A DNA stretch of 59,181 nucleotides from Candidatus Binatia bacterium (GCA_035574535.1 DATLYV010000017.1:1-59181); one strand, 5' to 3'; counted from the first letter of the stretch, positions 1 through 59,181 are shown. Numbers and translations: made by a program. Notes: generated by a model not told the origin, from the letters alone.

Positions 1-1
1 C

Positions 2-319
2 GGCACGAGCGACCCGTCCGACCCGTTCTTCGAGGCCGTGGCCGCGCTCGGCGGCCGGCTCGTCCGCCACGGCGTGCCGGCCCATCCCGGCTCGATGGTC
101 TGGCTCGCCCGCGTCGCCGGCGCGACGATCCTCGGGCTGCCCAGCTGTGGCGCCTACTCGAAGGTCACGGCCGCTGACCTGCTGCTCCCCAGGTTCGCCG
201 CGGGCCAGCCGCCGAATCGCGCCACCGTCGCCCGTCTCGCGCACGGCGGGATCCTCAACCGCCACCAGCGCTTCCGCTTCCCGGCCTACGCCCGCGAGCT
301 CGAGGCGCCGGACGGCTGA
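2..319 (+). CDS. Molybdopterin-binding (MoCF_biosynth-like) domain protein, C-terminal fragment; 5' end lies outside the window
   Basis: Frame is open from the window edge to TGA 317-319. The segment GVPAHPGSMVWLARVAGATILGLPSCGAYSKVTAADLLLPR resembles the end of MoCF-binding domains. It lies directly upstream of xdhC/mocA/coxG-type genes. Confidence 0.5.
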   Translation, partial: GTSDPSDPFFEAVAALGGRLVRHGVPAHPGSMVWLARVAGATILGLPSCGAYSKVTAADLLLPRFAAGQPPNRATVARLAHGGILNRHQRFRFPAYARELEAPDG

Positions 320-331
320 GCCGCAGGGGCG

Positions 332-397
332 CCGGCCCTGCTCGCGACCGGCCCTCGCGACCGGCCCTCGCGACCGGCCCTCGCGCCGGACCGGCCA
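332..397. repeat. Intergenic 13-bp tandem repeat CCGGCCCTCGCGA (2 perfect plus 2-3 imperfect copies)
   Basis: Perfect copies at 348-360 and 361-373, with degenerate copies on both sides. It sits between the stop at 319 and the ATG at 425. Confidence 0.8.
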
Positions 398-424
398 TCC
401 GCGCGCGAGTCGTACCCTTCGGCC

Positions 425-1540
425 ATGCGCGAGCTGCTGGAAACCCTCGAGACCTGGCGGAACGAGGGCGCGGACGTCGGCAGGGCGATCGTCGTCCGGA
501 CGTTCGGCTCGGCGCCTCGACCCGAGGGGGCCGTGCTCGCGACCACCGCCGACGGGCGGATCACGGGATCCGTCAGCGGCGGCTGCGTCGAGGGCGCCGC
601 GGCCGAGGAGATCGAGCGGGCTCGCCGGTCGGGCCACCAGCGCGTGATCCGGTACGGCATCAGCGACGAGGAGGCCTGGGACGTCGGCCTGGCCTGCGGC
701 GGGACCATCGACGTCCTCGTCCAGCCGGCCCTGCCGGGCGAGGCGCTCGACGCGGCGCGGGCCTCGAGCGCCGAGCACCCGCGAGGCTCCGCCGTGGTCA
801 CGGCGCTGCCGCCCGACTCGCCCCCGGCCGAATTCGGGGAGCATCCTCCGGGCGAGGGCGCGCCGCCGGAGCCGCCACTGGTCGTGGCCGACGATGGGAG
901 CCTGCGCGGAACGCTCGGCGATCCCGACCTGGACGCGGAGCTGGTCGCGGCGGCCCGGGACGCCCTGCGGCGCGGCGCCTCGAGGACCGTCGAGATCGGC
1001 GGGCGATCGCTGTTCATCGAGGCCTACCCGGTCCGGCCGCGCCTCGTCATCGTCGGGGCGACCGAAACGGCCCGCTCCCTCGTCGCGATCGCCGCCGCCC
1101 TGGGCTACGAGCGGGTGGTCATCGACGCCCGCCCGGCGTTCGCCGCGGCCGAGCGCTTCCCGGACGTCGAGCGGCTCATCAACGCCTGGCCCGACGAGGC
1201 GTTCGACGAGATCGGCCTCGGCCCCAACGACGCCGTGGCAATCCTGTCGCACGACCCGAAGTTCGACGAGCCGGCCATCGCCGAGGCGATCCGGCGCGGG
1301 GCGGGCTACGTCGGCGCGGTCGGCTCGCGCAAGACACAGGCCGACCGGCGGGCGCGGCTGCGCGAGGCCGGGCTGTCCGATTCGGAGATCGCGACGCTCC
1401 GCGGCCCGATCGGCCTCGACCTGGGCGGGCGGGCGCCCGCGGAGACGGCCCTCGCGATCATGGCCGAGATCGTCGCGAGCCGGTACGGCGCGACCGGCCG
1501 GCCGATGATCGAGCGCGTCGCCGTCGCGGCTGGTGCGTGA
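425..1540 (+). CDS. XdhC/CoxI-family molybdoenzyme maturation factor
   Basis: N-terminal region (WRNEGADVGRAIVVRTFGSAPRPEGAVL...GSVSGGCVE) is XdhC_CoxI-like. C-terminal region is Rossmann-like (RLVIVGATETARSLV...GAVGSRKT). Confidence 0.85.
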   Translation: MRELLETLETWRNEGADVGRAIVVRTFGSAPRPEGAVLATTADGRITGSVSGGCVEGAAAEEIERARRSGHQRVIRYGISDEEAWDVGLACGGTIDVLVQPALPGEALDAARASSAEHPRGSAVVTALPPDSPPAEFGEHPPGEGAPPEPPLVVADDGSLRGTLGDPDLDAELVAAARDALRRGASRTVEIGGRSLFIEAYPVRPRLVIVGATETARSLVAIAAALGYERVVIDARPAFAAAERFPDVERLINAWPDEAFDEIGLGPNDAVAILSHDPKFDEPAIAEAIRRGAGYVGAVGSRKTQADRRARLREAGLSDSEIATLRGPIGLDLGGRAPAETALAIMAEIVASRYGATGRPMIERVAVAAGA

Positions 1541-1555
1541 CCCGAGTGGCGACGG

Positions 1556-3115
1556 GTGGCTGACGCGCCGGAGCGGCCGACGCGGCTGGGGTGGCGGGTG
1601 TTTGACGAGACGGAGGGAGCGAGAATCTCAGGGCCGCGCGTCCGGGCGCTGGTGCTCGCCGCGGGCACCGGGGAGCGCTTCGGCGGCGGCAAGCTCGCGG
1701 CGCGAATCGACGGCCAGCCGGTTCTCCGGCACGTCCTCGACGCCGTCGCGGCGGCCGGGCTGGGGCGGCCGGCCTTGGTGCTGGGGCCGGAGGACCCGCC
1801 CGGCGTCGACCTCGGCGGGACCACGATCGTCAGGAACCCGAACCCTGCAGCGGGCCTGTCGAGCTCGCTGCGGATCGGCTGGCGGAGCGCCGCGTCGACC
1901 TGGCCGCTCGAAGCAGCGCCGCCGGACGCTGTGCTCGTGGTCCTCGGCGACCAGCCGCTCCTTCGGCCGGACGTCCTTGTGCGCCTCGCGGCCGAGCCCC
2001 TCGACCCGGACCGCCCGATCGTCGCCGCGCGCTACGCGGGGACGGGCGCGCGCATGCCGGTCCGCATCGAGGCCACGGCGGCCGGGCTCGTCGAGGCCGC
2101 GACGGGCGATCGCGGGCTCGGACCGGTCATCGACGCGAACCCGGACCAGGTCCGCTGGGTCGAGGTCGACGGCGACAACCCGGACGTCGACACGCCGGGC
2201 GACCTGGCCCGCGTCGCGGAGCTGCTGTGGGCCGCGCGCGTCCGGGGCAACCGCGAGCAGGTCGACCGGTTCCGCGAGGAGGCCGACGGCGCCGACTTCT
2301 ACGCCCGGGTCAGCTCGATCTTCCGGGACGACCCCGATCGGACCGGCGACCCGGTCCTCGACGCGCTGCGCGAGCACGCCCGGCCGGACGAGACATGGCT
2401 CGACATCGGGGCCGGCGCGGGCCGCTACGCCCTGCCCGTGGCGCGATCCGTCCGGCGGGTCATCGCCCTCGACCCGTCGCCGTCGATGCTCGATGGCCTG
2501 CGGGCCGGCATGGCCGAGCACGGGATCGAGAACGTCGACGTCGTGCAGGCCCGCTGGCCCGACGCGGTCGAGGCGGGGAGCGCGGACCTCGACGGGCGCC
2601 TGCCGGCCGACGTGTCGCTGATCGCCCACGTCGGCTACGACGTCGAGCAGATCTGGCCGTTCGTGGCCGCGATGGAACGCGCGACGCGGCGGCTGTGTCT
2701 CGCGGTGCTGATGGAGCGGAGCCCGGCGTCGCTCGCCGAGCCATTCTGGATCGAGCTCCACGGGGAGCGGCGGGTCTCGCTCCCGGCGCTGCCCGCGTTC
2801 ACCGACCTCCTCGCCGCCCACGGGCGGGCACCGTCGGTCCGGATGCTCCAGGCCGAGCGTCGCACCTGGAGCAGCCGTGACGAGCTCGAGCGGTTCGTGC
2901 GGCGGCAGACGTGGGTGGCGGCTGGCTCGGCGAAGGACCGCCGGCTCGGGAAGCTCCTCGACGAGTGGGTCGTCGAGGCACCGGGCGGCGGCGTCGACCT
3001 GTCCGTCGCCGAGCCGCTGCAGGTTGGCCTCGTCGCCTGGACGCCGCGCGGGGGTTCGCCGCCGGAGCGCTCGATCACCCGCCGGAGCGGGCCCGGTCGC
3101 CGGGCCGGACGTTGA
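1556..3115 (+). CDS. Fusion protein: MocA/MobA-like nucleotidyltransferase plus class I SAM-dependent methyltransferase
   Basis: N-terminal motif LVLAAGTGERFGG (MobA-like NTP transferase). C-terminal motif WLDIGAGAGRYALPVARSVRRVIALDPSPSML (methyltransferase motif I). Start is uncertain: GTG 1556 or GTG 1598. Confidence 0.7.
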   Translation: MADAPERPTRLGWRVFDETEGARISGPRVRALVLAAGTGERFGGGKLAARIDGQPVLRHVLDAVAAAGLGRPALVLGPEDPPGVDLGGTTIVRNPNPAAGLSSSLRIGWRSAASTWPLEAAPPDAVLVVLGDQPLLRPDVLVRLAAEPLDPDRPIVAARYAGTGARMPVRIEATAAGLVEAATGDRGLGPVIDANPDQVRWVEVDGDNPDVDTPGDLARVAELLWAARVRGNREQVDRFREEADGADFYARVSSIFRDDPDRTGDPVLDALREHARPDETWLDIGAGAGRYALPVARSVRRVIALDPSPSMLDGLRAGMAEHGIENVDVVQARWPDAVEAGSADLDGRLPADVSLIAHVGYDVEQIWPFVAAMERATRRLCLAVLMERSPASLAEPFWIELHGERRVSLPALPAFTDLLAAHGRAPSVRMLQAERRTWSSRDELERFVRRQTWVAAGSAKDRRLGKLLDEWVVEAPGGGVDLSVAEPLQVGLVAWTPRGGSPPERSITRRSGPGRRAGR

Positions 3116-3368
3116 AGCGCCACTGCACAACGCGTGCAACGCCGTTGACGGGTCATCCGGCGCCTGCCTCATGCTCGGCGGACCGTCGCGCGGCGCGAGC
3201 CAGCGCCCAGCCCGCGATCCGGCCGGGCTCTCGTCAAGCTGCCCCAGACCTCATGTGGCTCGCAGAACTCCCTCGAGGGTGACGTGGCGGAGTGACAGCC
3301 CGGCCATGTGGTACGACGCCGAGACGCTGAGAGTCGTAGGCTGAGTCGGCGGCGGTTTGGAGGGACGC

Positions 3369-3809
3369 ATGGAGTTCTCGGGTTCCACGGAGATCAAGGC
3401 CCCTCGCGACAAGGTCTGGGCCTTCGTCATCGACCCCCAGCAGGTCGGTTGGTGCGGGCCGGGCGTCGAGTCGATCGACGAGATCGATCCCACCCACTTT
3501 CGGGCAAGGGCGAAGGTGGGGATCGGCGTGATCGCGGCCCGCTTCGTCGTCAACCTCGAGCTCGCCGAGGCCGTCGAGCCGGACCGGGCCGTCATCAAGG
3601 CTGCCGGCCAGGCGCCGGGCAGCGCCGTGGAGGCCACCGGATCGATGTCGCTGTCGGGTCCGCCCGAGGGCCCGACCACGATGTCGTGGTCGGCGGACGT
3701 GCGGATCATGGGCACGATCGCCAGCGTCGGCGCCCGCCTCATCGAGGGCACGGCCAACAAGATGATCGCGAAGACGTTCGACTGCATGCGGGCGAAGCTG
3801 GAGGCCTGA
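3369..3809 (+). CDS. CoxG-like SRPBCC-fold protein (carbon monoxide dehydrogenase subunit G family)
   Basis: MEFSGSTEIKAPRDKVWAFVIDPQQV...IEGTANKMIAKTFDCMRAKLE is typical of CoxG. GGAGGGA lies 3-5 nt before ATG 3369. The track ORF begins at TTG 3357. Confidence 0.8.
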   Translation: MEFSGSTEIKAPRDKVWAFVIDPQQVGWCGPGVESIDEIDPTHFRARAKVGIGVIAARFVVNLELAEAVEPDRAVIKAAGQAPGSAVEATGSMSLSGPPEGPTTMSWSADVRIMGTIASVGARLIEGTANKMIAKTFDCMRAKLEA

Positions 3810-3880
3810 TCCGGACCCTCGTCCACGGAGCTCGCGCCCGGCGGTCGAACCCCTGCCGCCGGCCTCCTAGACTGCCCGCG

Positions 3881-4519
3881 ATGGGGTTCGTGTCCCGGGT
3901 CGTCGGTGTGCTGGCGACGAACCTGTACGTCCTGGCCGACGATCGGACGCGCGAGGCGATCGCGATCGACACCGCCATCCCGAGCCTCGAGTGGCTCGCC
4001 GGCGAGCTCGCGGCGCGCGACTGGACGTTGAAGCTGATCGTCTCGACGCACGGGCACTGGGACCACATCGGCGACAATGCGCGCGTGGCGGAGCACACCG
4101 GCGCGCAGATCGCCTCGCACCGGCTCGACGCGCACCGGCTGACGAACCCCTCGAGCCTCTGGGCGCCGTTCGAGATCCCGCCGTCCGTGCCTGCCGTCGA
4201 GCTGCAGGAAGGGGGCGAGATTCGATTCGGTTCCATCCGCCTCGAGGTGCTGCACACGCCCGGCCACACCGAGGGCTCGGTCTGCCTCCTCGACCGCGAG
4301 AACGGCGCGCTCTACAGCGGCGACACACTCTTCAACGGCTCGTTCGGCCGGGTCGACCTCCCCGGTGGCTCACCCGAGGCGATGGTCGCGTCGCTGGACC
4401 GGCTGCGCCGGCTCGACCCGTCGTTGCTGGTTCACCCGGGCCACGGCAGCGCGACGACGATCGGGCGCGAGCAGCCGTGGATGGAGTGGGTCGCCCGCGA
4501 GGGCCGCCTGCCGACCTGA
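3881..4519 (+). CDS. MBL-fold metallo-hydrolase (glyoxalase II-like)
   Basis: THGHWDH (HxHxDH), HTPGHTEGS and HPGHG motifs. Trimmed from track ORF 3308-4519 to the in-frame ATG 3881. Confidence 0.85.
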   Translation: MGFVSRVVGVLATNLYVLADDRTREAIAIDTAIPSLEWLAGELAARDWTLKLIVSTHGHWDHIGDNARVAEHTGAQIASHRLDAHRLTNPSSLWAPFEIPPSVPAVELQEGGEIRFGSIRLEVLHTPGHTEGSVCLLDRENGALYSGDTLFNGSFGRVDLPGGSPEAMVASLDRLRRLDPSLLVHPGHGSATTIGREQPWMEWVAREGRLPT

Positions 4520-4617
4520 TCGACGGTGGACCTGGACTGGTGTCGACGCGGGATCGCGATCGGGGAGTCCGGGACGTGGCGGGCGCGTGCGGACACTCTC
4601 GACCTCGGCCGCGCCGC

Positions 4618-5718
4618 TTATCGATCTGCCCCGTACTTGATCCGCACGTGGGCATCGACGCTGCGGCTGATCGCGGACCAGCGCTTGCGCTCCGCCCGCC
4701 GCGCGATCGCGTCGGTGGCCAGGGCCGCGTGCGCCGCCTCGCGCTCGAGCTTCTTCCAGGCGTCGAACCGGCCGCCGTCGAGCGACCCGTCCGCGATCGC
4801 CGCCCGGACGGCGCAGCCCGGCTCCGAGCGGTGGGCGCAGTCGTTGAACCGGCAGCGCGACGCGGCCTGCTCGACGTCGTCGAAGGCGGTCGAGACGCCC
4901 TCGGCGTCCAGAACACCCAGCTCGCGCAGCCCGGGCGTGTCGATGAGCACCGCGTTGCCGATCCGCAGCAGCTGCCGTCGCGTCGTCGTGTGCCGGCCGC
5001 GGGCGTCGTCCTCGCGGATCGCCGCCGTCGCAACCACCGTCTCGCCCGCGATCGCATTCACGATCGACGACTTCCCGACGCCGGACGAGCCGGTGAAGAC
5101 CACGGTCCGCCCCTCGCCGAGCAGTGCCCGCACAGTGTCCAGCCCCTCTCCGGTGACGATCGAGACCGGGACGACGTCCACGCCCGCCGCAACGGCGGCC
5201 GCCGCCGCGACATAGGGCCCAGGGTCGCCGGCCAGGTCCGCCTTCGAGAGCAGAACGACCGGCCAGGCGCCCGACTCCCACGCGACGCTCAGGTAGCGCT
5301 CGAGGCGCCGGACGTTGAAGTCGGCGTTCATCGAGGTCACGACGAAGACTGTGTCGACGTTCGCCGCGAGGACCTGCGCCGGGAGGCGCCGGTCGGACGG
5401 CGCCCGCCGGACGACGGCCGTGCGCCGCGGCAGGACTTGCTGGATCAGCCGGTGTTCGCCGGGGCCGGCGCCCGGAGCCGAACCCTCGACGGCCACCCAG
5501 TCGCCGACCGCCGGCCAGGCGGCCGTGGGGTCCAGGTCCGCCTCGTGGCGGAGCCGCCCCGACGGGCTCGCCGGCGCCTCCCCGGCGGCCGTGGCGACGA
5601 GGTACCGCCCGCGCTCTTCGACGAGGATGCGGGCCGGCTCCAGCCCGGACGCCTCGGTCGCGAAGAGCGCCTCGAGCCGTCCATCCCAGCCGAGCGACCG
5701 GAGCGACGCCGCGGTCAT
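4618..5718 (-). CDS. rsgA: Ribosome small-subunit-dependent GTPase A
   Basis: GSSGVGKSS P-loop, DTPG, and C-terminal zinc finger CRFNDCAHRSEPGCAV. Start is ATG 5718. Alternative GTG 5754 overlaps the upstream stop as GTGA. Confidence 0.85.
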   Translation of the reverse strand: MTAASLRSLGWDGRLEALFATEASGLEPARILVEERGRYLVATAAGEAPASPSGRLRHEADLDPTAAWPAVGDWVAVEGSAPGAGPGEHRLIQQVLPRRTAVVRRAPSDRRLPAQVLAANVDTVFVVTSMNADFNVRRLERYLSVAWESGAWPVVLLSKADLAGDPGPYVAAAAAVAAGVDVVPVSIVTGEGLDTVRALLGEGRTVVFTGSSGVGKSSIVNAIAGETVVATAAIREDDARGRHTTTRRQLLRIGNAVLIDTPGLRELGVLDAEGVSTAFDDVEQAASRCRFNDCAHRSEPGCAVRAAIADGSLDGGRFDAWKKLEREAAHAALATDAIARRAERKRWSAISRSVDAHVRIKYGADR

Positions 5719-5750
5719 CGGGTCCGCCGCGCCCGCGCCGACCACCTCGC

Positions 5751-6761
5751 TCACGTGAGCACCTTGCGCCACGCGATCGAGCGGTAGTCGACCTCGAACC
5801 CGAGGTCCTCGTACAGGCCGAGCGCGCCGCTCGGGTTGTCCGCGTCGACGCCCAGCGCCGCGCTGGTCATGCCGCGCTCCCGCAGCGCAACAAGCGACCG
5901 CGAGATCAGGGCCCGGGCCAACCCCCGGCGCCGCCATGGCCGCCGGGTGAAGACGCTGGCGAGCCAGGCGCGCCGGATCCCGAGCGCCTCGTTCGTCGCG
6001 TCGTCGATGACGTTGATGACCCCGCCCGCGACATCGTCGCCGTCGAACGCGGCGATCCAGAGCGACAGGTCGTTGGACGGCGACTCCATCCAGCGCTGGA
6101 ACTGCTCGTCCGATCGGTCGAAGCCGCCCCAGTGGTCGGCGAACGCCTCGACGTCCGCCCGGAAGACCGCATGGGCGAGCTCCCGGGTGACCGGCCGGAC
6201 CTCGAGTCCGTCGGGCAGCGGAACGTCCGTCACGTCGTCCAGACTCGGCCGGACCATGTCGAAGAAGTAGCGCGCCCGCTCGAAGCCGTTGGCCTCGAGC
6301 AGCGCGATCGCGCCGGGATTGGTCGTGCCGCACCACGAGCCGAGCGCCGGCCGGAGGTCGCCGCGCGCGGCCGTGGCGATCCGCGCCAGGTGGCGCCGCT
6401 CGTTCTCGGCGAAGAGCGCCGTGCCGACGCCGCGCCGCCGCCAGGCCGGCTCGACCGCGCCGTCCATGCGGCGCTCGAGCAGGCCGTCGGTTGTCTCGAT
6501 GACGGCCCGCCAGCCCACGCCGACGATCCGGCCGTCGACCTCGGCCACGGTCACGTCCCGCGCCGCGTCGAAGGCCTCGCTCGGGTGGCCGTAGTCGGCC
6601 TGGAGCTCTTGCACGTTCGTCCGGCCGGGACGGCCGTCCGCGTCGTGCTCGGCGTTGATGACCCTGGCGATGCCGGGCAGGTCGGCCTCGCCTGCGTACG
6701 GGCGAAGCTGGAGGCCTGCCGGTGCGGCGGACCCGCCGCGCGGTCGCTCGATCGTCGCCAT
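5751..6761 (-). CDS. Two-domain GNAT N-acetyltransferase (mycothiol-synthase-like architecture)
   Basis: Two acetyl-CoA motifs (RRRGVGTAL and RRRGLARAL) in 336 aa. ATG 6761 shares one base with the permease stop (TGATG). Confidence 0.75.
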   Translation of the reverse strand: MATIERPRGGSAAPAGLQLRPYAGEADLPGIARVINAEHDADGRPGRTNVQELQADYGHPSEAFDAARDVTVAEVDGRIVGVGWRAVIETTDGLLERRMDGAVEPAWRRRGVGTALFAENERRHLARIATAARGDLRPALGSWCGTTNPGAIALLEANGFERARYFFDMVRPSLDDVTDVPLPDGLEVRPVTRELAHAVFRADVEAFADHWGGFDRSDEQFQRWMESPSNDLSLWIAAFDGDDVAGGVINVIDDATNEALGIRRAWLASVFTRRPWRRRGLARALISRSLVALRERGMTSAALGVDADNPSGALGLYEDLGFEVDYRSIAWRKVLT

Positions 6762-7603
6762 CACCCGACCCGCTTGAGCTTGCCGGTGCGCTTGGCGTAC
6801 CGCTCGGCGACGCCGAACGCCCAGAGCCCCACCGGGATGAACAGCGTGCCCATCACCAGGAGCGGCCAGATGTCGCCCCAGAGGGCGTCGAGGCCGGCCC
6901 CGTCGATCAGGCCCCTGCGGACCCCGTCGAGGGCGTAGGTGGCCGGCGAGAACCAGGACATGACCTGCATCCAGCCCGGCAGAACGTCGATCGAGTAGTA
7001 GACCCCGCTGACGAGCAGCAGGACCGACTGCAGGACGAACGCCATCTGCATCCCGCGCTCCACGAACAGGAGCGGCAGGATCGCCGCGAGCATCGCCACG
7101 CCGACCAGGCTGAACGAGCCCAGGACCATGAAGCCGGCGATCGTCACGACGTTCGCCTGCCCGAACGACAGGTCCGGGAAGAACAGGACCATCGCGACCA
7201 CGATCGCGAGCGTGTGGATGAGCCCGTAGGCCATCGCGTACGCGACCGCGCCGAACAGGTGGGTCGAGCGGCGGACCGGCGCCATGAAGGTGTATTCGAG
7301 CGTCCCTTCCCAGCGCTCGATCTGGATGGTCTCGGCGATCCAGCTGAACACCACCGACAGGTAGTTCCAGAAGATCGCGCCGACCATCAGGGTCAGGAGC
7401 AGGCGCTCGTCCGCGGCCTGGGCGCCGATGAACGAGATCGACAGGGCGCCGGCGGCCGAGTAGACGAGGAACGCGAGCTCCCAGCCCCAGTAGCGCCGGG
7501 ACAGGAAGAAGTTGCGCTCGATGAAGGCGAACGAGGCCTTCATCTCGTGCGCGAGTGCGGTCATCGGGGTGTGCCTCGGGTGGAGGGCTGGCTCGGCCCT
7601 CAT
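6761..7603 (-). CDS. ABC-2 type transporter permease
   Basis: Six hydrophobic segments and an ABC-2 style N-terminus (FIERNFFLSRRYWGWE). ATG 7603 overlaps the stop of the upstream small ORF (ATGA). Alternative ATG at 7564. Confidence 0.8.
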   Translation of the reverse strand: MRAEPALHPRHTPMTALAHEMKASFAFIERNFFLSRRYWGWELAFLVYSAAGALSISFIGAQAADERLLLTLMVGAIFWNYLSVVFSWIAETIQIERWEGTLEYTFMAPVRRSTHLFGAVAYAMAYGLIHTLAIVVAMVLFFPDLSFGQANVVTIAGFMVLGSFSLVGVAMLAAILPLLFVERGMQMAFVLQSVLLLVSGVYYSIDVLPGWMQVMSWFSPATYALDGVRRGLIDGAGLDALWGDIWPLLVMGTLFIPVGLWAFGVAERYAKRTGKLKRVG

Positions 7604-7794
7604 CGGGACCGAGCCAGCCTGGGCTTCGGCTCGGCCGCGATCCGGTGGCCGATGTCGATGATCGACCGCCCGACCGCGCGCCGGACCGAACGGGACGGGT
7701 GCTGCCGCCGCCGCGGTCGCGGCTGGCGGATCCGATCCCGGATCTCCCGCTCGCGATCGCGAATGACAGCACGGCTGTTCATCTCGTTCTGCAT
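7600..7794 (-). CDS. 64-aa arginine-rich small protein of unknown function
   Basis: AAGGAGGTGA lies 10 nt upstream of ATG 7794. Third-position GC is high. The stop overlaps the permease ATG. About 30% Arg. Confidence 0.5.
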   Translation of the reverse strand: MQNEMNSRAVIRDREREIRDRIRQPRPRRRQHPSRSVRRAVGRSIIDIGHRIAAEPKPRLARSR

Positions 7795-7818
7795 CTCGAC
7801 CTCACCTCCTTTCGTTGC

Positions 7819-8715
7819 CTAGTCGTCGGACTCGTCCTCGACGTCCTCGTCGAGGGAGCGGCCCGTGTAGGTCATGAACACGTTGTGCATCGTCGGCTCC
7901 TGCCCGTAGCGCAGGGCGACGAGCGCCTTCAGCTCCTCGGGCGTTCCCTGGGCGACGATCCGGCCGTCGTTGAGGACGACGATCTCGTCGCACAGACGCT
8001 CGGCCTCGGCCAGGTCGTGCGTCGTCAGGACGATCGACGCGTCGTGGCTCCGACGGATGTCCTCGATGAACGCCTGGACGTCGAGCTTCGAGCGCGGGTC
8101 CAGCCCGGTGGTCGGCTCGTCGAGGAGGAGGAGCGAGGGGCTGGTCAGCAGGGCTCGCGCGATCGCGATCTTCTGCTGCATCCCTCGGCTCATCTGCTCG
8201 ACCGGCCGCCCGAGGCGCTTCTCGGCGATGCCGAGCCGCTCGGTGATCCGGGTCGTCTCGCGCCGTGCGAAGCCGGCCTCGATCCCGTAGAGCCTGGCCG
8301 CGAACAGCAGGTTCTCCATCGGGCTGAGCTTCTTGAAGAAGGCCGCGTCCACGCTCACCCGGTTGATGAGGCGCTTGACCGCCATTTCCTCGCGCTCGAT
8401 GTCGAAGCCGAACACCTCGACCCGGCCCTCGTCGAGCGTCAGCAGGCCCGAGACGAGCCTGATGAGCGTCGACTTGCCGGAGCCGTTGGCGCCGAGGATC
8501 CCGATCGTCCCGCCGCGCTCGAGGCGCAGCGACACGTCCGAGATGGCCTCCACGGGCGCCTTCTTCCGGTCGACGTGGAAGCGCTTCGTCACATGCTCCA
8601 CCAGGAGCGCCGCGACGGCGCCGCCCGCGTCGATCGACTCGAGCGTCGGCTGCCACGCGAGATCGAGGCGCCGATCCTGCGTCATCTTCGGTTCCTGGAG
8701 CATCGTGCTCGACAT
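7819..8715 (-). CDS. ABC transporter ATP-binding protein (ABC-2 exporter type)
   Basis: Walker A GANGSGKST, signature MSRGMQQK, Walker B LLLLDEPTTGLD, H-loop TTHDL. Confidence 0.9.
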   Translation of the reverse strand: MSSTMLQEPKMTQDRRLDLAWQPTLESIDAGGAVAALLVEHVTKRFHVDRKKAPVEAISDVSLRLERGGTIGILGANGSGKSTLIRLVSGLLTLDEGRVEVFGFDIEREEMAVKRLINRVSVDAAFFKKLSPMENLLFAARLYGIEAGFARRETTRITERLGIAEKRLGRPVEQMSRGMQQKIAIARALLTSPSLLLLDEPTTGLDPRSKLDVQAFIEDIRRSHDASIVLTTHDLAEAERLCDEIVVLNDGRIVAQGTPEELKALVALRYGQEPTMHNVFMTYTGRSLDEDVEDESDD

Positions 8716-8827
8716 TGGTTTGTCCTTTGGCTGGGGAAGACATGAAGAGAGCCGCGATCCCGGCCCGGCGGTTCGGGGTGGGCGCGCGGCTTGTCGAGGG
8801 TCCTCGTGTGCAGCCCGAGGACAAACG

Positions 8828-8856
8828 AAAAACCGTGGGCCCGATCTGGCCCACGG
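8828..8856 (-). terminator. Intrinsic terminator/attenuator hairpin in the ABC operon leader
   Basis: Minus strand reads CCGTGGGCC-AGATCG-GGCCCACGG followed by TTTTT: 9-bp perfect stem and 6-nt loop. Orientation-specific, because the U-tract exists only on the minus strand. Confidence 0.55.
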
Positions 8857-8894
8857 CTCGTGGTGCTTGCGGTGGCGGCCTTGCCGCCCGCTAC

Positions 8895-8981
8895 CTACGA
8901 GGTGGGCACAAATCTCCCGCTCTCGAACGCGCCATCGGGCGCGACGAGCAGCAGCCGAGCGAGCGTCGTGCAGTTGCTCAC
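8895..8981 (-). CDS. Candidate 28-codon leader/small peptide ORF (VSNCTTLARLLLVAPDGAFESGRFVPTS)
   Basis: GGAGG-N5-GTG at 8991-8979 and TAG at 8897-8895. Two hairpins and a T5 tract follow. No homology evidence. Confidence 0.3.
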   Translation of the reverse strand: MSNCTTLARLLLVAPDGAFESGRFVPTS

Positions 8982-9251
8982 ATCCACCTCCGGTAACGAC
9001 AACCGGCGCTGGGCCGGACCGACGCCGAGGCGCCGGAGCCGGGAGTCTACGGGCCGGGTCTGGCCCGTGTCAAACCGGAGCTCGGCGCTCGCTCGGCGGC
9101 CCGTTGGACCGCCGTGGCTCCGGCCCCGGCCGCGTCCGGAATGCGCCCGGCGTCGTCGCGGAATGGGCTGTTCCGCCGTCCCGCGGCGGCGTAGAGTGCG
9201 GGCGTCGCGCCGGCCCAGGGCGCCGGCGGACGGGAGAGGGAAGGAATACGC

Positions 9252-9755
9252 ATGACTGAATCGATGCCCCCCGCGCCTTCGGCACCCCCACCCCCGATGG
9301 CACCCCCGCCCCCGATGGCACCCCCGCCCGCGATGGGCCGGCCCACGGGCGCGACGGTGATCGCGGTCATCGAGACCATCCTCGCGGTCCTGCTGTTCCT
9401 GGCAGCGCTCGCGCTGATCGGGCTCAGCGGGATCGCCGGTGGTGTCATCGGCTCCGTGGACGAGCCGGGCGCGGGCGGTGTGGCCGCCATGGTCGCCGGG
9501 TTCGGGATCGTGGCGGGAATCATCGCCCTCCTGATCGGGCTGCTGTACCTGGCCATCGCCTACGGTGTCTGGAAGGGCCGCGGCTGGGCCTGGATGCTCG
9601 GCGTGGTCGTCTCGATCATCGCGATCGTCTTCGGCGTCCTCGGCCTCGCCGGCGGGATCAGCCTCGGCAACATCATCTCGCTCGCGCTGCCGATCATCGT
9701 CGTCTACTTCCTGTGGCAGCCCGACGTGAAGCGCTGGCTCGGCCGGCCCACCTGA
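9252..9755 (+). CDS. Small integral membrane protein with Pro-rich N-terminus
   Basis: GGGAGAGGGAAGGA lies upstream of the ATG. Four hydrophobic helices. N-terminal (APPPPM)x3. Confidence 0.7.
   Translation: MTESMPPAPSAPPPPMAPPPPMAPPPAMGRPTGATVIAVIETILAVLLFLAALALIGLSGIAGGVIGSVDEPGAGGVAAMVAGFGIVAGIIALLIGLLYLAIAYGVWKGRGWAWMLGVVVSIIAIVFGVLGLAGGISLGNIISLALPIIVVYFLWQPDVKRWLGRPT
9282..9335 (+). repeat. In-frame 18-nt x3 tandem repeat encoding (APPPPM)3
   Basis: Units at 9282-9299, 9300-9317 and 9318-9335, differing by 1-2 nt. Confidence 0.85.
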
Positions 9756-9842
9756 TCGACGTCTTGACCGTTCGAAGGTGACACGAACCGGCCGGGGCGA
9801 CCCGGCCGGTTCGCTTGCATTCGGGTGAGGGAGCCCTGATCG

Positions 9843-10745
9843 ATGGGCCTGGTCGATTGGCCGCCGCCCCCGGAGGCGGCAGCGGGCAAGGGTTGGCCGC
9901 CGGAGTCCGGGTCGTCCTCCGGCGAGCTGCTGGCCGGGGTCCCGTGGGCCGCGCTGACGCTGACGAACGCGTTCGAGGCGGCCTTCCGCGGGCTGGCCAA
10001 GCCGGCGCTCATCGGGCCGATCCTGCTGATCAGCTGCCTCGTCAATGTGTTCCTGGAGGCCATCGTCACGCCGGGGATCATGCGCACGATCCGGGTCACG
10101 CCGAGCGGAGTCCCATCGGTCGAGGATGTCGACCAGCTTCTGCTCCTGGCGGCGATTTCGTTCGTCGTGACGCTCCTCGGCGGGATCCTCGTGGCCGTCT
10201 ACGGGCAGGTCTGGGCCGCGGCCGCGAGCCGTGGGCCGCTGCCGAACCTCGCGGCGGCTTCGGAGCTCGCGGGGCGCCGCTGGGTGAGCCTCGTGGGCGC
10301 GTCGATCGTGGTCTCGCTCGTCGTGATCGCCGCCGTGCTCGGCCTCATGGTCGTGGTCCTGGCCGTGGTCCCACGGAACGCGGCCGCGGCGCTCCTGGTC
10401 GTGATCCCGTTCCTCGCCGCGTTCGTCTGGCTCAACGTCCGGCTGTCGATGGCGACGTGGCTCGCCGCGGACGGGAGCTCGGTCGAGGCGAGCCTGCGCG
10501 GGACGTGGCGGATCACGCGAGGGAACATGCTGCGGATCCTCGCCTGGTCCCTGGCGACGGGAATCGCCTTCGCGCTCCTGAGCGGAGGCCTCGGAGCGAT
10601 CCTCCGCGTCGTGCCGCTGATCGGCGGGGGCATCGCCCAGGGCATCTCGTACGCGCTGACCTACGGGGCCCAGGCGACGCTGTTCCGGCGGACGCTCGCG
10701 GCCTCCACTGCCGCAGAGCCGGGCACGGGAACGCCCATCGGGTAG
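9843..10745 (+). CDS. Multi-pass membrane protein, unknown function
   Basis: About 6 hydrophobic segments and consistent high-GC3 coding. No catalytic motif recognised. Confidence 0.65.
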   Translation: MGLVDWPPPPEAAAGKGWPPESGSSSGELLAGVPWAALTLTNAFEAAFRGLAKPALIGPILLISCLVNVFLEAIVTPGIMRTIRVTPSGVPSVEDVDQLLLLAAISFVVTLLGGILVAVYGQVWAAAASRGPLPNLAAASELAGRRWVSLVGASIVVSLVVIAAVLGLMVVVLAVVPRNAAAALLVVIPFLAAFVWLNVRLSMATWLAADGSSVEASLRGTWRITRGNMLRILAWSLATGIAFALLSGGLGAILRVVPLIGGGIAQGISYALTYGAQATLFRRTLAASTAAEPGTGTPIG

Positions 10746-10754
10746 GCTCGCCGG

Positions 10755-11576
10755 GTGCCTGACGACCCGGCCCGGGCGCCCGACCCGGCCCCAGCCCGCC
10801 CTCGCCCCGGCGACCCGCCGTCGCTGGTCGGGCTCGTCGCCCAGGGCGTGCTCGACGCCGAGATGGCAGCGATCGTCTGGATCCTCGTCGAGGCCCGCAT
10901 CCCGCTCGTCGTCGCGACGCCGGCCGGCCGGGTCGCCGCGGGCGCCCAGCTGCTCGCCGGCATCCTCGGCTCGATCCATCCGGACGAGGACGTGGTGTCG
11001 CTCACCGCGCCGCTGACTCCCGCGGGCGCGAGCGCGCTCGTCCGCGGCCGCCGGGCGGGTGGGGTGGTCGAAGCGGTGTCACTCGCCGAGCTGCGGGCAG
11101 GCTTCCTCCGCGGGCCGTTGCCGTTGACCAAGGACCAGCTGACGTTCCTCGGGACCGTGCTCGTGCTCGGCGAGGCCGATGCGGGCGGTGCCGCGGGCAC
11201 GGGCGGTGCTGACGCAGCGGGCAGCGGCGGCCGTCGCGGGCGCCTGCGCGTCACGGCCGCGCACTATGTCCGCCCGCTCGCGCGCGACGTCCACGGACAC
11301 GCGCAGCGCCTCGACCCCGCGGTTCTTGCGACCTGGGACGAGCGCCTCGGCCGGTACGAGCATTTCGCCTGGGGTGTCCTCCCGGAGATCGCCGCCAGGC
11401 TCGGGCGCCGCGGCGGCGACCTCGAGGCGGACCTCCACCACCGCCGCGACGACCTCGCGGGTCTCGCCAGGGCCGGCGTCACGAAGCTCGACGAGGTGCG
11501 CCGGCTCGTCGCCGGCTACCGGGTCCGCTACGACGGCGCGCATGGCGATCAACACGCGGGCCGGCCGCCGCACTAG
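10755..11576 (+). CDS. Hypothetical protein resembling a degenerate CpaF/VirB11-type secretion ATPase core
   Basis: LVAQGVLDAEMAAIVWILVEARIPLVVATPAGRVAAGAQLLAGIL parallels the region around Walker A of T2SS/T4SS ATPases. The GxxGxGKT motif is replaced by TPAGRVAAG. GTG start. Confidence 0.5.
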   Translation: MPDDPARAPDPAPARPRPGDPPSLVGLVAQGVLDAEMAAIVWILVEARIPLVVATPAGRVAAGAQLLAGILGSIHPDEDVVSLTAPLTPAGASALVRGRRAGGVVEAVSLAELRAGFLRGPLPLTKDQLTFLGTVLVLGEADAGGAAGTGGADAAGSGGRRGRLRVTAAHYVRPLARDVHGHAQRLDPAVLATWDERLGRYEHFAWGVLPEIAARLGRRGGDLEADLHHRRDDLAGLARAGVTKLDEVRRLVAGYRVRYDGAHGDQHAGRPPH

Positions 11577-11642
11577 GCTGCGCTCAAGCATCGGTCACGA
11601 TCGCGGGAGCACGCGGTCCGTGCCGAGGTTGGAGGTGCCGCG

Positions 11643-12146
11643 ATGGATCTCTTTCCGTGGCTGCTGTTCGCACACATCCTCGGGGCGATCATCGCCTTCG
11701 GGCCGTCGTTCTCGATGCCGATCATCGGGGCGATGGGTGGCCGTGAGCGGCCGCACTCGAACTTCGCGATCCGGTTGAGCGATCGGCTGGCGAAGGTCCA
11801 GATCCTGCCGCTGGCGATCCTGCAGGGCGTCACCGGAGTCGCGTTGATGGCGGTCGGCAGGATCGACCCCGTGGCGAACCTGTGGCTGCTGGTCTCGATC
11901 GTGCTCTACCTGGTCGCGCTCGGGTTCTCGCTGTTCGTCCAGACGCCCGCCGTCCGGCGGATCATCGAGCTGACGACCCCGCCCGCCGGCGGCCCGCCCA
12001 CGGGCGGACCGCCCTCCGGGGGTCCGCCTGCCGGTGGCCCGCCGCCTGAGCTGCTGGCGCTCATCCGGCGCACACGCCTCGGCGGGATGTTCATGACCGC
12101 GATGGTCGTGATCATCGTGTTCCTGATGGTGATGAAGCCGTTCTAG
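11643..12146 (+). CDS. DUF2269-like membrane protein with a (GGPPx)4 loop insertion
   Basis: GGAGG lies 7 nt before the ATG. LLFAHILGAIIAFGPSF-type N-terminus and four TM segments. Confidence 0.75.
   Translation: MDLFPWLLFAHILGAIIAFGPSFSMPIIGAMGGRERPHSNFAIRLSDRLAKVQILPLAILQGVTGVALMAVGRIDPVANLWLLVSIVLYLVALGFSLFVQTPAVRRIIELTTPPAGGPPTGGPPSGGPPAGGPPPELLALIRRTRLGGMFMTAMVVIIVFLMVMKPF
11988..12047 (+). repeat. In-frame 15-nt periodic repeat encoding GGPPT-GGPPS-GGPPA-GGPPP
   Basis: Read directly in frame at 11982-12047. Confidence 0.85.
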
Positions 12147-12197
12147 GGACCCATCTGGCAGGAGGCCGCGGACGACACCCGGCGATACCATCGGCGC

Positions 12198-13607
12198 ATG
12201 CCGACCGTTGCCAACTCCGTCCCCGACCTGCTGTCGCGCCTGACCGGCATCGTCCATCCCAAGGGCGATGGCATCGAGATCGACGACGTCGCGCGCCTGC
12301 GGGCCGACGGCATTCGCGACCTCGCCTGGACCGCCGCCTTCACCCAGGACGAGGCGACGGCCGAGGTGGCGCAGTGGCTCGTCTGGGAGGCGGCGCAGGC
12401 CCTGGGCGCCCGGTCGGCGAGCATCCACGAGCTGTACATGGCCCGGGCACGCGGCGAGGTCGCGGGGTTCACCGTCCCGGCGATCAACATCCGGGCGCAG
12501 ACGTTCGACATGGCCCGGGTCGTCTTCGAGTCGGCGCAGACGCGCGACGTGGGCGCCGTGATCCTCGAGCTGGCCCGGAGCGAGCAGACGTACACGTTCC
12601 AGCGCCCGACTGACTACGCGACCTCGGTCCTCGCGGGCGCGATCGCGGCCCATTGGACCGGGCCGGTCTTCATCCAGGGCGACCACTACCAGTTCAACGC
12701 CAAGAAGTTCGCGTCCGACCCGGAGGCGATGACCGAGGAAATCCGCCGCGCCTGCCGCCTGGCCGTCGACGCGGGCTACCGGAACATCGACATCGACGCC
12801 TCGACGCTGGTCGACCTGTCGAAGGAGGGCGAGAACGCCCAGCAGCGCGTCAACTACGAGCTCTCGGCCGAGATGGCCGCGCTCATCCGCTCGCTCGAGC
12901 CGGATGGCGTGACGATCAGCATCGGCGGCGAGATCGGCGAGGTCGGCAAGGACAACTCGACCGAGGCCGAGCTTCGCGCGTACCTCGACGGGCTCGTCGC
13001 GGAGCTCGAGAAGCGCGCGCCGGGCCTCCCCGGGGTCAGCAAGGTCAGCGTCCAGACCGGCACGTCCCACGGCGGCGTCGTCCTGCCCGACGGGACGATC
13101 GCTCAGGTCGCGGTCGACTTCGACGTCCATCGCCGGCTCGGCGAGGTCTGCCGGAACGAGTACGGCATCGCCGGCACGGTCCAGCATGGGGCCTCGACGC
13201 TGCCGGACGAGCTGTTCCACAAGTTCCGCGAGGTCGAGACGGTCGAGATCCACCTCGCGACGGGGTTCCAGAACCTGCTGTACGAGCATCCCGCGTTCCC
13301 GAAGGAGCTCCACGAGCGGGTCTCGGAATGGTGCTTCGCGAACGCGCTCGACGAGCGCAAGGAAGGCCAGACCGACCAGCAGTTCGTGTACACGACCCGG
13401 AAGAAGGCGCTCGGGCCGCTCAAGCGCGAGCTGTGGGACCTCGAGACGAAGGACGAGATCCTGGCCGCGCAGGCGAAGAAGATCTCGTTCCTGTACCACG
13501 AGCTCGGCGTCGAGGGCAGCCGTGAGATGGTCGACCGGTACGTGAAGCCGGTCCCGTGGCACCGCCCCGCGCCCGCGGCGCTCCGCGAGGCCGTCGCCGC
13601 CTCCTGA
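12198..13607 (+). CDS. Class II fructose/ketose-bisphosphate aldolase family protein (long form)
   Basis: FTVPAINI..., IQGDHYQ, IDIDAS, IGGEIGEVG, QTGTSHGG and VQHGAST blocks typical of class II aldolases. Confidence 0.8.
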   Translation: MPTVANSVPDLLSRLTGIVHPKGDGIEIDDVARLRADGIRDLAWTAAFTQDEATAEVAQWLVWEAAQALGARSASIHELYMARARGEVAGFTVPAINIRAQTFDMARVVFESAQTRDVGAVILELARSEQTYTFQRPTDYATSVLAGAIAAHWTGPVFIQGDHYQFNAKKFASDPEAMTEEIRRACRLAVDAGYRNIDIDASTLVDLSKEGENAQQRVNYELSAEMAALIRSLEPDGVTISIGGEIGEVGKDNSTEAELRAYLDGLVAELEKRAPGLPGVSKVSVQTGTSHGGVVLPDGTIAQVAVDFDVHRRLGEVCRNEYGIAGTVQHGASTLPDELFHKFREVETVEIHLATGFQNLLYEHPAFPKELHERVSEWCFANALDERKEGQTDQQFVYTTRKKALGPLKRELWDLETKDEILAAQAKKISFLYHELGVEGSREMVDRYVKPVPWHRPAPAALREAVAAS

Positions 13608-13788
13608 GGCCGCCCCGGCACGTGGCGCCCTCGAACCTGGATCGGCCGCCGCTCGGACCTCGATCAGCCACCGCGCCCGCAGCGCCGAGTCGCAACCATT
13701 CGGCGATCCCTGACGTATCTTCGTGCGTGGCGCCCGGCAGGCGCCGCGGGGCATACCGGCGCCGACTGGAACACTCGGGAGGCGTGCC

Positions 13789-14214
13789 ATGAGGACCTGC
13801 CTCATCGTGGGCAATCGAACCCTTCCCGGCGACGAGCTCGCCGCCGAGCTTCGGAAGCGCATCGCCGAGGGCGACTGCACGTTCCACGTCGTCGTGCCGC
13901 TGGCGCCCGTGTCGCATGCCGCGACCTGGGACGAGACCGAGAGCGTTGCCGCGTCCCGGCAACGCCTCGACGCGTTCCTCGAGCACCTCCGAGACATGGG
14001 CGCCGAGGCGGACGGAGAGATCGGCGACCGCGATCCGATCCAGGCGGTCCGCGACGTCCTCCGGACGCGCATCGTCGACGAGGTCATCCTGTCGACGCTG
14101 CCGCCCGGCGTCTCGCGCTGGCTCCAGCTCGACGTCCCGAGCCGGATGGCCCGCGAGATCGACGTTCCCGTCACCACCGTGACCCAGCGCGCCGGCGTCA
14201 CCGCCTCGACCTGA
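13789..14214 (+). CDS. Small conserved hypothetical protein (USP/adenine-nucleotide-alpha-hydrolase-like fold suspected)
   Basis: GGGAGG precedes ATG 13789. Sequence MRTCLIVGNRTLPGDELAAELRKRIAEGDCTFHVVVP... Trimmed from track ORF 13723-14214. Confidence 0.6.
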   Translation: MRTCLIVGNRTLPGDELAAELRKRIAEGDCTFHVVVPLAPVSHAATWDETESVAASRQRLDAFLEHLRDMGAEADGEIGDRDPIQAVRDVLRTRIVDEVILSTLPPGVSRWLQLDVPSRMAREIDVPVTTVTQRAGVTAST

Positions 14215-14278
14215 CGCGCGGGCCCGATCGCTCGAATCCGGCTGGCGCGACCGCGGTCATGTCCGTCACCATGCGGAC

Positions 14279-15244
14279 GTGACCGCCACGCCCATCGAGG
14301 AGGAGCTGCGGAGACCACTGCGCGACGACCTCACGCGCGCGCTTCGGCGTCTGCCGGAGCTGTCCCCGGAGGCTGCCCCGGAACTGACCCTCACGCCGCT
14401 CTCCGGCGGCATCACGAACCGCAACTTCCTGGTCGCCGGTGCCCTGGACGGCTCGCGCTACGTCGTCCGGCTCGCCGGGAACGACACGCACCTCCTCGGG
14501 ATCAGCCGCGAGGTCGAGCACGCCGCGACAGTCGCGGCCGCGGGCGTCGGCGTCGGTCCGGAGGTCGTGGCGTTCCTCCGCCCGGAGGGCTACCTCGTCA
14601 CCCGCTTCATCGAGGGCCGGCCCGTGCCGGAGGCGGAGATCCGCTCCTCGCCGGCGCTGCTCGCCGATGTCGCCGATGCGCTGCGCCGGATCCACAGCGG
14701 CCCGCCGATCCCGGGCCTGTTCGTGCCGTTCCGGATCGTCGAGGCGTATCGCGCGCTGGCGTCGGCCCGCGGCGTCGCGATCCCGCCCGAGTACGACCTC
14801 GCCCAGGCGATCGCCCGTCGCATCGAGCTCGCGTGCCTGACGTCGGCGGTCGAGCTGCGGCCGTGCCACAACGACCTCCTGAACGCCAACTTCATCCACG
14901 ACGGGGCACGGATCAGGATCGTCGACTGGGAGTACGCCGGGATGGGCGACCCATTCTTCGACCTCGGGAACTTCTCGATCAACCACGAACTCGATCGGGA
15001 CGGCGACGCGGCCCTCCTCGAGGCCTACGCCGGCGAAGTTCGACCGTCGGCCCTCGCCCGGCTCACGCTGATGCGGGTGCTGTCCGACTTCCGCGAGGCG
15101 ATGTGGGGCGTCCTCCAGCAGGGCATCTCGACGCTCGAGGTCGACTTCGTCGCGTACGCGGCCGAGCACTTCGACCGCCTGCTCGTCGTCGCGGGCGGCG
15201 CGGCGTTCGAGCGCGCGCTCCGCGAGGCCGCCGAGGCGTCGTGA
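14279..15244 (+). CDS. Choline/ethanolamine-kinase-family phosphotransferase
   Basis: LSGGITNRNF, Brenner motif CHNDLLNANFI, and choline-kinase motif IVDWEYAGMGDPFFDLGN. Confidence 0.8.
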   Translation: MTATPIEEELRRPLRDDLTRALRRLPELSPEAAPELTLTPLSGGITNRNFLVAGALDGSRYVVRLAGNDTHLLGISREVEHAATVAAAGVGVGPEVVAFLRPEGYLVTRFIEGRPVPEAEIRSSPALLADVADALRRIHSGPPIPGLFVPFRIVEAYRALASARGVAIPPEYDLAQAIARRIELACLTSAVELRPCHNDLLNANFIHDGARIRIVDWEYAGMGDPFFDLGNFSINHELDRDGDAALLEAYAGEVRPSALARLTLMRVLSDFREAMWGVLQQGISTLEVDFVAYAAEHFDRLLVVAGGAAFERALREAAEAS

Positions 15245-15279
15245 GCGCGCCTATCGCGGCGCCGCCTCGGGCGCTGGTT

Positions 15280-15438
15280 GTCGACTGCAGCCGACATCGA
15301 GCGCTCGGGAGAGTCGGCCGAGCGCCATCGCGCCGCCTCGGGCGCTGGTTGTCGGCGACAGCCGACAAGCGTCGCTCGGAGGGCCGGGTTCTCGGCACCC
15401 GCCGGCGGTTGCTTCGACGGATGTCGGCTCCGGCCGAC
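15280..15438 (+). promoter_or_regulatory. Three phased GTCGRC-N4-GCCGAC inverted repeats in the leader of the DMGDH-like gene
   Basis: Sites at 15280-15295, 15351-15366 and 15423-15438, with spacings of 71 and 72 bp. The first two lie inside a 71-bp direct repeat sharing a 23-nt identical core (15261-15283 and 15332-15354). Confidence 0.5.
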
Positions 15439-15511
15439 GAGAGCCGACGACCGCCGACGGATACGGGCGCTCCGCAACTCGTTACGCTCGGGATGAGGAG
15501 GGAGAGCCACC

Positions 15512-17980
15512 TTGGTCGAGCACGCGAGGGCTGTGGTCATCGGCGGCGGCGTCGGCGGGACGTCGATCGCCTACCACCTCGCCGAGCTCGGCTGGACCGA
15601 CATCGTGCTCGTCGACCGCGCGGAGCTGACGTCCGGCTCCACGTTCCACAGTGCCGGCCTCGTCGGCCAGCTGCGGTCCACCACGACCCTGACCCGGATG
15701 ATGATGTACGGCGCCTCGCTGTACCGGCGCCTCCAGGCCGAGACCGGCGTCGACGTCTCGTGGCACGAGGTCGGCTCCCTCCGGCTCGCCTCGTCGAAGG
15801 AGCGCTTCGAGGAGCTGCAGCGCAAGGCCGGCTGGGCGAAGACGTTCGGGCTGCCGCTTGAGCTGATCTCGCCCCGGGAGGCGCAGGCGAAGTTCCCGCT
15901 CATGACCCTCGATGGCGTGCTCGGCGCCGTCTGGCTCCCGACCGACGGCTGGCTCGACCCGTCCGGCCTCGCCCAGGCGCTCGCCGCGGGCGCCCGTTCG
16001 CGGGGCGCGCAGATCCGCCAGCACACGCGCGTGGTCGCGATCAGCGTCGCACGCGGCCGCGTGACGGGCGTCGAGGTCGAGACGAAGGGCGGCGAACGCG
16101 AGACGATCGAGGCGGAGGTCGTCGTCAACGCGGGCGGCATGTACGCCCCGGAGGTCGGCCGGCTCGCGGGCGTGACCATCCCGATCATCCCGATGGCCCA
16201 CCAGTACCTGTTCACGAACGCCATCGAGGGCGTCACGCCCGACCTTCCGACGATGCGCGACCCCGATCGCCTTTGCTACTTCCGCGAGGAGGTGGGCGGG
16301 CTGTGCATGGGCGGCTACGAGCGCGATCCTGCGCCGTGGTCGCTCGACGGCATCCCGCGCGACTTCAACCACCGCCTGCTCGAGCCGGACTGGCCCCGCT
16401 TCGAGTCGATCATGCAGGGCGCGATCAGCCGCGTCCCCGCGATCGAGGACGCCGGCATCACGCGGATGATCAACGGCCCCGAGGCGTTCACGCCGGACAA
16501 CGAGTTCATCCTCGGCGAGAGCGAGGTCCGCGGCTTCTTCGTCGCCGCCGGGTTCTGCGCCCACGGCATCGCTGGCACGGGCGGGATCGGGCAGCAGATG
16601 GCCCAGTGGATCGCCACCGGCGAGCCGGAGCTCGACCTCTGGAAGATGGACATCCGGCGGTTCGGCGGCCAGTACCGGAGCCAGTCACTGACCCTCGCCC
16701 GGACGTACGAGACCTACGCGACCTACTACGACATCCACTACCCGAGCGAGGAGCGGCAAGCCGGGCGGCCCCTGCGCCTCTCGCCGGCGTACGAGGAGCT
16801 CAAGGCGCTCGGCGCGGTCTTCGGCGAGAAGTCGATGTGGGAGCGCCCAAACTGGTTCACGCCCAACGCGGACGGCGCGGGCGTGTCGACGCGCGAGACC
16901 CTGGAAGCGCTCCGGCCGCGGGGCTGGGCCGGGCAACACTGGTCGCCGGCGATCGGCGCTGAGGCGCTGGCGACGCGGGAGCGGGCCGCGATCTTCGACG
17001 AGTCCAGCTTCGCCAAGATCGAGGTCGAGGGGCCGGGCGCGGTCGAGTTCCTCCAGCGCCTGTGCGCGAACGACGTCGACCGGCCGGTCGGGTCGATCGT
17101 GTACACGTCGATGCTGAACCGGCGGGGCGGCATCGAGTGCGACTTCACCGTCACGCGCCTGGCGGCCGACCGCTTCCTGATCGTGACCGGCACAGCCTTC
17201 GGGAACCACGACCTCGGCTGGATCCGCAGGCAGCTCCCACCCGAGGGCTTGCCGGATGTGCGCGTCCACGACGTGACCTCGGCGCGGGCGTGCTTCGGCA
17301 TCTGGGGGCCACGGGCACGGGACATCGCCCAGCAGCTCACGAAGGACGACCTCTCGAACGAGGCGTTCCCGTACCTGACCGCCCGCGAGATCACCATCGG
17401 CGACGTCCCGGTCCTCGCGCTCCGGGTGACGTACGTCGGCGAACTCGGCTGGGAGCTGTATGCGCCGTCCGAGTACGGGCGGGCGCTGTGGCGCACTCTG
17501 TGGGACGCGGGCCGGGCGCACGGGCTCGTCGCGGGCGGCTACCGCGCGATCGACGCGCTCCGCCTCGAGAAGGGCTACCGCGTCTGGTCGAGCGACATCA
17601 CGCCCGAGGAGACGCCCTTCGAGGCGGGCCTCGGCTTCGCGGTGAAGCTCGACAAGGGCGTCGACTTCATCGGCCGCGAGGCGCTGGTCGCCGCGAAGGC
17701 CGCGGGCCCGTGGAAGCGGCTGCGCTGCCTGGTCCTCGACGAGCCACGCTTCGTCGCCCTCGGGAACGAGCCGGTGCGGGTGGACGGGCGGATCATCGGG
17801 CGGGTCACGAGCGGCGGGTACGGCTTCGCGGTCGAGCGGTCGATCGCCTTCGCCTACCTCCCGCCGGACATCGGGGCGATCGGGACGCGCGGCGAGGTCG
17901 AGGTCTTCGGCGAGTGGATCGGCTTCGAGATCGCCCGCGAACCCCTCTGGGACCCGGAAGGGGCCAGAATTCGCGCGTGA
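15512..17980 (+). CDS. FAD-dependent oxidoreductase fused to a GcvT-like aminomethyltransferase domain (dimethylglycine/sarcosine dehydrogenase family)
   Basis: VVIGGGVGGTSIAYHL dinucleotide fold. C-terminal GcvT blocks (YTSMLNRRGGIECD, VTYVGELGWELY). GAGGAGGGAGA precedes TTG 15512. Confidence 0.9.
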   Translation: MVEHARAVVIGGGVGGTSIAYHLAELGWTDIVLVDRAELTSGSTFHSAGLVGQLRSTTTLTRMMMYGASLYRRLQAETGVDVSWHEVGSLRLASSKERFEELQRKAGWAKTFGLPLELISPREAQAKFPLMTLDGVLGAVWLPTDGWLDPSGLAQALAAGARSRGAQIRQHTRVVAISVARGRVTGVEVETKGGERETIEAEVVVNAGGMYAPEVGRLAGVTIPIIPMAHQYLFTNAIEGVTPDLPTMRDPDRLCYFREEVGGLCMGGYERDPAPWSLDGIPRDFNHRLLEPDWPRFESIMQGAISRVPAIEDAGITRMINGPEAFTPDNEFILGESEVRGFFVAAGFCAHGIAGTGGIGQQMAQWIATGEPELDLWKMDIRRFGGQYRSQSLTLARTYETYATYYDIHYPSEERQAGRPLRLSPAYEELKALGAVFGEKSMWERPNWFTPNADGAGVSTRETLEALRPRGWAGQHWSPAIGAEALATRERAAIFDESSFAKIEVEGPGAVEFLQRLCANDVDRPVGSIVYTSMLNRRGGIECDFTVTRLAADRFLIVTGTAFGNHDLGWIRRQLPPEGLPDVRVHDVTSARACFGIWGPRARDIAQQLTKDDLSNEAFPYLTAREITIGDVPVLALRVTYVGELGWELYAPSEYGRALWRTLWDAGRAHGLVAGGYRAIDALRLEKGYRVWSSDITPEETPFEAGLGFAVKLDKGVDFIGREALVAAKAAGPWKRLRCLVLDEPRFVALGNEPVRVDGRIIGRVTSGGYGFAVERSIAFAYLPPDIGAIGTRGEVEVFGEWIGFEIAREPLWDPEGARIRA

Positions 17981-18939
17981 CCGCCACGAACGCGACGAAG
18001 ACGATCGATTTCGGGCCGGCCTGGAGCGCCTCGCTCCGCCGCGGCCCCGAGGCGGAGCTCCGGGGCTGGGTCGACGCCGCGCTGACGTGGTGCGTCGAGA
18101 CAGACGCCATCGCCATGAAGCACTTCCGAAAGGCCGCCGCCGAGCGCAAGCCGGATCGGACGTTCGTGACGATCGCCGACACGTCGATCGAGGAACGGCT
18201 CCGGTCCCGGATCTCGGCGGCCTTCCCGAAGCACGGCATCGTGGGCGAGGAATTCGGCGACCGGGCGCCGAAGGACAAGGCCGGCACGCGCTGGTACGTC
18301 GACCCGATCGACGGCACGCACAACTACCTCCGCGGCGTGCCGATCTTCGGCACGCTCCTCGCGGTCGAGCGCGATGGCGAGCTGCAGGCGGCGGTGATCT
18401 CGGCCCCGGCCCTGCGGACGCGCTGGGGCGCGTGGCGGGGCGGGGGAGCGTGGGCCTTCTCGACCATCGGCGGGGCCGAACCGCGCCGGATCGCGGTCTC
18501 GCGCATCGACGACCTCGCCGAGAGCCACGTCCTCTACACGAGCTACGCGGAGATGGCGGCGTCGGGTCGCGTTCCGGGGCTGCACGCGCTGCTCGCGCGC
18601 GCGTGGCGGGAGCGCGGCTTCGGCGACTTCTGGAGCTACACGCTGGTCGCCGAAGGCGCCGCGGAGGCGATGGTCGAGACGGATCTCAAGCCCTGGGACG
18701 CCGCGGCGCCGTTCCTGCTCGTCGAGGAGGCCGGCGGCCGGGCGACCGACCTGACGGGCGAGCGCACGATCCACGGAGGCACCTTCATCGCGACGAACGG
18801 CTTGCTCCATGACCGCGTTCTGTCGATCCTTGCCGGGCGCGGCGAGGCGGCACGGGAGGCCGCGCCGCCGCCGGATGCCGCGCCGCCGCCGGATGCCGCG
18901 CCGTCGGATGCGACACCGCCCAAGGAGGTCGATCGATGA
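17977..18939 (+). CDS. Inositol monophosphatase family protein (possible histidinol-phosphatase HisN type)
   Basis: EEFG, WYVDPIDGT and WDAAAP motifs. GTG 17977 overlaps the upstream stop (GTGA). Trimmed from track ORF 17062-18939. Confidence 0.85.
   Translation: MTATNATKTIDFGPAWSASLRRGPEAELRGWVDAALTWCVETDAIAMKHFRKAAAERKPDRTFVTIADTSIEERLRSRISAAFPKHGIVGEEFGDRAPKDKAGTRWYVDPIDGTHNYLRGVPIFGTLLAVERDGELQAAVISAPALRTRWGAWRGGGAWAFSTIGGAEPRRIAVSRIDDLAESHVLYTSYAEMAASGRVPGLHALLARAWRERGFGDFWSYTLVAEGAAEAMVETDLKPWDAAAPFLLVEEAGGRATDLTGERTIHGGTFIATNGLLHDRVLSILAGRGEAAREAAPPPDAAPPPDAAPSDATPPKEVDR
18859..18909 (+). repeat. In-frame 18-nt tandem repeat encoding AAPPPD-AAPPPD-AAPSD at the C-terminus
   Basis: Units at 18859-18876 and 18877-18894 are identical. 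A 15-nt variant lies at 18895-18909. Confidence 0.85.
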
Positions 18940-19841
18940 CCGAGCCCGCGCCACCCCCCGGCAGCGGCGGACCGGCGAGCCATGGGCGCGTCGCGGCTAC
19001 CTCGAGCGGCGCCCCGGCCTCGGTCGGCGCACCAACCCCGAGCGGCGCACCAACCCCGAGCGGTGACGGCGCGTCGACCGGTGCCCGGTCCGACGACGTC
19101 CCGGGCGCTCCCGTCGCGCAGGTCGTCGGGCGCGTCCCGCGCTACCCGGCTCCGAACAGCCCGGACGACCAGGCGCGCCGGGCTCAGCTCCTCGCCACCG
19201 AGCACTGGAGCCTCCTCGCCACCCGGACGATGTCGTGGAGCGAGGCCTTCAGCCGAACGAACACCTTCCTCTCGACCCTCTCCGCCGCGACCGTCGCGCT
19301 CGCGCTCGCGGGCCCCGCGATGGCGTTCGGGTCGGCCTTCGCCCTCGTCGCCCTGGTGATCCTGTCGGTCGTGCTGTTCCTCGGCGTCGCGACGTTCGTG
19401 CGGCTGACGCAGGTCAACAACGAGGACCTGTACTGGGTCTACGGGATGAACCGGCTGCGCGGCGCGTACGGCCGACTCGTCCCGGGGATCGAGCACGAGT
19501 TCATCACCGGCCACACGGTCGACCGGGCGGGCTTCGCCCGGACGTTCGGCGCGACCGACGTCTCGTCGCCGTCCAAGCTCCACCTGCTGATCACGACACC
19601 GGCGGTCGTCGGCGTGATCTCGAGCGTCGTGTTCGGGGTGATTGTCGGCATCCTCGTGGCCCAGTTCGGGACGACCGAGCTCATCGCGGTCGGCTCCGGC
19701 GCCGCGGCCGCGGTTCTCGGGATCGCGCTGATGGTCCGCTACGCCGCCACCGAGCAGCGGAAGTACATCCGCCGCATGAGCTCCCTCAACGACGAGCGCC
19801 CCGATCACCACGACCTCGACCGGGTCGCGCCCTCGCGCTAG
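18936..19841 (+). CDS. Membrane protein with disordered Pro/Ser/Gly N-terminus, unknown function
   Basis: AAGGAGG lies 6 nt upstream. The ATG overlaps the upstream TGA (ATGA). Four hydrophobic segments. Confidence 0.6.
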   Translation: MTEPAPPPGSGGPASHGRVAATSSGAPASVGAPTPSGAPTPSGDGASTGARSDDVPGAPVAQVVGRVPRYPAPNSPDDQARRAQLLATEHWSLLATRTMSWSEAFSRTNTFLSTLSAATVALALAGPAMAFGSAFALVALVILSVVLFLGVATFVRLTQVNNEDLYWVYGMNRLRGAYGRLVPGIEHEFITGHTVDRAGFARTFGATDVSSPSKLHLLITTPAVVGVISSVVFGVIVGILVAQFGTTELIAVGSGAAAAVLGIALMVRYAATEQRKYIRRMSSLNDERPDHHDLDRVAPSR

Positions 19842-19880
19842 GTAGCCGCGCCCGCCGATGTTCCGGTGCCACGCGCACCG

Positions 19881-19898
19881 ACCGCCGACGTCGGCGGT
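19881..19898. other. 18-bp perfect palindrome ACCGCCGAC/GTCGGCGGT between convergent genes
   Basis: Read directly. No flanking U/A tract, so its role as a terminator is uncertain. Confidence 0.35.
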
Positions 19899-20174
19899 AC
19901 CTGTCCCGGGCAGCTACCTCGACACCGTGCGATTGAGGTGAACGCCGGGACCTCGATTCGCGGGTTGCACGACCCCGCCCGGCCATCGGCCGACGAGAAC
20001 GGTCCCACGCCACGCTCGGCTCGGGAAATCGAAAGACTGTCGGAGACGCGGCCGGCCTGGAAACCGGCGCCCAAGTCGCGATTCCGCCGCCAGATGCGCA
20101 ATGGAATCGAAACTCGACAAGGTGGTGGGCCGCAGGGCGCGACACATGGCGCGCGGGCGAGCACCAGGCGCTGG

Positions 20175-21083
20175 CTACTCCAGCGAGCGGACGGGCTGGA
20201 AGTCGCGGAAGGCCTGGCGGCGCTGCCAGAGCGTGCTGATCACGACCAGCGCCACCGCCGAGACGAAGATGATCGTCCCGATGACGTTGACCTGGACCGG
20301 GATGCCCCGGAGCTTCGCGCCGTAGATGTAGAGCGGGAAGGTGTCGGTCTGGCCGGAGGTCAGCGAGGTGATCACGTAGTCGTCGATCGACAGGCTGAAC
20401 GCCAGCAGCGCCGCCGCGATGACGCCCGGCAGGATCAGCGGGAAGGTGACCTTCCAGAACGTCGTCCACTCGTTGGCCCCGAGGTCCATCGCCGCCTCCT
20501 CGAGGTGGCGTGGGAAGTTCGCGAGCCGGGCCTTCACCGTCACGACCACATAGCTGATGCAGAACATGATGTGGGCGATCAGGATCGTCCGGATGTTCAG
20601 CGGGAAGAGCAGGCCCTCGGGCACGAACGGCATGCTCGTGGTCGAGACGAACAGCGTGAGCAGCGACGCGCCGAGCACGACCTCCGGCGTCGACATCGGC
20701 AGGAAGATCAGCATGTTCGTGGCACCGCGGCCGCGGAAGCTGTAGCGCACGAGGGCGAGCGCGATGAGCGTGCCAAGGATCGTCGACACGAAGGTCGCGC
20801 CGAACCCGATCCAGAGGCTGTTGATGACCGCCTCCTCGAGGCCGGGCCGCCCGAACGGGTCGAGCCAGGCGTGGAGCGAGAACTGCTTGAACAGCAGGTT
20901 TGTCCGACCGCCCGGGTCGTTGAAGCTGAAGAGGATCATGACCAGCACCGGCAGCGCCAGGTAGGTCACGACGCCGAGCGTGTAGAGCGGCAGCAGCCAG
21001 CGGTCGAGCAGTCGTCCGGATCGGAGGAACGACCGGGACGGCGCCCGGAGCGCCGACGCGTCGGCGCGCGCGGTCACGCCCAA
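20175..21083 (-). CDS. potC: Polyamine (spermidine/putrescine)-type ABC transporter permease, PotC-like
   Basis: EAA loop LEEAAMDLGANEWTTFWKVTFPLILPG and six TM segments. The likelier start is GTG 21077 (GGGAGG-N6). Confidence 0.8.
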   Translation of the reverse strand: MGVTARADASALRAPSRSFLRSGRLLDRWLLPLYTLGVVTYLALPVLVMILFSFNDPGGRTNLLFKQFSLHAWLDPFGRPGLEEAVINSLWIGFGATFVSTILGTLIALALVRYSFRGRGATNMLIFLPMSTPEVVLGASLLTLFVSTTSMPFVPEGLLFPLNIRTILIAHIMFCISYVVVTVKARLANFPRHLEEAAMDLGANEWTTFWKVTFPLILPGVIAAALLAFSLSIDDYVITSLTSGQTDTFPLYIYGAKLRGIPVQVNVIGTIIFVSAVALVVISTLWQRRQAFRDFQPVRSLE

Positions 21084-21171
21084 CCTCCCGTTGCCGTGGC
21101 GGCGCCCGTCTCCGTGAAGGTGCCTGTCGTCGTGGCGGCCCCGGGACCTCCGGTCGTCCGCCCGTCCCGCG

Positions 21172-22176
21172 TCACGCCCGGCCTCCCGTCAGTTCCTCGG
21201 TGCCGAGGATCCGGGCGTACAGGAGCACTCCGACGATGATCGCGGCCATCAGGATGAACGACAGCGCCGAGGCCATCGGGTAGTCGGTGATCTCCAGGAA
21301 CCGCGCCTGGATGACGTTCCCGATCATCTGCGACTGCGGGTTGCCGAGCAGCTCGGCGTTCACGAAGTCACCGACCGCCGGGATGAACGTCAGCAGCGAG
21401 CCCGCGAACACGCCTGGGAGCGAGAGCGGGAACGTGACCCGCACGAAGGCCTCGCTGATCAGGAACGTCCCGATGACCGCTCCGACGCCGACCCCCAGGA
21501 GCGCCGGCACGATCGGCGCGGCGTCGAGGACGAACGCCGCGAGCCCCGCGAGCACGCCGCCCACGGCCCCGCCCACGATCGTCCCGCCGGGACGCCATGG
21601 ACCGGCGTAGAGGTCGTTGGCCGCCTCGAGGAGCCGGACGTCGACCTTCTCCAGCGCCACGTACAGCGGCAGCGTCATGAACGGCAGCAGGTTGTACGTG
21701 ATCCCGGCGATGACCGCGAGCGGCGTCGCCAGCAGGTGGAAGTCATTGGACAGGAGCCCGAGGTCCTTCAGGGGCCCGAGGACCATGCCGTTGTCCGCGA
21801 GAATGATCGTCCAGGAGATCGTTCGGAGCAGGAAGCTCGTGAAGAACGGCGCGATGACCAGGAACAGCAGGATGTTCTTGAATCGCCCGCCCTTGAAGGC
21901 GATCGTGTAGGCCAACGGATAACCGAGCAGGAACGCGAGGATCGTCGCCAGCCCGCCGTACTCCGCCGACCGCACGATCCACGGCCAGTATTCCGAGAAC
22001 CCCTCGGCGTAGATCCCGAAGTTCCAGGTCTGCCGGAAGCCGTCGGTGATGTTCCCCGTCCACAGCGAGACGAGGAACAGCTGGATCGCCGGGTAGACGT
22101 AGAACAGCAGCAGCCACCCGATGCCGGGCAGGAGCAGCAGGTAGGGGATCGCGCCCCGCGGGACCCGGCTCACCAT
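21172..22176 (-). CDS. potB: Polyamine-type ABC transporter permease, PotB-like, with an insertion in the EAA loop
   Basis: LLEAANDLYAGPW...AFVRVTFPLSLPG. MalF/PotB-like TM layout. Confidence 0.8.
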   Translation of the reverse strand: MVSRVPRGAIPYLLLLPGIGWLLLFYVYPAIQLFLVSLWTGNITDGFRQTWNFGIYAEGFSEYWPWIVRSAEYGGLATILAFLLGYPLAYTIAFKGGRFKNILLFLVIAPFFTSFLLRTISWTIILADNGMVLGPLKDLGLLSNDFHLLATPLAVIAGITYNLLPFMTLPLYVALEKVDVRLLEAANDLYAGPWRPGGTIVGGAVGGVLAGLAAFVLDAAPIVPALLGVGVGAVIGTFLISEAFVRVTFPLSLPGVFAGSLLTFIPAVGDFVNAELLGNPQSQMIGNVIQARFLEITDYPMASALSFILMAAIIVGVLLYARILGTEELTGGRA

Positions 22177-22289
22177 CGCTCGATCAGGCCATGATCACGC
22201 CCGGCCACGTCCGGTCCGTTCGCCCCGGCGATCGGTCAGGGCCGACTCGGCAGCCAGCACGTCGTCGCCCCGGCGGTTCGGGTCCGGGC

Positions 22290-23534
22290 TCAGAGGCCCA
22301 GCACCCGCGAGAAGTCCTCGGCCCAGCGGCTCTCCTCGTCGGCGTTCGTCGCCCGGAACTGGTGCAGCCTGGCCGTCATCTCCTCGGTCGGGAAGATCAG
22401 GGTGTTCTCGGCGAGGCTCGCGTCGAGCTCCAGCATCGCCTCGCGGGCGCCCTTGACCGGGCAGACGTAGTTGACGTAGGCCTCGATGGTCGCCGCGTTC
22501 GTGGGCTCGTAGTAGAAGTTGATCCAGAGCTCCGCCTGGCCCTTGTTCTCGGCCCCCTTCGGGATCACCATGTTGTCGGTCCAGAGCATCCCGCCTTCGC
22601 TGGGCAGGGCCCACTGGAAGTCCTGATTGGCCGCCTGGACCGGCTGGATGAGGCTGGTGACGTCGCCGGACCAGGCCATGCCGACGACGGCGTCGCCGAT
22701 CAGCATCGTGTCGACGTAGGAGTTGCCGGCCAGCTGGCGCGGGATCCCCGCCTTGACCGCCCGGTCGACCTCGGCCAGGGCCTGCTGGAACTGCTCCTCG
22801 GTCAGGTCCTCCGGTGGGAGCCCGAGCTTGATCGCGGCGAGGCCGACCGTGTCGCGCATCTCGGTGAGGTACGTCACCCGGCCCTTGTAGGTGTCGTTGA
22901 AGAGCACCTCGAGCGAGTCGATCGGGCCGGTGATGGCCGCGTCGAAGCCGATGCCGGTCATGCCGGACTGCCAGGGCGAGGCGAGGTTGGTATCCGGGTC
23001 GAACGAGCGGCCCTTGTACTGGTCGGCCAGGTTGGCGACGAAGTTCGGCGTGTTCGCGGTGTTGATCGTCTCGACCCAACCGAGGCGGACGAGCCGGGCG
23101 ACCATCCAGTCGGTGACGACGATGATGTCCCAGCCGGTCGGCTGGTTCGCGCGCAGCGGCGCCTCGAGGTCGGACGTGAAGAACGTTTCGTTGTCGTCGA
23201 TGTCCTCCTGGTAGTTCACCTCGATGCCGGTCTCGGCGGTGAACTTCTCGAGGGTCGGGTAGTTGTTGTCGTCGTCGATGTCGATATAGCCGATCCAGTT
23301 CGCGAAGTTGAGCGTGCCGCCGCCGGTCGCGGCGGGCGCCTCGGTCGCGGCGGTCGTCGGGCCGGGGGTGCCGGGGGCGGGCGTCCCGCCCGCGGGCGCC
23401 GTCGGCTGGGCCGTTGTCCCGGGGGTGCCGCAGGCGGCGAGGAACGCCGCGAAGCCCGTCAGGGCGCTGCCGGCGAGGAAGTGGCGGCGCGAGAGCTCCG
23501 CGTTCCTGATCGCCGTGTCGATCCGGTCGGTCAT
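22290..23534 (-). CDS. potD: Polyamine-type periplasmic/extracellular solute-binding lipoprotein, PotD/PotF-like
   Basis: TAT motif SRRHFL plus lipobox LAAC, then an SBP fold. Lies in an operon with the potA/B/C-like genes. Confidence 0.75.
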   Translation of the reverse strand: MTDRIDTAIRNAELSRRHFLAGSALTGFAAFLAACGTPGTTAQPTAPAGGTPAPGTPGPTTAATEAPAATGGGTLNFANWIGYIDIDDDNNYPTLEKFTAETGIEVNYQEDIDDNETFFTSDLEAPLRANQPTGWDIIVVTDWMVARLVRLGWVETINTANTPNFVANLADQYKGRSFDPDTNLASPWQSGMTGIGFDAAITGPIDSLEVLFNDTYKGRVTYLTEMRDTVGLAAIKLGLPPEDLTEEQFQQALAEVDRAVKAGIPRQLAGNSYVDTMLIGDAVVGMAWSGDVTSLIQPVQAANQDFQWALPSEGGMLWTDNMVIPKGAENKGQAELWINFYYEPTNAATIEAYVNYVCPVKGAREAMLELDASLAENTLIFPTEEMTARLHQFRATNADEESRWAEDFSRVLGL

Positions 23535-23564
23535 CGGGTGCCTCCTGCCCTGGGCATGGTGCGG

Positions 23565-24770
23565 TCAGACGACCGCTGCGGGTTCCGGTTCGTCGGCGGC
23601 GGCCCCCGGGCCGCCGGCGTCCTCGACGATGAAGCAGTGCTCCGGCGACCAGCAGAGGATGACCTCCTCACCGCTGTTCCAGAGCTCGGCCTTGGTGGCG
23701 CGCGTGACGTTCTGCTCGAAGACGGTCACGCGGTGGCCGTCCTTGAGCTGCACGATGTACTGGGTGCTCACGCCCAGGTACGCCGCGTGGGCGATCGTCC
23801 CCGGGACGCGGTTGAAGCCCGCGGGCGACACCTCCTTCGGCTCCAGCAGGCGGATCTTCTCCGGCCGGACGCCGAGCGCCAGGGTCCCGACGCGGTCCTG
23901 GACGACGGCGGCCGGGGCGCGGACGGTCGATCCGTCCGAGATACGGAACGTGACGTAGCCGTCGTCGCGGCCCTCCGCGATGGCCGGCAGCAGGTTGCTG
24001 ACCCCGAGGAACCCGGCGACGAACTTCGTCTTCGGGCGCTCGTAGAGGCTCTCGGGATCGCCGAGCTGCTCGTACCGGCCGTAATTCATGACGGCGATGC
24101 GATCGGACATCGTCATCGCCTCCTCCTGGTCGTGGGTCACGTAGATGAACGTGATCCCGACCTCCTGCTGGATGCGCTTCAGCTCGACCTGCATCTGCTT
24201 GCGGAGCTTGAGGTCGAGGGCGCCCAGGGGCTCGTCGAGGAGGAGGACCGCCGGCTTGTTCACGAGGGCGCGGGCGAGCGCGACGCGCTGGGCCTGCCCG
24301 CCGGAGATCTGCCCTGGCTTGCGGCCCTCGTAGCCGGGGAGCTCGACCAGCTCGAGCATCTCGGTGACGCGCTTCTTCACCTCGGCGTCGGGGACCCTCT
24401 TGCGGCGCAGGCCGAAGGCGACGTTCTCGTAGATCGTCAGGTGCGGGAAGAGCGCGTAGTTCTGGAAGACCGTGTTGACGTTCCGCTTGTACGCGGGCAG
24501 CCAGGTGACGTCCTCGCCCTGGAGCTCGATGCGCCCCTCCGTCGGCTGCTCGAAGCCGCCGATCATGCGCAGGGTCGTGGTCTTTCCGCAGCCCGATGGG
24601 CCCAGGAGGCTGAAGAACTCGCCCTCGTTGACCTCGAGGTCGATGTGGTCGACGGCGACGAAGCCCTGGTCCGCTTTGGCGTTGTCGATGGAGTTGGCGC
24701 CCCGGCGACCGGGCTGGTCGCCCCCGAAGCGCTTCGTCAGCTGGGTGAGGCGAACGGCAACATCAGCCAT
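23565..24770 (-). CDS. potA: Polyamine-type ABC transporter ATP-binding protein, PotA-like
   Basis: GPSGCGKTT, FQNYALFPHLTIYENV, ISGGQAQR and LLLDEPLGALD motifs, plus a C-terminal TOBE-like domain. GGAGGAGAG lies 10 nt before ATG 24770. Confidence 0.85.
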   Translation of the reverse strand: MADVAVRLTQLTKRFGGDQPGRRGANSIDNAKADQGFVAVDHIDLEVNEGEFFSLLGPSGCGKTTTLRMIGGFEQPTEGRIELQGEDVTWLPAYKRNVNTVFQNYALFPHLTIYENVAFGLRRKRVPDAEVKKRVTEMLELVELPGYEGRKPGQISGGQAQRVALARALVNKPAVLLLDEPLGALDLKLRKQMQVELKRIQQEVGITFIYVTHDQEEAMTMSDRIAVMNYGRYEQLGDPESLYERPKTKFVAGFLGVSNLLPAIAEGRDDGYVTFRISDGSTVRAPAAVVQDRVGTLALGVRPEKIRLLEPKEVSPAGFNRVPGTIAHAAYLGVSTQYIVQLKDGHRVTVFEQNVTRATKAELWNSGEEVILCWSPEHCFIVEDAGGPGAAADEPEPAAVV

Positions 24771-25107
24771 CCAGGCGGGGCTCTCCTCCAACGGGCCGAC
24801 GCGGCTGCCACTGCCTCCTCGGATCTGCCGCGCCCCCGACCCGTGGCGGCGAGGATAGGTTGCCGTCCGGGATCATGCAAACCGCGGAATCGCTCGCGGG
24901 GCGCGCGGGCAGTGGTGCGAAATTCGCAGCCCGTAGGGTGCCGAAGTGCGAAGTACGGGCATCGGTCGGTCCGCGAAAACCGTAGTCGACGGTTCGGCTG
25001 AGCCTGGCGACGGCGTTCGATGACGACCGGGGCTACGATATCGACGCCGGTGTCGTCAGAACCCCCGAGGCGGGAGCGACGCGGCGCGAGGAGGCGCGAT
25101 CACCCCG

Positions 25108-26187
25108 ATGCTCCAGATCACCGAAGCGGCCGTCATGGAGGCCCTGCGCAACGTCCAGGAGCCGGAGCTCGGCGGCGACCTCGTCAGTCGCAACATGGTG
25201 AAGGACCTCGTGATCGATGGATCGAAGGTCGCCTTCCAGATCGAGCTCACCACGCCGGCCTGCCCGCTCAAGGACGAGATCGAGGCCCGCGTCCACAAGG
25301 CCCTCGACCCGCTCGGCGTCGAATCGATCGAGCTGACGTGGGGCGCCGCCGTCCGGCGGGCTGCGCCGCGCACCGCCGAGCAGCTCCTGCCGAACGTCAA
25401 GAACGTCATCGCGGTCGCGTCCGGCAAGGGCGGGGTTGGGAAGTCGACCGTCGCGGTCAACCTCGCCGTGGCCCTCGCGCGCGACGGCGCCGCGGTCGGG
25501 CTGCTCGATGCGGACATCACCGGCCCCAACGTGCCGCTCATGCTCGGCCTCGACGGCCAGCCGCAGAAGAGCGACGACAACAAGATCGTCCCGCTGACCC
25601 GGCACGGCGTGAAGGCCATCTCGATCCAGTTCTTCGTGCCCGCGGGGCAGCCGATCATCTGGCGCGGGCCCCTCGTCGGCGGCGCGATCACGCAGTTCCT
25701 GCGCGACGTCGACTGGGGCGAGCTCGACTACCTCGTCATCGACCTCCCGCCGGGGACGAGCGACGCACAGCTGACGCTCGCGCAGGCCGTGCCGGTCTCC
25801 GGCGCCGTGCTGGTCACGACGCCGCAGGAGGTGAGCCTCCTCGACGTCGAGAAGGCGCTGGCGATGTTCAGGCGCATGAGCGTGCCGGTCCTCGGGCTCG
25901 TCGAGAACATGACCGCCTTCGTCTGCCCGCACTGCGGCGAGGCGACCGAGATCTTCGGGCGCGGCGGGGGCGAGCGATTCGCTGCGCAGCACCAGCTCGA
26001 GTTCCTCGGCGGCATCCCTCTCGACGTCACGGTCCGCCAGGGCGGCGACGTCGGCGTGCCGGCGGTCGCGCAGCGCGAGCCGCGTCCTGCCGCCCAGGCG
26101 CTGCAGACGATCGCCCGCACGATCGCCGCGCGCATGAGCGTGCGGGCGGCCGCGAACCAGGGGCAGCCGGTCCTCACGGTCTCCTGA
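25108..26187 (+). CDS. Mrp/ApbC/NBP35-family Fe-S cluster carrier ATPase
   Basis: N-terminal DUF59-like region, deviant Walker A ASGKGGVGKST, and CPHCG motif. Confidence 0.9.
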   Translation: MLQITEAAVMEALRNVQEPELGGDLVSRNMVKDLVIDGSKVAFQIELTTPACPLKDEIEARVHKALDPLGVESIELTWGAAVRRAAPRTAEQLLPNVKNVIAVASGKGGVGKSTVAVNLAVALARDGAAVGLLDADITGPNVPLMLGLDGQPQKSDDNKIVPLTRHGVKAISIQFFVPAGQPIIWRGPLVGGAITQFLRDVDWGELDYLVIDLPPGTSDAQLTLAQAVPVSGAVLVTTPQEVSLLDVEKALAMFRRMSVPVLGLVENMTAFVCPHCGEATEIFGRGGGERFAAQHQLEFLGGIPLDVTVRQGGDVGVPAVAQREPRPAAQALQTIARTIAARMSVRAAANQGQPVLTVS

Positions 26188-26234
26188 CGGCCGGCGGCCG
26201 GGTCGGTCGACCCCGCCGCCAGCTGCTCGCCCGC

Positions 26235-27095
26235 CTAGTTGTTGACGTCCGTGGCGGCCGCGCTCGCGACCGCGGGCACGGGCGCGGGGCTCGGCGGGAA
26301 CCAGGCGGGGACGTCCGGGGCGTCGATCGACACTCGGCCGGGCGAGATCTCCAGGACCATCCCGGTCACGCCGGGGAGCACGGGCACGCCGGAGGCCGCG
26401 CAGAGCTCGCGGATGATCTCCCGCCGCTCGCTCCAGTAGTGGACGAGGACGCCCTGGACGGCCCCTGAGCGTCGGACGTGGTCGATCGCCTCCGGCGTGT
26501 CGAGGTGGCCGCGGCGCGCGTCGTCGGTCGCGCCATTCTCCAGCGTCGCCTCGAGAATCAGGACGTCGGCGCCGCGGGCGAGCTCGACCACCATATCGGA
26601 CGGGCCCATGTCGCCGGCGTAGACGATCCGCTCGCCCTTCGGGCCCCGGATGTCCATCGACCAGGCCGGCACGTAGTGGCCCACGGCATGGGGCGTGACC
26701 CGGAGCTCGCCGACCTCGTATGTCGTGCCGCCCTCGTACTCGGTGATCTCGAAGGCCGGTTCGAAGAACGTTGGGCGCTCGTTGATCGCTGCGGCGAGGT
26801 GCTGGAGCTTCTCGCGGCCGCCCGGCGGGAGGAAGACCGGCAGCCTGCGCGGCGCCTCCTCGGCCCAGGGGAAGCGGTAGCGCATCGGGCCGATGTCGAT
26901 CCAATGGTCCGCGTGGAAGTGCCCGACGAACAGGCCCGCGAGGTTCGTCGCGCCGAGCCTCGCCTCGAGCTCGCGGGCGATGCCGCTGCCGATGTCGAAC
27001 AGGACGCTGGTGTCGCCCGACTGGACCAGGACGCCGGACTGGGCGCTGTCCCCGACGGGGCGGGCGCTCCCGGTGCCGAGAATGGTCAGCCGCAT
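26235..27095 (-). CDS. MBL-fold metallo-hydrolase (RNase Z/ElaC-like short form)
   Basis: MRLTILGTGSA... and GHFHADH motifs. Confidence 0.8.
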   Translation of the reverse strand: MRLTILGTGSARPVGDSAQSGVLVQSGDTSVLFDIGSGIARELEARLGATNLAGLFVGHFHADHWIDIGPMRYRFPWAEEAPRRLPVFLPPGGREKLQHLAAAINERPTFFEPAFEITEYEGGTTYEVGELRVTPHAVGHYVPAWSMDIRGPKGERIVYAGDMGPSDMVVELARGADVLILEATLENGATDDARRGHLDTPEAIDHVRRSGAVQGVLVHYWSERREIIRELCAASGVPVLPGVTGMVLEISPGRVSIDAPDVPAWFPPSPAPVPAVASAAATDVNN

Positions 27096-27234
27096 GCAAC
27101 CTCCAGACCCGCCCCCCGGCGCGATGCAGCCGACACGGTAGCGGGTCCCGACCGGCGCGTGCGCCGGTACGGGTGGGGGGTCGATCGCCGGGCGGCCGGG
27201 CGGCTCGCGGCCGCGTGCACGCCCAGGCGCGCGA

Positions 27235-28452
27235 TCACCCGGCCCCTCCCGCGCGCAGGCGGGACAAGACGATCGCCGCTGCGGCCACGGCGGCCCGCGC
27301 CCGGCCGAGACTGCCGTCCAGGAACACGACCCGCGTCTCCCGATGGCTGTCCGTCGGCGTCACGACGACCACGGTCGTGGCCGTGTCGCCGCCCCGCGGA
27401 CGAGCCTCGACGGCGACCCCGACCTCGGAGCCGCCGAGCTCCCGCGCGTGCTCCGCGAGGCGCTCGAGGGTCGAACGCTCGCCGTCGTCGGCCGCGGGCC
27501 GCGCCCCGAGCACCTCGCCGAACGCGAGCCGCTCGCCGAGGCCCTCGCCGAGCAGTGCCAGGAGCGCGCCGCGCATCCCGACCTCGATCGCGGACAAGCG
27601 CCAGCCTCGCTCGGCGAGGAGCGTGCCGAGCGTGTCCGGCCACGTGGCGTCGCCGCGGGCCCAGACGTACTTCCCGACCTTGGCGAGGACCTCCTGCTCG
27701 GCCGCGTCCACGAGCGAGATCGCCGCTGCCTCCGCATCCGCCGTCGACTGCCCCGCGCGCGCGTCGACGTGCGTCCAGATCCGGATGTCGACCGCGTCCG
27801 CGCGCGCGTACGTCGCGACCTGCGGCCGGTGGCCGGCAAGCAGCTCGCCGATCCGGTCGGCGATCGCCGACTCGCCGATGCCCGTGAGCCGCAGGGTTCG
27901 CGAGACGAGCGGCCGCCCGAGGCCGCGCGCCTCGAGCCGCGGGACCACCTCGCCCTCCCACATCGGCCGCATTTCGCGCGGTGGCCCGGGCAGGACGACC
28001 ACGACCCGGCCGTTCGGCCGGTCCACGAACCATCCCGGCGCCGTGCCGTTGTCGTTCGGGATCGCGACGGCCGAGGGGATCAGCCAGGCTTGCTTGAGGT
28101 TCGATTCGGGCAGGGGGATCGACCGCCGCTCGAACAGCCCGCGCAGCCAGCGCTCGAGCCCCGGGTCGACCACCGGCGTCTCGCCGAGGCACGCGGCCAG
28201 CGCCTCGCGGGTCAGGTCGTCCGGGGTCGGGCCCAGCCCCCCGGTCGAGACGACGAGGTCCGCACGAGCAAGGCCGTCGCGGAAGGCGGCGGTCACGACC
28301 GCGAGGTCGTCTGGCAGGGCGGTCATCCGCTGGACGACCACGCCGCGCCGCGTCAGGTCGCGCGCGAGGTCGCCGGCGTTCGTGTCGCGGGTCTCGCCGA
28401 CCGTCAGCTCGGTCCCGATCGACAGCAGCTCGGCGGTGCGGATCGCGGCCAT
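27235..28452 (-). CDS. cinA: CinA-family protein (MoCF-binding domain plus nicotinamide-nucleotide amidase domain)
   Basis: ELLSIGTELTVGETRDTNA, STGGLGPTPDDLT and VLPGPPREM motifs. Trimmed to ATG 28452. Confidence 0.85.
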   Translation of the reverse strand: MAAIRTAELLSIGTELTVGETRDTNAGDLARDLTRRGVVVQRMTALPDDLAVVTAAFRDGLARADLVVSTGGLGPTPDDLTREALAACLGETPVVDPGLERWLRGLFERRSIPLPESNLKQAWLIPSAVAIPNDNGTAPGWFVDRPNGRVVVVLPGPPREMRPMWEGEVVPRLEARGLGRPLVSRTLRLTGIGESAIADRIGELLAGHRPQVATYARADAVDIRIWTHVDARAGQSTADAEAAAISLVDAAEQEVLAKVGKYVWARGDATWPDTLGTLLAERGWRLSAIEVGMRGALLALLGEGLGERLAFGEVLGARPAADDGERSTLERLAEHARELGGSEVGVAVEARPRGGDTATTVVVVTPTDSHRETRVVFLDGSLGRARAAVAAAAIVLSRLRAGGAG

Positions 28453-28574
28453 CGGGGCAGGGTACGCGAGCGCGGGACGCGAGGCGCACGTGACGCCAGG
28501 CGCCCGGCATGGATCGGGACTGCCACCATCCGCTGCTACCATCCAGCCGATCCCACCCCAGCCCCGGAGGTGCC

Positions 28575-29447
28575 GTGGACGGGCCCGGTTCCACGATGAA
28601 CCCAGGCAGCGCGACGCCGGCAGGCCAGCCATTGGCCGGCGATCCGCCGGGTTTCCGCGCGCAGCTCGGCGCGACCCTCGGCGCCGGCAAGCGCCTCCTC
28701 CGCGCGCACATCGACCTGGCGAAGGCCGAGGCGAGCGAGATCGCCGGCAACGTCGGCCGGGTGGTCGGGCTCGTCGTCGTCGGCCTCGTCTTCGCCTTCA
28801 TCGCGGGACTGCTGCTGGTCATCGGCGGCCTGCTGTTCCTGGGCGAGTGGCTGTTCGGGTCGATCGGCTGGGGCGTCCTTCTTGGCTTCCTCCTCCTGCT
28901 CGATGTCGCGCTGGTGACGATCCTCGCCGCCCTCGACGTGTCCGGCCGGCGCATCGGGGCCTCGTTCGGCATCGCCGCGGTCATCGGGATCGCCGTCGGG
29001 CTGCTGCTCGGTTTCGACATCCTCCACCAGGGCTGGCGCGCGCTCGGCGATGCGGTCGCCCAGCCGGTCGTCGCCGACGAGGGCTGGCGGACTGCGCTCA
29101 CGGCGATGGTCGTGGTCGGCCTCATCGCCGGGGTGCTCGGCCTGGTCGGCGCCCTCCGCGGCGGATCTGGCGCCAGCGGGGCGATCGCGGCCTTCGTCGG
29201 GCTTGCGATTCTCGGCGCGCTGCTCGGCTGGATCACCTCGATCACCATCTCGGCGCAGGTCGGGGCCGCGCTCGGCGTCCTCGTCGCCCTGATCGCCTGG
29301 CCGGTCCTCGCGGGCCGCGACGTCATGGGCCAAGGCATCGACGGCGAGGCCCTCAAGGACAAGTTCATGCCGAACGAAACGATCAACCTCACGAAGGAGA
29401 CGATCGAGTGGGTGCGCGCACGGACGCCGCTCGTGCCGAAGTCCTAG
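28575..29447 (+). CDS. Holin-X-like (phage holin family 3-type) integral membrane protein
   Basis: The LLRAHIDLAKAEASEIAGNVGRVVGLVVVGLVF signature is followed by several Gly/Ala/Leu-rich helices. Start is GTG 28575 (GGAGG-N4) or ATG 28596. Confidence 0.55.
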   Translation: MDGPGSTMNPGSATPAGQPLAGDPPGFRAQLGATLGAGKRLLRAHIDLAKAEASEIAGNVGRVVGLVVVGLVFAFIAGLLLVIGGLLFLGEWLFGSIGWGVLLGFLLLLDVALVTILAALDVSGRRIGASFGIAAVIGIAVGLLLGFDILHQGWRALGDAVAQPVVADEGWRTALTAMVVVGLIAGVLGLVGALRGGSGASGAIAAFVGLAILGALLGWITSITISAQVGAALGVLVALIAWPVLAGRDVMGQGIDGEALKDKFMPNETINLTKETIEWVRARTPLVPKS

Positions 29448-29992
29448 CGGCCAGGGCCGGCCTCGACGAGGAGCTCGTCCGCCTCGAGGCGGCGGGCCGT
29501 GCCGCGGTCGACATCCCGGCGCGCCTCAAACGCGAGCCCGTGAAGGTGCTCGGTGCCGCGGGCGGTGCCGCGTTCCTGCTCGCGGGTGGGCCGAAGCGGG
29601 TCTTCAAGGGCGTGCGCCGCGCGATCCTCGGGCCGAAGGCGGACATGCCCAAGTCCATGCTGCCCAAGGAGATCGAGAGGGAGCTCAAGAAGCTCGGCGA
29701 CGACGGCGAGCGCGTGCGCGCGACGCTCGAAAAGGAGTTCGCCAACTACCTCGAGGAGAAGGCGCCGAAGCGCAAGGAGCGGGACCTCGGCGCGACCGCC
29801 GCGCTGCTCCTCGGGAGCACGCTCGGGCCGGTCGCGAAGCGGTTCGGGAGGCAGCTGGCCGAGCAGGCCCTGAACCCGGACGGCCCGTCCTTCGCCGAGG
29901 GCATCCGCCGGGCGCTCGAGGCGCGCGAACGCCGGCGCGCGGGGCATAATGGCCGGCATCCGCCAGCGGAGAACGACGCCGCACCCCTGTAG
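29408..29992 (+). CDS. DUF3618-like coiled-coil protein
   Basis: GAAGGAGA lies 7 nt before GTG 29408. Only the last 585 nt of track ORF 27173-29992 look coding. Overlaps the upstream gene by 40 nt. Confidence 0.55.
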   Translation: MGARTDAARAEVLAARAGLDEELVRLEAAGRAAVDIPARLKREPVKVLGAAGGAAFLLAGGPKRVFKGVRRAILGPKADMPKSMLPKEIERELKKLGDDGERVRATLEKEFANYLEEKAPKRKERDLGATAALLLGSTLGPVAKRFGRQLAEQALNPDGPSFAEGIRRALEARERRRAGHNGRHPPAENDAAPL

Positions 29993-30032
29993 CGACGCCC
30001 TTCACGCGCGGTAGCGACGCCGCTCACGCGCG
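29989..30032. repeat. 22-bp tandem direct repeat GTAGCGACGCC(CT/GC)TCACGCGCG x2 upstream of the ABC-2 exporter operon
   Basis: Copies at 29989-30010 and 30011-30032 match at 20/22 positions. The first copy overlaps the TAG stop of the upstream gene. Confidence 0.75.
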
Positions 30033-30066
30033 CTCGCGCCCAGCTACGGTCGCAACGGATACCCCG

Positions 30067-31035
30067 ATGACCCAGACCCCAGCCGCCGACGCCCCGCGCC
30101 GCCCGAGCCCGCCGACCGACGGTGCCGTGATCATCGTCACGGATGCGCGCAAGTCGTACGGCGCGGTGAAGGCCGTCGACGGCGTCAGCTTCGAGGTCCG
30201 CCGCGGCGAGATCTTCGGCCTGCTCGGCCCCAACGGCGCCGGGAAGACCACGACGATGGAGATGATCGAGGGCCTCCACGCACCCGACGGTGGCGGCATC
30301 CGCGTCCTCGGCATGGACGTTCGGCGCGAGGCCACGGCGATCAAGAACCGGATCGGCGTCCAGCTCCAGACTGCCGCGCTCTACCCGCAGCTCACTGTCG
30401 TCGAGCTGCTCCAGCTGTTCGGCAGCTTCTACGAACGCGCGCTCCCGGCCGAGCGTGTGATCGCGGACCTCGACCTCCAGGAGAAGCGCGACGCCCAGAC
30501 CAAGACGCTCTCCGGCGGGCAGCAGCAGCGCCTCTCGGTCGCCCTGGCGCTCATCAACGACCCCGAGGTGGTGTTCCTCGACGAGCCGACGACCGGCCTC
30601 GACCCGGCCGCGCGTCAGAGCCTCTGGCAGGTCATCCGCCGCCTCCGCGAGGACGGCCGGACGATCCTGATGACGACCCACTACATGGCGGAGGCCGAGG
30701 AGCTCTGCGACCGGCTCGCGATCATGGACCACGGCCGGATCCTGGACATGGGCACGGCCGAGGAGCTGATCGGGCGGCGGTTCAAGGAGCGCGCCGTGCG
30801 GTTCAGCAGCGAGCGGGCGCCCTCGGACGCGGAGCTGTCCGAGCTGGCGGGCGTCAAGCGCGTCACGCGCGACGACGGCGAGGTCGCGCTCTACACGAGC
30901 GACGTGCCGGCGACGATCGGGGCCCTGCTCGAGCTGGCGGGCCGGAACGGCATCGACCCCGAGAACCTGATGATCCGGCGGGCGAGCCTCGAGGACGTGT
31001 TCCTCGACCTCACCGGCCGCGCGCTGCGGGACTGA
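30067..31035 (+). CDS. ABC transporter ATP-binding protein (DrrA/ABC-2 exporter type)
   Basis: GPNGAGKTT, LSGGQQQR, VVFLDEPTTGLD and TTHYM motifs. Confidence 0.9.
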   Translation: MTQTPAADAPRRPSPPTDGAVIIVTDARKSYGAVKAVDGVSFEVRRGEIFGLLGPNGAGKTTTMEMIEGLHAPDGGGIRVLGMDVRREATAIKNRIGVQLQTAALYPQLTVVELLQLFGSFYERALPAERVIADLDLQEKRDAQTKTLSGGQQQRLSVALALINDPEVVFLDEPTTGLDPAARQSLWQVIRRLREDGRTILMTTHYMAEAEELCDRLAIMDHGRILDMGTAEELIGRRFKERAVRFSSERAPSDAELSELAGVKRVTRDDGEVALYTSDVPATIGALLELAGRNGIDPENLMIRRASLEDVFLDLTGRALRD

Positions 31036-31047
31036 GGCGGCGTCGCC

Positions 31048-32145
31048 GTGCGCTCGCTGGTCGCGCTGACCATCGCCAACCTCCGAAGCTTCGTCCGGGA
31101 TCGGGCCGCGCTGTTCTGGACGCTCGCCTTCCCGGTCGTCTTCGTGATCCTGTTCGGGACGATCTTCTCGGGGGGCAGCTCCGAGTACCAGATCGGCTGG
31201 GTCGACCAGGACGGCTCGCCGCCCTCGGCGCAGCTCCGCGCGGTTTTCGCCGAGAACGCCCCGGTCGAGCTGACCGACGCGACGCTGGACGTGGCGCGCG
31301 AGCAGATGCGGGACGGCGATCTGGACGGCATCGTCGTGGTCCCGGACGGCCTCGCCGACGCGATCGCGGCGGCCCAGGGCGGCCAGCCGGGCGCGCCCCT
31401 GCCCGTGACCGTCATCACCGACCCCAGCCGCTCGACCACGTCGCAGACGGTCGTGCAGATCACCAGCGCGCTGATCATGGCCGCGAACCTGCAGGCCTCC
31501 GGCGCTACGCCGGTCCTCGCGGTGACGCCCGAGTCGCTCCAGACGAACTCGCTGAACGCGGTCTCGTTCTTCGTGCCGAGCATCCTCGCCATGGCGCTCA
31601 TGCAGCTGGGCGTGTTCGCGGCCATCCCGCTCGTCCAGCAACGCGAGAAGCTGATCCTGAAGCGCCTCAACGCGACGCCGCTGCCGCGCTGGACGCTCGT
31701 CGGCTCGAACGTGATCGTGCGGCTGCTGATCGGCGCGGCCCAAACGGTCATCATCCTGGGCATCGGGCTCGCGGTGCTCGGGGTCGAGGTCGTCGGTAAC
31801 CCGCTGCTCATCGCGGGCTTCGTCATCCTCGGGGCGCTGACGTTCACCTCGATCGGCTACGTGATCGCCTCGTTCGCCCGGACCGAGGAGGCCGCGAACG
31901 GCATCACCAGCATCGTCCAGTTCCCGCTGATGTTTCTCTCCGGGATCTTCTTCCCGCTCGAGGTCATGCCCGAGTGGCTCCGCGGCGTCGCGACCTTCAT
32001 GCCGCTCACGTACCTCGGCGACGCGCTCCGGCAGACGATGGTCGGCGGGACGCCGTTCGCGCCGCTCGGCGTCGACGCGCTCGTGCTCGTCGGCTGGCTC
32101 GTCGTCACGCTCGGGATCTCCGCCCGCTTCTTCCGCTGGCAGTAG
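31048..32145 (+). CDS. ABC-2 type transporter permease with a large extracytoplasmic loop
   Basis: One N-terminal TM segment, a loop of about 150 aa, then five TM segments. Begins 13 nt after the ATPase gene. Confidence 0.85.
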   Translation: MRSLVALTIANLRSFVRDRAALFWTLAFPVVFVILFGTIFSGGSSEYQIGWVDQDGSPPSAQLRAVFAENAPVELTDATLDVAREQMRDGDLDGIVVVPDGLADAIAAAQGGQPGAPLPVTVITDPSRSTTSQTVVQITSALIMAANLQASGATPVLAVTPESLQTNSLNAVSFFVPSILAMALMQLGVFAAIPLVQQREKLILKRLNATPLPRWTLVGSNVIVRLLIGAAQTVIILGIGLAVLGVEVVGNPLLIAGFVILGALTFTSIGYVIASFARTEEAANGITSIVQFPLMFLSGIFFPLEVMPEWLRGVATFMPLTYLGDALRQTMVGGTPFAPLGVDALVLVGWLVVTLGISARFFRWQ

Positions 32146-32163
32146 GCGGGCCGATGCGCCGGC

Positions 32164-32652
32164 TCAGCCCCGACCCGACCCGGCGCGTCGGTTCGTGATC
32201 CGCGGCTGGACCAGCGCCCGATCCGGTGGGACGATCGCCAGCAGGGCGGCGCGGAACGCCCCGTAGGTCTTCTCGCCGAGCAGGCGCCGGTAGCGCCGCT
32301 CGATCGCCCGGTTCACGCGGCGGACGCACGTGATGACGTCGAGCGCCGCAGCCGTCGGGACCACGATTGTCGCGCGGCCGTCGTCCGGGTCCGGCCGGCG
32401 GCTGACGTAGCCGAGCCGCTCGAGCTCCGCGACCAGCTCACCCATCGCGGGCTTGCTCATCCCCGCCCGCGCCGCCAGCACGGACGGGCGCGTCCCGGCG
32501 GGATCGAGGTTCGCGAACACCGCGCCGTGCTTGTGGCGGATCCGCGGATGGCCGGCGCGCGCCAGCTCGTCGAGCAGCTCGCGGGCGGTCTCTTGGTATG
32601 CGGCCAGCAGCAGCGATTGCGTGAACGGGACCGTCCGGCCGATGGTCGACAT
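32164..32652 (-). CDS. MarR-family transcriptional regulator
   Basis: Winged-helix region LAARAGMSKPAMGELVAELERLGYVSRRPDPDDGR. 162 aa. Confidence 0.85.
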   Translation of the reverse strand: MSTIGRTVPFTQSLLLAAYQETARELLDELARAGHPRIRHKHGAVFANLDPAGTRPSVLAARAGMSKPAMGELVAELERLGYVSRRPDPDDGRATIVVPTAAALDVITCVRRVNRAIERRYRRLLGEKTYGAFRAALLAIVPPDRALVQPRITNRRAGSGRG

Positions 32653-32663
32653 CGATGGTAAGG

Positions 32664-32675
32664 ATACTTTAGTAT
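32664..32675. promoter_or_regulatory. Inverted repeat ATACT-TT-AGTAT in an AT-rich divergent promoter region (candidate MarR operator)
   Basis: The 58-bp gap between marR (start 32652) and the cupin gene is the most AT-rich stretch in the window. A CATCGATG palindrome spans the marR start codon. Confidence 0.4.
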
Positions 32676-32710
32676 GGTTGCCTAACGATCAAGCCGCCGC
32701 AGTGGAGGAG

Positions 32711-33208
32711 ATGACGATGGAGTCATCCGCTGCCATCCGACCATACCGGCTCCGCGCGGGTGAGGGCGAGGCGATCTGGTTCCTCGGCAACCTCGTGACC
32801 GTGCGTGCGGGCGCCTCGGCGACCCGGGGCCGCATCAGCGTCGTGGAGTTCGTGAATCCGGCCGGGTTCGGCCCGCCGCTGCACCGGCATCGCGACGAGG
32901 ACGAGATGTTCCACGTCTTGTCCGGCGCGGCCCGGGTCCGCTGCGACGGCGAGGCGTACGAGATCGGCCCGGGCGACTTCGTCTTCCTGCCGGCCGGGCT
33001 GCCGCACACCTTCCTCGTCGGGCAAGACGCGCCGCTGCACGTCCTCCAGATCACCGCCCCCGGTGGCTTCGAGGCGTTCGCCGCGGCGGCCGGGAAGCCG
33101 GCCCGCGAGCGACGGCTGCCCGATCCCGGGCCGGTCGATCCCGCGCGCCTGGCGCAGATCAGCGCGGACCACGGGATCGAGATCCTCGGGCCGCCGCCGA
33201 GCGCCTGA
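32711..33208 (+). CDS. Cupin-domain protein
   Basis: Cupin motif 1 PPLHRHRDEDEMFHVLSG and motif 2 GDFVFLPAGLPHTF. GGAGGAG abuts ATG 32711, so ATG 32717 is the likelier start. Confidence 0.8.
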   Translation: MTMESSAAIRPYRLRAGEGEAIWFLGNLVTVRAGASATRGRISVVEFVNPAGFGPPLHRHRDEDEMFHVLSGAARVRCDGEAYEIGPGDFVFLPAGLPHTFLVGQDAPLHVLQITAPGGFEAFAAAAGKPARERRLPDPGPVDPARLAQISADHGIEILGPPPSA

Positions 33209-33211
33209 GGG

Positions 33212-33892
33212 TCAGCGCGGGGAACTGGGTCGGAGCTCGATCAGCGCCGAGCCGGTGACGTTAATGAGCGTCGTGCCGTCGCGGTCGACGATCGGGGTGT
33301 GGGAGGACGCCCAGGTCGTGTGGCCGTGGATCCACAGCCGCGGGTGGAGCCGCTGCAGGACCACCCGGTAGGCGGCGAACCCGACGTGGTACGGGTCGTC
33401 CGGGGTGTCGCCGGCGTCGCGCGGCGGCACGTGGCTGATTACGAGCCAAGGCCGGCCCCCGGGCAGGAGCAGCCGGTGCCCCAGCGCGCGAAGAACCTGG
33501 CGCCACGCTGCGCCCTCGTCGCGCTTGGAGCTGCGATCCTCGGCCGTGGGCCACGGCAGCGCGAGGACGCGAACGTTCGGCAGCGCGCCGTCCACGATCC
33601 CGGACGACGCCTCGGGCAGCCGGTCGAGGGCCGGCCATGCGCCGCTGCGGTCGTGGTTGCCGAGGACGTACAGCAGTGGTGCGCGGAACGCGTCGCCGAG
33701 GAACTGGACCTGCTCGATCGTCAGGTCGCCGGCACCGACCACGAGGTCGATCCGGCCGAGCGCCTCGCGGTTCGAGGCGACGTCGAGGGCCCGGTCGGGC
33801 TCGTCGGACGCTGCCAGGATCCGGATCGGCCGTCCGTCGCGGCTGCGAAACGGTCGGGGATCGTCCCAGACGAGGCTGACGCGGCGGGTCAT
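33212..33892 (-). CDS. Calcineurin-like metallophosphoesterase (motif I atypical)
   Basis: GAGDL, GNHD, ISHVPP and IHGHT motifs. The first motif reads ASDEPD rather than D-x-H. The ATG overlaps the upstream stop (ATGA). Confidence 0.7.
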   Translation of the reverse strand: MTRRVSLVWDDPRPFRSRDGRPIRILAASDEPDRALDVASNREALGRIDLVVGAGDLTIEQVQFLGDAFRAPLLYVLGNHDRSGAWPALDRLPEASSGIVDGALPNVRVLALPWPTAEDRSSKRDEGAAWRQVLRALGHRLLLPGGRPWLVISHVPPRDAGDTPDDPYHVGFAAYRVVLQRLHPRLWIHGHTTWASSHTPIVDRDGTTLINVTGSALIELRPSSPR

Positions 33893-34827
33893 GACGCCGG
33901 CGGCTCGAAGGCGCCACCCTCCGGGCTTGGCGGCACCTCGCCCCCGGGTTGCCCCTCCGCCGGCCGTTCGCTGGCCGCCTGCTCCTCCAGGCTCGCCGGC
34001 CGCGGCCGCGCGCGCACCGGCTCGTCGCGCAGCGCACCGCCGCGAGTCAGGCGGCCCTGTCCGACCGCGCGCAGCTGGCGGCTCTCCTCGAGGACGCTCG
34101 CGAGCGACCCGACCCGGACGTCGTCGTCGGTCGTGCCGGGCAGATGGACGTGGGTCACGTCCGCATCGATGTCGTCCTGGTTGCCGTACAGCGCCAGGGC
34201 CACCCTGTTGTGCCCGTCGACGACCCAGTAACCGTCGTGGGTCTGGAGGACGTCGATCGGGGGCAGCACCGCGAGCCGATCCTGCGCCTGGCGCAGCCGC
34301 TGCCAGCGGGCCTGCCAGTTCGTCGACTTGAGGAACGGCAGCGGCAGGAAGTCGCCGCCGCGCTGAGGCGGACCCTCGACCGCGGTCCCGCGGATGCGGC
34401 TGACCGGGATCGTCATCACGCCGAGCTCGCGCCGCGGCGCCCGCCGAGCCTCCGGGTGGACGTCGAACAGGTTCTCGAGCGGCGTTCGGTTCCGCCTTCG
34501 CAGCGCGCGCAGGCGCGCGAGCCGCTGGCCCGGCCCGCGTTCGGCCGCGGCGCTGATCAGACGCCCGGCCGCGGCCCCCGTCCGCGCGACCCGGTCGGCG
34601 ATCGGCGAAGCGACGTCGACGATGCGCTCGCCGAGCTCGGACGCCTCCTCGGCCGCGTCCCGGGCGACGTCAACGAGCTGGTGCGCGAGGCCGCGCGTGT
34701 GCCGATGCTCCGGCCTCCCGGCGCGCCCGGCGTTCCCGGCGTGCCCGGCGGCCGGCTCGGATGGTGATCCCTCGGTCGGTGACGCCTCGGTCGGCTTCCC
34801 TGCCTGCTGCTCGCCGCTCACGGGCAC
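33889..34827 (-). CDS. ParB/Srx-like nuclease-domain protein with a long low-complexity N-terminus
   Basis: IPVSRIRGT...LPPIDVLQTHDGYWVVDGHNRVALA resembles the ParB N-terminal (DGHHR-type) fold. GTG start at 34827. The N-terminal extent is uncertain. Confidence 0.55.
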   Translation of the reverse strand: MPVSGEQQAGKPTEASPTEGSPSEPAAGHAGNAGRAGRPEHRHTRGLAHQLVDVARDAAEEASELGERIVDVASPIADRVARTGAAAGRLISAAAERGPGQRLARLRALRRRNRTPLENLFDVHPEARRAPRRELGVMTIPVSRIRGTAVEGPPQRGGDFLPLPFLKSTNWQARWQRLRQAQDRLAVLPPIDVLQTHDGYWVVDGHNRVALALYGNQDDIDADVTHVHLPGTTDDDVRVGSLASVLEESRQLRAVGQGRLTRGGALRDEPVRARPRPASLEEQAASERPAEGQPGGEVPPSPEGGAFEPPAS

Positions 34828-34931
34828 ATGATCGCCTGTCGCTCGTCCGAGCGGGTCCGACGGCCTTGCCGAAACTGACGGCGACGCCCGGGTCCGGCCT
34901 CCCGGGCCGCTTCGTTCCTATCATCGTCGGC

Positions 34932-35918
34932 ATGGCGCTGCCGATCATCGACATGCACGTCCATGCGATGACGGCAAGCGGCGAGGACGCCGGCATGCGG
35001 GGCGATCCGCCGTTCCCCTTCAACCTCCCCACGGAGGCCTGGCCGGCGCACGATCCGCGCGAGCCGTGGACGCGGGCGTTCGACCGCTCCATGCGCGCCG
35101 AACCCGGTCCGGCCACGGTCTGGTCGCCGCCGACCGATGACGAGCTCCGGGACCGGACGCTCGAGGTCATGGAGCGGCGCAACGTCATCGGCGTCCTGTG
35201 CGGCCCTCCCGAGCGGGTGGCGGCCTGGCGCGCGCGGGCGCCACATCGCACCATCCCGGCGGTGGGCCTGGCGGTCGGCTGGAGCGACCTGACGCCCGAC
35301 GACCTCCGACGCCTGCACGGCGAGGGCCGGCTGGATGTCCTCGCCGAGGTGAGCAACCAGTACGCCGGGGTCGAGCCGGACGACGAGCGGTTCGAGCCCT
35401 ACCTCGCGGCCTGCGAGGAGCTCGACGTCCCGGTCGGCATCCACGTCGGCCCCGGTCCGCCCGGCGCGCCCTACCTCCCGGGGCTCGAGCGCTACCGGGC
35501 CCGCCTGCACAGCCCGCTGCTCCTCGAGGAGCCGCTCATGCGCCATCCGCGCCTGCGCGTCTACGTCATGCACGCCGGCTGGCCGATGCTCGACGACATG
35601 CTGGCCATCCTGTGGACCCACCCGCGGGTCCACGTCGACACCGGCGTGATCGACTACGCCCTCCCGCGACCGGCCTTCCATCGCTATCTGGGCGCGCTGG
35701 TCGAGGCCGGGTTCGGCGGCCGCATCCTGTTCGGCTCGGACCACATGCTCTGGCCGGGCGCGATGGAGGTGGCCATCGAGTCGATCGAGACCGCCACCTT
35801 CCTCACGGACGAGCAGCGGCGGGCAATCCTCTACGGCAACGCCGCCCGCTTCCTCCGCCTCGATGACGCGGAGGTCGCTCGACACCATGCGCTCGGGGCC
35901 GCTGCCGGCGACGCGTGA
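34932..35918 (+). CDS. Amidohydrolase-2 family (ACMSD-like) metal-dependent hydrolase
   Basis: IIDMHVH metal site, VGIHVG, and FGSDH near the C-terminus. Trimmed to ATG 34932. Confidence 0.8.
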   Translation: MALPIIDMHVHAMTASGEDAGMRGDPPFPFNLPTEAWPAHDPREPWTRAFDRSMRAEPGPATVWSPPTDDELRDRTLEVMERRNVIGVLCGPPERVAAWRARAPHRTIPAVGLAVGWSDLTPDDLRRLHGEGRLDVLAEVSNQYAGVEPDDERFEPYLAACEELDVPVGIHVGPGPPGAPYLPGLERYRARLHSPLLLEEPLMRHPRLRVYVMHAGWPMLDDMLAILWTHPRVHVDTGVIDYALPRPAFHRYLGALVEAGFGGRILFGSDHMLWPGAMEVAIESIETATFLTDEQRRAILYGNAARFLRLDDAEVARHHALGAAAGDA

Positions 35919-36210
35919 CGCGCCTCGCGGGACCCTCACGTCCGGGGTCCCGTCAGGTCTCGGACTCCACCAGCCGGCGGATGCGGTCGTCGCCCTGCTC
36001 GATCATCGGGCGGGAGCTGCTCGACCTTCGAGGCGTCGATGTTCGAGTGATCGGGCTCGACGGTGAGCCGCGTCGCCGTCGGCGCGGCGACTTGTACCCG
36101 GTGAGGTCCGCGAGGACGAGGAATCCGGTTGCTGGCGTCGCGCTCATGGCCGCATGGGTAGACCCTGGAGTCGCTCCAATGTCAAGCGTGAGAAGCCTTC
36201 CGCCTCGAAT

Positions 36211-36296
36211 GGTGGGCGAGGAGGGGGTCGAACCCTCACGGCCTTGCGGCCACCGGCTCCTAAGGCCGGCGCGTCTGCCATTCCGCCACTCGCCCG
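36211..36296 (-). tRNA. tRNA-Leu (anticodon UAG), CCA encoded
   Basis: Folded by hand. Acceptor GGGCGAG/CTCGCCC. Anticodon stem CCGGC/GCCGG with loop CTTAGGA. Long variable arm GGCC-GCAA-GGCC. T-arm GAGGG-TTCGACC-CCCTC. Discriminator A plus CCA. Confidence 0.9.
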
Positions 36297-36401
36297 CGGG
36301 CATGCTACCCGCGCCACTCGCCCACGACATCCTGGCTCGACCGCGCGGCGTGACCGCGCGACGCGGGGGTCTGGTGAGCTGCGGAGGCGTACAGTGCGCC
36401 C

Positions 36402-36965
36402 ATGCGACGGCCCGTTGTCTTCGGGGCACTCCTCACGATCGCGGTACTCGCGGTCGCGGTGCCGGTCCTGGCCGGTGTGGGCAACCCGAACGCCCCCGCG
36501 CAGCAGAAGGAGAAGGTCCCCTCGGCGCCGATCACGATCTCCGGCACGCTCGAGAGGTCGACCGACGCCGAGGGTGACACGACCTACACGCTGACCGACG
36601 GCGGCACGACGTACGTCCTGGAGGCCGGTCCGAAGTGGTTCTTCGAGACCTACCCGCTCGAGCCCTACGTCGGTCAGGACGTCACGGTCGAGGGCGAGAT
36701 CGAGGAAGGCTCGAACGTCGTCGACGTCCACAGGATCGACGGCAACGTCATCCGCGAGGCCGGCAAACCCCCTTGGGCGGGCGGCTGGAAGGTCGTCGGC
36801 GAGCGCCATCCCGGCTGGTCGCAGGAGAAGGCCGACCGCATCCGCGAGAAGTTCGGCGACTGCTTCCCGCCCGGACAGTGCAAGGACAAGCCGGGGCGCG
36901 ACAAGGCCGGGGCGGGCGACGACGCCGGGGACGAGACCGGGGACGAGCGGTCGCCCGTCGACTAG
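36402..36965 (+). CDS. Secreted protein of unknown function (signal peptide plus beta-rich domain)
   Basis: MRRPVVFGALLTIAVLAVAVPVLAG signal-like N-terminus and an acidic C-terminal tail. Confidence 0.65.
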   Translation: MRRPVVFGALLTIAVLAVAVPVLAGVGNPNAPAQQKEKVPSAPITISGTLERSTDAEGDTTYTLTDGGTTYVLEAGPKWFFETYPLEPYVGQDVTVEGEIEEGSNVVDVHRIDGNVIREAGKPPWAGGWKVVGERHPGWSQEKADRIREKFGDCFPPGQCKDKPGRDKAGAGDDAGDETGDERSPVD

Positions 36966-37013
36966 AGCCGCGGACGAGGGCCGGAACCGGCCCCACTCCT
37001 ATACTCGCCGGTA

Positions 37014-38456
37014 ATGAACATCACCGTCACGCCGGCACCGAAGAGCGCCCTCAACGTCCGTGTGGAGGTCCCTGCGGAGCGCCTCGATGCGGCCATCGCC
37101 GAGGCCGTCCGCCACCTCTCGCAGCGCAACCGGATTCCCGGCTTCCGCCCGGGCAAGGCCCCGCGCGGCGTGATCGAGGCGGTCGTCGGCAAGGAGGCGG
37201 TGCTCGAGGAGGCGATGGACCACCTGGTCCAGCGGGCCTACCGCGAGGCCCTCGTCGCGAAGGAGATCCTGCCGCTCGCGCAGGCCGAGGTGAACGTCGA
37301 GCAGGGCGAGGAGGGCAAGCCGGTTATCTTCACGGCGACCGTGCCGGTTCGCCCCGAGGTCGAGCTCGGCGACTACCGGAACTTCAACTTCAAGCCCGAG
37401 ATCGACACGATCGACGACGCCAAGGTCCAGAGCGTGGTCGACGAGCTGCGCGAGCAGAACGCCAGCCTGAGCCCGGTCGAGGGTCGCGGCGCCCAGAACG
37501 GCGACTACGCGGTCGTCGGCTACAAGGGCACGCGCGACGGCGAGCCGTTCGAGGGCGGCACTGCCGAGCGGATGCCGCTGATCCTCGGCCGGGAGCGGCT
37601 CATTCCCGGCTTCGAGGCCAACGTCCTCGGCCTGAAGCCGGGCGAGACGACCAGCTTCGACATCACCTTCCCGGAGGACTACCCGGACGAATCGCTGGCC
37701 GGCAAGCCGGCGCGCTTCGAGGTCGAGCTGAAGGAGCTCCGCGAGATGATCCTCCCGCCGGAGGACGACGACTTCGCGCGGTCGCTGGGCCAGTTCGAGG
37801 ATCTCGCCGCCCTGCGCGCGGAGATCCGCACGCGCCTCGAGAAGAACGCCCTTGATCGGGCGCGGCACGAGTTCGCCGACAAGATCATCGAGTACGCGAC
37901 CGCCAATGCGAGCGTGGAGCTGCCCGACGTGCTGGTCGACCAGGAGGTCGAGATCATGCACGACGAGCTGCGCGGCTCCCTCGCCCGCCAGGGCATCGAC
38001 GAGGCGGCGTACATGAAGGTCACCGGCAAGAGCGAGGCGGAGATCCACGCGGAGTTCCGCCCGCGCGCCGAGAAGCGCGTCAAGGTCCTGCTCGTGCTGA
38101 CGAGAATCGCCGAGGCCGAGGGCCTCGAGATCCCCGATCGCGACGTCGAAGCGGAGGTTCGCAAGGCCCGCGCCCGCTACGGCAACGACCGCAAGACGAT
38201 CGCCTACTTCGAGTCCGAGCGCGGTCGGAGCTTCATCCGCTCGACCCTGCGGCGCAGCCGCCTCGTCGAGAAGCTCGTCGACGAGTGGCTCGCCGCCCAC
38301 CCGGACCACCCGCCGATCCCGCACCTCGAGGACGGCGAGGACGTGGAGCTCGAGCCCGACGTCACCGCGGCGTCGGAGCCCCAGCCGTCGCGCGGGTCCG
38401 CCGGGGGAGCGAAGGGCTCGAAGGGCCGTCGCGCCGCCGCCGCGGGTCGCCGCTGA
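37014..38456 (+). CDS. tig: Trigger factor
   Basis: [11 protein letters not shown] ribosome-binding signature, FKBP-type PPIase block and C-terminal arm domain. Lies upstream of clpP-clpX. Confidence 0.92.
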
Positions 38457-38505
38457 ACACGCTCACCTTCGAAACCTTTACGCTCGCGCACCAGCGCCAC
38501 AGGAG

Positions 38506-39234
38506 ATGTACCGAATGCTCGTACCGATGGTCATCGAATCCTCCAGCAGGGGAGAGCGCGCCTACGACATCTACTCGCGCCTGCTGAAGGAGCGGATCAT
38601 CTTCCTCGGCGACGTGATCGAGGATCACCTCGCCAACCTGATCATTGCCCAGCTCCTGTTCCTCGAGTCGGAGGACCCGGAGAAGGACATCAGCCTCTAC
38701 ATCAACTCGCCGGGCGGCGTGGTGACCGCAGGGCTCGCGATCTACGACACCATGCAGTACCTGCGGGCCCCGGTCTCGACGATCTGCATCGGCCAAGCCG
38801 CCTCGATGGCGAGCGTCCTGCTGGCGGCCGGGGCGAAGGGCAAGCGCTACGGCCTGCCGCACAGCCGGATCATGATCCACCAGGGCTCCGGCGGCTTCCG
38901 GGGCGCTCCCCAGGACGCGATCATCCAGATGCGCGAGTGGGAGACGCTCGTTGCCCTGAACCACCAGATTCTCGCGCGCCATACCGGCCAGCCGATCGAG
39001 AAGATCCAGCGCGACACCGAGCGCGACCGCTTCATGAGCCCGGAAGAGGCGAGGGACTATGGCATCATCGATGCCGTCTACAACCTCGAGGGGACGTCGC
39101 TGATCGCAGCGGCCCACGACGCCGGCCTCTCCGGCGGCGAGGGCTCCAGCGTGACGGACTCCTCGGCGGCGACCGAGCGGGAAGGCACGGCGCCGGCCCC
39201 CGAGGCGGAGAAGGAAAAGAAGTCGAAGTCCTGA
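38506..39234 (+). CDS. clpP: ATP-dependent Clp protease proteolytic subunit with a C-terminal extension of about 45 aa
   Basis: [18 protein letters not shown], catalytic GQAASMAS (Ser), IMIHQ (His) and DTERDRFM (Asp). Confidence 0.92.
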
Positions 39235-39280
39235 CCGGGGTCGCGCGGCCGGGACGCCGATCCGAGATCGAGGGCAGCGC

Positions 39281-40594
39281 GTGAGCACGACGAGCGGGAG
39301 CAAGGGGACCAAGGTTCCGTACCGCTGCTCGTTCTGTGGCAAGAGCCAGGAGCAGGTCCGCAAGCTGATCGCGGGCCAGGGCGTCTACATCTGCGACGAA
39401 TGCATCAACCTCTGCCAGGAGATCATCGAGGAGGAGATGCTCGAGCAGCCGAAGACCAAGCCGGCTGCCGCGAAGCTCCCCAACCCCCGGCAGATCAAGT
39501 TCGCGCTCGACCAGTACGTCATCAGCCAGGAGAAGGCCAAGAAGGTCCTCTCGGTGGCCGTCTACAACCACTACAAGCGGGTCAACGCCGGCCACGCGGT
39601 CGATGACGTCGAGCTCCAGAAGTCGAACGTGCTCCTGGTCGGTCCGACGGGCTCCGGCAAGACGTTGCTGGCGCAGACGCTGGCACGCGTGCTGGACGTG
39701 CCGTTCTGCATCGCCGACGCGACGTCGCTGACCGAGGCGGGCTACGTCGGCGAGGACGTCGAGAACATCCTGCTCCGACTCATCCAGGCGGCCGACTTCG
39801 ACGTCGCCCGCGCCCAGCGCGGGATCATCTATATCGACGAGATCGACAAGATCGCCCGCAAGGCCGACAACCCGTCGATCACGCGCGACGTCTCCGGCGA
39901 GGGCGTGCAGCAGGCGCTGCTGAAGATCCTCGAGGGCACGGTCGCGAACGTCCCGCCCCAGGGTGGCCGCAAGCACCCGCATCAGGACTTCATCCAGATC
40001 GACACGACGAACGTCCTGTTCATCTGCGGCGGCGCGTTCGACGGCCTCGAGAAGATCGTCGAGGAGCGGGTGGGGAAGCGGACGATCGGGTTCGGGTCGG
40101 AGAAGGCCGCGGTCGGCTCGGTGGAGCGGGGGCGGATCCTCGAGAAGCTGATGCCGGAGGACCTGCTGAGGTTCGGGCTGATCCCGGAGTTCGTGGGCCG
40201 GCTGCCGGTGATCGTGACGCTGTCCGCGCTGACCTCGGAGGACCTCGTCCGGGTCCTGACCGAGCCGAAGAACGCGATCGCCAAGCAGTTCCAGAAGTTC
40301 CTCTCGCTCGACAAGGTCGAGCTGGTGTTCACGCCGGGCGCCCTGAAGGCGGCCGCGGACGTGGCCCTGGACCGCAAGACCGGCGCGCGGGCGCTGCGGT
40401 CGATCGTCGAGGAGGCGCTCCTCGAGGTCATGTACGACATTCCAGAACGGGCCGACGTCCGCAAGTGCATCATCACCGAGGAGACGATCCGCTCTGGCCG
40501 CCTGCCGCTCCTCCTCACCAAGACCGAGGTCGAGAAGGGCGTCGACGAGACCAACTACGAGGACTGGCTCGCCGCCGAAGGCGCCACCGCCTGA
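39281..40594 (+). CDS. clpX: ATP-dependent Clp protease ATP-binding subunit ClpX
   Basis: Zinc finger CSFCGKSQ...YICDECI, Walker [21 protein letters not shown] and the IGF-type loop region. GTG start. Confidence 0.95.
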
Positions 40595-40927
40595 CCGCCG
40601 CGGCCCTCGTCTGCGGGGCCACGACGGCGCGTACCCTGCGCAGCTCTCGCCGCCCGCGTCCTGGCTGCGCCTCGCGATCGCCGCCGCAGGCGCCACCGCG
40701 TGGCCTTCGCAGTCCCTCCGCCCTTGCCGCTGACGCCACGGCCCCGCGGAACGCTCGTCCCGTCAGATATCGCTGCTGGCGATGCAGATCGGCCGATGGG
40801 GCCGAGTTCCCAACGCCTATCGCCGTGGGAGATCTGTGACGACGTTGCTGTAGGGAATCCGCCGGGCGCGCGCGTCCGAGCCTCCCGGGCCACGCTCGCG
40901 GAGGCACGTTTCCGAACCCGTCGTTGC

Positions 40928-41641
40928 TCATTTCGACCCCGCCGAGCCCGTGCGAACCAGTCGCGGATTGCTGAGGGCCATATTCGACAGGAACCAGGTC
41001 GCGGCCAGCGGGCCGTCCGGGTCTCGAAGCCACGCGGACACCCGGCGCGACGCGATCGGGAATGCCCGGGCGAGGCTCGCTGCTGGACCGGTTAGCACTC
41101 GACGGAGTCGCGGTGACTCCGGCATCGCCAGGACGGCACCGACGACCGCGGGCGTCCATCCGAACCGATCACGAACGATGAGCGGGACGAGTCGGCGCTT
41201 CTCGTCCAGCTTGCGTGCGACGGCGTCGGCCGCGGGAACATCAGTCTTGATCTCACACGCCACCACGGCCCGTCGATCCGCACGCACGCCGATCACGTCG
41301 ATCGAGCCTCGCTCGGGCCCGTAGGCGTACGTGGTCTCGACCAGCACGGTCCAGCCAGCCGCCTCCAGGCGTTGCGCGACGGCCTCGACGATCGCCGCGT
41401 GGTCCACGTCCAGCAGTCGCTCCAGCTCGGCGCCTCGCCAGCGGGGCTCGACGAGGAGGCGAGCGTCAACTCTCCCGAAAATTCGCCGGATCGCGCCAAC
41501 CTTGAGGTCTTCCAGGTGGCCGCGCTCCACCGTCGAGATCATCGATTGCGAGCAGCCAACCGCCTCGGCGAGATCCGATTGGCGCCAGCCGCGCCGACGC
41601 CGCAGGGCGCGAAGGATCAGGCCGACGGTCCGATCATCCAC
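40928..41641 (-). CDS. XRE-family HTH fused to a PD-(D/E)xK nuclease-like domain
   Basis: N-terminal HTH LRRRRGWRQSDLAEAVGCSQSMISTVERG. C-terminal SIDVIGV...AVVACEIKTD fits the D...ExK motif. Confidence 0.7.
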   Translation of the reverse strand: MDDRTVGLILRALRRRRGWRQSDLAEAVGCSQSMISTVERGHLEDLKVGAIRRIFGRVDARLLVEPRWRGAELERLLDVDHAAIVEAVAQRLEAAGWTVLVETTYAYGPERGSIDVIGVRADRRAVVACEIKTDVPAADAVARKLDEKRRLVPLIVRDRFGWTPAVVGAVLAMPESPRLRRVLTGPAASLARAFPIASRRVSAWLRDPDGPLAATWFLSNMALSNPRLVRTGSAGSK

Positions 41642-41674
41642 GGCGGCAGTCTGGCCGCCGGCGCTTATCGGTGG

Positions 41675-43282
41675 CTAATCACGAGGGTGGCTGGAATCCG
41701 ACGTTCGCCCGCCACGCGTGGACTTGGCACGAGGAGCGGCCCGGGGAGGCGCGCCGGCCGCGGACACGTGTGGCGCGCCGGCCGCCGATGCGTGGGGCGC
41801 GGTGGAGCCCTCCCCGACCAGCGAGATGAACAGGTCCACCAGCTCCGGGTCGAACTGCGTGCCGCGGTTGCGGCGGAGCTCGGCGATCGCCTCCTCGTGC
41901 GACATCGCAGGCTTGTACGGCCGGACGGAGATCATGGCCTCGTAGGCATCGGCGATTGCGACGATCCGCGACCCCAGGGGGATCTCGTTCCCCGCCAGCC
42001 CGTGCGGGTAGCCGGTGCCGTCGAAGCGCTCATGGTGGTGGAGCACGATCTGCGCGGCGTCCCGGATCGCGCCCGCCTGCTCGAGCACCACCTGCCCGAT
42101 CCGCGGATGCTCGACGATCGTCCGCCACTCGAGCGGGTCGAGCTCCGAGGGCTTCGAGAGGATTTCGTCCGGGATCGCCAGCTTGCCGAGGTCGTGCAGG
42201 AGGCTCGCCGTGCGGATGCGCTCGATGTCGGCGTCCGGAAGCCCGACGGCCCGCCCCATGTCGGCCGAGAGGTCCGCGATCAGGCGCGACGCGCCGCCGG
42301 CCCAGCCCGGTCGATCGGCCAGGGCGCCGAGCAGGTGCTCGTGGGCCGCGCCGAACGCCCCACGCCCGATGTCGGCCGCCCGCACCCGCGCCGCCGGATC
42401 GACCGTCGCCCGGACGAGGCTCGTCCGCTCGTCGAGCTCGCGGTGCCGGACGACCTGGTCGCGCCCCGCCTCCTTGGCGCCGTAGAGCGCGCCGTCGGCC
42501 TCGCGCAGGAGCTGGTCGAGATCGAGGCTCCGATGCCCGTCGCCGCCGGTCACGCCGGCGCTGATCGTGACGCAGATCTCGAGATCGACCGGCCGCGTCG
42601 CCACGACCACCGTCGTCCGCCCGAGCACCCGGCGCAGGTTCTCGGCGCTCGCGATGCCGCCGTCGAGGTCTGTCTCCGGCATCACGAGCAGGAACTCCTC
42701 GCCGCCGAAGCGCCCGAGGCTGTCGACTGACCGGACGTTCTCGCGCAGCACCGTCGCGACGTGACGGAGGACCTCGTCGCCGACGGCGTGGCCGTGGGTG
42801 TCGTTGACGCGCTTGAAGTGGTCGATGTCGATGAGCGCGATGGCGAGCGGCCGGCCGTAGCGGTTCGACCGCTCGATCTCAGCCGCAAGGACCCGGAGCG
42901 TCGCCGTCCGGTTGAGGAGGCGCGTCTGCGGGTCGGTGGTCGCGAGCGCCTCGACCTCGGAGATGCGCTGGCTGAGCTGCTCGATCGCCTCGCGCAGCAT
43001 CCGGTCCGGGTAGCGGACCTTCGGACGGGACACCGCGGCAGGGCGGCCCCCCGTGCCGGCCCCGACATCCGAGCCTGCGCCGGGGCGGGCGAGCCGATCC
43101 GCGATGCGCGCGAGCGCGCGTGCGCGCTCCCGCCCCACGAGGAGCGAGAACGCCAGGGCGCCCAGGACGAATCCGATCCCGAGGAACGCGGCGTCGGTCG
43201 GCGCGACGTTGAACGGCAGCTTGGTGCTCCCCGGTGGCCTGGCCTGGTTCTCCTCGGCACCATCGCCGGTGCTCGTCAGCAC
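41675..43282 (-). CDS. Membrane-anchored GGDEF diguanylate cyclase plus HD-GYP phosphodiesterase
   Basis: One TM segment, a coiled coil, I-site RSVD five residues before GGEEF, then HDLGK...[15 protein letters not shown] start. Confidence 0.85.
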
Positions 43283-43482
43283 CTGACCCTAGAACCAAGC
43301 CGGGCCCTCCGGCATCGCCCAAAGGTCCCATATCCGCCAGGTGGCATACGCCGGGCGACGGGCCGGTTCTGGCCACCCGCCCGATACCGCTCACGCGCGA
43401 CACCGGCGAGAGTGCCCGCCAAGGTCCCACGCGGGGCCGGCAGCCGCGGCCCATGAAGCCGCAGTTGGGGGAGCCGGATCAA

Positions 43483-45141
43483 ATGCGACGCCTGGCCGCA
43501 CTCACACTCTCGCTTGGACTGTTGTTCGGAATGGCGAGCGGGCCGATGGCCCAGCCCGCCAGCGCGTCCTCGCTCAAGATCTGTGGCGAGGTCACGCTCT
43601 ACGTCAAGGCCACGATCCTTGGGACGGGCCTGCTGACGATCAACGGCATCCCGCTGGTGATTGCCGCCGGCGCGGTCCTGCCGGCGAGCGTGCAGGTCGG
43701 CGCGGACATCTGCATCGACCTCACGACGAACCTCCTCGGGTTGATCACCGGCGGCGCCGTGACGGCGAACGTCCACGCCGAGGTGAAGGTCTGCGGGGTG
43801 GTCCAGGCGTACACCGAGGCCACCGCCCTCACGACCGGGCTCCTGAAGATCGGTGGCCACACGTTCATCCTCGGGCTCGGGTCGAAGCTCCCGGCAGCCG
43901 TCGAAGTCGGCGACGACATCTGCCTCGACCTCGACATCGACGCCTTCGGGCGGGTGGCCGACGGCACGGTCACCGCGAACGCCCACGTCCACCTGAAGGT
44001 CTGCGGCACCGTCACGGCCTACACCAAGGCGACGGCGACGACGACCGGCATCCTGCAGATCGGCTCGAAGAGCTGGATCCTCGCGGTCCTCTCGAACCTG
44101 CCGGCCACGGTCCAGGAAGGCGCGAACCTCTGCCTCGACCTCGAGCTCGACGGCTACGGCCGAATCAGCGACGCGGAGGTCTCGGCGAACGTCGAGGCCA
44201 CGGTCAAGATCTGCGGCACGGTCACCGCGTACACGGCTGCGACCGCCTCGACCCTCGGCGTCCTGAGGATCGCCGGCAAGACCTTTTCGATCGCGCTGGA
44301 CGGCGACCTGCCGGCCAACGTGCAGGCGGGCGCGAACCTGTGCCTCGATCTCAACCTCAACGGCTTCTTCCAGATCAAGGACGGCACGGCGGTCGCCAAC
44401 GTCGAGGCCACGGTGGACGTCTGCGGCCAGGTGACCGCGTACGTCGCCGCGACGCCGTCGGTCGACGGAAGCCTGACCATCGCCGGGATCGTCCGGAAGA
44501 TCCGCGCCGGTGCGGACGTCGATGCGGGCGTCGCTGTCGGGGCCTACCTCAAGCTCCGGCTGACGGTCGACGTGTTCGGCCGGATCGCCAAGCTGACCGT
44601 GCTCAAGGTCAGCGTCTCGCTCTCCGACGCGTGCGACGCGACCAGCCCGACCCCGACCCAGGACCCGGGCCAGAGCCAGCAGCCCGGCCAGAGCCAGGCT
44701 CCGGACCAGAGCCAGCAGCCCGGCCAGAGCCAGGAACCGGGCACGTCGCCCGACCCCGGCACGAGCCAGGATCCCGGCTCCTCGGCCGGGGCGGACGAGA
44801 GCCACGAGCCCGCCGGGCCCACGGAGCCGCCCACGGCGGGCGGCCCCACCTGCGTCGACTCGGGCGTGGGCAGCGTCACGGCCGAGGGTGACGGCGGGAC
44901 CCTCCTGCCGAGCACCGACGCCCTCGGCCGGGCCACGCGGATCCTCGTCAGCAACGCCATCCCGCTGATCGCGATCGGCATGCTGAGCGCCTTCGCCGCC
45001 TGGTACCGCTCGCGCCGTCGCGACGACGAGGAGTCGCTCGACGAACTCCCGCTCGCCGAGGCCGGCCTCGGGGCCGATGCGGGTTCCTCGCACCTCACTG
45101 GCGCCACGGGCCATGACGTGGCGCCGGAGCCCCGGTCGTGA
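43483..45141 (+). CDS. Secreted, membrane-anchored protein with five 70-aa two-Cys repeats
   Basis: GGGGGAG lies 8 nt before ATG 43483. Signal peptide ends PASA|SS. Repeats, a PGQSQ linker, LPSTD, a TM helix, RSRRR and an acidic tail follow. Trimmed from track ORF 43234-45141. Confidence 0.75.
   Translation: MRRLAALTLSLGLLFGMASGPMAQPASASSLKICGEVTLYVKATILGTGLLTINGIPLVIAAGAVLPASVQVGADICIDLTTNLLGLITGGAVTANVHAEVKVCGVVQAYTEATALTTGLLKIGGHTFILGLGSKLPAAVEVGDDICLDLDIDAFGRVADGTVTANAHVHLKVCGTVTAYTKATATTTGILQIGSKSWILAVLSNLPATVQEGANLCLDLELDGYGRISDAEVSANVEATVKICGTVTAYTAATASTLGVLRIAGKTFSIALDGDLPANVQAGANLCLDLNLNGFFQIKDGTAVANVEATVDVCGQVTAYVAATPSVDGSLTIAGIVRKIRAGADVDAGVAVGAYLKLRLTVDVFGRIAKLTVLKVSVSLSDACDATSPTPTQDPGQSQQPGQSQAPDQSQQPGQSQEPGTSPDPGTSQDPGSSAGADESHEPAGPTEPPTAGGPTCVDSGVGSVTAEGDGGTLLPSTDALGRATRILVSNAIPLIAIGMLSAFAAWYRSRRRDDEESLDELPLAEAGLGADAGSSHLTGATGHDVAPEPRS
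43576..44622 (+). repeat. Five coding tandem repeats, 210-nt period
   Basis: The module K[IV]CG.V.AY..AT...G.L.I.G...LPA.V..GA.[IL]C[IL]DL...G.I.DG.V.ANV.A.V occurs 5 times. The fifth copy is degenerate. Confidence 0.85.
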
Positions 45142-46094
45142 CCGCGGAGTCGCGCCCGATGCTCCTCGCGCGGGCGGCCGCAGCCCTGCGGCCGCCGCGC
45201 GACTTGGACGGCGAGGCCGACCTGCCCGCGATCGTCGATCCGGCGGTCGGACTCGTGCGGTCCGTGGAGGTCCTCTCGATCGTCACGCTCGCCATCGTGG
45301 CCCTCACGTCCCCGACCCGCGTCGGCGCGGGCTACACCCTGTCCGACATCGGGGCTCTCCTGGTCCTCTACGCGATCGGCACGTTCGCCCTGTCGCGGCT
45401 GCCCTGGGACCGGCTGCCGTCGACCGCGGCGGTCGCGATCGTCGGGGCGCAGCTGCTGTTCGTGGTGAGCCTTACCACGGTCACGGGTGGCGGCCGCTCG
45501 CCGTACTTCGTCCTCTATGCGCCGATCCTGGCCCTCGCCGGATGGCACCTCCGCCGGGACTGGGTCGTGCTGACCGTCGCGGCCGTCGCGATCATCGAGT
45601 GGTGGCGGGCGATGGTCCTCGAGGGCGGGCAGGGGACCGCCAGCCAGCTCGTGGTCGCGCTGCCGCTGTTCGCGGCCATCGCGGCCCTCGCGCACATCAC
45701 CGCCGAGCGCCTCCTGACCGCGATCGTGACGATCCGGCGGGACCAGGTCCGCACGGCGGAGACGCTCGCCGCGATCCAGCGGCTCGCCTCGACGCCGGTC
45801 GGCGACCCACTCGTCGTCGCGAGCGAGGCCGCGGAGCGGATCTTCGAGTCGCGTGCCCGGATCGTCCGGGTCGACCCGCCGGCTGCGCCGTCGGCCGTGC
45901 CTGACCTCGTCGCGCGGAGCGAGTCGGGCCGGCGGCTGTCCGTCGGCGTCACGGGCTCGACGGGCACCCACGCCATCCTCGAGCTGGAGCGGGCCGAGCC
46001 GTTCTCGGTCACCGAGGTGCGGCTCGCCGGGATGCTCGGCGGGACCGCGGGCCAGGCGGTCGACCGGCACCGCGGCCGGGGCGCCCACCTCTAG
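45138..46094 (+). CDS. Multi-pass membrane protein with a small C-terminal soluble (GAF-like?) domain and no recognisable output domain
   Basis: GTG overlaps the upstream TGA (GTGA). About five TM segments, then about 120 aa of soluble sequence. Confidence 0.6.
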   Translation: MTAESRPMLLARAAAALRPPRDLDGEADLPAIVDPAVGLVRSVEVLSIVTLAIVALTSPTRVGAGYTLSDIGALLVLYAIGTFALSRLPWDRLPSTAAVAIVGAQLLFVVSLTTVTGGGRSPYFVLYAPILALAGWHLRRDWVVLTVAAVAIIEWWRAMVLEGGQGTASQLVVALPLFAAIAALAHITAERLLTAIVTIRRDQVRTAETLAAIQRLASTPVGDPLVVASEAAERIFESRARIVRVDPPAAPSAVPDLVARSESGRRLSVGVTGSTGTHAILELERAEPFSVTEVRLAGMLGGTAGQAVDRHRGRGAHL

Positions 46095-46288
46095 GCCGGC
46101 CGAGCCGGGCGGCAGCAAGGCGAGGCGGGCCCAAACGGGGGGCGGCCGGGGCCATGACCGGGGGGAGGATCGGGTCATATCGCCGCGCCCGCGTCGCCGC
46201 TGCAATGCGTGGAACACCGGCAACGGTGGAGGGCAACGGGAGCAGGTCGGACGTCGGCGCCACGGGCGGGCGCGAGACCTGGAGTGAC

Positions 46289-47002
46289 ATGGCAACGCGT
46301 TCCCGGGAGCCAATTCGTGGGGCTCCGCCGGCGAGCGTCCTCGTCGGAGACCCGGTGATGCTCGTTCGGGCCGGCCTGCGGTCGGTCATCGACGGCGACC
46401 CGGCGTTCCGCGTCGAGGCCGAGGCGGTCGACGGCGCCCAGGCACTCGAGATCCTAGCGCGCCTCAGGCCGCGGCTCGCCGTCCTCGCGACGGCCCTCCA
46501 GAACCCCACCGGCATCGAGGTCGTTCGCCAGGCGCGCGCGGCCGCCGCTGAGACCGCGATCGTGCTGCTGGCCCGCTCGGACGAAATGGACACGATCCTC
46601 GACGGCTTCCGCGCCGGCGCCATCGGCTTCGTCCGCGCGGACGTCGAGCGCATCGAGCTGCTTACGTCGCTGCACCGGGCCCTCGCAGGGGAGTCGGTCG
46701 TCGACCCGGCCACCGCCACGCAGCTGATCCTCCGCATGGCCAGCGAATCGGAGCTGGTGAACTCGGCCACGCCGGTCCCCCTGACCCCGCGCGAGCTCGA
46801 GATCCTGGGCTTGATGGCCCGCGGCCACACGAACCGCGAGATCGCGGAGCGGCTGATCGTCGCCGTGGGGACGATCAAGGTCCACGTCGAGCACATCCTC
46901 GGCAAGCTCGGTGCGGCGGACCGGACGCAGGCGTCGGTCCGGGCGGTCGAGCTGGGGCTCGTGCAGGGCGACCAGGGGACCCACCCGACGCCGCTCCGCT
47001 GA
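46289..47002 (+). CDS. LuxR/NarL-family regulator with a degenerate (pseudo-)receiver domain
   Basis: C-terminal HTH LTPRELEILGLMARGHTNREIAERLIVAVGTIKVHVEHILGKLG. Receiver-like N-terminus lacks the phospho-acceptor Asp. GGAG-N4-ATG at 46289. Confidence 0.8.
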   Translation: MATRSREPIRGAPPASVLVGDPVMLVRAGLRSVIDGDPAFRVEAEAVDGAQALEILARLRPRLAVLATALQNPTGIEVVRQARAAAAETAIVLLARSDEMDTILDGFRAGAIGFVRADVERIELLTSLHRALAGESVVDPATATQLILRMASESELVNSATPVPLTPRELEILGLMARGHTNREIAERLIVAVGTIKVHVEHILGKLGAADRTQASVRAVELGLVQGDQGTHPTPLR

Positions 47003-47068
47003 GCCGGCGCGCGGGCGCCCATTCGGGGCGACTCCATCGCACGCCCTCCGAACCTTCGCCAGGTGCCG

Positions 47069-47077
47069 TGGTAGAGT
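47069..47077 (+). promoter_or_regulatory. Extended -10-like element TGGTAGAGT upstream of the T-box leader
   Basis: TGn plus TAGAGT about 12 nt before the first T-box stem I element. No good -35 seen. Confidence 0.35.
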
Positions 47078-47089
47078 GCCGGCCTCACG

Positions 47090-47330
47090 GCGACGACCGA
47101 GAGGAGTAGCGCCCCACTCGGCCACGAAGCGAGCGCGGGACGGTGCGAGCCGCGCGGGTACCGAGGCGTGAACGTCACTCGCGAGCCGTGCGGGCGGCGC
47201 CCGATAGCGCGCCACGAGGAGGCCCCGGGACCGGCGACTGGCCGGACGGGCGGGTGATGGGCCGGCGCGGCGGGACCTCGAACCAGCAGGTGGTACCACG
47301 ACCCCGTTCGTCCGCTGGACGAGCGGGGCG
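47090..47330 (+). promoter_or_regulatory. T-box leader RNA, candidate Val (GUC) specifier, controlling valS
   Basis: GAGAGGAGTAGC (47099-47110), distal-loop-like GGTGCGA (47142-47148), GAAC-GTC-A (47170-47177), T-box core AACCAGCAGGTGGTACCACG (47281-47300), and a 12-bp hairpin at 47302-47328 followed by CGTTCGATTTCT. Confidence 0.75.
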
Positions 47331-47356
47331 TTCGATTTCTGGAGGCGAGAGACGGC

Positions 47357-50158
47357 ATGGCGGACGGCACGACGACCGACGCGACCACGGACGCGACCAC
47401 GGACGCGACCGCGGCGACGGACAAGGCCGCCGGGGACCCGGCGGCCCGGGGTGCCCGCGGGGAGCTGCCCAAGGCCTGGGTCCCGGCGGACCACGAGGCC
47501 GGGCTCTACGAGCGCTGGCTGACCGCGGACGTCTTCGCGCCGGACGGTAAGGGCACCAACCCCGACCCGAGCCTGCCGCCGTTCGTGATCATCCAGCCGC
47601 CCCCGAACATCACCGGCGCGCTCCACCTCGGCCACGCGCTGACCTTCACCCTCGAGGACACGATGATCCGGCACGCCCGGATGCTCGGCCACGAGACGCT
47701 CTGGCTGCCGGGCCTCGACCACGCCTCGATCGCCGCCCAGTACGTCCTGGACAGGATCATCGCCGCGGAGGGCGAGACCCGCGAGTCGCTGGGCCGCGAG
47801 CGCTACCTCGAGCGGATGTGGCGGTTCATCAACGAGACCCGCGAGGTGATGCTCGCCCAGGAGCGGCGGCTCGGCGTCTCGGCGGACTGGGGCCGGCTGC
47901 GGTTCACGATGGACGAGGGCTCCGCCCGGGCCGTCCGCGTCAGCTTCAAGCGCTTCTACGAAGACGGGCTCGCGTACCGCGCCGAGGGCCTGATCAACTG
48001 GTGCCCCGGTTGCCGCACCAGCGTCTCGGACCTCGAGGTCATCCCGAAGCCCGAGACCGGCACGCTCTGGTCGATCCGCTACCACCTGCTCGACGAGGCG
48101 ACCGGCGAGCCAACCGACGAGACGATCACCGTCGCGACCACCCGTCCCGAGACGATCCTCGGCGACACCGCCGTGGCCGTCCACCCGGAGGATGCGCGCT
48201 ACGAGGGCCTGGTCGGGCGGAAGGTCCGGATCCCGTTCGTCGAGCGCGACGTGCCGGTCATCGCGGACGGCATCGTCGACCGCGAGTTCGGCACCGGCGC
48301 CGTGAAGGTCACGCCGGGCCACGACAAGAATGACTACGAGATCGGGCAGCGGCACGGGCTCCCGTCGATCTCGGTCATGAACGACGACGCTTCCCTCAAC
48401 GACGCGGCCGACCGCTACGCCGGCCTCGATCGCTTCGAGGCCCGACGCCGGATCCTGGATGACCTCCGGGCCCGCGGCGACGTCGCGGGAGAGCGGCCGC
48501 ACGAGATGCTGATCGGTCGCTGCCAGCGCTCGGACGACGTCATCGAGCCGCGCCTGAAGACCCAGTGGTTCATCAGGGTCCGGCCGCTCGCCGAGGCGTC
48601 GCTCGCGGCGACCCGCTCGGGCGAGACGAGGATCGTGCCGGCGCGCTTCGAGAAGGTCTGGGAGCACTGGCTGACGAACCTCCACGACTGGAACGTCAGC
48701 CGTCAGCTCTGGTGGGGCCACCGCATTCCGGCGTGGTACTGCCCGGACGGCCACGTGACGGTCTCGGACGAGGCCGGCGGCCCGCCGGCGTGCGAGGTCT
48801 GCGGTCGCGCCGCCGCCGAGCTGACCCAGGACCCCGACATCTTCGACACCTGGTACAGCTCCGGGCTGTGGCCGTTCTCGACGCTCGGCTGGCCGGATCG
48901 GACCGAGGACCTCCGGCGCTACTACCCGGGCACGATCATGGAGACCGGCTACGACATCATCTTCTTCTGGGTCGCCCGGATGATGATGACCGGCATCCAC
49001 CTGATGGATGCCGTGCCGTTCCACACGGTCTACCTGCACGGGCTCGTGAAGGACCCGTACGGCCAGCGGATGTCGAAGACGAAAGGCAACGTCGTCGACC
49101 CGCTCGAGGCCATCGACACGGCCGGTGCCGACGCCCTCCGATTCGCCCTCCTGAACGGCACCTCGCCCGGCAACGACCAGAAGTTCTCGCCGGAGCGACT
49201 CGAGGACGGCCGCAACTTCGCGAACAAGCTCTGGAACGCGACGCGGTTCGTGCTGGGCGCGCGCCCCTCGTCGATCGACGCGGCCGACGCGGGCACGCGG
49301 CGGGCGCCCGACGAGGCCCGCCTCGGCCCGACGGAGCGCTGGATCCGCTCGCGAGCCGCGGCCACCATCGCGGCGGTCGACCGGGCCTTCGCAGACCACA
49401 ACTACGGCGAGGCGTCGCGGGCGCTGTACGACGCGATCTGGGCCGAGTTCTGTGACTGGGGAGTCGAGCTCGCGAAGGTCCGCCTCGCCGACGAGGCGCT
49501 CGATCCTGCCGAGCGGGACGCGACGTGGTGGACGCTCGTCGAGGCGCTCGACACGTACCTCCGCCTGCTCCACCCGGTCATGCCGTTCGTCACCGAAGCG
49601 CTGTGGAACTCGCTGCCGCACGCGGAGGGCGACCCGGAGCTGCTGATCGTCGCCCGCTGGCCGAAGGCCGGCCCGGTCGATGCGGCGACCGAGCGGTCGG
49701 TCGGGCAGGTCATCGAGCTCATCCGGTCGATCCGGAACGCCCGCGCGACCGTCGGCATCGCCCCATCGGAGTGGCTCCCGCTCGACCTGTTCGTCCCGGG
49801 CCGCCAGGCCGCTTCGTTCGACGCCTTCCGCCCGGCGATCGAGCGGCTGGCGCGCGTCCGGCCGATCCACCCGCACGCGGACCGCGCGGCGCTCGAGCAT
49901 GCCCCGGTGGGGTCGCTCGGGATCATCGCCGGCGAGTTCGAGGGCCGGCTGCACGCCCGCGCCGAGGCGGCGGAGGCCGACCGGGCCCGGATCGGGAAGG
50001 AACTCGCGCAGGCCGAGGCGGCGCTGGCGTCGACGCGCACCCGACTCGCCGACGCGACCTTCCTGGCGAAGGCGCCAGCGCACATCGTCGAGGGCGCCCG
50101 CGCGCGGGAGGCGGAACTCGCGGAGAAGGTCGAGAAGCTGCGCGCCTCCCTGGGCTAG
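47357..50158 (+). CDS. valS: Valine--tRNA ligase
   Basis: HIGH region PPPNITGALHLGHAL, KMSKS region RMSKTKGN, and a C-terminal coiled coil. GGAGG lies 11 nt upstream. Confidence 0.95.
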   Translation: MADGTTTDATTDATTDATAATDKAAGDPAARGARGELPKAWVPADHEAGLYERWLTADVFAPDGKGTNPDPSLPPFVIIQPPPNITGALHLGHALTFTLEDTMIRHARMLGHETLWLPGLDHASIAAQYVLDRIIAAEGETRESLGRERYLERMWRFINETREVMLAQERRLGVSADWGRLRFTMDEGSARAVRVSFKRFYEDGLAYRAEGLINWCPGCRTSVSDLEVIPKPETGTLWSIRYHLLDEATGEPTDETITVATTRPETILGDTAVAVHPEDARYEGLVGRKVRIPFVERDVPVIADGIVDREFGTGAVKVTPGHDKNDYEIGQRHGLPSISVMNDDASLNDAADRYAGLDRFEARRRILDDLRARGDVAGERPHEMLIGRCQRSDDVIEPRLKTQWFIRVRPLAEASLAATRSGETRIVPARFEKVWEHWLTNLHDWNVSRQLWWGHRIPAWYCPDGHVTVSDEAGGPPACEVCGRAAAELTQDPDIFDTWYSSGLWPFSTLGWPDRTEDLRRYYPGTIMETGYDIIFFWVARMMMTGIHLMDAVPFHTVYLHGLVKDPYGQRMSKTKGNVVDPLEAIDTAGADALRFALLNGTSPGNDQKFSPERLEDGRNFANKLWNATRFVLGARPSSIDAADAGTRRAPDEARLGPTERWIRSRAAATIAAVDRAFADHNYGEASRALYDAIWAEFCDWGVELAKVRLADEALDPAERDATWWTLVEALDTYLRLLHPVMPFVTEALWNSLPHAEGDPELLIVARWPKAGPVDAATERSVGQVIELIRSIRNARATVGIAPSEWLPLDLFVPGRQAASFDAFRPAIERLARVRPIHPHADRAALEHAPVGSLGIIAGEFEGRLHARAEAAEADRARIGKELAQAEAALASTRTRLADATFLAKAPAHIVEGARAREAELAEKVEKLRASLG
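47371..47410 (+). repeat. In-frame 12-nt tandem repeat encoding (TTDA)3 at the valS N-terminus
   Basis: ACGACCGACGCG / ACCACGGACGCG / ACCACGGACGCG read directly. Confidence 0.85.
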
Positions 50159-50204
50159 CCGCGAGCGTGCGCGGGCAGGCCGCGATCGAGCGCCGGAAAC
50201 GACG

Positions 50205-50231
50205 AGGCGGCCGCCCGTGGGACGGCCGCCT
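50205..50231. terminator. Hairpin between convergent valS and the sugar permease gene
   Basis: AGGCGGCCG-N9-CGGCCGCCT, a 9-bp stem with no U-tract. Confidence 0.35.
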
Positions 50232-50265
50232 GCGCCGGCAGTGGGGGAGCGGTTCGCTGACCCGA

Positions 50266-51162
50266 TCAGCCCTTCACGGCGCCGCCCGTGAGGCCGCGCA
50301 CGAAGTAGCGCTGCAGGAACAGGAAGACGATCAGGGGCACGACCATCGTCAGGAACGCGGCCGCGGCCAGGTACTGGGATCCGCCGCCGGTCGACTGGAC
50401 GAGGTTCGCCACCAGCACCGTCATGGGCAGGTTGTCCGGCCGGCTCGCGCCGATGAACACGAACGCGACGAGGAGATCGTTCCAGGTGAACAGGAACTGG
50501 AAGATCGCGAGCGCCGCGATCGCCGGGATCGTCATCGGCAGCGCCAGGCGGAAGAACTTCGTCGCCCAGCCCGCGCCGTCGATGTCGGCCGACTCGAACA
50601 CCTCGCGCGGCAGCTCGCCCATGAAGTTCCGCAGGAGGTAGACCGCGAACGGCAGGCCGTAGCCGGTGTGGGCCAGCCAGACGGCGATGAACTCGCCGTT
50701 CCAGCCGAGCGGGCGGAACAGCTGCAGCAGCGGGATGAAGGTCGTCTGGAGCGGCACGACGAGCAGCCCGACCACCGCGAGGAACAGGACATTGCGGAGC
50801 GGGAACTTCATCCACGCGAAGGCGTAGCCGGCGAACGCCGCGACCATCACGGGGATGACCGTCGACGGGATCGCGATGAGGAGGCTGTTCAGGAAGGCCG
50901 GGGCGATGCCCTGCCGGTTGAGCACGTAGGCGTAGTTGTCGAACGACAGTGCCTCGGGCGGGAACAGCGCCGTCCACCACCCCGAGCTGGCGGCGTCCTG
51001 TGGCGTCCGGAACGAGTTGACGAACAGGCCGATCGTCGGGATCAGCCAGATGATCATCAGGACGATGACGAACGCGTGGAGCGGCAGGCGTCGGAGCCAG
51101 CGGGACACCCCGCTGGCCTGTCCGACGGTGGCGAGGCGGGTGCCCTCGGTCGCGGCCGTCAT
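50266..51162 (-). CDS. Carbohydrate ABC transporter permease (MalG-like)
   Basis: EAA-type loop ESADIDGAGWATKFFRLALPMTIPA. The ATG overlaps the upstream stop (ATGA). Trimmed from track ORF 50266-52188. Confidence 0.85.
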   Translation of the reverse strand: MTAATEGTRLATVGQASGVSRWLRRLPLHAFVIVLMIIWLIPTIGLFVNSFRTPQDAASSGWWTALFPPEALSFDNYAYVLNRQGIAPAFLNSLLIAIPSTVIPVMVAAFAGYAFAWMKFPLRNVLFLAVVGLLVVPLQTTFIPLLQLFRPLGWNGEFIAVWLAHTGYGLPFAVYLLRNFMGELPREVFESADIDGAGWATKFFRLALPMTIPAIAALAIFQFLFTWNDLLVAFVFIGASRPDNLPMTVLVANLVQSTGGGSQYLAAAAFLTMVVPLIVFLFLQRYFVRGLTGGAVKG

Positions 51163-52145
51163 CGGATCGCCTCCTGTCGGCGGAACTGGCGGATCTGGAA
51201 TGCCATCACCGGGATGATCGCCAGGAAGAGGATCACGGCCACCGCGGCGGAGCGATCGGCCCGGCCGAAGCTGAACTGCTGGATCATCTCGAACGCGATC
51301 ACGCTCGTGTCGAACTGGCCGCCGGTCATGACGTAAACCAGGTCGAACGTCTTGAGGGCCGTGATGATCATCGTCGTGGTGATCACGGCCATGGTCGGCA
51401 GCAGCAGCGGCCAGACGATCGCCCTGAAGACCTGGACCTCGTTCGCCCCGTCGACGCGGGCCGCCTCGAGGAGCTCGCGGCTGATGCCCTTGTAGGCCGC
51501 GGAGATGATGACCATCGCGAACCCGGTCCACATCCAGGCCATGACCAGGATCAGCATGACCGTGTTGAACTTCCAGTCGGAGACCTGGAGGAACGCCAGG
51601 GGACCGGCCCCGAAGACGCCGAGGGCCCCGTTGAGCGTGCCCACCTGCGGCTGGCCGGGCGGGACCCACAGGAACATGAAGAACCAGATCACGCCCGCCG
51701 CGGTCGCGCTGATCGCCAGGGGCAGGAAGATGACGCTCTTGGCGGTGCTCTCGTAGCGGACCCGGTCGACGATGACCGCGATGAGCAGGCCCAGGCCAAC
51801 GGTGATGAGCGGCAGGAGCACGACCCAGATGCCGCTGTTGATGAGCGACGAGAACGCGTCGTTGTTGCCGAAGAACCACTCGTAGTTCGCGAGCCCGACG
51901 AACTCCGTCCCGGCGCGGTTCTGGAAGCTTCGGGCGATGGTCTGGATCGTCGGATAGATCAGGAAGACGGCCAGGAACGCGAAGGCCGGCAGGAGCCACA
52001 GCCAGGGACGCACCCGTGGCTGCAGCCGATCGGGCAGCGCCTTCAGTATCTGCTCGACGAGCAGGATGTAACCGACAAGCGCTGCGGGCACGCCGACCAC
52101 GGCGACGGCCGCGTTCACCAGCGCCGCGGTGAGTCGGGGATCCAC
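51159..52145 (-). CDS. Carbohydrate ABC transporter permease (MalF-like)
   Basis: LLEAARVDGANEVQVFRAIVWPLLLP EAA loop and six TM segments. Confidence 0.85.
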   Translation of the reverse strand: MDPRLTAALVNAAVAVVGVPAALVGYILLVEQILKALPDRLQPRVRPWLWLLPAFAFLAVFLIYPTIQTIARSFQNRAGTEFVGLANYEWFFGNNDAFSSLINSGIWVVLLPLITVGLGLLIAVIVDRVRYESTAKSVIFLPLAISATAAGVIWFFMFLWVPPGQPQVGTLNGALGVFGAGPLAFLQVSDWKFNTVMLILVMAWMWTGFAMVIISAAYKGISRELLEAARVDGANEVQVFRAIVWPLLLPTMAVITTTMIITALKTFDLVYVMTGGQFDTSVIAFEMIQQFSFGRADRSAAVAVILFLAIIPVMAFQIRQFRRQEAIR

Positions 52146-52212
52146 CAGCGCCTCCTCTCCGGTGAAGTGGTGCGCCCGGGCGAGCCATGGGGCCGCCCGG
52201 GCGCTTCAGGGC

Positions 52213-53556
52213 CTACTCGGCGTAGGCGCTTTCCTGGGTGCTGTCGAGCTCCGCGAGGATGGAGTCGAGTTGCGACGGGTTCGCGATGTAATCGACGACG
52301 CCCTGCCAGAACGCGGCGTTCATCTCCTGCGGCATCAGGTCGGATGCGTCGAAGGCGAAGGTCTGGGCGTTCAGGAGCAGCTCGGCGCTCCGGCGGTCGA
52401 TGTCGTTGGCGTAGCTCGTGGCGTTCTTGTTCGCCGAGAGCGCACCACCGCGGCTGACCCAGATGTCCTGGGCCTCGGCGGTGACGAGGTAGGCCATGAG
52501 CGACCGAGCCGCCGGCGTGTCGTGGAACATGCCGAACAGGTCGCCCGCGCCCTCCACCGCGCCGGCGTTCGCCGGATCGATGTCGGGGAACGGGAAGAAG
52601 TCGTAGTCCTCGCCGGCGGTGCCGGTCGCGAACTGGCCGAGGCCCGTGATGAAGCTGGCCTGGTGGTGGAACAGGCAGCCCGGGGGATCGGCGAACAGCG
52701 GGTCGCCGGCCACCTCGAAGTTCGTGGCGTTGACGCCGGTGCCGCCGCCGTAGGCGTTGGCGATAACTTGGCCGAACGTCTCCCACGCCGACTTGATCGC
52801 GGGATCCGTCCACTTGGTCTGGCCCTGCCACCAGCTGTTGTACACGTCCGGTCCGGCCTGGCGGAGGACGATGTCCTCGATCCAGTCCGTGCCGGGCCAG
52901 CCGGAGGCCGCGCCGGACTCCACGCCGACGCACCAGATCGCCTCGGCCTTGTCGGCGTTCGACGTCGCGAGGGTCTGGAGCTCGTCCCACGTCGCGGGCG
53001 GCGTGGTCACGTCGACGACCGACGGGTTGTACCAGATGAGGCCCTTGACGGCGCTCTTGATGAACACGCCGACGACCTTGCCGTCGACCGTGCCGAGCTC
53101 GACCAGCGCGGGGGCCGTCTCGGAGGTGTAGGTCGGCATGTCGAGCACGGTCGAGAGGTCGATCAGCGCGCCCGCCTCGGCGTACTCGGCCATCTGGCCG
53201 GGGCCGGGGAGGCCGGCGAGATCGGGCAGGACGCCCGACTGGATGCCGTTCGAGAGGATGATGTTGAGGTCGCGGGTGCCGGTGTACTTCACCGTCGCGC
53301 CGGTCTCGTCCTCCCACGGCTTGACCATGGCCCGGAAGGACTCCTCCTCCGCGCCGCCCCACGTCCCGATGACGGTCACCTCCTGACCGGAGATGTCCTC
53401 GCCACCGGTGCCCGTGGTCGCGCCCGGAGCGGTCGTGGCGCCGCCGGGGGACGACGGCTCCGGGGCGCTCGTGCCCGACGGCGTCGTGCAGGCCGCGATC
53501 AGCACTGCCCCGGCCAGCACGGCCAGGACCGGCGATCGGTGCTTGGTGATCTGCAT
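52213..53556 (-). CDS. Carbohydrate ABC transporter substrate-binding lipoprotein (family 1 SBP)
   Basis: Signal peptide plus lipobox LIAAC. GAGGAG lies 5 nt before the ATG. Confidence 0.85.
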   Translation of the reverse strand: MQITKHRSPVLAVLAGAVLIAACTTPSGTSAPEPSSPGGATTAPGATTGTGGEDISGQEVTVIGTWGGAEEESFRAMVKPWEDETGATVKYTGTRDLNIILSNGIQSGVLPDLAGLPGPGQMAEYAEAGALIDLSTVLDMPTYTSETAPALVELGTVDGKVVGVFIKSAVKGLIWYNPSVVDVTTPPATWDELQTLATSNADKAEAIWCVGVESGAASGWPGTDWIEDIVLRQAGPDVYNSWWQGQTKWTDPAIKSAWETFGQVIANAYGGGTGVNATNFEVAGDPLFADPPGCLFHHQASFITGLGQFATGTAGEDYDFFPFPDIDPANAGAVEGAGDLFGMFHDTPAARSLMAYLVTAEAQDIWVSRGGALSANKNATSYANDIDRRSAELLLNAQTFAFDASDLMPQEMNAAFWQGVVDYIANPSQLDSILAELDSTQESAYAE

Positions 53557-53643
53557 TCGTGACTCCTCTTGCTTGCCGGCGACACGCTCGGCGGTGCCGC
53601 CACTCCTCCGGGGTTTCCGCGGTCCACCAGGCCGCGGGCTCCT

Positions 53644-54720
53644 TCAGTTCGGCTGGGGGCCGTCCCGGGAGCGCCGTCCCGTCGCCGGCGGTGGGGCCGT
53701 CGACGAGCGAATCACGAGCTCGGTCGGAAGGACGGTGCGGCGTTCCACGGGCCGCCCGTTGATCCGGTCGAGCAGGGCAACGCCAGCCGCCCGCCCAAGG
53801 TCATGGGCGGGCAGGTGGACGGTCGTGAGAGGCGGGTCGAAGTACCCCGCGAGCGGGATGTCGTCGAAGCCGACGACGGCGATGTCCCCGGGCACCCGCA
53901 GCCCGGCCTCGCGGATGGCAGCCATCGCCCCGAAGGCGACGACGTCGCTGGCCGCGAACACGGCCGTGATGTCGTCGCGATTCAGCAGCCGCGACATGGC
54001 CCGTCGCCCGCTGGCGGCGTCGAAGTTGGCTTCGACCACGAGCGTGTCGTCGAACGGGATGCCCGCGGCCTCGAGCGCCATGCGGTAGCCGTCGCGTCGC
54101 TCCCGCGCCGCCGCGTAGTGGAACGGGGCGTTGGTGATGCAGGCGATCGACCGGTGGCCGAGCTCGATGAGGTGGCTCGTCGCTGCCCGCGCCGCCGCGA
54201 CGTTGTCGACGTCCACGCTGGGGATGTCGACGCCGGGGAGCGAGCCCTGAATGACGACCGGTGCGCCGTCGGCCACGAGCCGGCCGAGCTCCTCGTCGTC
54301 GACGCGCGGGCCGGACACGACGAGCCCGTCCGTGCCGCGCGAGCGAATCAGGTCGGTGTAGGTGCCGTCGCGAGCCCCCAGCGGTTCGACCAGGACGCGG
54401 TAGCGGGCAGCGCGGGCCGCCGCGGACAGGCCGCGCAGGGTCTCGGCGAGAAGCGCATCCTCGGCGACCTGCTCGGGCGACTGCCGGAGGACCAGGCCGA
54501 GGGTGTTGCTGCGGCCGCCGGCGAGTCCGCGGGCGGAGGCGTGGGGGTGGTAGCCGAGCTGTTCGGCGGCCTCGAGGACGCGGCGCCGGGTCTCCGGGCT
54601 GATCGCCGCTCCGGCGCGGTCGTTCAGCACGAACGACACGGTCGTCGTCGAGACGCCCGCGAGCGCCGCCACGTCCTTGCTCCTCGGCCGGTTGACATGC
54701 ACGCCGACGCCACTCCGCAA
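53644..54720 (-). CDS. LacI-family transcriptional regulator
   Basis: HTH KDVAALAGVSTTTVSFVLN plus a periplasmic-binding-protein-like core. Start is TTG 54720 or GTG 54702. Confidence 0.85.
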   Translation of the reverse strand: MRSGVGVHVNRPRSKDVAALAGVSTTTVSFVLNDRAGAAISPETRRRVLEAAEQLGYHPHASARGLAGGRSNTLGLVLRQSPEQVAEDALLAETLRGLSAAARAARYRVLVEPLGARDGTYTDLIRSRGTDGLVVSGPRVDDEELGRLVADGAPVVIQGSLPGVDIPSVDVDNVAAARAATSHLIELGHRSIACITNAPFHYAAARERRDGYRMALEAAGIPFDDTLVVEANFDAASGRRAMSRLLNRDDITAVFAASDVVAFGAMAAIREAGLRVPGDIAVVGFDDIPLAGYFDPPLTTVHLPAHDLGRAAGVALLDRINGRPVERRTVLPTELVIRSSTAPPPATGRRSRDGPQPN

Positions 54721-54787
54721 GGTGCGCCGGGGTTGAAGCTGCCAGGTGTCGCGGAAGAGGGTTGCCCAACCGGCCGGCGCGTTCCAG

Positions 54788-54830
54788 ACTAACGCGTGCC
54801 TCGCTAACGCGCGTTAGTAACGCGTATTAG
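54788..54830. promoter_or_regulatory. Cluster of three TAACGCG-type sites, including a 14-bp perfect palindrome CTAACGCGCGTTAG (candidate LacI operators)
   Basis: Palindrome at 54804-54817, TAACGCGT at 54790-54797 and TAACGCGTATTA at 54818-54829. AT-enriched divergent region between lacI and the glucosidase gene. Confidence 0.55.
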
Positions 54831-54871
54831 TAGGGGCCAGCGGGGACCTCGTCAAGCACCGACCGCTCCGA

Positions 54872-56638
54872 TTGTCAGAGGATCAGGTTGTGCCACCGCA
54901 GCAGCACGCTCAACCCTCACGTGAGAACACACCGGATGCGCGCGACGCCGAGGGCGCGGGCAATCCAGCGACATCGCAGAGCGACTGGTGGCAGCGCGGG
55001 ATCGTCTACCAGATCTACCCGCGGAGCTTCGCCGACGCCTCGGGCGACGGGATCGGCGACCTGGCAGGGATCACGGAGCACCTCGATCACGTCGGCGGCG
55101 GCCCGGAGTCGCTCGGCGTCGACGCGATCTGGCTCTCGCCGATCTACCCGTCGCCGGACTTCGACTTCGGCTACGACGTCGCCGACTACGTGGGCATCGA
55201 CCCGAAGTTCGGAACCCTCGCCGACTTCGACCGCCTGGTCGACGCGGCCCACCGGCGCGGCATCCGGATCATCCTCGACCTCGTCCTGAACCACGCCAGC
55301 AGCCGGCACCCGTGGTTCCAGGCGTCCCGGTCGAGCCGGACCGGGCCGTACGCCGACTGGTTCATCTGGCGCGATTCACCCGGCCGAACGCTGTTCGGGA
55401 AGCGCCGGCCGCCGAACAACTGGCGCTCGTGGTTCGGCGGCTCCGCCTGGACGTGGGACGAGCGCCGCGAGCAGTTCTACCTGCACACGTTCCTGCCCGA
55501 GCAACCCGACCTGAACTGGCGCAACCCGGCGGTCCGCGAGGCCCTGCTCGACGTCGCCCGGACGTGGCTCGAGCGCGGGGTCGACGGCTTCCGGCTCGAC
55601 GTCTTCAACGCCTTCTTCAAGGACGTGCAACTGCGCTCCAACCCGTGGCGGATCGGGCGCCGGGGCGCGTGGACCTGGCAGCGCCACCTGTACGACCGCA
55701 ACCAGCCCGAGATGGACGCGCTCCTTCGGGACCTCCGCGCCATGGTCGACGCGCGACCCGGCCGGATGACGGTCGGCGAGCTGTTCGACGGCTCGTTCGC
55801 GGAGGCCGCGCGGTACATTGCGCCGCGCCACCTGGTGTTCGACTGGGCGTTCATCCAGCTGCCCTGGAGCGCGGCCGCGTTCCGGCGGTCCATCGCGGCG
55901 CGGGACGCGGCGCTCGGGCCCGAGCGGTGGCCAGCCAACGTCCTCTCGAACCACGACCAGCCGCGGCAGGCGAGCCGCTACGGCGACGGGCTGCCGGCGG
56001 CCGTCGGCGACGCTCGGGCGAAGGTCGCGGCGGCGCTGCTGCTGACGCTGCGTGGCACGCCGTTCCTCTACTACGGCGAGGAGCTCGGCCTCCGGAACCT
56101 GAAGATCCCGAACAGCCAGGCGTTCGACCCGCCGGCGCGCCGGTCCAGCTGGCTGTTCCCGTGGTGGAATCGCGACCAGGCCCGCGGCCCGATGCCCTGG
56201 CGCCCGGGCCCCGGCGCCGGGTTCTCGACCGCCGACCCGTGGCTGCCCCTGCCGCCGGACGCCGGCACCCGGAATGTGGCGGCCCAGTCCGCCGATCCCG
56301 GCTCCATCCTGTCCTGGTACCGCCGCCTGATCGCCCTCCGAGGGGTGACGCCGGCGCTGCAGGTCGGCTCGCAGGCGCTGCACGACGTCGGGCCGGAGGA
56401 CGTGCTCGCGTACACGCGCGACGCGGTGGGCGGTGGGGACGCCGGCGCGGGTCGCGAATCTCACGCCTTCGTCGCGCTCAACTTCGGCGACCCGCGCGCC
56501 ACGATCAGCGTGCCCGCTGCGCCCGGCGGGGGAGCATGGCGTCTTGCGCTGTCGACGCATCGCGGCGCGGACGGGCACGCCCTGCCTTCCCGGGTGGAGC
56601 TCGCGCCGCTGGAGGCGCTCGTCGCCGTCTCGCCCTGA
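54872..56638 (+). CDS. GH13 alpha-glucosidase (oligo-1,6-glucosidase/trehalose-6-P-hydrolase-like)
   Basis: WWQRGIVYQIYPRSF, DAIWLSPIY, IILDLVLNH, GFRLDV, GEL..., and NHDQPR blocks. Start is TTG 54872 or GTG 54889. Confidence 0.9.
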   Translation: MSEDQVVPPQQHAQPSRENTPDARDAEGAGNPATSQSDWWQRGIVYQIYPRSFADASGDGIGDLAGITEHLDHVGGGPESLGVDAIWLSPIYPSPDFDFGYDVADYVGIDPKFGTLADFDRLVDAAHRRGIRIILDLVLNHASSRHPWFQASRSSRTGPYADWFIWRDSPGRTLFGKRRPPNNWRSWFGGSAWTWDERREQFYLHTFLPEQPDLNWRNPAVREALLDVARTWLERGVDGFRLDVFNAFFKDVQLRSNPWRIGRRGAWTWQRHLYDRNQPEMDALLRDLRAMVDARPGRMTVGELFDGSFAEAARYIAPRHLVFDWAFIQLPWSAAAFRRSIAARDAALGPERWPANVLSNHDQPRQASRYGDGLPAAVGDARAKVAAALLLTLRGTPFLYYGEELGLRNLKIPNSQAFDPPARRSSWLFPWWNRDQARGPMPWRPGPGAGFSTADPWLPLPPDAGTRNVAAQSADPGSILSWYRRLIALRGVTPALQVGSQALHDVGPEDVLAYTRDAVGGGDAGAGRESHAFVALNFGDPRATISVPAAPGGGAWRLALSTHRGADGHALPSRVELAPLEALVAVSP

Positions 56639-56735
56639 CGGCCGCCTGAGCTCGCGCCGGCCGGTGCCGCCGAAGCGCCACCACGGAGCACGGTACGATT
56701 CCGGCGTTCACGGTCCGTTGATCTTGGAGATTGGT

Positions 56736-57509
56736 GTGCCGCTCGAGTTCCTGCGACGCAAGGCTTCGGGGAGCCCTGCATCGAAGGCTGCTGTCCCCGC
56801 ACCAGCCGGCGCGACCGCGCCGGTGCCGGAGGAGGCGGTCGCCCAGGACCACCAGCTCCGGCTGACGTACGGCGCCAAGACGAGCACCGGCATCCGCATG
56901 TCGGGTGGGCCGCAGGTCCTCGCGGCCCTGCCGCAGATGCTCGCCGACGTGGCGCTCACGCCCGTCGAGGTCGTCGAGCCGCGGGATACGTCGCTCGCCC
57001 TCGCGTCGCCCAGCATCATCCGGACCGAGGAGGCGATCGAGTGGCTGCGGGCCCACGGCAACGCCTCGCCGATCACCCGGCACGCCCTGTTCGTTCTCGA
57101 GTCGATGGACGCGATCGACCTGGCGTACGACACGTTCGCCTGCGCGCTCCTCGACGGCGAGGTCGACCCGGCTGGTTACCCGGAGTACGCCTCGATCGTG
57201 GGCGGCGTGGCCGCGCACTGGGACGAGGCGACGGGCGACCTGATCCTCCGCGGGGTCGTCGGGTGGGGCGGCAAGGGCACCCGCGGCGACACGGACCGGA
57301 ACGCCACGCGGCTGCTCGGGCGGCTGCTCGGCAACATCCTCGAGAGCGGCGAGGCGAGCGGCCTCGCCTCGATCGACCGCCCGGGGGCCGTGGGCGGCGC
57401 CCCGGCGGCCGTCGGCACGGGCCTGACGTGCCAGCACTGCGGCTATCCCAACGTCCACCCCCGCGCCGCCTACTGCCCGAAGTGCGGCATGCGGATGCTC
57501 CACACCTGA
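56736..57509 (+). CDS. Hypothetical protein with a C-terminal zinc ribbon (CxxC-N13-CxxC)
   Basis: GGAGA-N5-GTG at 56736. C-terminal CQHCGYPNVHPRAAYCPKCG. Trimmed from track ORF 56433-57509. Confidence 0.55.
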   Translation: MPLEFLRRKASGSPASKAAVPAPAGATAPVPEEAVAQDHQLRLTYGAKTSTGIRMSGGPQVLAALPQMLADVALTPVEVVEPRDTSLALASPSIIRTEEAIEWLRAHGNASPITRHALFVLESMDAIDLAYDTFACALLDGEVDPAGYPEYASIVGGVAAHWDEATGDLILRGVVGWGGKGTRGDTDRNATRLLGRLLGNILESGEASGLASIDRPGAVGGAPAAVGTGLTCQHCGYPNVHPRAAYCPKCGMRMLHT

Positions 57510-57523
57510 GGTTTGCGCTTCAC

Positions 57524-57874
57524 GTGCCGATCTACGACTACATCTGCTCCGAATGCTCGACCACGACCGAGTTCATCCACGGCATCGACGCGCCGTCGCC
57601 GCGCTTCTGCCCGGCGTGCGGCACCGAGGGGACGCTGCGCAAGGCGTTCGTGCCGCCCGCGGTCCACTTCAAGGGCTCCGGATGGGCAAAGAAGGACCGC
57701 GCGGGCAACAGCGGGACGAAGACGAAGGCCGCTGCGGCTTCTGACGGCAAGGTGGATGGCACGTCCGACGGCAAGGCCGATTCGGGCGGCGATTCGAAGA
57801 GCGCCGCCGGCGCCGGCTCGGGCGCGGGGAGTTCGGGCGGCTCGACGGCGGCCTCGACGGCCAGCGAGGGCTGA
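57524..57874 (+). CDS. FmdB-family zinc-ribbon protein with a Gly/Ser/Ala/Lys-rich disordered tail
   Basis: VPIYDYICSECSTTTEFIHGIDAPSPRFCPACG (CxxC...CxxC_SSSS type). GTG start 14 nt after the upstream stop. Confidence 0.75.
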   Translation: MPIYDYICSECSTTTEFIHGIDAPSPRFCPACGTEGTLRKAFVPPAVHFKGSGWAKKDRAGNSGTKTKAAAASDGKVDGTSDGKADSGGDSKSAAGAGSGAGSSGGSTAASTASEG

Positions 57875-57875
57875 G

Positions 57876-58115
57876 GTGCCGGCTGCGTCGGACTGGATCA
57901 GCCTGGAGGAGGCCGCAGGCATCCTCGAGGCCGCGAACATCCGGTTTCGGCCGTCGACGATCGGCTCGTGGGCGCGGGCTGGCAAGGTCCAGAGCATCAA
58001 GCTGGGTGGGCGCCGCTTCGTCCGCCGGGGCGAGATCCGGGCATTGGTGACGCCGCCCCGCCGCGTGCGTGCCGCGGACCTCCAGCCCGGGCTGTTCGAG
58101 GACCTGGAGGGCTGA
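57876..58115 (+). CDS. Small helix-turn-helix (excisionase/MerR-like HTH_17) DNA-binding protein
   Basis: GTG starts 1 nt after the upstream TGA. ISLEEAAGIL...GKVQSIKLGGRRFVRRGEIRALV. Confidence 0.6.
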   Translation: MPAASDWISLEEAAGILEAANIRFRPSTIGSWARAGKVQSIKLGGRRFVRRGEIRALVTPPRRVRAADLQPGLFEDLEG

Positions 58116-59044
58116 GCGAGCCGCGGCCCCCCGATCTCCTGGAGGGGCTCCGGTGGCGCCTCGCGCCAGTCCTGGCCCATCCCGCGGTCGCCGCCGGCCG
58201 CCGGATCCTGGACCGCTACGGAGCGGCCGGCGGCGGGCTGCTCGCCGGCGGTCTCGCGTACGCGGCGCTCTTTGCGATCGTCCCCGGCGTGTTGCTCCTG
58301 GCCGGCATCGCCGGCCTGTTCGTCGCCGACCCGACTGAGCGAGCACGCGTCGTCGACGTCCTCGCCGGGGTGCTGCCGCCGCTGCGCGACGTCATCGAGG
58401 CAGTCCTCGAGCAGGTGGCGCGCGACGCCGCGCCCGTGTCCATCGTCGGCGCGGCGCTGCTCCTCTGGGGGACGAGCCGGTTCGCCGTGGCGTTCGACGA
58501 TTCGATCGCACGGGTCATAGGCGGCTCGCGCGCCCGAGGCGTGCTCAGGCGCAACCTCGGCGCGATCGCCGCGGTCGGCCTGATGATCGGCGCGATCCTG
58601 CTGAGCACGCTCCTCGCCGGCGTCCTCGAGCTGCTCGAGCGTGCGGCCGAGGGCGGGGTGATCCCGATCCTCGGGCTCGTTGCCCAAATCGCCCTGGGGC
58701 TGCTGCCGGTCGTTGCGACGATCGGGGCGACGATCCTCGTCTACCGGGTCGTGCCGGTGCCCGCGCCGCCGTGGCGGTCCGTGTTGGTACCCGGGATCAC
58801 GATCGGGCTGGTGCTGACGATCGTCGCGCGGCTCTTCGCGTTCCTCGCGCCGCGGCTGATCGGAGCGGCGGCCCTTCTCGGGACGCTGGCGACCGTGTTC
58901 GCGGCGCTGGCGTGGCTGTCGCTGTCGTTCCAGGCGCTACTGCTGGGCGCGGCGTGGGTGAAGGACCGGGCCGATCGGCGACTCCCGCCCGGCGCCAGGC
59001 CGATCCAGACGAGCGTCGCGCCTCCGTCGGCGCCGTCGGGCTGA
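57968..59044 (+). CDS. YihY/BrkB-family membrane protein
   Basis: GGLAYAALFAIVPGVLLL... and six TM segments. The start is unresolved: GTG 57968 overlaps the upstream gene by 148 nt, and the only other option is CTG 58112. Confidence 0.7.
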   Translation: MGAGWQGPEHQAGWAPLRPPGRDPGIGDAAPPRACRGPPARAVRGPGGLSEPRPPDLLEGLRWRLAPVLAHPAVAAGRRILDRYGAAGGGLLAGGLAYAALFAIVPGVLLLAGIAGLFVADPTERARVVDVLAGVLPPLRDVIEAVLEQVARDAAPVSIVGAALLLWGTSRFAVAFDDSIARVIGGSRARGVLRRNLGAIAAVGLMIGAILLSTLLAGVLELLERAAEGGVIPILGLVAQIALGLLPVVATIGATILVYRVVPVPAPPWRSVLVPGITIGLVLTIVARLFAFLAPRLIGAAALLGTLATVFAALAWLSLSFQALLLGAAWVKDRADRRLPPGARPIQTSVAPPSAPSG

Positions 59045-59181
59045 CCCCGCCACGTCGATCGCGTCGCTCGGCGACAGCTGCGACCTTGCCCTTGCCGCGC
59101 CGCGATCGCTCCCTCCCGGTCGCGCGGCTGCCGCGTAGCTGCCACAACCGCCCGCTCCCACTGCCGCGTCGATGCGACGCC

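Follow-up and report, generated by a model that had tools for sequence, protein, structure and literature searches.

In Gram-positive adhesins and pilins, surface stalks of the SpaA/CnaB type and those made of SdrD B-repeats share one plan, in which a signal peptide precedes an array of covalently locked beta-domains, a Pro-rich wall spacer and a C-terminal anchor. The LPXTG sorting signal (TIGR01167) combines an LPxT motif with a hydrophobic helix and an Arg cluster near the C-terminus. DUF5666 (PF18914) is a bacterial domain of about 60 residues, which in the literature that we found figures in gene lists only, with no function given. Two signalling systems are also relevant to the present locus: in PilS-PilA, a membrane sensor reads the transmembrane (TM) segment of a bitopic partner (PMC6058289), and a system of S. 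gordonii, SGO_1180, senses a sortase-cleaved C-peptide (PMC11326707, citing Hall et al., 2019).

The window analysed here, a stretch of DNA of 59,181 nucleotides, carries a gene for a protein called REP, which is a real, uncharacterised cell-surface protein of Limnocylindria (Chloroflexota). The open reading frame and translation given for it in the earlier note were found as stated: the coding sequence runs from 43483 to 45141 on the + strand and specifies 552 residues plus a stop. REP follows the stalk plan, with a signal peptide, five modules of 70 residues, a P/Q/S/G-rich spacer, LPSTD, one TM helix, RSRRR and an acidic tail, in this order. It differs from the SpaA/CnaB and SdrD stalks in that the domain is modelled as an OB-like barrel and not an Ig-like sandwich, the candidate lock is a disulfide and not an isopeptide bond, and the anchor is probably a TM helix and not made by sortase. 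Its features are as follows.

43483–43566, + strand: predicted Sec-type signal peptide (MRR, hydrophobic core, cleavage between ASA and SS), read from the sequence
43576–43785, + strand: module 1, residues 32–101, N-terminal module type, Cys34/Cys77
43786–43995, + strand: module 2, residues 102–171, Cys104/Cys147
43996–44205, + strand: module 3, residues 172–241, Cys174/Cys217, 60% identical to module 4
44206–44415, + strand: module 4, residues 242–311, Cys244/Cys287
44416–44640, + strand: module 5 (residues 312–380) followed by SDACDA with Cys384 (nucleotides 44632–44634), terminal module type without Cys at position 46
44641–44850, + strand: predicted disordered P/Q/S/G/T-rich spacer with PGQSQ hexapeptide repeats
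44851–44853, + strand: Cys457, an odd, unpaired juxtamembrane Cys, 18 residues before LPSTD
44905–44931, + strand: juxtamembrane motif LPSTDALGR, of the form [LVIM]P[DS]T[DANS]x[LIF]xR, with LPSTD at residues 475–479
44932–45006, + strand: TM helix, residues ~484–508, within an AF2 helix at 479–517, with an invariant Pro494
45007–45021, + strand: RSRRR stop-transfer cluster, residues 509–513, predicted to lie on the cytoplasmic side
45022–45138, + strand: predicted cytoplasmic acidic tail, 39 residues, net charge -9

The ATG at 43483 has a Shine–Dalgarno sequence, GGGGGAG (43467–43473), 9 nt on its 5' side, and the N-terminus MRRxAAL is common to REP homologues. The NCBI record of REP starts 21 codons downstream, giving 531 residues, and with that start the signal peptide would be lost. 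Close homologues all have A28, S30, L31 and K32, and an AF2 helix spans residues 2–18 of the signal-peptide region. The AxA site, the RSRRR cluster, placed inside by the positive-inside rule, and the AF2 helix at 479–517 point to an exported protein held by one C-terminal helix. REP was first described as secreted; we read it as a type-I membrane-anchored protein that would not be freely released. A lipoprotein was considered and rejected, as REP has no lipobox and its first Cys is a module Cys.

The array of five head-to-tail 70-residue modules reported at 43576–44622 proved exact, with modules starting at residues 32, 102, 172, 242 and 312. Self-identity of the protein is 49% at offset 70 and at most 14% at all other offsets from 50 to 99. 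At the nucleotide level, the self-comparison proposed earlier does return the 210-nt period, with an identity of 63% at offset 210, 58% at 420 and about 40% elsewhere; TRF detected this period only for modules 3 and 4, which are the most similar pair. In REP homologues the copy number ranges from three to six and drifts through loss or gain of internal modules, the first position being occupied by type 1 in most proteins and the last always by type 5.

Neither the full protein nor single modules gave a significant Pfam, NCBIfam or PDB sequence match, and comparison of the module with Pfam and PDB returned no functionally characterised domain family; a match to ChpA-C (chaplin) at E = 0.096 was dismissed as noise. 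PF18914 (gathering score 27 bits) was not matched at E ≤ 10 by the 552-residue protein, nor by module 4 alone, and only 3 of 80 single modules matched it at E < 0.01. With hhalign, the core modules were aligned over 70 columns (99.8%, E = 4e-29) to modules of P0038, P0044, P0054 and others; these three, with P0067, P0074 and P0082, are among the relatives that score 30–76 bits on PF18914. On these profiles, the REP module can be classed as a diverged, Cys-containing relative of DUF5666. It shares with DUF5666 the G..T..G...I consensus and an all-beta prediction, and differs from it in the lack of a PF18914 match in the window protein and in the traits of the REP subfamily, which are a strict 70-residue period, a conserved Cys pair and an LPAxV loop. 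It is an uncommon subfamily, with 580 clusters in a set of 1.84 billion representatives. Larger relatives combine the module with DUF11, CarboxypepD_reg, SdrD_B, SpaA, Big_9 and He_PIG domains, and its presence in such multi-domain, surface-type proteins supports an extracellular role of the module.

In the full-length AF2 model, the modules have a pLDDT of about 90 and five strands each; a single-module model (residues 238–308) also has five strands, with a pLDDT of 95.2 and a pTM of 0.82. Foldseek matched the five-module model best to tandem cold-shock/OB arrays (7zhh, Drosophila Unr CSD789, E = 3e-4). The informative matches of the single module were all OB or cold-shock domains (CSDs), including the SilB C-terminal domain (2l55), RecO and CSDs, with TM scores of 0.45–0.59 and a best E of 0.19, which is not significant. 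The module is therefore modelled as a five-stranded OB-like barrel without a close solved structure. The earlier view that it lies outside any characterised family, with DUF5666 and OB-like folds nearest to it, is borne out by the alignment to DUF5666-passing relatives and by these structural matches. The likeness to Unr CSD789 and HIN-type tandem OB arrays is one of fold class only: those proteins are cytoplasmic or nuclear nucleic-acid binders, 9–18% identical to the module, whereas the REP modules would be extracytoplasmic and Cys-stapled. Against viral structures, Foldseek gave no match below E = 0.04. Metal binding by analogy with the OB domains of SilB and CusF was considered but not adopted, the module consensus having no conserved Met, His or Trp.

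Modules 1 to 4 have Cys at module positions 3 and 46, two residues about 43 apart that had been proposed as disulfide candidates. Among 739 modules, 617 have both Cys, 31 have neither, one has the second alone and 90 have the first alone; the last class is expected to consist mostly of terminal modules. In the AF2 single-module model the two Cys lie in strands 1 and 4, which are adjacent in an OB barrel. This co-occurrence and this placement support the proposal, and one disulfide per module probably forms between strands 1 and 4. Module 5 was said to have lost its second Cys. The Cys at position 46 is indeed absent, but C384, four residues past the module, takes its place: 47 sequences all have C314 and C384, and all 49 complete core proteins have a Cys 3–5 residues, in nearly every case 4, beyond the last module. 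By this pattern, module 5 is not a decayed copy but a terminal module type in its own right, which is conserved and has its partner Cys shifted to C384. A Cys 15–28 residues before the LPxT-like motif, as C457 is in REP, was observed in 39 of the 49 core proteins, and in 33 of the 49 the count of mature Cys is odd. Both C384 and C457 had been missed in the earlier note.

The conserved three-gene context of REP had not been seen either. The neighbouring features are listed below.

41675–43282, - strand: divergent gene with GGDEF and HD-GYP domains (c-di-GMP turnover; Pfam GGDEF 1.1e-38, HD_5 3e-42)
45138–46094, + strand: 6-TM/GAF-like partner, 318 residues, about six TM segments, short outside loops and a cytoplasmic GAF-like domain
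46154–47002, + strand: NarL/LuxR-type response regulator, start uncertain, homology beginning near residues 43–57
47302–47338, + strand: terminator-like stem-loop with a T-run, after the regulator and before valS, from a consensus scan only

REP and the partner gene overlap by GTGA: the partner has a Shine–Dalgarno sequence (GGAG, 45126–45129) and a GTG start (45138) within the last REP codons. The conserved end of the REP tail is largely explained by this overlapping ribosome binding site and start codon. A stop/start overlap (GTGA, ATGA or TGATG) was found in the window and in four of six related loci, L005 being unreadable, and the overlap with its internal Shine–Dalgarno sequence is retained even in homologues of only 43% identity. 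The order REP, 6-TM/GAF gene, regulator gene is the same in all six related loci that extend downstream, and in eight further pairs of REP and 6-TM/GAF homologues the two members come from contigs of equal length. The search for related loci with a 16-sequence alignment gave three GTDB loci, all Limnocylindrales or Chloroflexi, which makes a thin taxonomic census. P0173 was tried as a REP/6-TM fusion and rejected: an Arg-rich out-of-frame stretch lies between its two parts and the sibling P0184 is normal, so that it looks like frameshift read-through.

The 6-TM/GAF family has 64 homologues, restricted to the same lineage as REP, and the invariant motif TGGGxSPYFxLYAPxLAxAGWHLR. Hydropathy gives about six hydrophobic segments with short outside loops. 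Pfam GAF_2 scores 16.7 bits on the partner (cut-off 28.6) and matches 10 of 25 family members weakly, with a best E of 2.4e-4. Pfam 6TM_PilS (PF25323, cut-off 27 bits) stays below threshold: it was seen in 2 of 25 members (best E = 0.0046) and, at 12.1 bits, in one further member, where it spans profile positions 23–182 of 189. The family profile had no match in PDB. In L002 and P0257, the 6-TM/GAF homologue has a C-terminal GGDEF domain.

The regulator scores 40 bits on Response_reg (cut-off 30.2) and 59.8 bits on GerE. Aligned with the E. coli NarL sequence, the equivalent of D59 is Ala in the window and A, T, S or G across the window, L001, L003 and L005–L007; the equivalent of K109 is Arg in the window, L001 and L005–L007, and L002 keeps both D59 and K109. 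The receiver therefore appears degenerate, without a phospho-acceptor Asp, and the regulator may act independently of phosphorylation. Rfam found no family over 42900–47600, so that no known T-box corresponds to the stem-loop before valS. The GGDEF and HD-GYP gene is also found beside the cassette in L006 and may be associated with it. The trio lies within a housekeeping block (tig, clpP, clpX, trio, valS) that is syntenic across the lineage, and part of its linkage could therefore be simple vertical inheritance.

From the anatomy, the fold class, the Cys pattern and the conservation of the motif and of the gene trio, we infer that REP is a type-I-anchored surface stalk that works with the co-encoded 6-TM/GAF protein and regulator, a reading of its function that we judge just on the probable side. 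REP would be exported by Sec, freed of its signal peptide and anchored N-out/C-in in a monoderm Limnocylindria cell. The five OB-like barrels would form a displayed rod, each barrel locked by a disulfide, and a disordered Pro/Gln/Ser/Gly-rich spacer of about 90 residues, long enough to span the wall, would keep the rod off the membrane. The TM helix, RSRRR and the acidic cytoplasmic tail would hold the protein in place. REP would be made together with the 6-TM/GAF-like protein through the stop/start overlap, and with the NarL-type regulator. Since the 6-TM protein itself lacks an extracytoplasmic domain, the LP[DS]T..R..P segment of REP is proposed as the site of contact or processing; the state of the stalk would be read in the membrane via this segment and then passed to gene expression, or in some lineages perhaps to c-di-GMP synthesis.

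This arrangement recalls PilS-PilA and SGO_1180 in that a 6-TM protein with minimal outside loops is co-translated with a bitopic protein whose TM segment is conserved. It differs from them in several respects: the partner has no histidine-kinase domain and, as output, a GAF-like domain, joined in some members by GGDEF; the receiver of the regulator has no phospho-acceptor Asp; the Pfam scores fall well short of their cut-offs; and the contact is only proposed. A bolder version is doubtful, with a limited chance of being right: LP[DS]T..R..(18 aa)..P would be the signal of an undescribed envelope circuit, either cleaved by an unrecognised sorting enzyme, with a remnant peptide left behind, or read intact within the membrane by the PilS-like 6-TM/GAF protein. 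In both cases the 6-TM/GAF protein would act on a NarL-type regulator that needs no phosphorylation, or on c-di-GMP synthesis where it carries GGDEF. If true, Limnocylindria would have a pathway of their own for sensing through a surface stalk without a kinase.

Synteny and overlap indicate that REP and the 6-TM gene are co-expressed, not that their products interact. REP could accordingly be a stand-alone structural or adhesive stalk, with the 6-TM/GAF protein and the regulator only controlling its expression, or merely syntenic, and making no contact with it. Many multi-domain proteins of surface or adhesin-like type do contain the module, with no neighbours of this kind known, the drift in copy number is that of adhesin stalks, the locus sits inside the conserved housekeeping block and the nearby c-di-GMP enzymes would fit regulation of surface adhesion. 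However, conservation of the overlap and internal Shine–Dalgarno sequence to such low identity, and a 6-TM/GAF family whose range is as narrow as that of REP and whose members occur on the same contigs, argue for a closer tie. In addition, the LP[DS]T..R..P anchor was seen only in the REP family, which has the 6-TM partner, other module proteins ending in a plain TM helix with RRR or in LPXTG. We therefore consider the stand-alone stalk unlikely, although it keeps an appreciable chance.

The second alternative concerns the anchor, whose parts (LPSTD, hydrophobic helix, RSRRR and acidic tail) are all present as first described, except that the tail has 39 residues and not about 45. The PGQSQ low-complexity spacer before it was confirmed by an 18/36-nt repeat at 44643–44778 (TRF) and by its composition (P15, Q12, S10, G10 and T8 of 70 residues); AF2 pLDDT is below 50 over residues 393–483. 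The LPxT-like motif is present in 52 of 52 complete core members. P476 and T478 are invariant in REP homologues, R483 is nearly so, and in aligned tails P494 stands at a fixed spacing of 18 residues from P476. Tails of homologues have 4–39 residues and are net negative in 47 of 52.

A sortase-like enzyme, or some other enzyme of C-terminal sorting, might act on REP, LP[DS]T[DANS] being a lineage-specific variant of LPXTG that is cut after Thr; the stalk would then be bound covalently to the wall, and the TM helix with the acidic tail would be left in the membrane as a remnant peptide that the 6-TM protein could sense. The tripartite layout of motif, helix and Arg cluster, with its invariant Pro and Thr, is that of a sorting signal. 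Some sortases accept a fifth residue other than Gly, as in LPNTA (Bacillus class D) and LPQTxE (Lactobacillus plantarum), which counts in favour of this reading. Canonical LPXTG tails, LPQTGGG and LPFTG for example, are found at the C-terminus of some module-bearing relatives. LPXTG may thus be the origin of the motif, and it is possible that the motif acts as a processed sorting signal and not as an interaction surface. Sensing of a remnant peptide has a precedent in S. gordonii (PMC11326707, citing Hall et al., 2019).

The details of the anchor nevertheless depart from LPXTG, in agreement with its first description as sortase-like but not canonical. Position 5 is D in 24, A in 22, N in 4, S in 3 and G in none of the 52 homologues; about 8 residues separate the motif from the helix, and the additional conserved Arg and the fixed distance to the invariant TM proline give it the look of a structural or interaction element; and the protein runs past the Arg cluster for 4–39 residues, as an acidic tail. 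TIGR01167 (LPXTG_anchor) scores 13.3 bits on REP (cut-off 15.9) and covers only profile positions 11–32, the TM and basic part. Two REP homologues reach 16.7–18.7 bits, which favours sorting, but from profile position 5 onward and with the motif unaligned. PEP-CTERM, MYXO-CTERM, GVDTG, GPS-CTERM and other curated NCBIfam sorting models matched below threshold only, through the generic TM and RRR part. The sortase TLxTC signature is absent from all ORFs of the 59-kb window, which contains no other protein with an LPxT-like anchor motif, and no link between Limnocylindria and sortase was found in the literature.

Searches for other proteins with this anchor gave nothing usable. A profile of 43 anchors retrieved one 67-residue fragment from 5.8 billion proteins and did not recover the REP family itself, perhaps owing to composition filtering of a TM-rich profile, so that it is uninformative; a degenerate DNA pattern written for PDTASLxR..P found L002 and nothing in metagenome contigs, and is equally uninformative since known JGI members were also not recovered. 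Taken together, processing of REP by a sorting enzyme has in our view a small chance of being correct.

Lastly, that REP is a chance ORF in DNA of 72% G+C, or its tandem repeat an assembly artefact, is almost certainly wrong: high-GC DNA does yield long spurious ORFs on both strands here, such as a 612-residue ORF antisense to REP that was rejected by the GC3/GC2 filter, but the + frame of REP has a GC3 of 0.91, the same architecture recurs on independent contigs in 65 homologues, the window's own NCBI entry not counted, the modules are mutually only 36–60% identical and hence no assembly duplication, and the fold is predicted with high confidence.

Limnocylindria are abundant, uncultured Chloroflexota of freshwater and soil, and to our knowledge little is known of their envelope. 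The REP family gives a confidently modelled surface module, an OB-like relative of DUF5666 that has no solved structure and is a candidate for disulfide stapling, and a conserved non-Gly LPxT anchor that lies outside all curated sorting-signal models. It also gives a testable three-gene cassette, composed of a surface stalk, a 6-TM/GAF membrane protein and a regulator without the usual phosphorylation. In conclusion, the REP system is a useful lead and not a new kind of biology. If the link within the cassette is not functional, the analysis still allows about 60 'hypothetical proteins' to be cleanly annotated, and corrects the start codon and the taxon label of the present record; if it is functional, these bacteria would have a form of envelope signalling without a histidine kinase.

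The repeat protein (REP, 552 aa) is encoded by the forward-strand ORF at 43483-45141, and the computed ORF and translation agree with those given in the earlier note for the frame ending at 45141. The window is 72% G+C and many long ORFs in it are spurious; the REP frame has a GC3 of 0.91, and a 612-aa ORF on the antisense strand does not pass the GC3/GC2 filter. A GGGGGAG Shine-Dalgarno sequence lies 9 nt upstream of the ATG at 43483, and the N-terminus MRRxAAL is common to homologues. The public annotation (NCBI VNL94_01195, 531 aa) starts 21 codons later, at Met22, and leaves out 43483-43545; because this removes the signal peptide, the start at 43483 is preferable and, judged by the ribosome-binding site and the homologous N-termini, is the better one.

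Self-identity of the REP protein was 49% at an offset of 70 residues and at most 14% at all other offsets from 50 to 99. The predicted 210-nt periodicity was also visible in the DNA: self-identity reached 63% at an offset of 210 nt and was still 58% at 420 nt, compared with about 40% elsewhere. Module boundaries come from an HMM made of the five module sequences:

aa 32-101, forward strand, module 1
aa 102-171, forward strand, module 2
aa 172-241, forward strand, module 3
aa 242-311, forward strand, module 4
aa 312-380, forward strand, module 5

These modules reproduce the span of nt 43576-44622 given in the earlier note. Across the family, internal modules number one to four, and the first position is usually of type 1. 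The C-terminal layout was also found as described (spacer, LPSTD at aa 475-479, TM helix, RSRRR), except that the acidic tail, put at about 45 aa, measures 39 aa (net charge -9). REP follows the familiar plan of monoderm surface proteins: signal peptide, repeat stalk, Pro-rich spacer and C-terminal anchor.

Neither the whole protein nor a single module had a sequence match in Pfam, NCBIfam or the PDB, in line with the first impression, which recognised no characterised family in the module. A search of 5.8 billion proteins returned 65 relatives, none named; those labelled by organism come from Limnocylindria/Chloroflexota MAGs, except one Euzebya sp. record and one Anaerolineae bacterium. In a few of the more distant relatives, which have 6-9 modules, a PF18914 (DUF5666) assignment was precomputed; against DUF5666 (cut-off 27) the related proteins P0044, P0038, P0062, P0061, P0067, P0074 and P0082 reach 30-76 bits. 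When 193 internal modules of the close homologues (core family) were compared by hhalign with modules of distant relatives, most of which lie above the DUF5666 cut-off, the profiles matched at 99.8% (E=4e-29, all 70 columns aligned). Of 80 modules scanned singly, only 3 reached DUF5666 at E<0.01. On this profile evidence the REP module is a diverged DUF5666 subfamily, and the earlier guess that DUF5666 was the nearest family was sound. DUF5666 has no known function: papers that mention it do so only as an entry in tables of expression or proteome data. The REP-type module is carried by 580 of 1.84 billion representative clusters.

AlphaFold2 predicted five strands in each module of full-length REP (47-sequence alignment, pLDDT about 90), a disordered spacer and tail, and one long helix at 479-517. 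Modelled by itself from an alignment of 80 diverse modules, one module (aa 238-308) again had five strands, with a pLDDT of 95.2 and a pTM of 0.82. In Foldseek searches of the PDB the full model matched tandem cold-shock/OB arrays (Unr CSD789, E=3e-4; also HIN, LEF-3 and EF-P). The best matches of the single module were nearly all of OB type (ExoVII, RumA, CSDs, HIN, the SilB C-terminal domain and RecO; TM 0.45-0.59), the exceptions being ketosteroid-isomerase-type proteins at low TM. The lowest E value was 0.19, and no close solved structure was found in the PDB; a viral structure library gave no better match. The predicted models point to an OB-like fold class for the module.

Cysteines occupy module positions 3 and 46 in every internal module of all 49 complete core proteins, with a one-residue shift in three modules. 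In the single-module model they lie in strands 1 and 4, respectively. These strands are adjacent in an OB barrel, so that an intramodule disulfide is geometrically plausible. Among 739 modules from 195 proteins, 617 have both Cys, 31 neither, one the second alone and 90 the first alone, this last class being expected to consist mostly of terminal modules. Terminal modules form a separate, conserved type (...AYLKLRL...F.RI...) that always stands last, and an invariant Cys (C384 in REP) nearly always follows four residues beyond this module. The statement that module 5 has lost its second Cys is therefore literally true but misleading, as C384 probably pairs with C314. Of 49 family members, 39 carry an extra Cys 15-28 residues ahead of the LPxT motif (C457 in REP, nt 44851-44853), so that the number of Cys in the mature protein is mostly odd; an intermolecular disulfide through C457 is possible. 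The protein encoded next to REP contains no Cys and cannot provide the other half.

The genes around REP are as follows:

36966-38453, tig
39155-40591, clpX
41675-43282, reverse strand, GGDEF + HD-GYP gene (c-di-GMP synthesis and hydrolysis), between clpX and the cassette
45138-46094, forward strand, partner (6-TM/GAF-like protein)
46154-47002, forward strand, NarL/LuxR-type regulator
47302-47338, forward strand, terminator-like hairpin (12-bp GC-rich stem and T-run), between the regulator gene and valS
47258-50155, valS

REP is followed by a protein of about 310 aa and a Response_reg+GerE regulator in all six related loci that extend downstream. The REP stop TGA (45139-45141) overlaps the partner GTG (45138), and similar overlaps (GTGA, ATGA or TGATG) occur in loci L002, L003, L006 and L007; L005 is unreadable, and in L001 a distance of 17 nt separates stop and called start. 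Comparison of two protein searches revealed eight more pairs of REP and partner homologues from contigs of identical size. The related protein P0173 begins as a two-module REP-like protein and, after an Arg-rich stretch that is out of frame, continues as the N-terminal part of a 6-TM/GAF-like protein; compared with P0184, it is probably a frameshift read-through and not a true fusion, and shows the gene adjacency in a more distant relative. The hairpin, which matches no Rfam family (e.g. T-box), could end a three-gene operon or belong to the valS leader.

The partner family (64 homologues, lineage-restricted) is not represented in Pfam. Its members have an invariant core TGGGxSPYFxLYAPxLAxAGWHLR/EWWRA, some six hydrophobic segments joined on the outside by loops no longer than about 12 residues, and a putative, weakly GAF-like C-terminal domain (weak GAF_2 match in 10 of 25 members); a still weaker 6TM_PilS match spans the whole 6-TM domain in the one match examined. 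The partners in L002 and P0257 bear an added GGDEF domain. The GGDEF + HD-GYP gene interrupts the order tig-clpP-clpX-REP found in L001, L002 and L004, and its L006 orthologue adjoins the cassette on the opposite side, which makes a third connection of the cassette with c-di-GMP enzymes. In the regulator, the window and five of six loci (L001, L003, L005-L007) have A, T, S or G in place of the phospho-acceptor Asp (D59 in E. coli NarL numbering), and the window and four of six (L001, L005-L007) have Arg in place of K109. L003 retains K109, and the L002 regulator, a more distant one, retains both residues. The degenerate receiver, together with the lack of a histidine kinase gene in the cassette, suggests a phosphorylation-independent regulator. 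At the genetic level REP is strictly tied to a membrane protein that has no domain outside and to a regulator of atypical kind. We consider it unlikely that REP is a stand-alone adhesin or spacer whose neighbours are merely co-regulated.

Local gene order is the same as in the related loci, which come from Limnocylindrales/Chloroflexota MAGs and unlabelled metagenome contigs. Protein identities were 87-94% for ClpX, 64-77% for trigger factor and 65-71% for ValRS, and in the closest loci (L001, L004, L007) 92-94%, 73-77% (77% in L001) and 65-71%, respectively. This closeness points to Limnocylindria (Chloroflexota); the NCBI label Candidatus Binatia is probably an error of binning or classification.

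In an alignment of the tails from 52 complete homologues, the common features are [LVIM]-P-[DS]-T-[DANS]-x-[LIF]-x-R, an invariant Pro within the hydrophobic helix exactly 18 residues past the motif's first Pro, and an Arg cluster followed by 4-39 mostly acidic residues. The description "sortase-like but not canonical" fits these tails: none of the 52 has Gly after the Thr, and TIGR01167 (LPXTG_anchor), which scores 13.3 bits on REP (cut-off 15.9), aligns to the helix/Arg part only, even in homologues at 16.7-18.7 bits. Other curated sorting-domain models gave sub-cut-off matches to this generic part only. Some module-bearing proteins of other lineages have LPQTGGG or LPFTG, both canonical signals, at the C-terminus, so that the REP motif may derive from an LPXTG signal. 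Such canonical or near-canonical signals (LPQTGGG, PQTGGG, LPFTG, LPSTS) were seen in P0123, P0134, P0109, P0189 and P0140, the last of which has internal repeats of QLPSTSTASELG. The conserved end (..[ED]xRS) of the otherwise variable tail coincides with the RBS GGAG (45126-45129), 8 nt upstream of the partner GTG, and with this start; its conservation is accounted for by the DNA and need not reflect tail function. The 59-kb window contains neither an ORF with a TLxTC sortase signature nor a second protein with the REP anchor motif. That REP is a genuine sorting-enzyme substrate is improbable.

In conclusion, REP is exported and built of repeats: an OB-like array, probably stapled by disulfides, sits on a disordered spacer, and RSRRR comes after the one TM helix. 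The array would be displayed beyond the wall by a type-I anchor, and the conserved juxtamembrane/TM segment would be the site read by the 6-TM protein, intact or after processing. There are precedents: PilS senses PilA within the membrane (PMC6058289), and a passage of PMC11326707 citing Hall 2019 describes a Streptococcus gordonii system that senses sortase remnant peptides. On balance we lean, narrowly, towards this combined reading of a type-I-displayed array read through its membrane-proximal segment. DUF5666 was already known as an uncharacterised Pfam family; new are a rare Cys-stapled 70-aa module subfamily, the non-Gly LPxT..R..P anchor, and a trio of genes specific to the lineage, whose signalling pair lacks both a kinase and the phospho-acceptor Asp.
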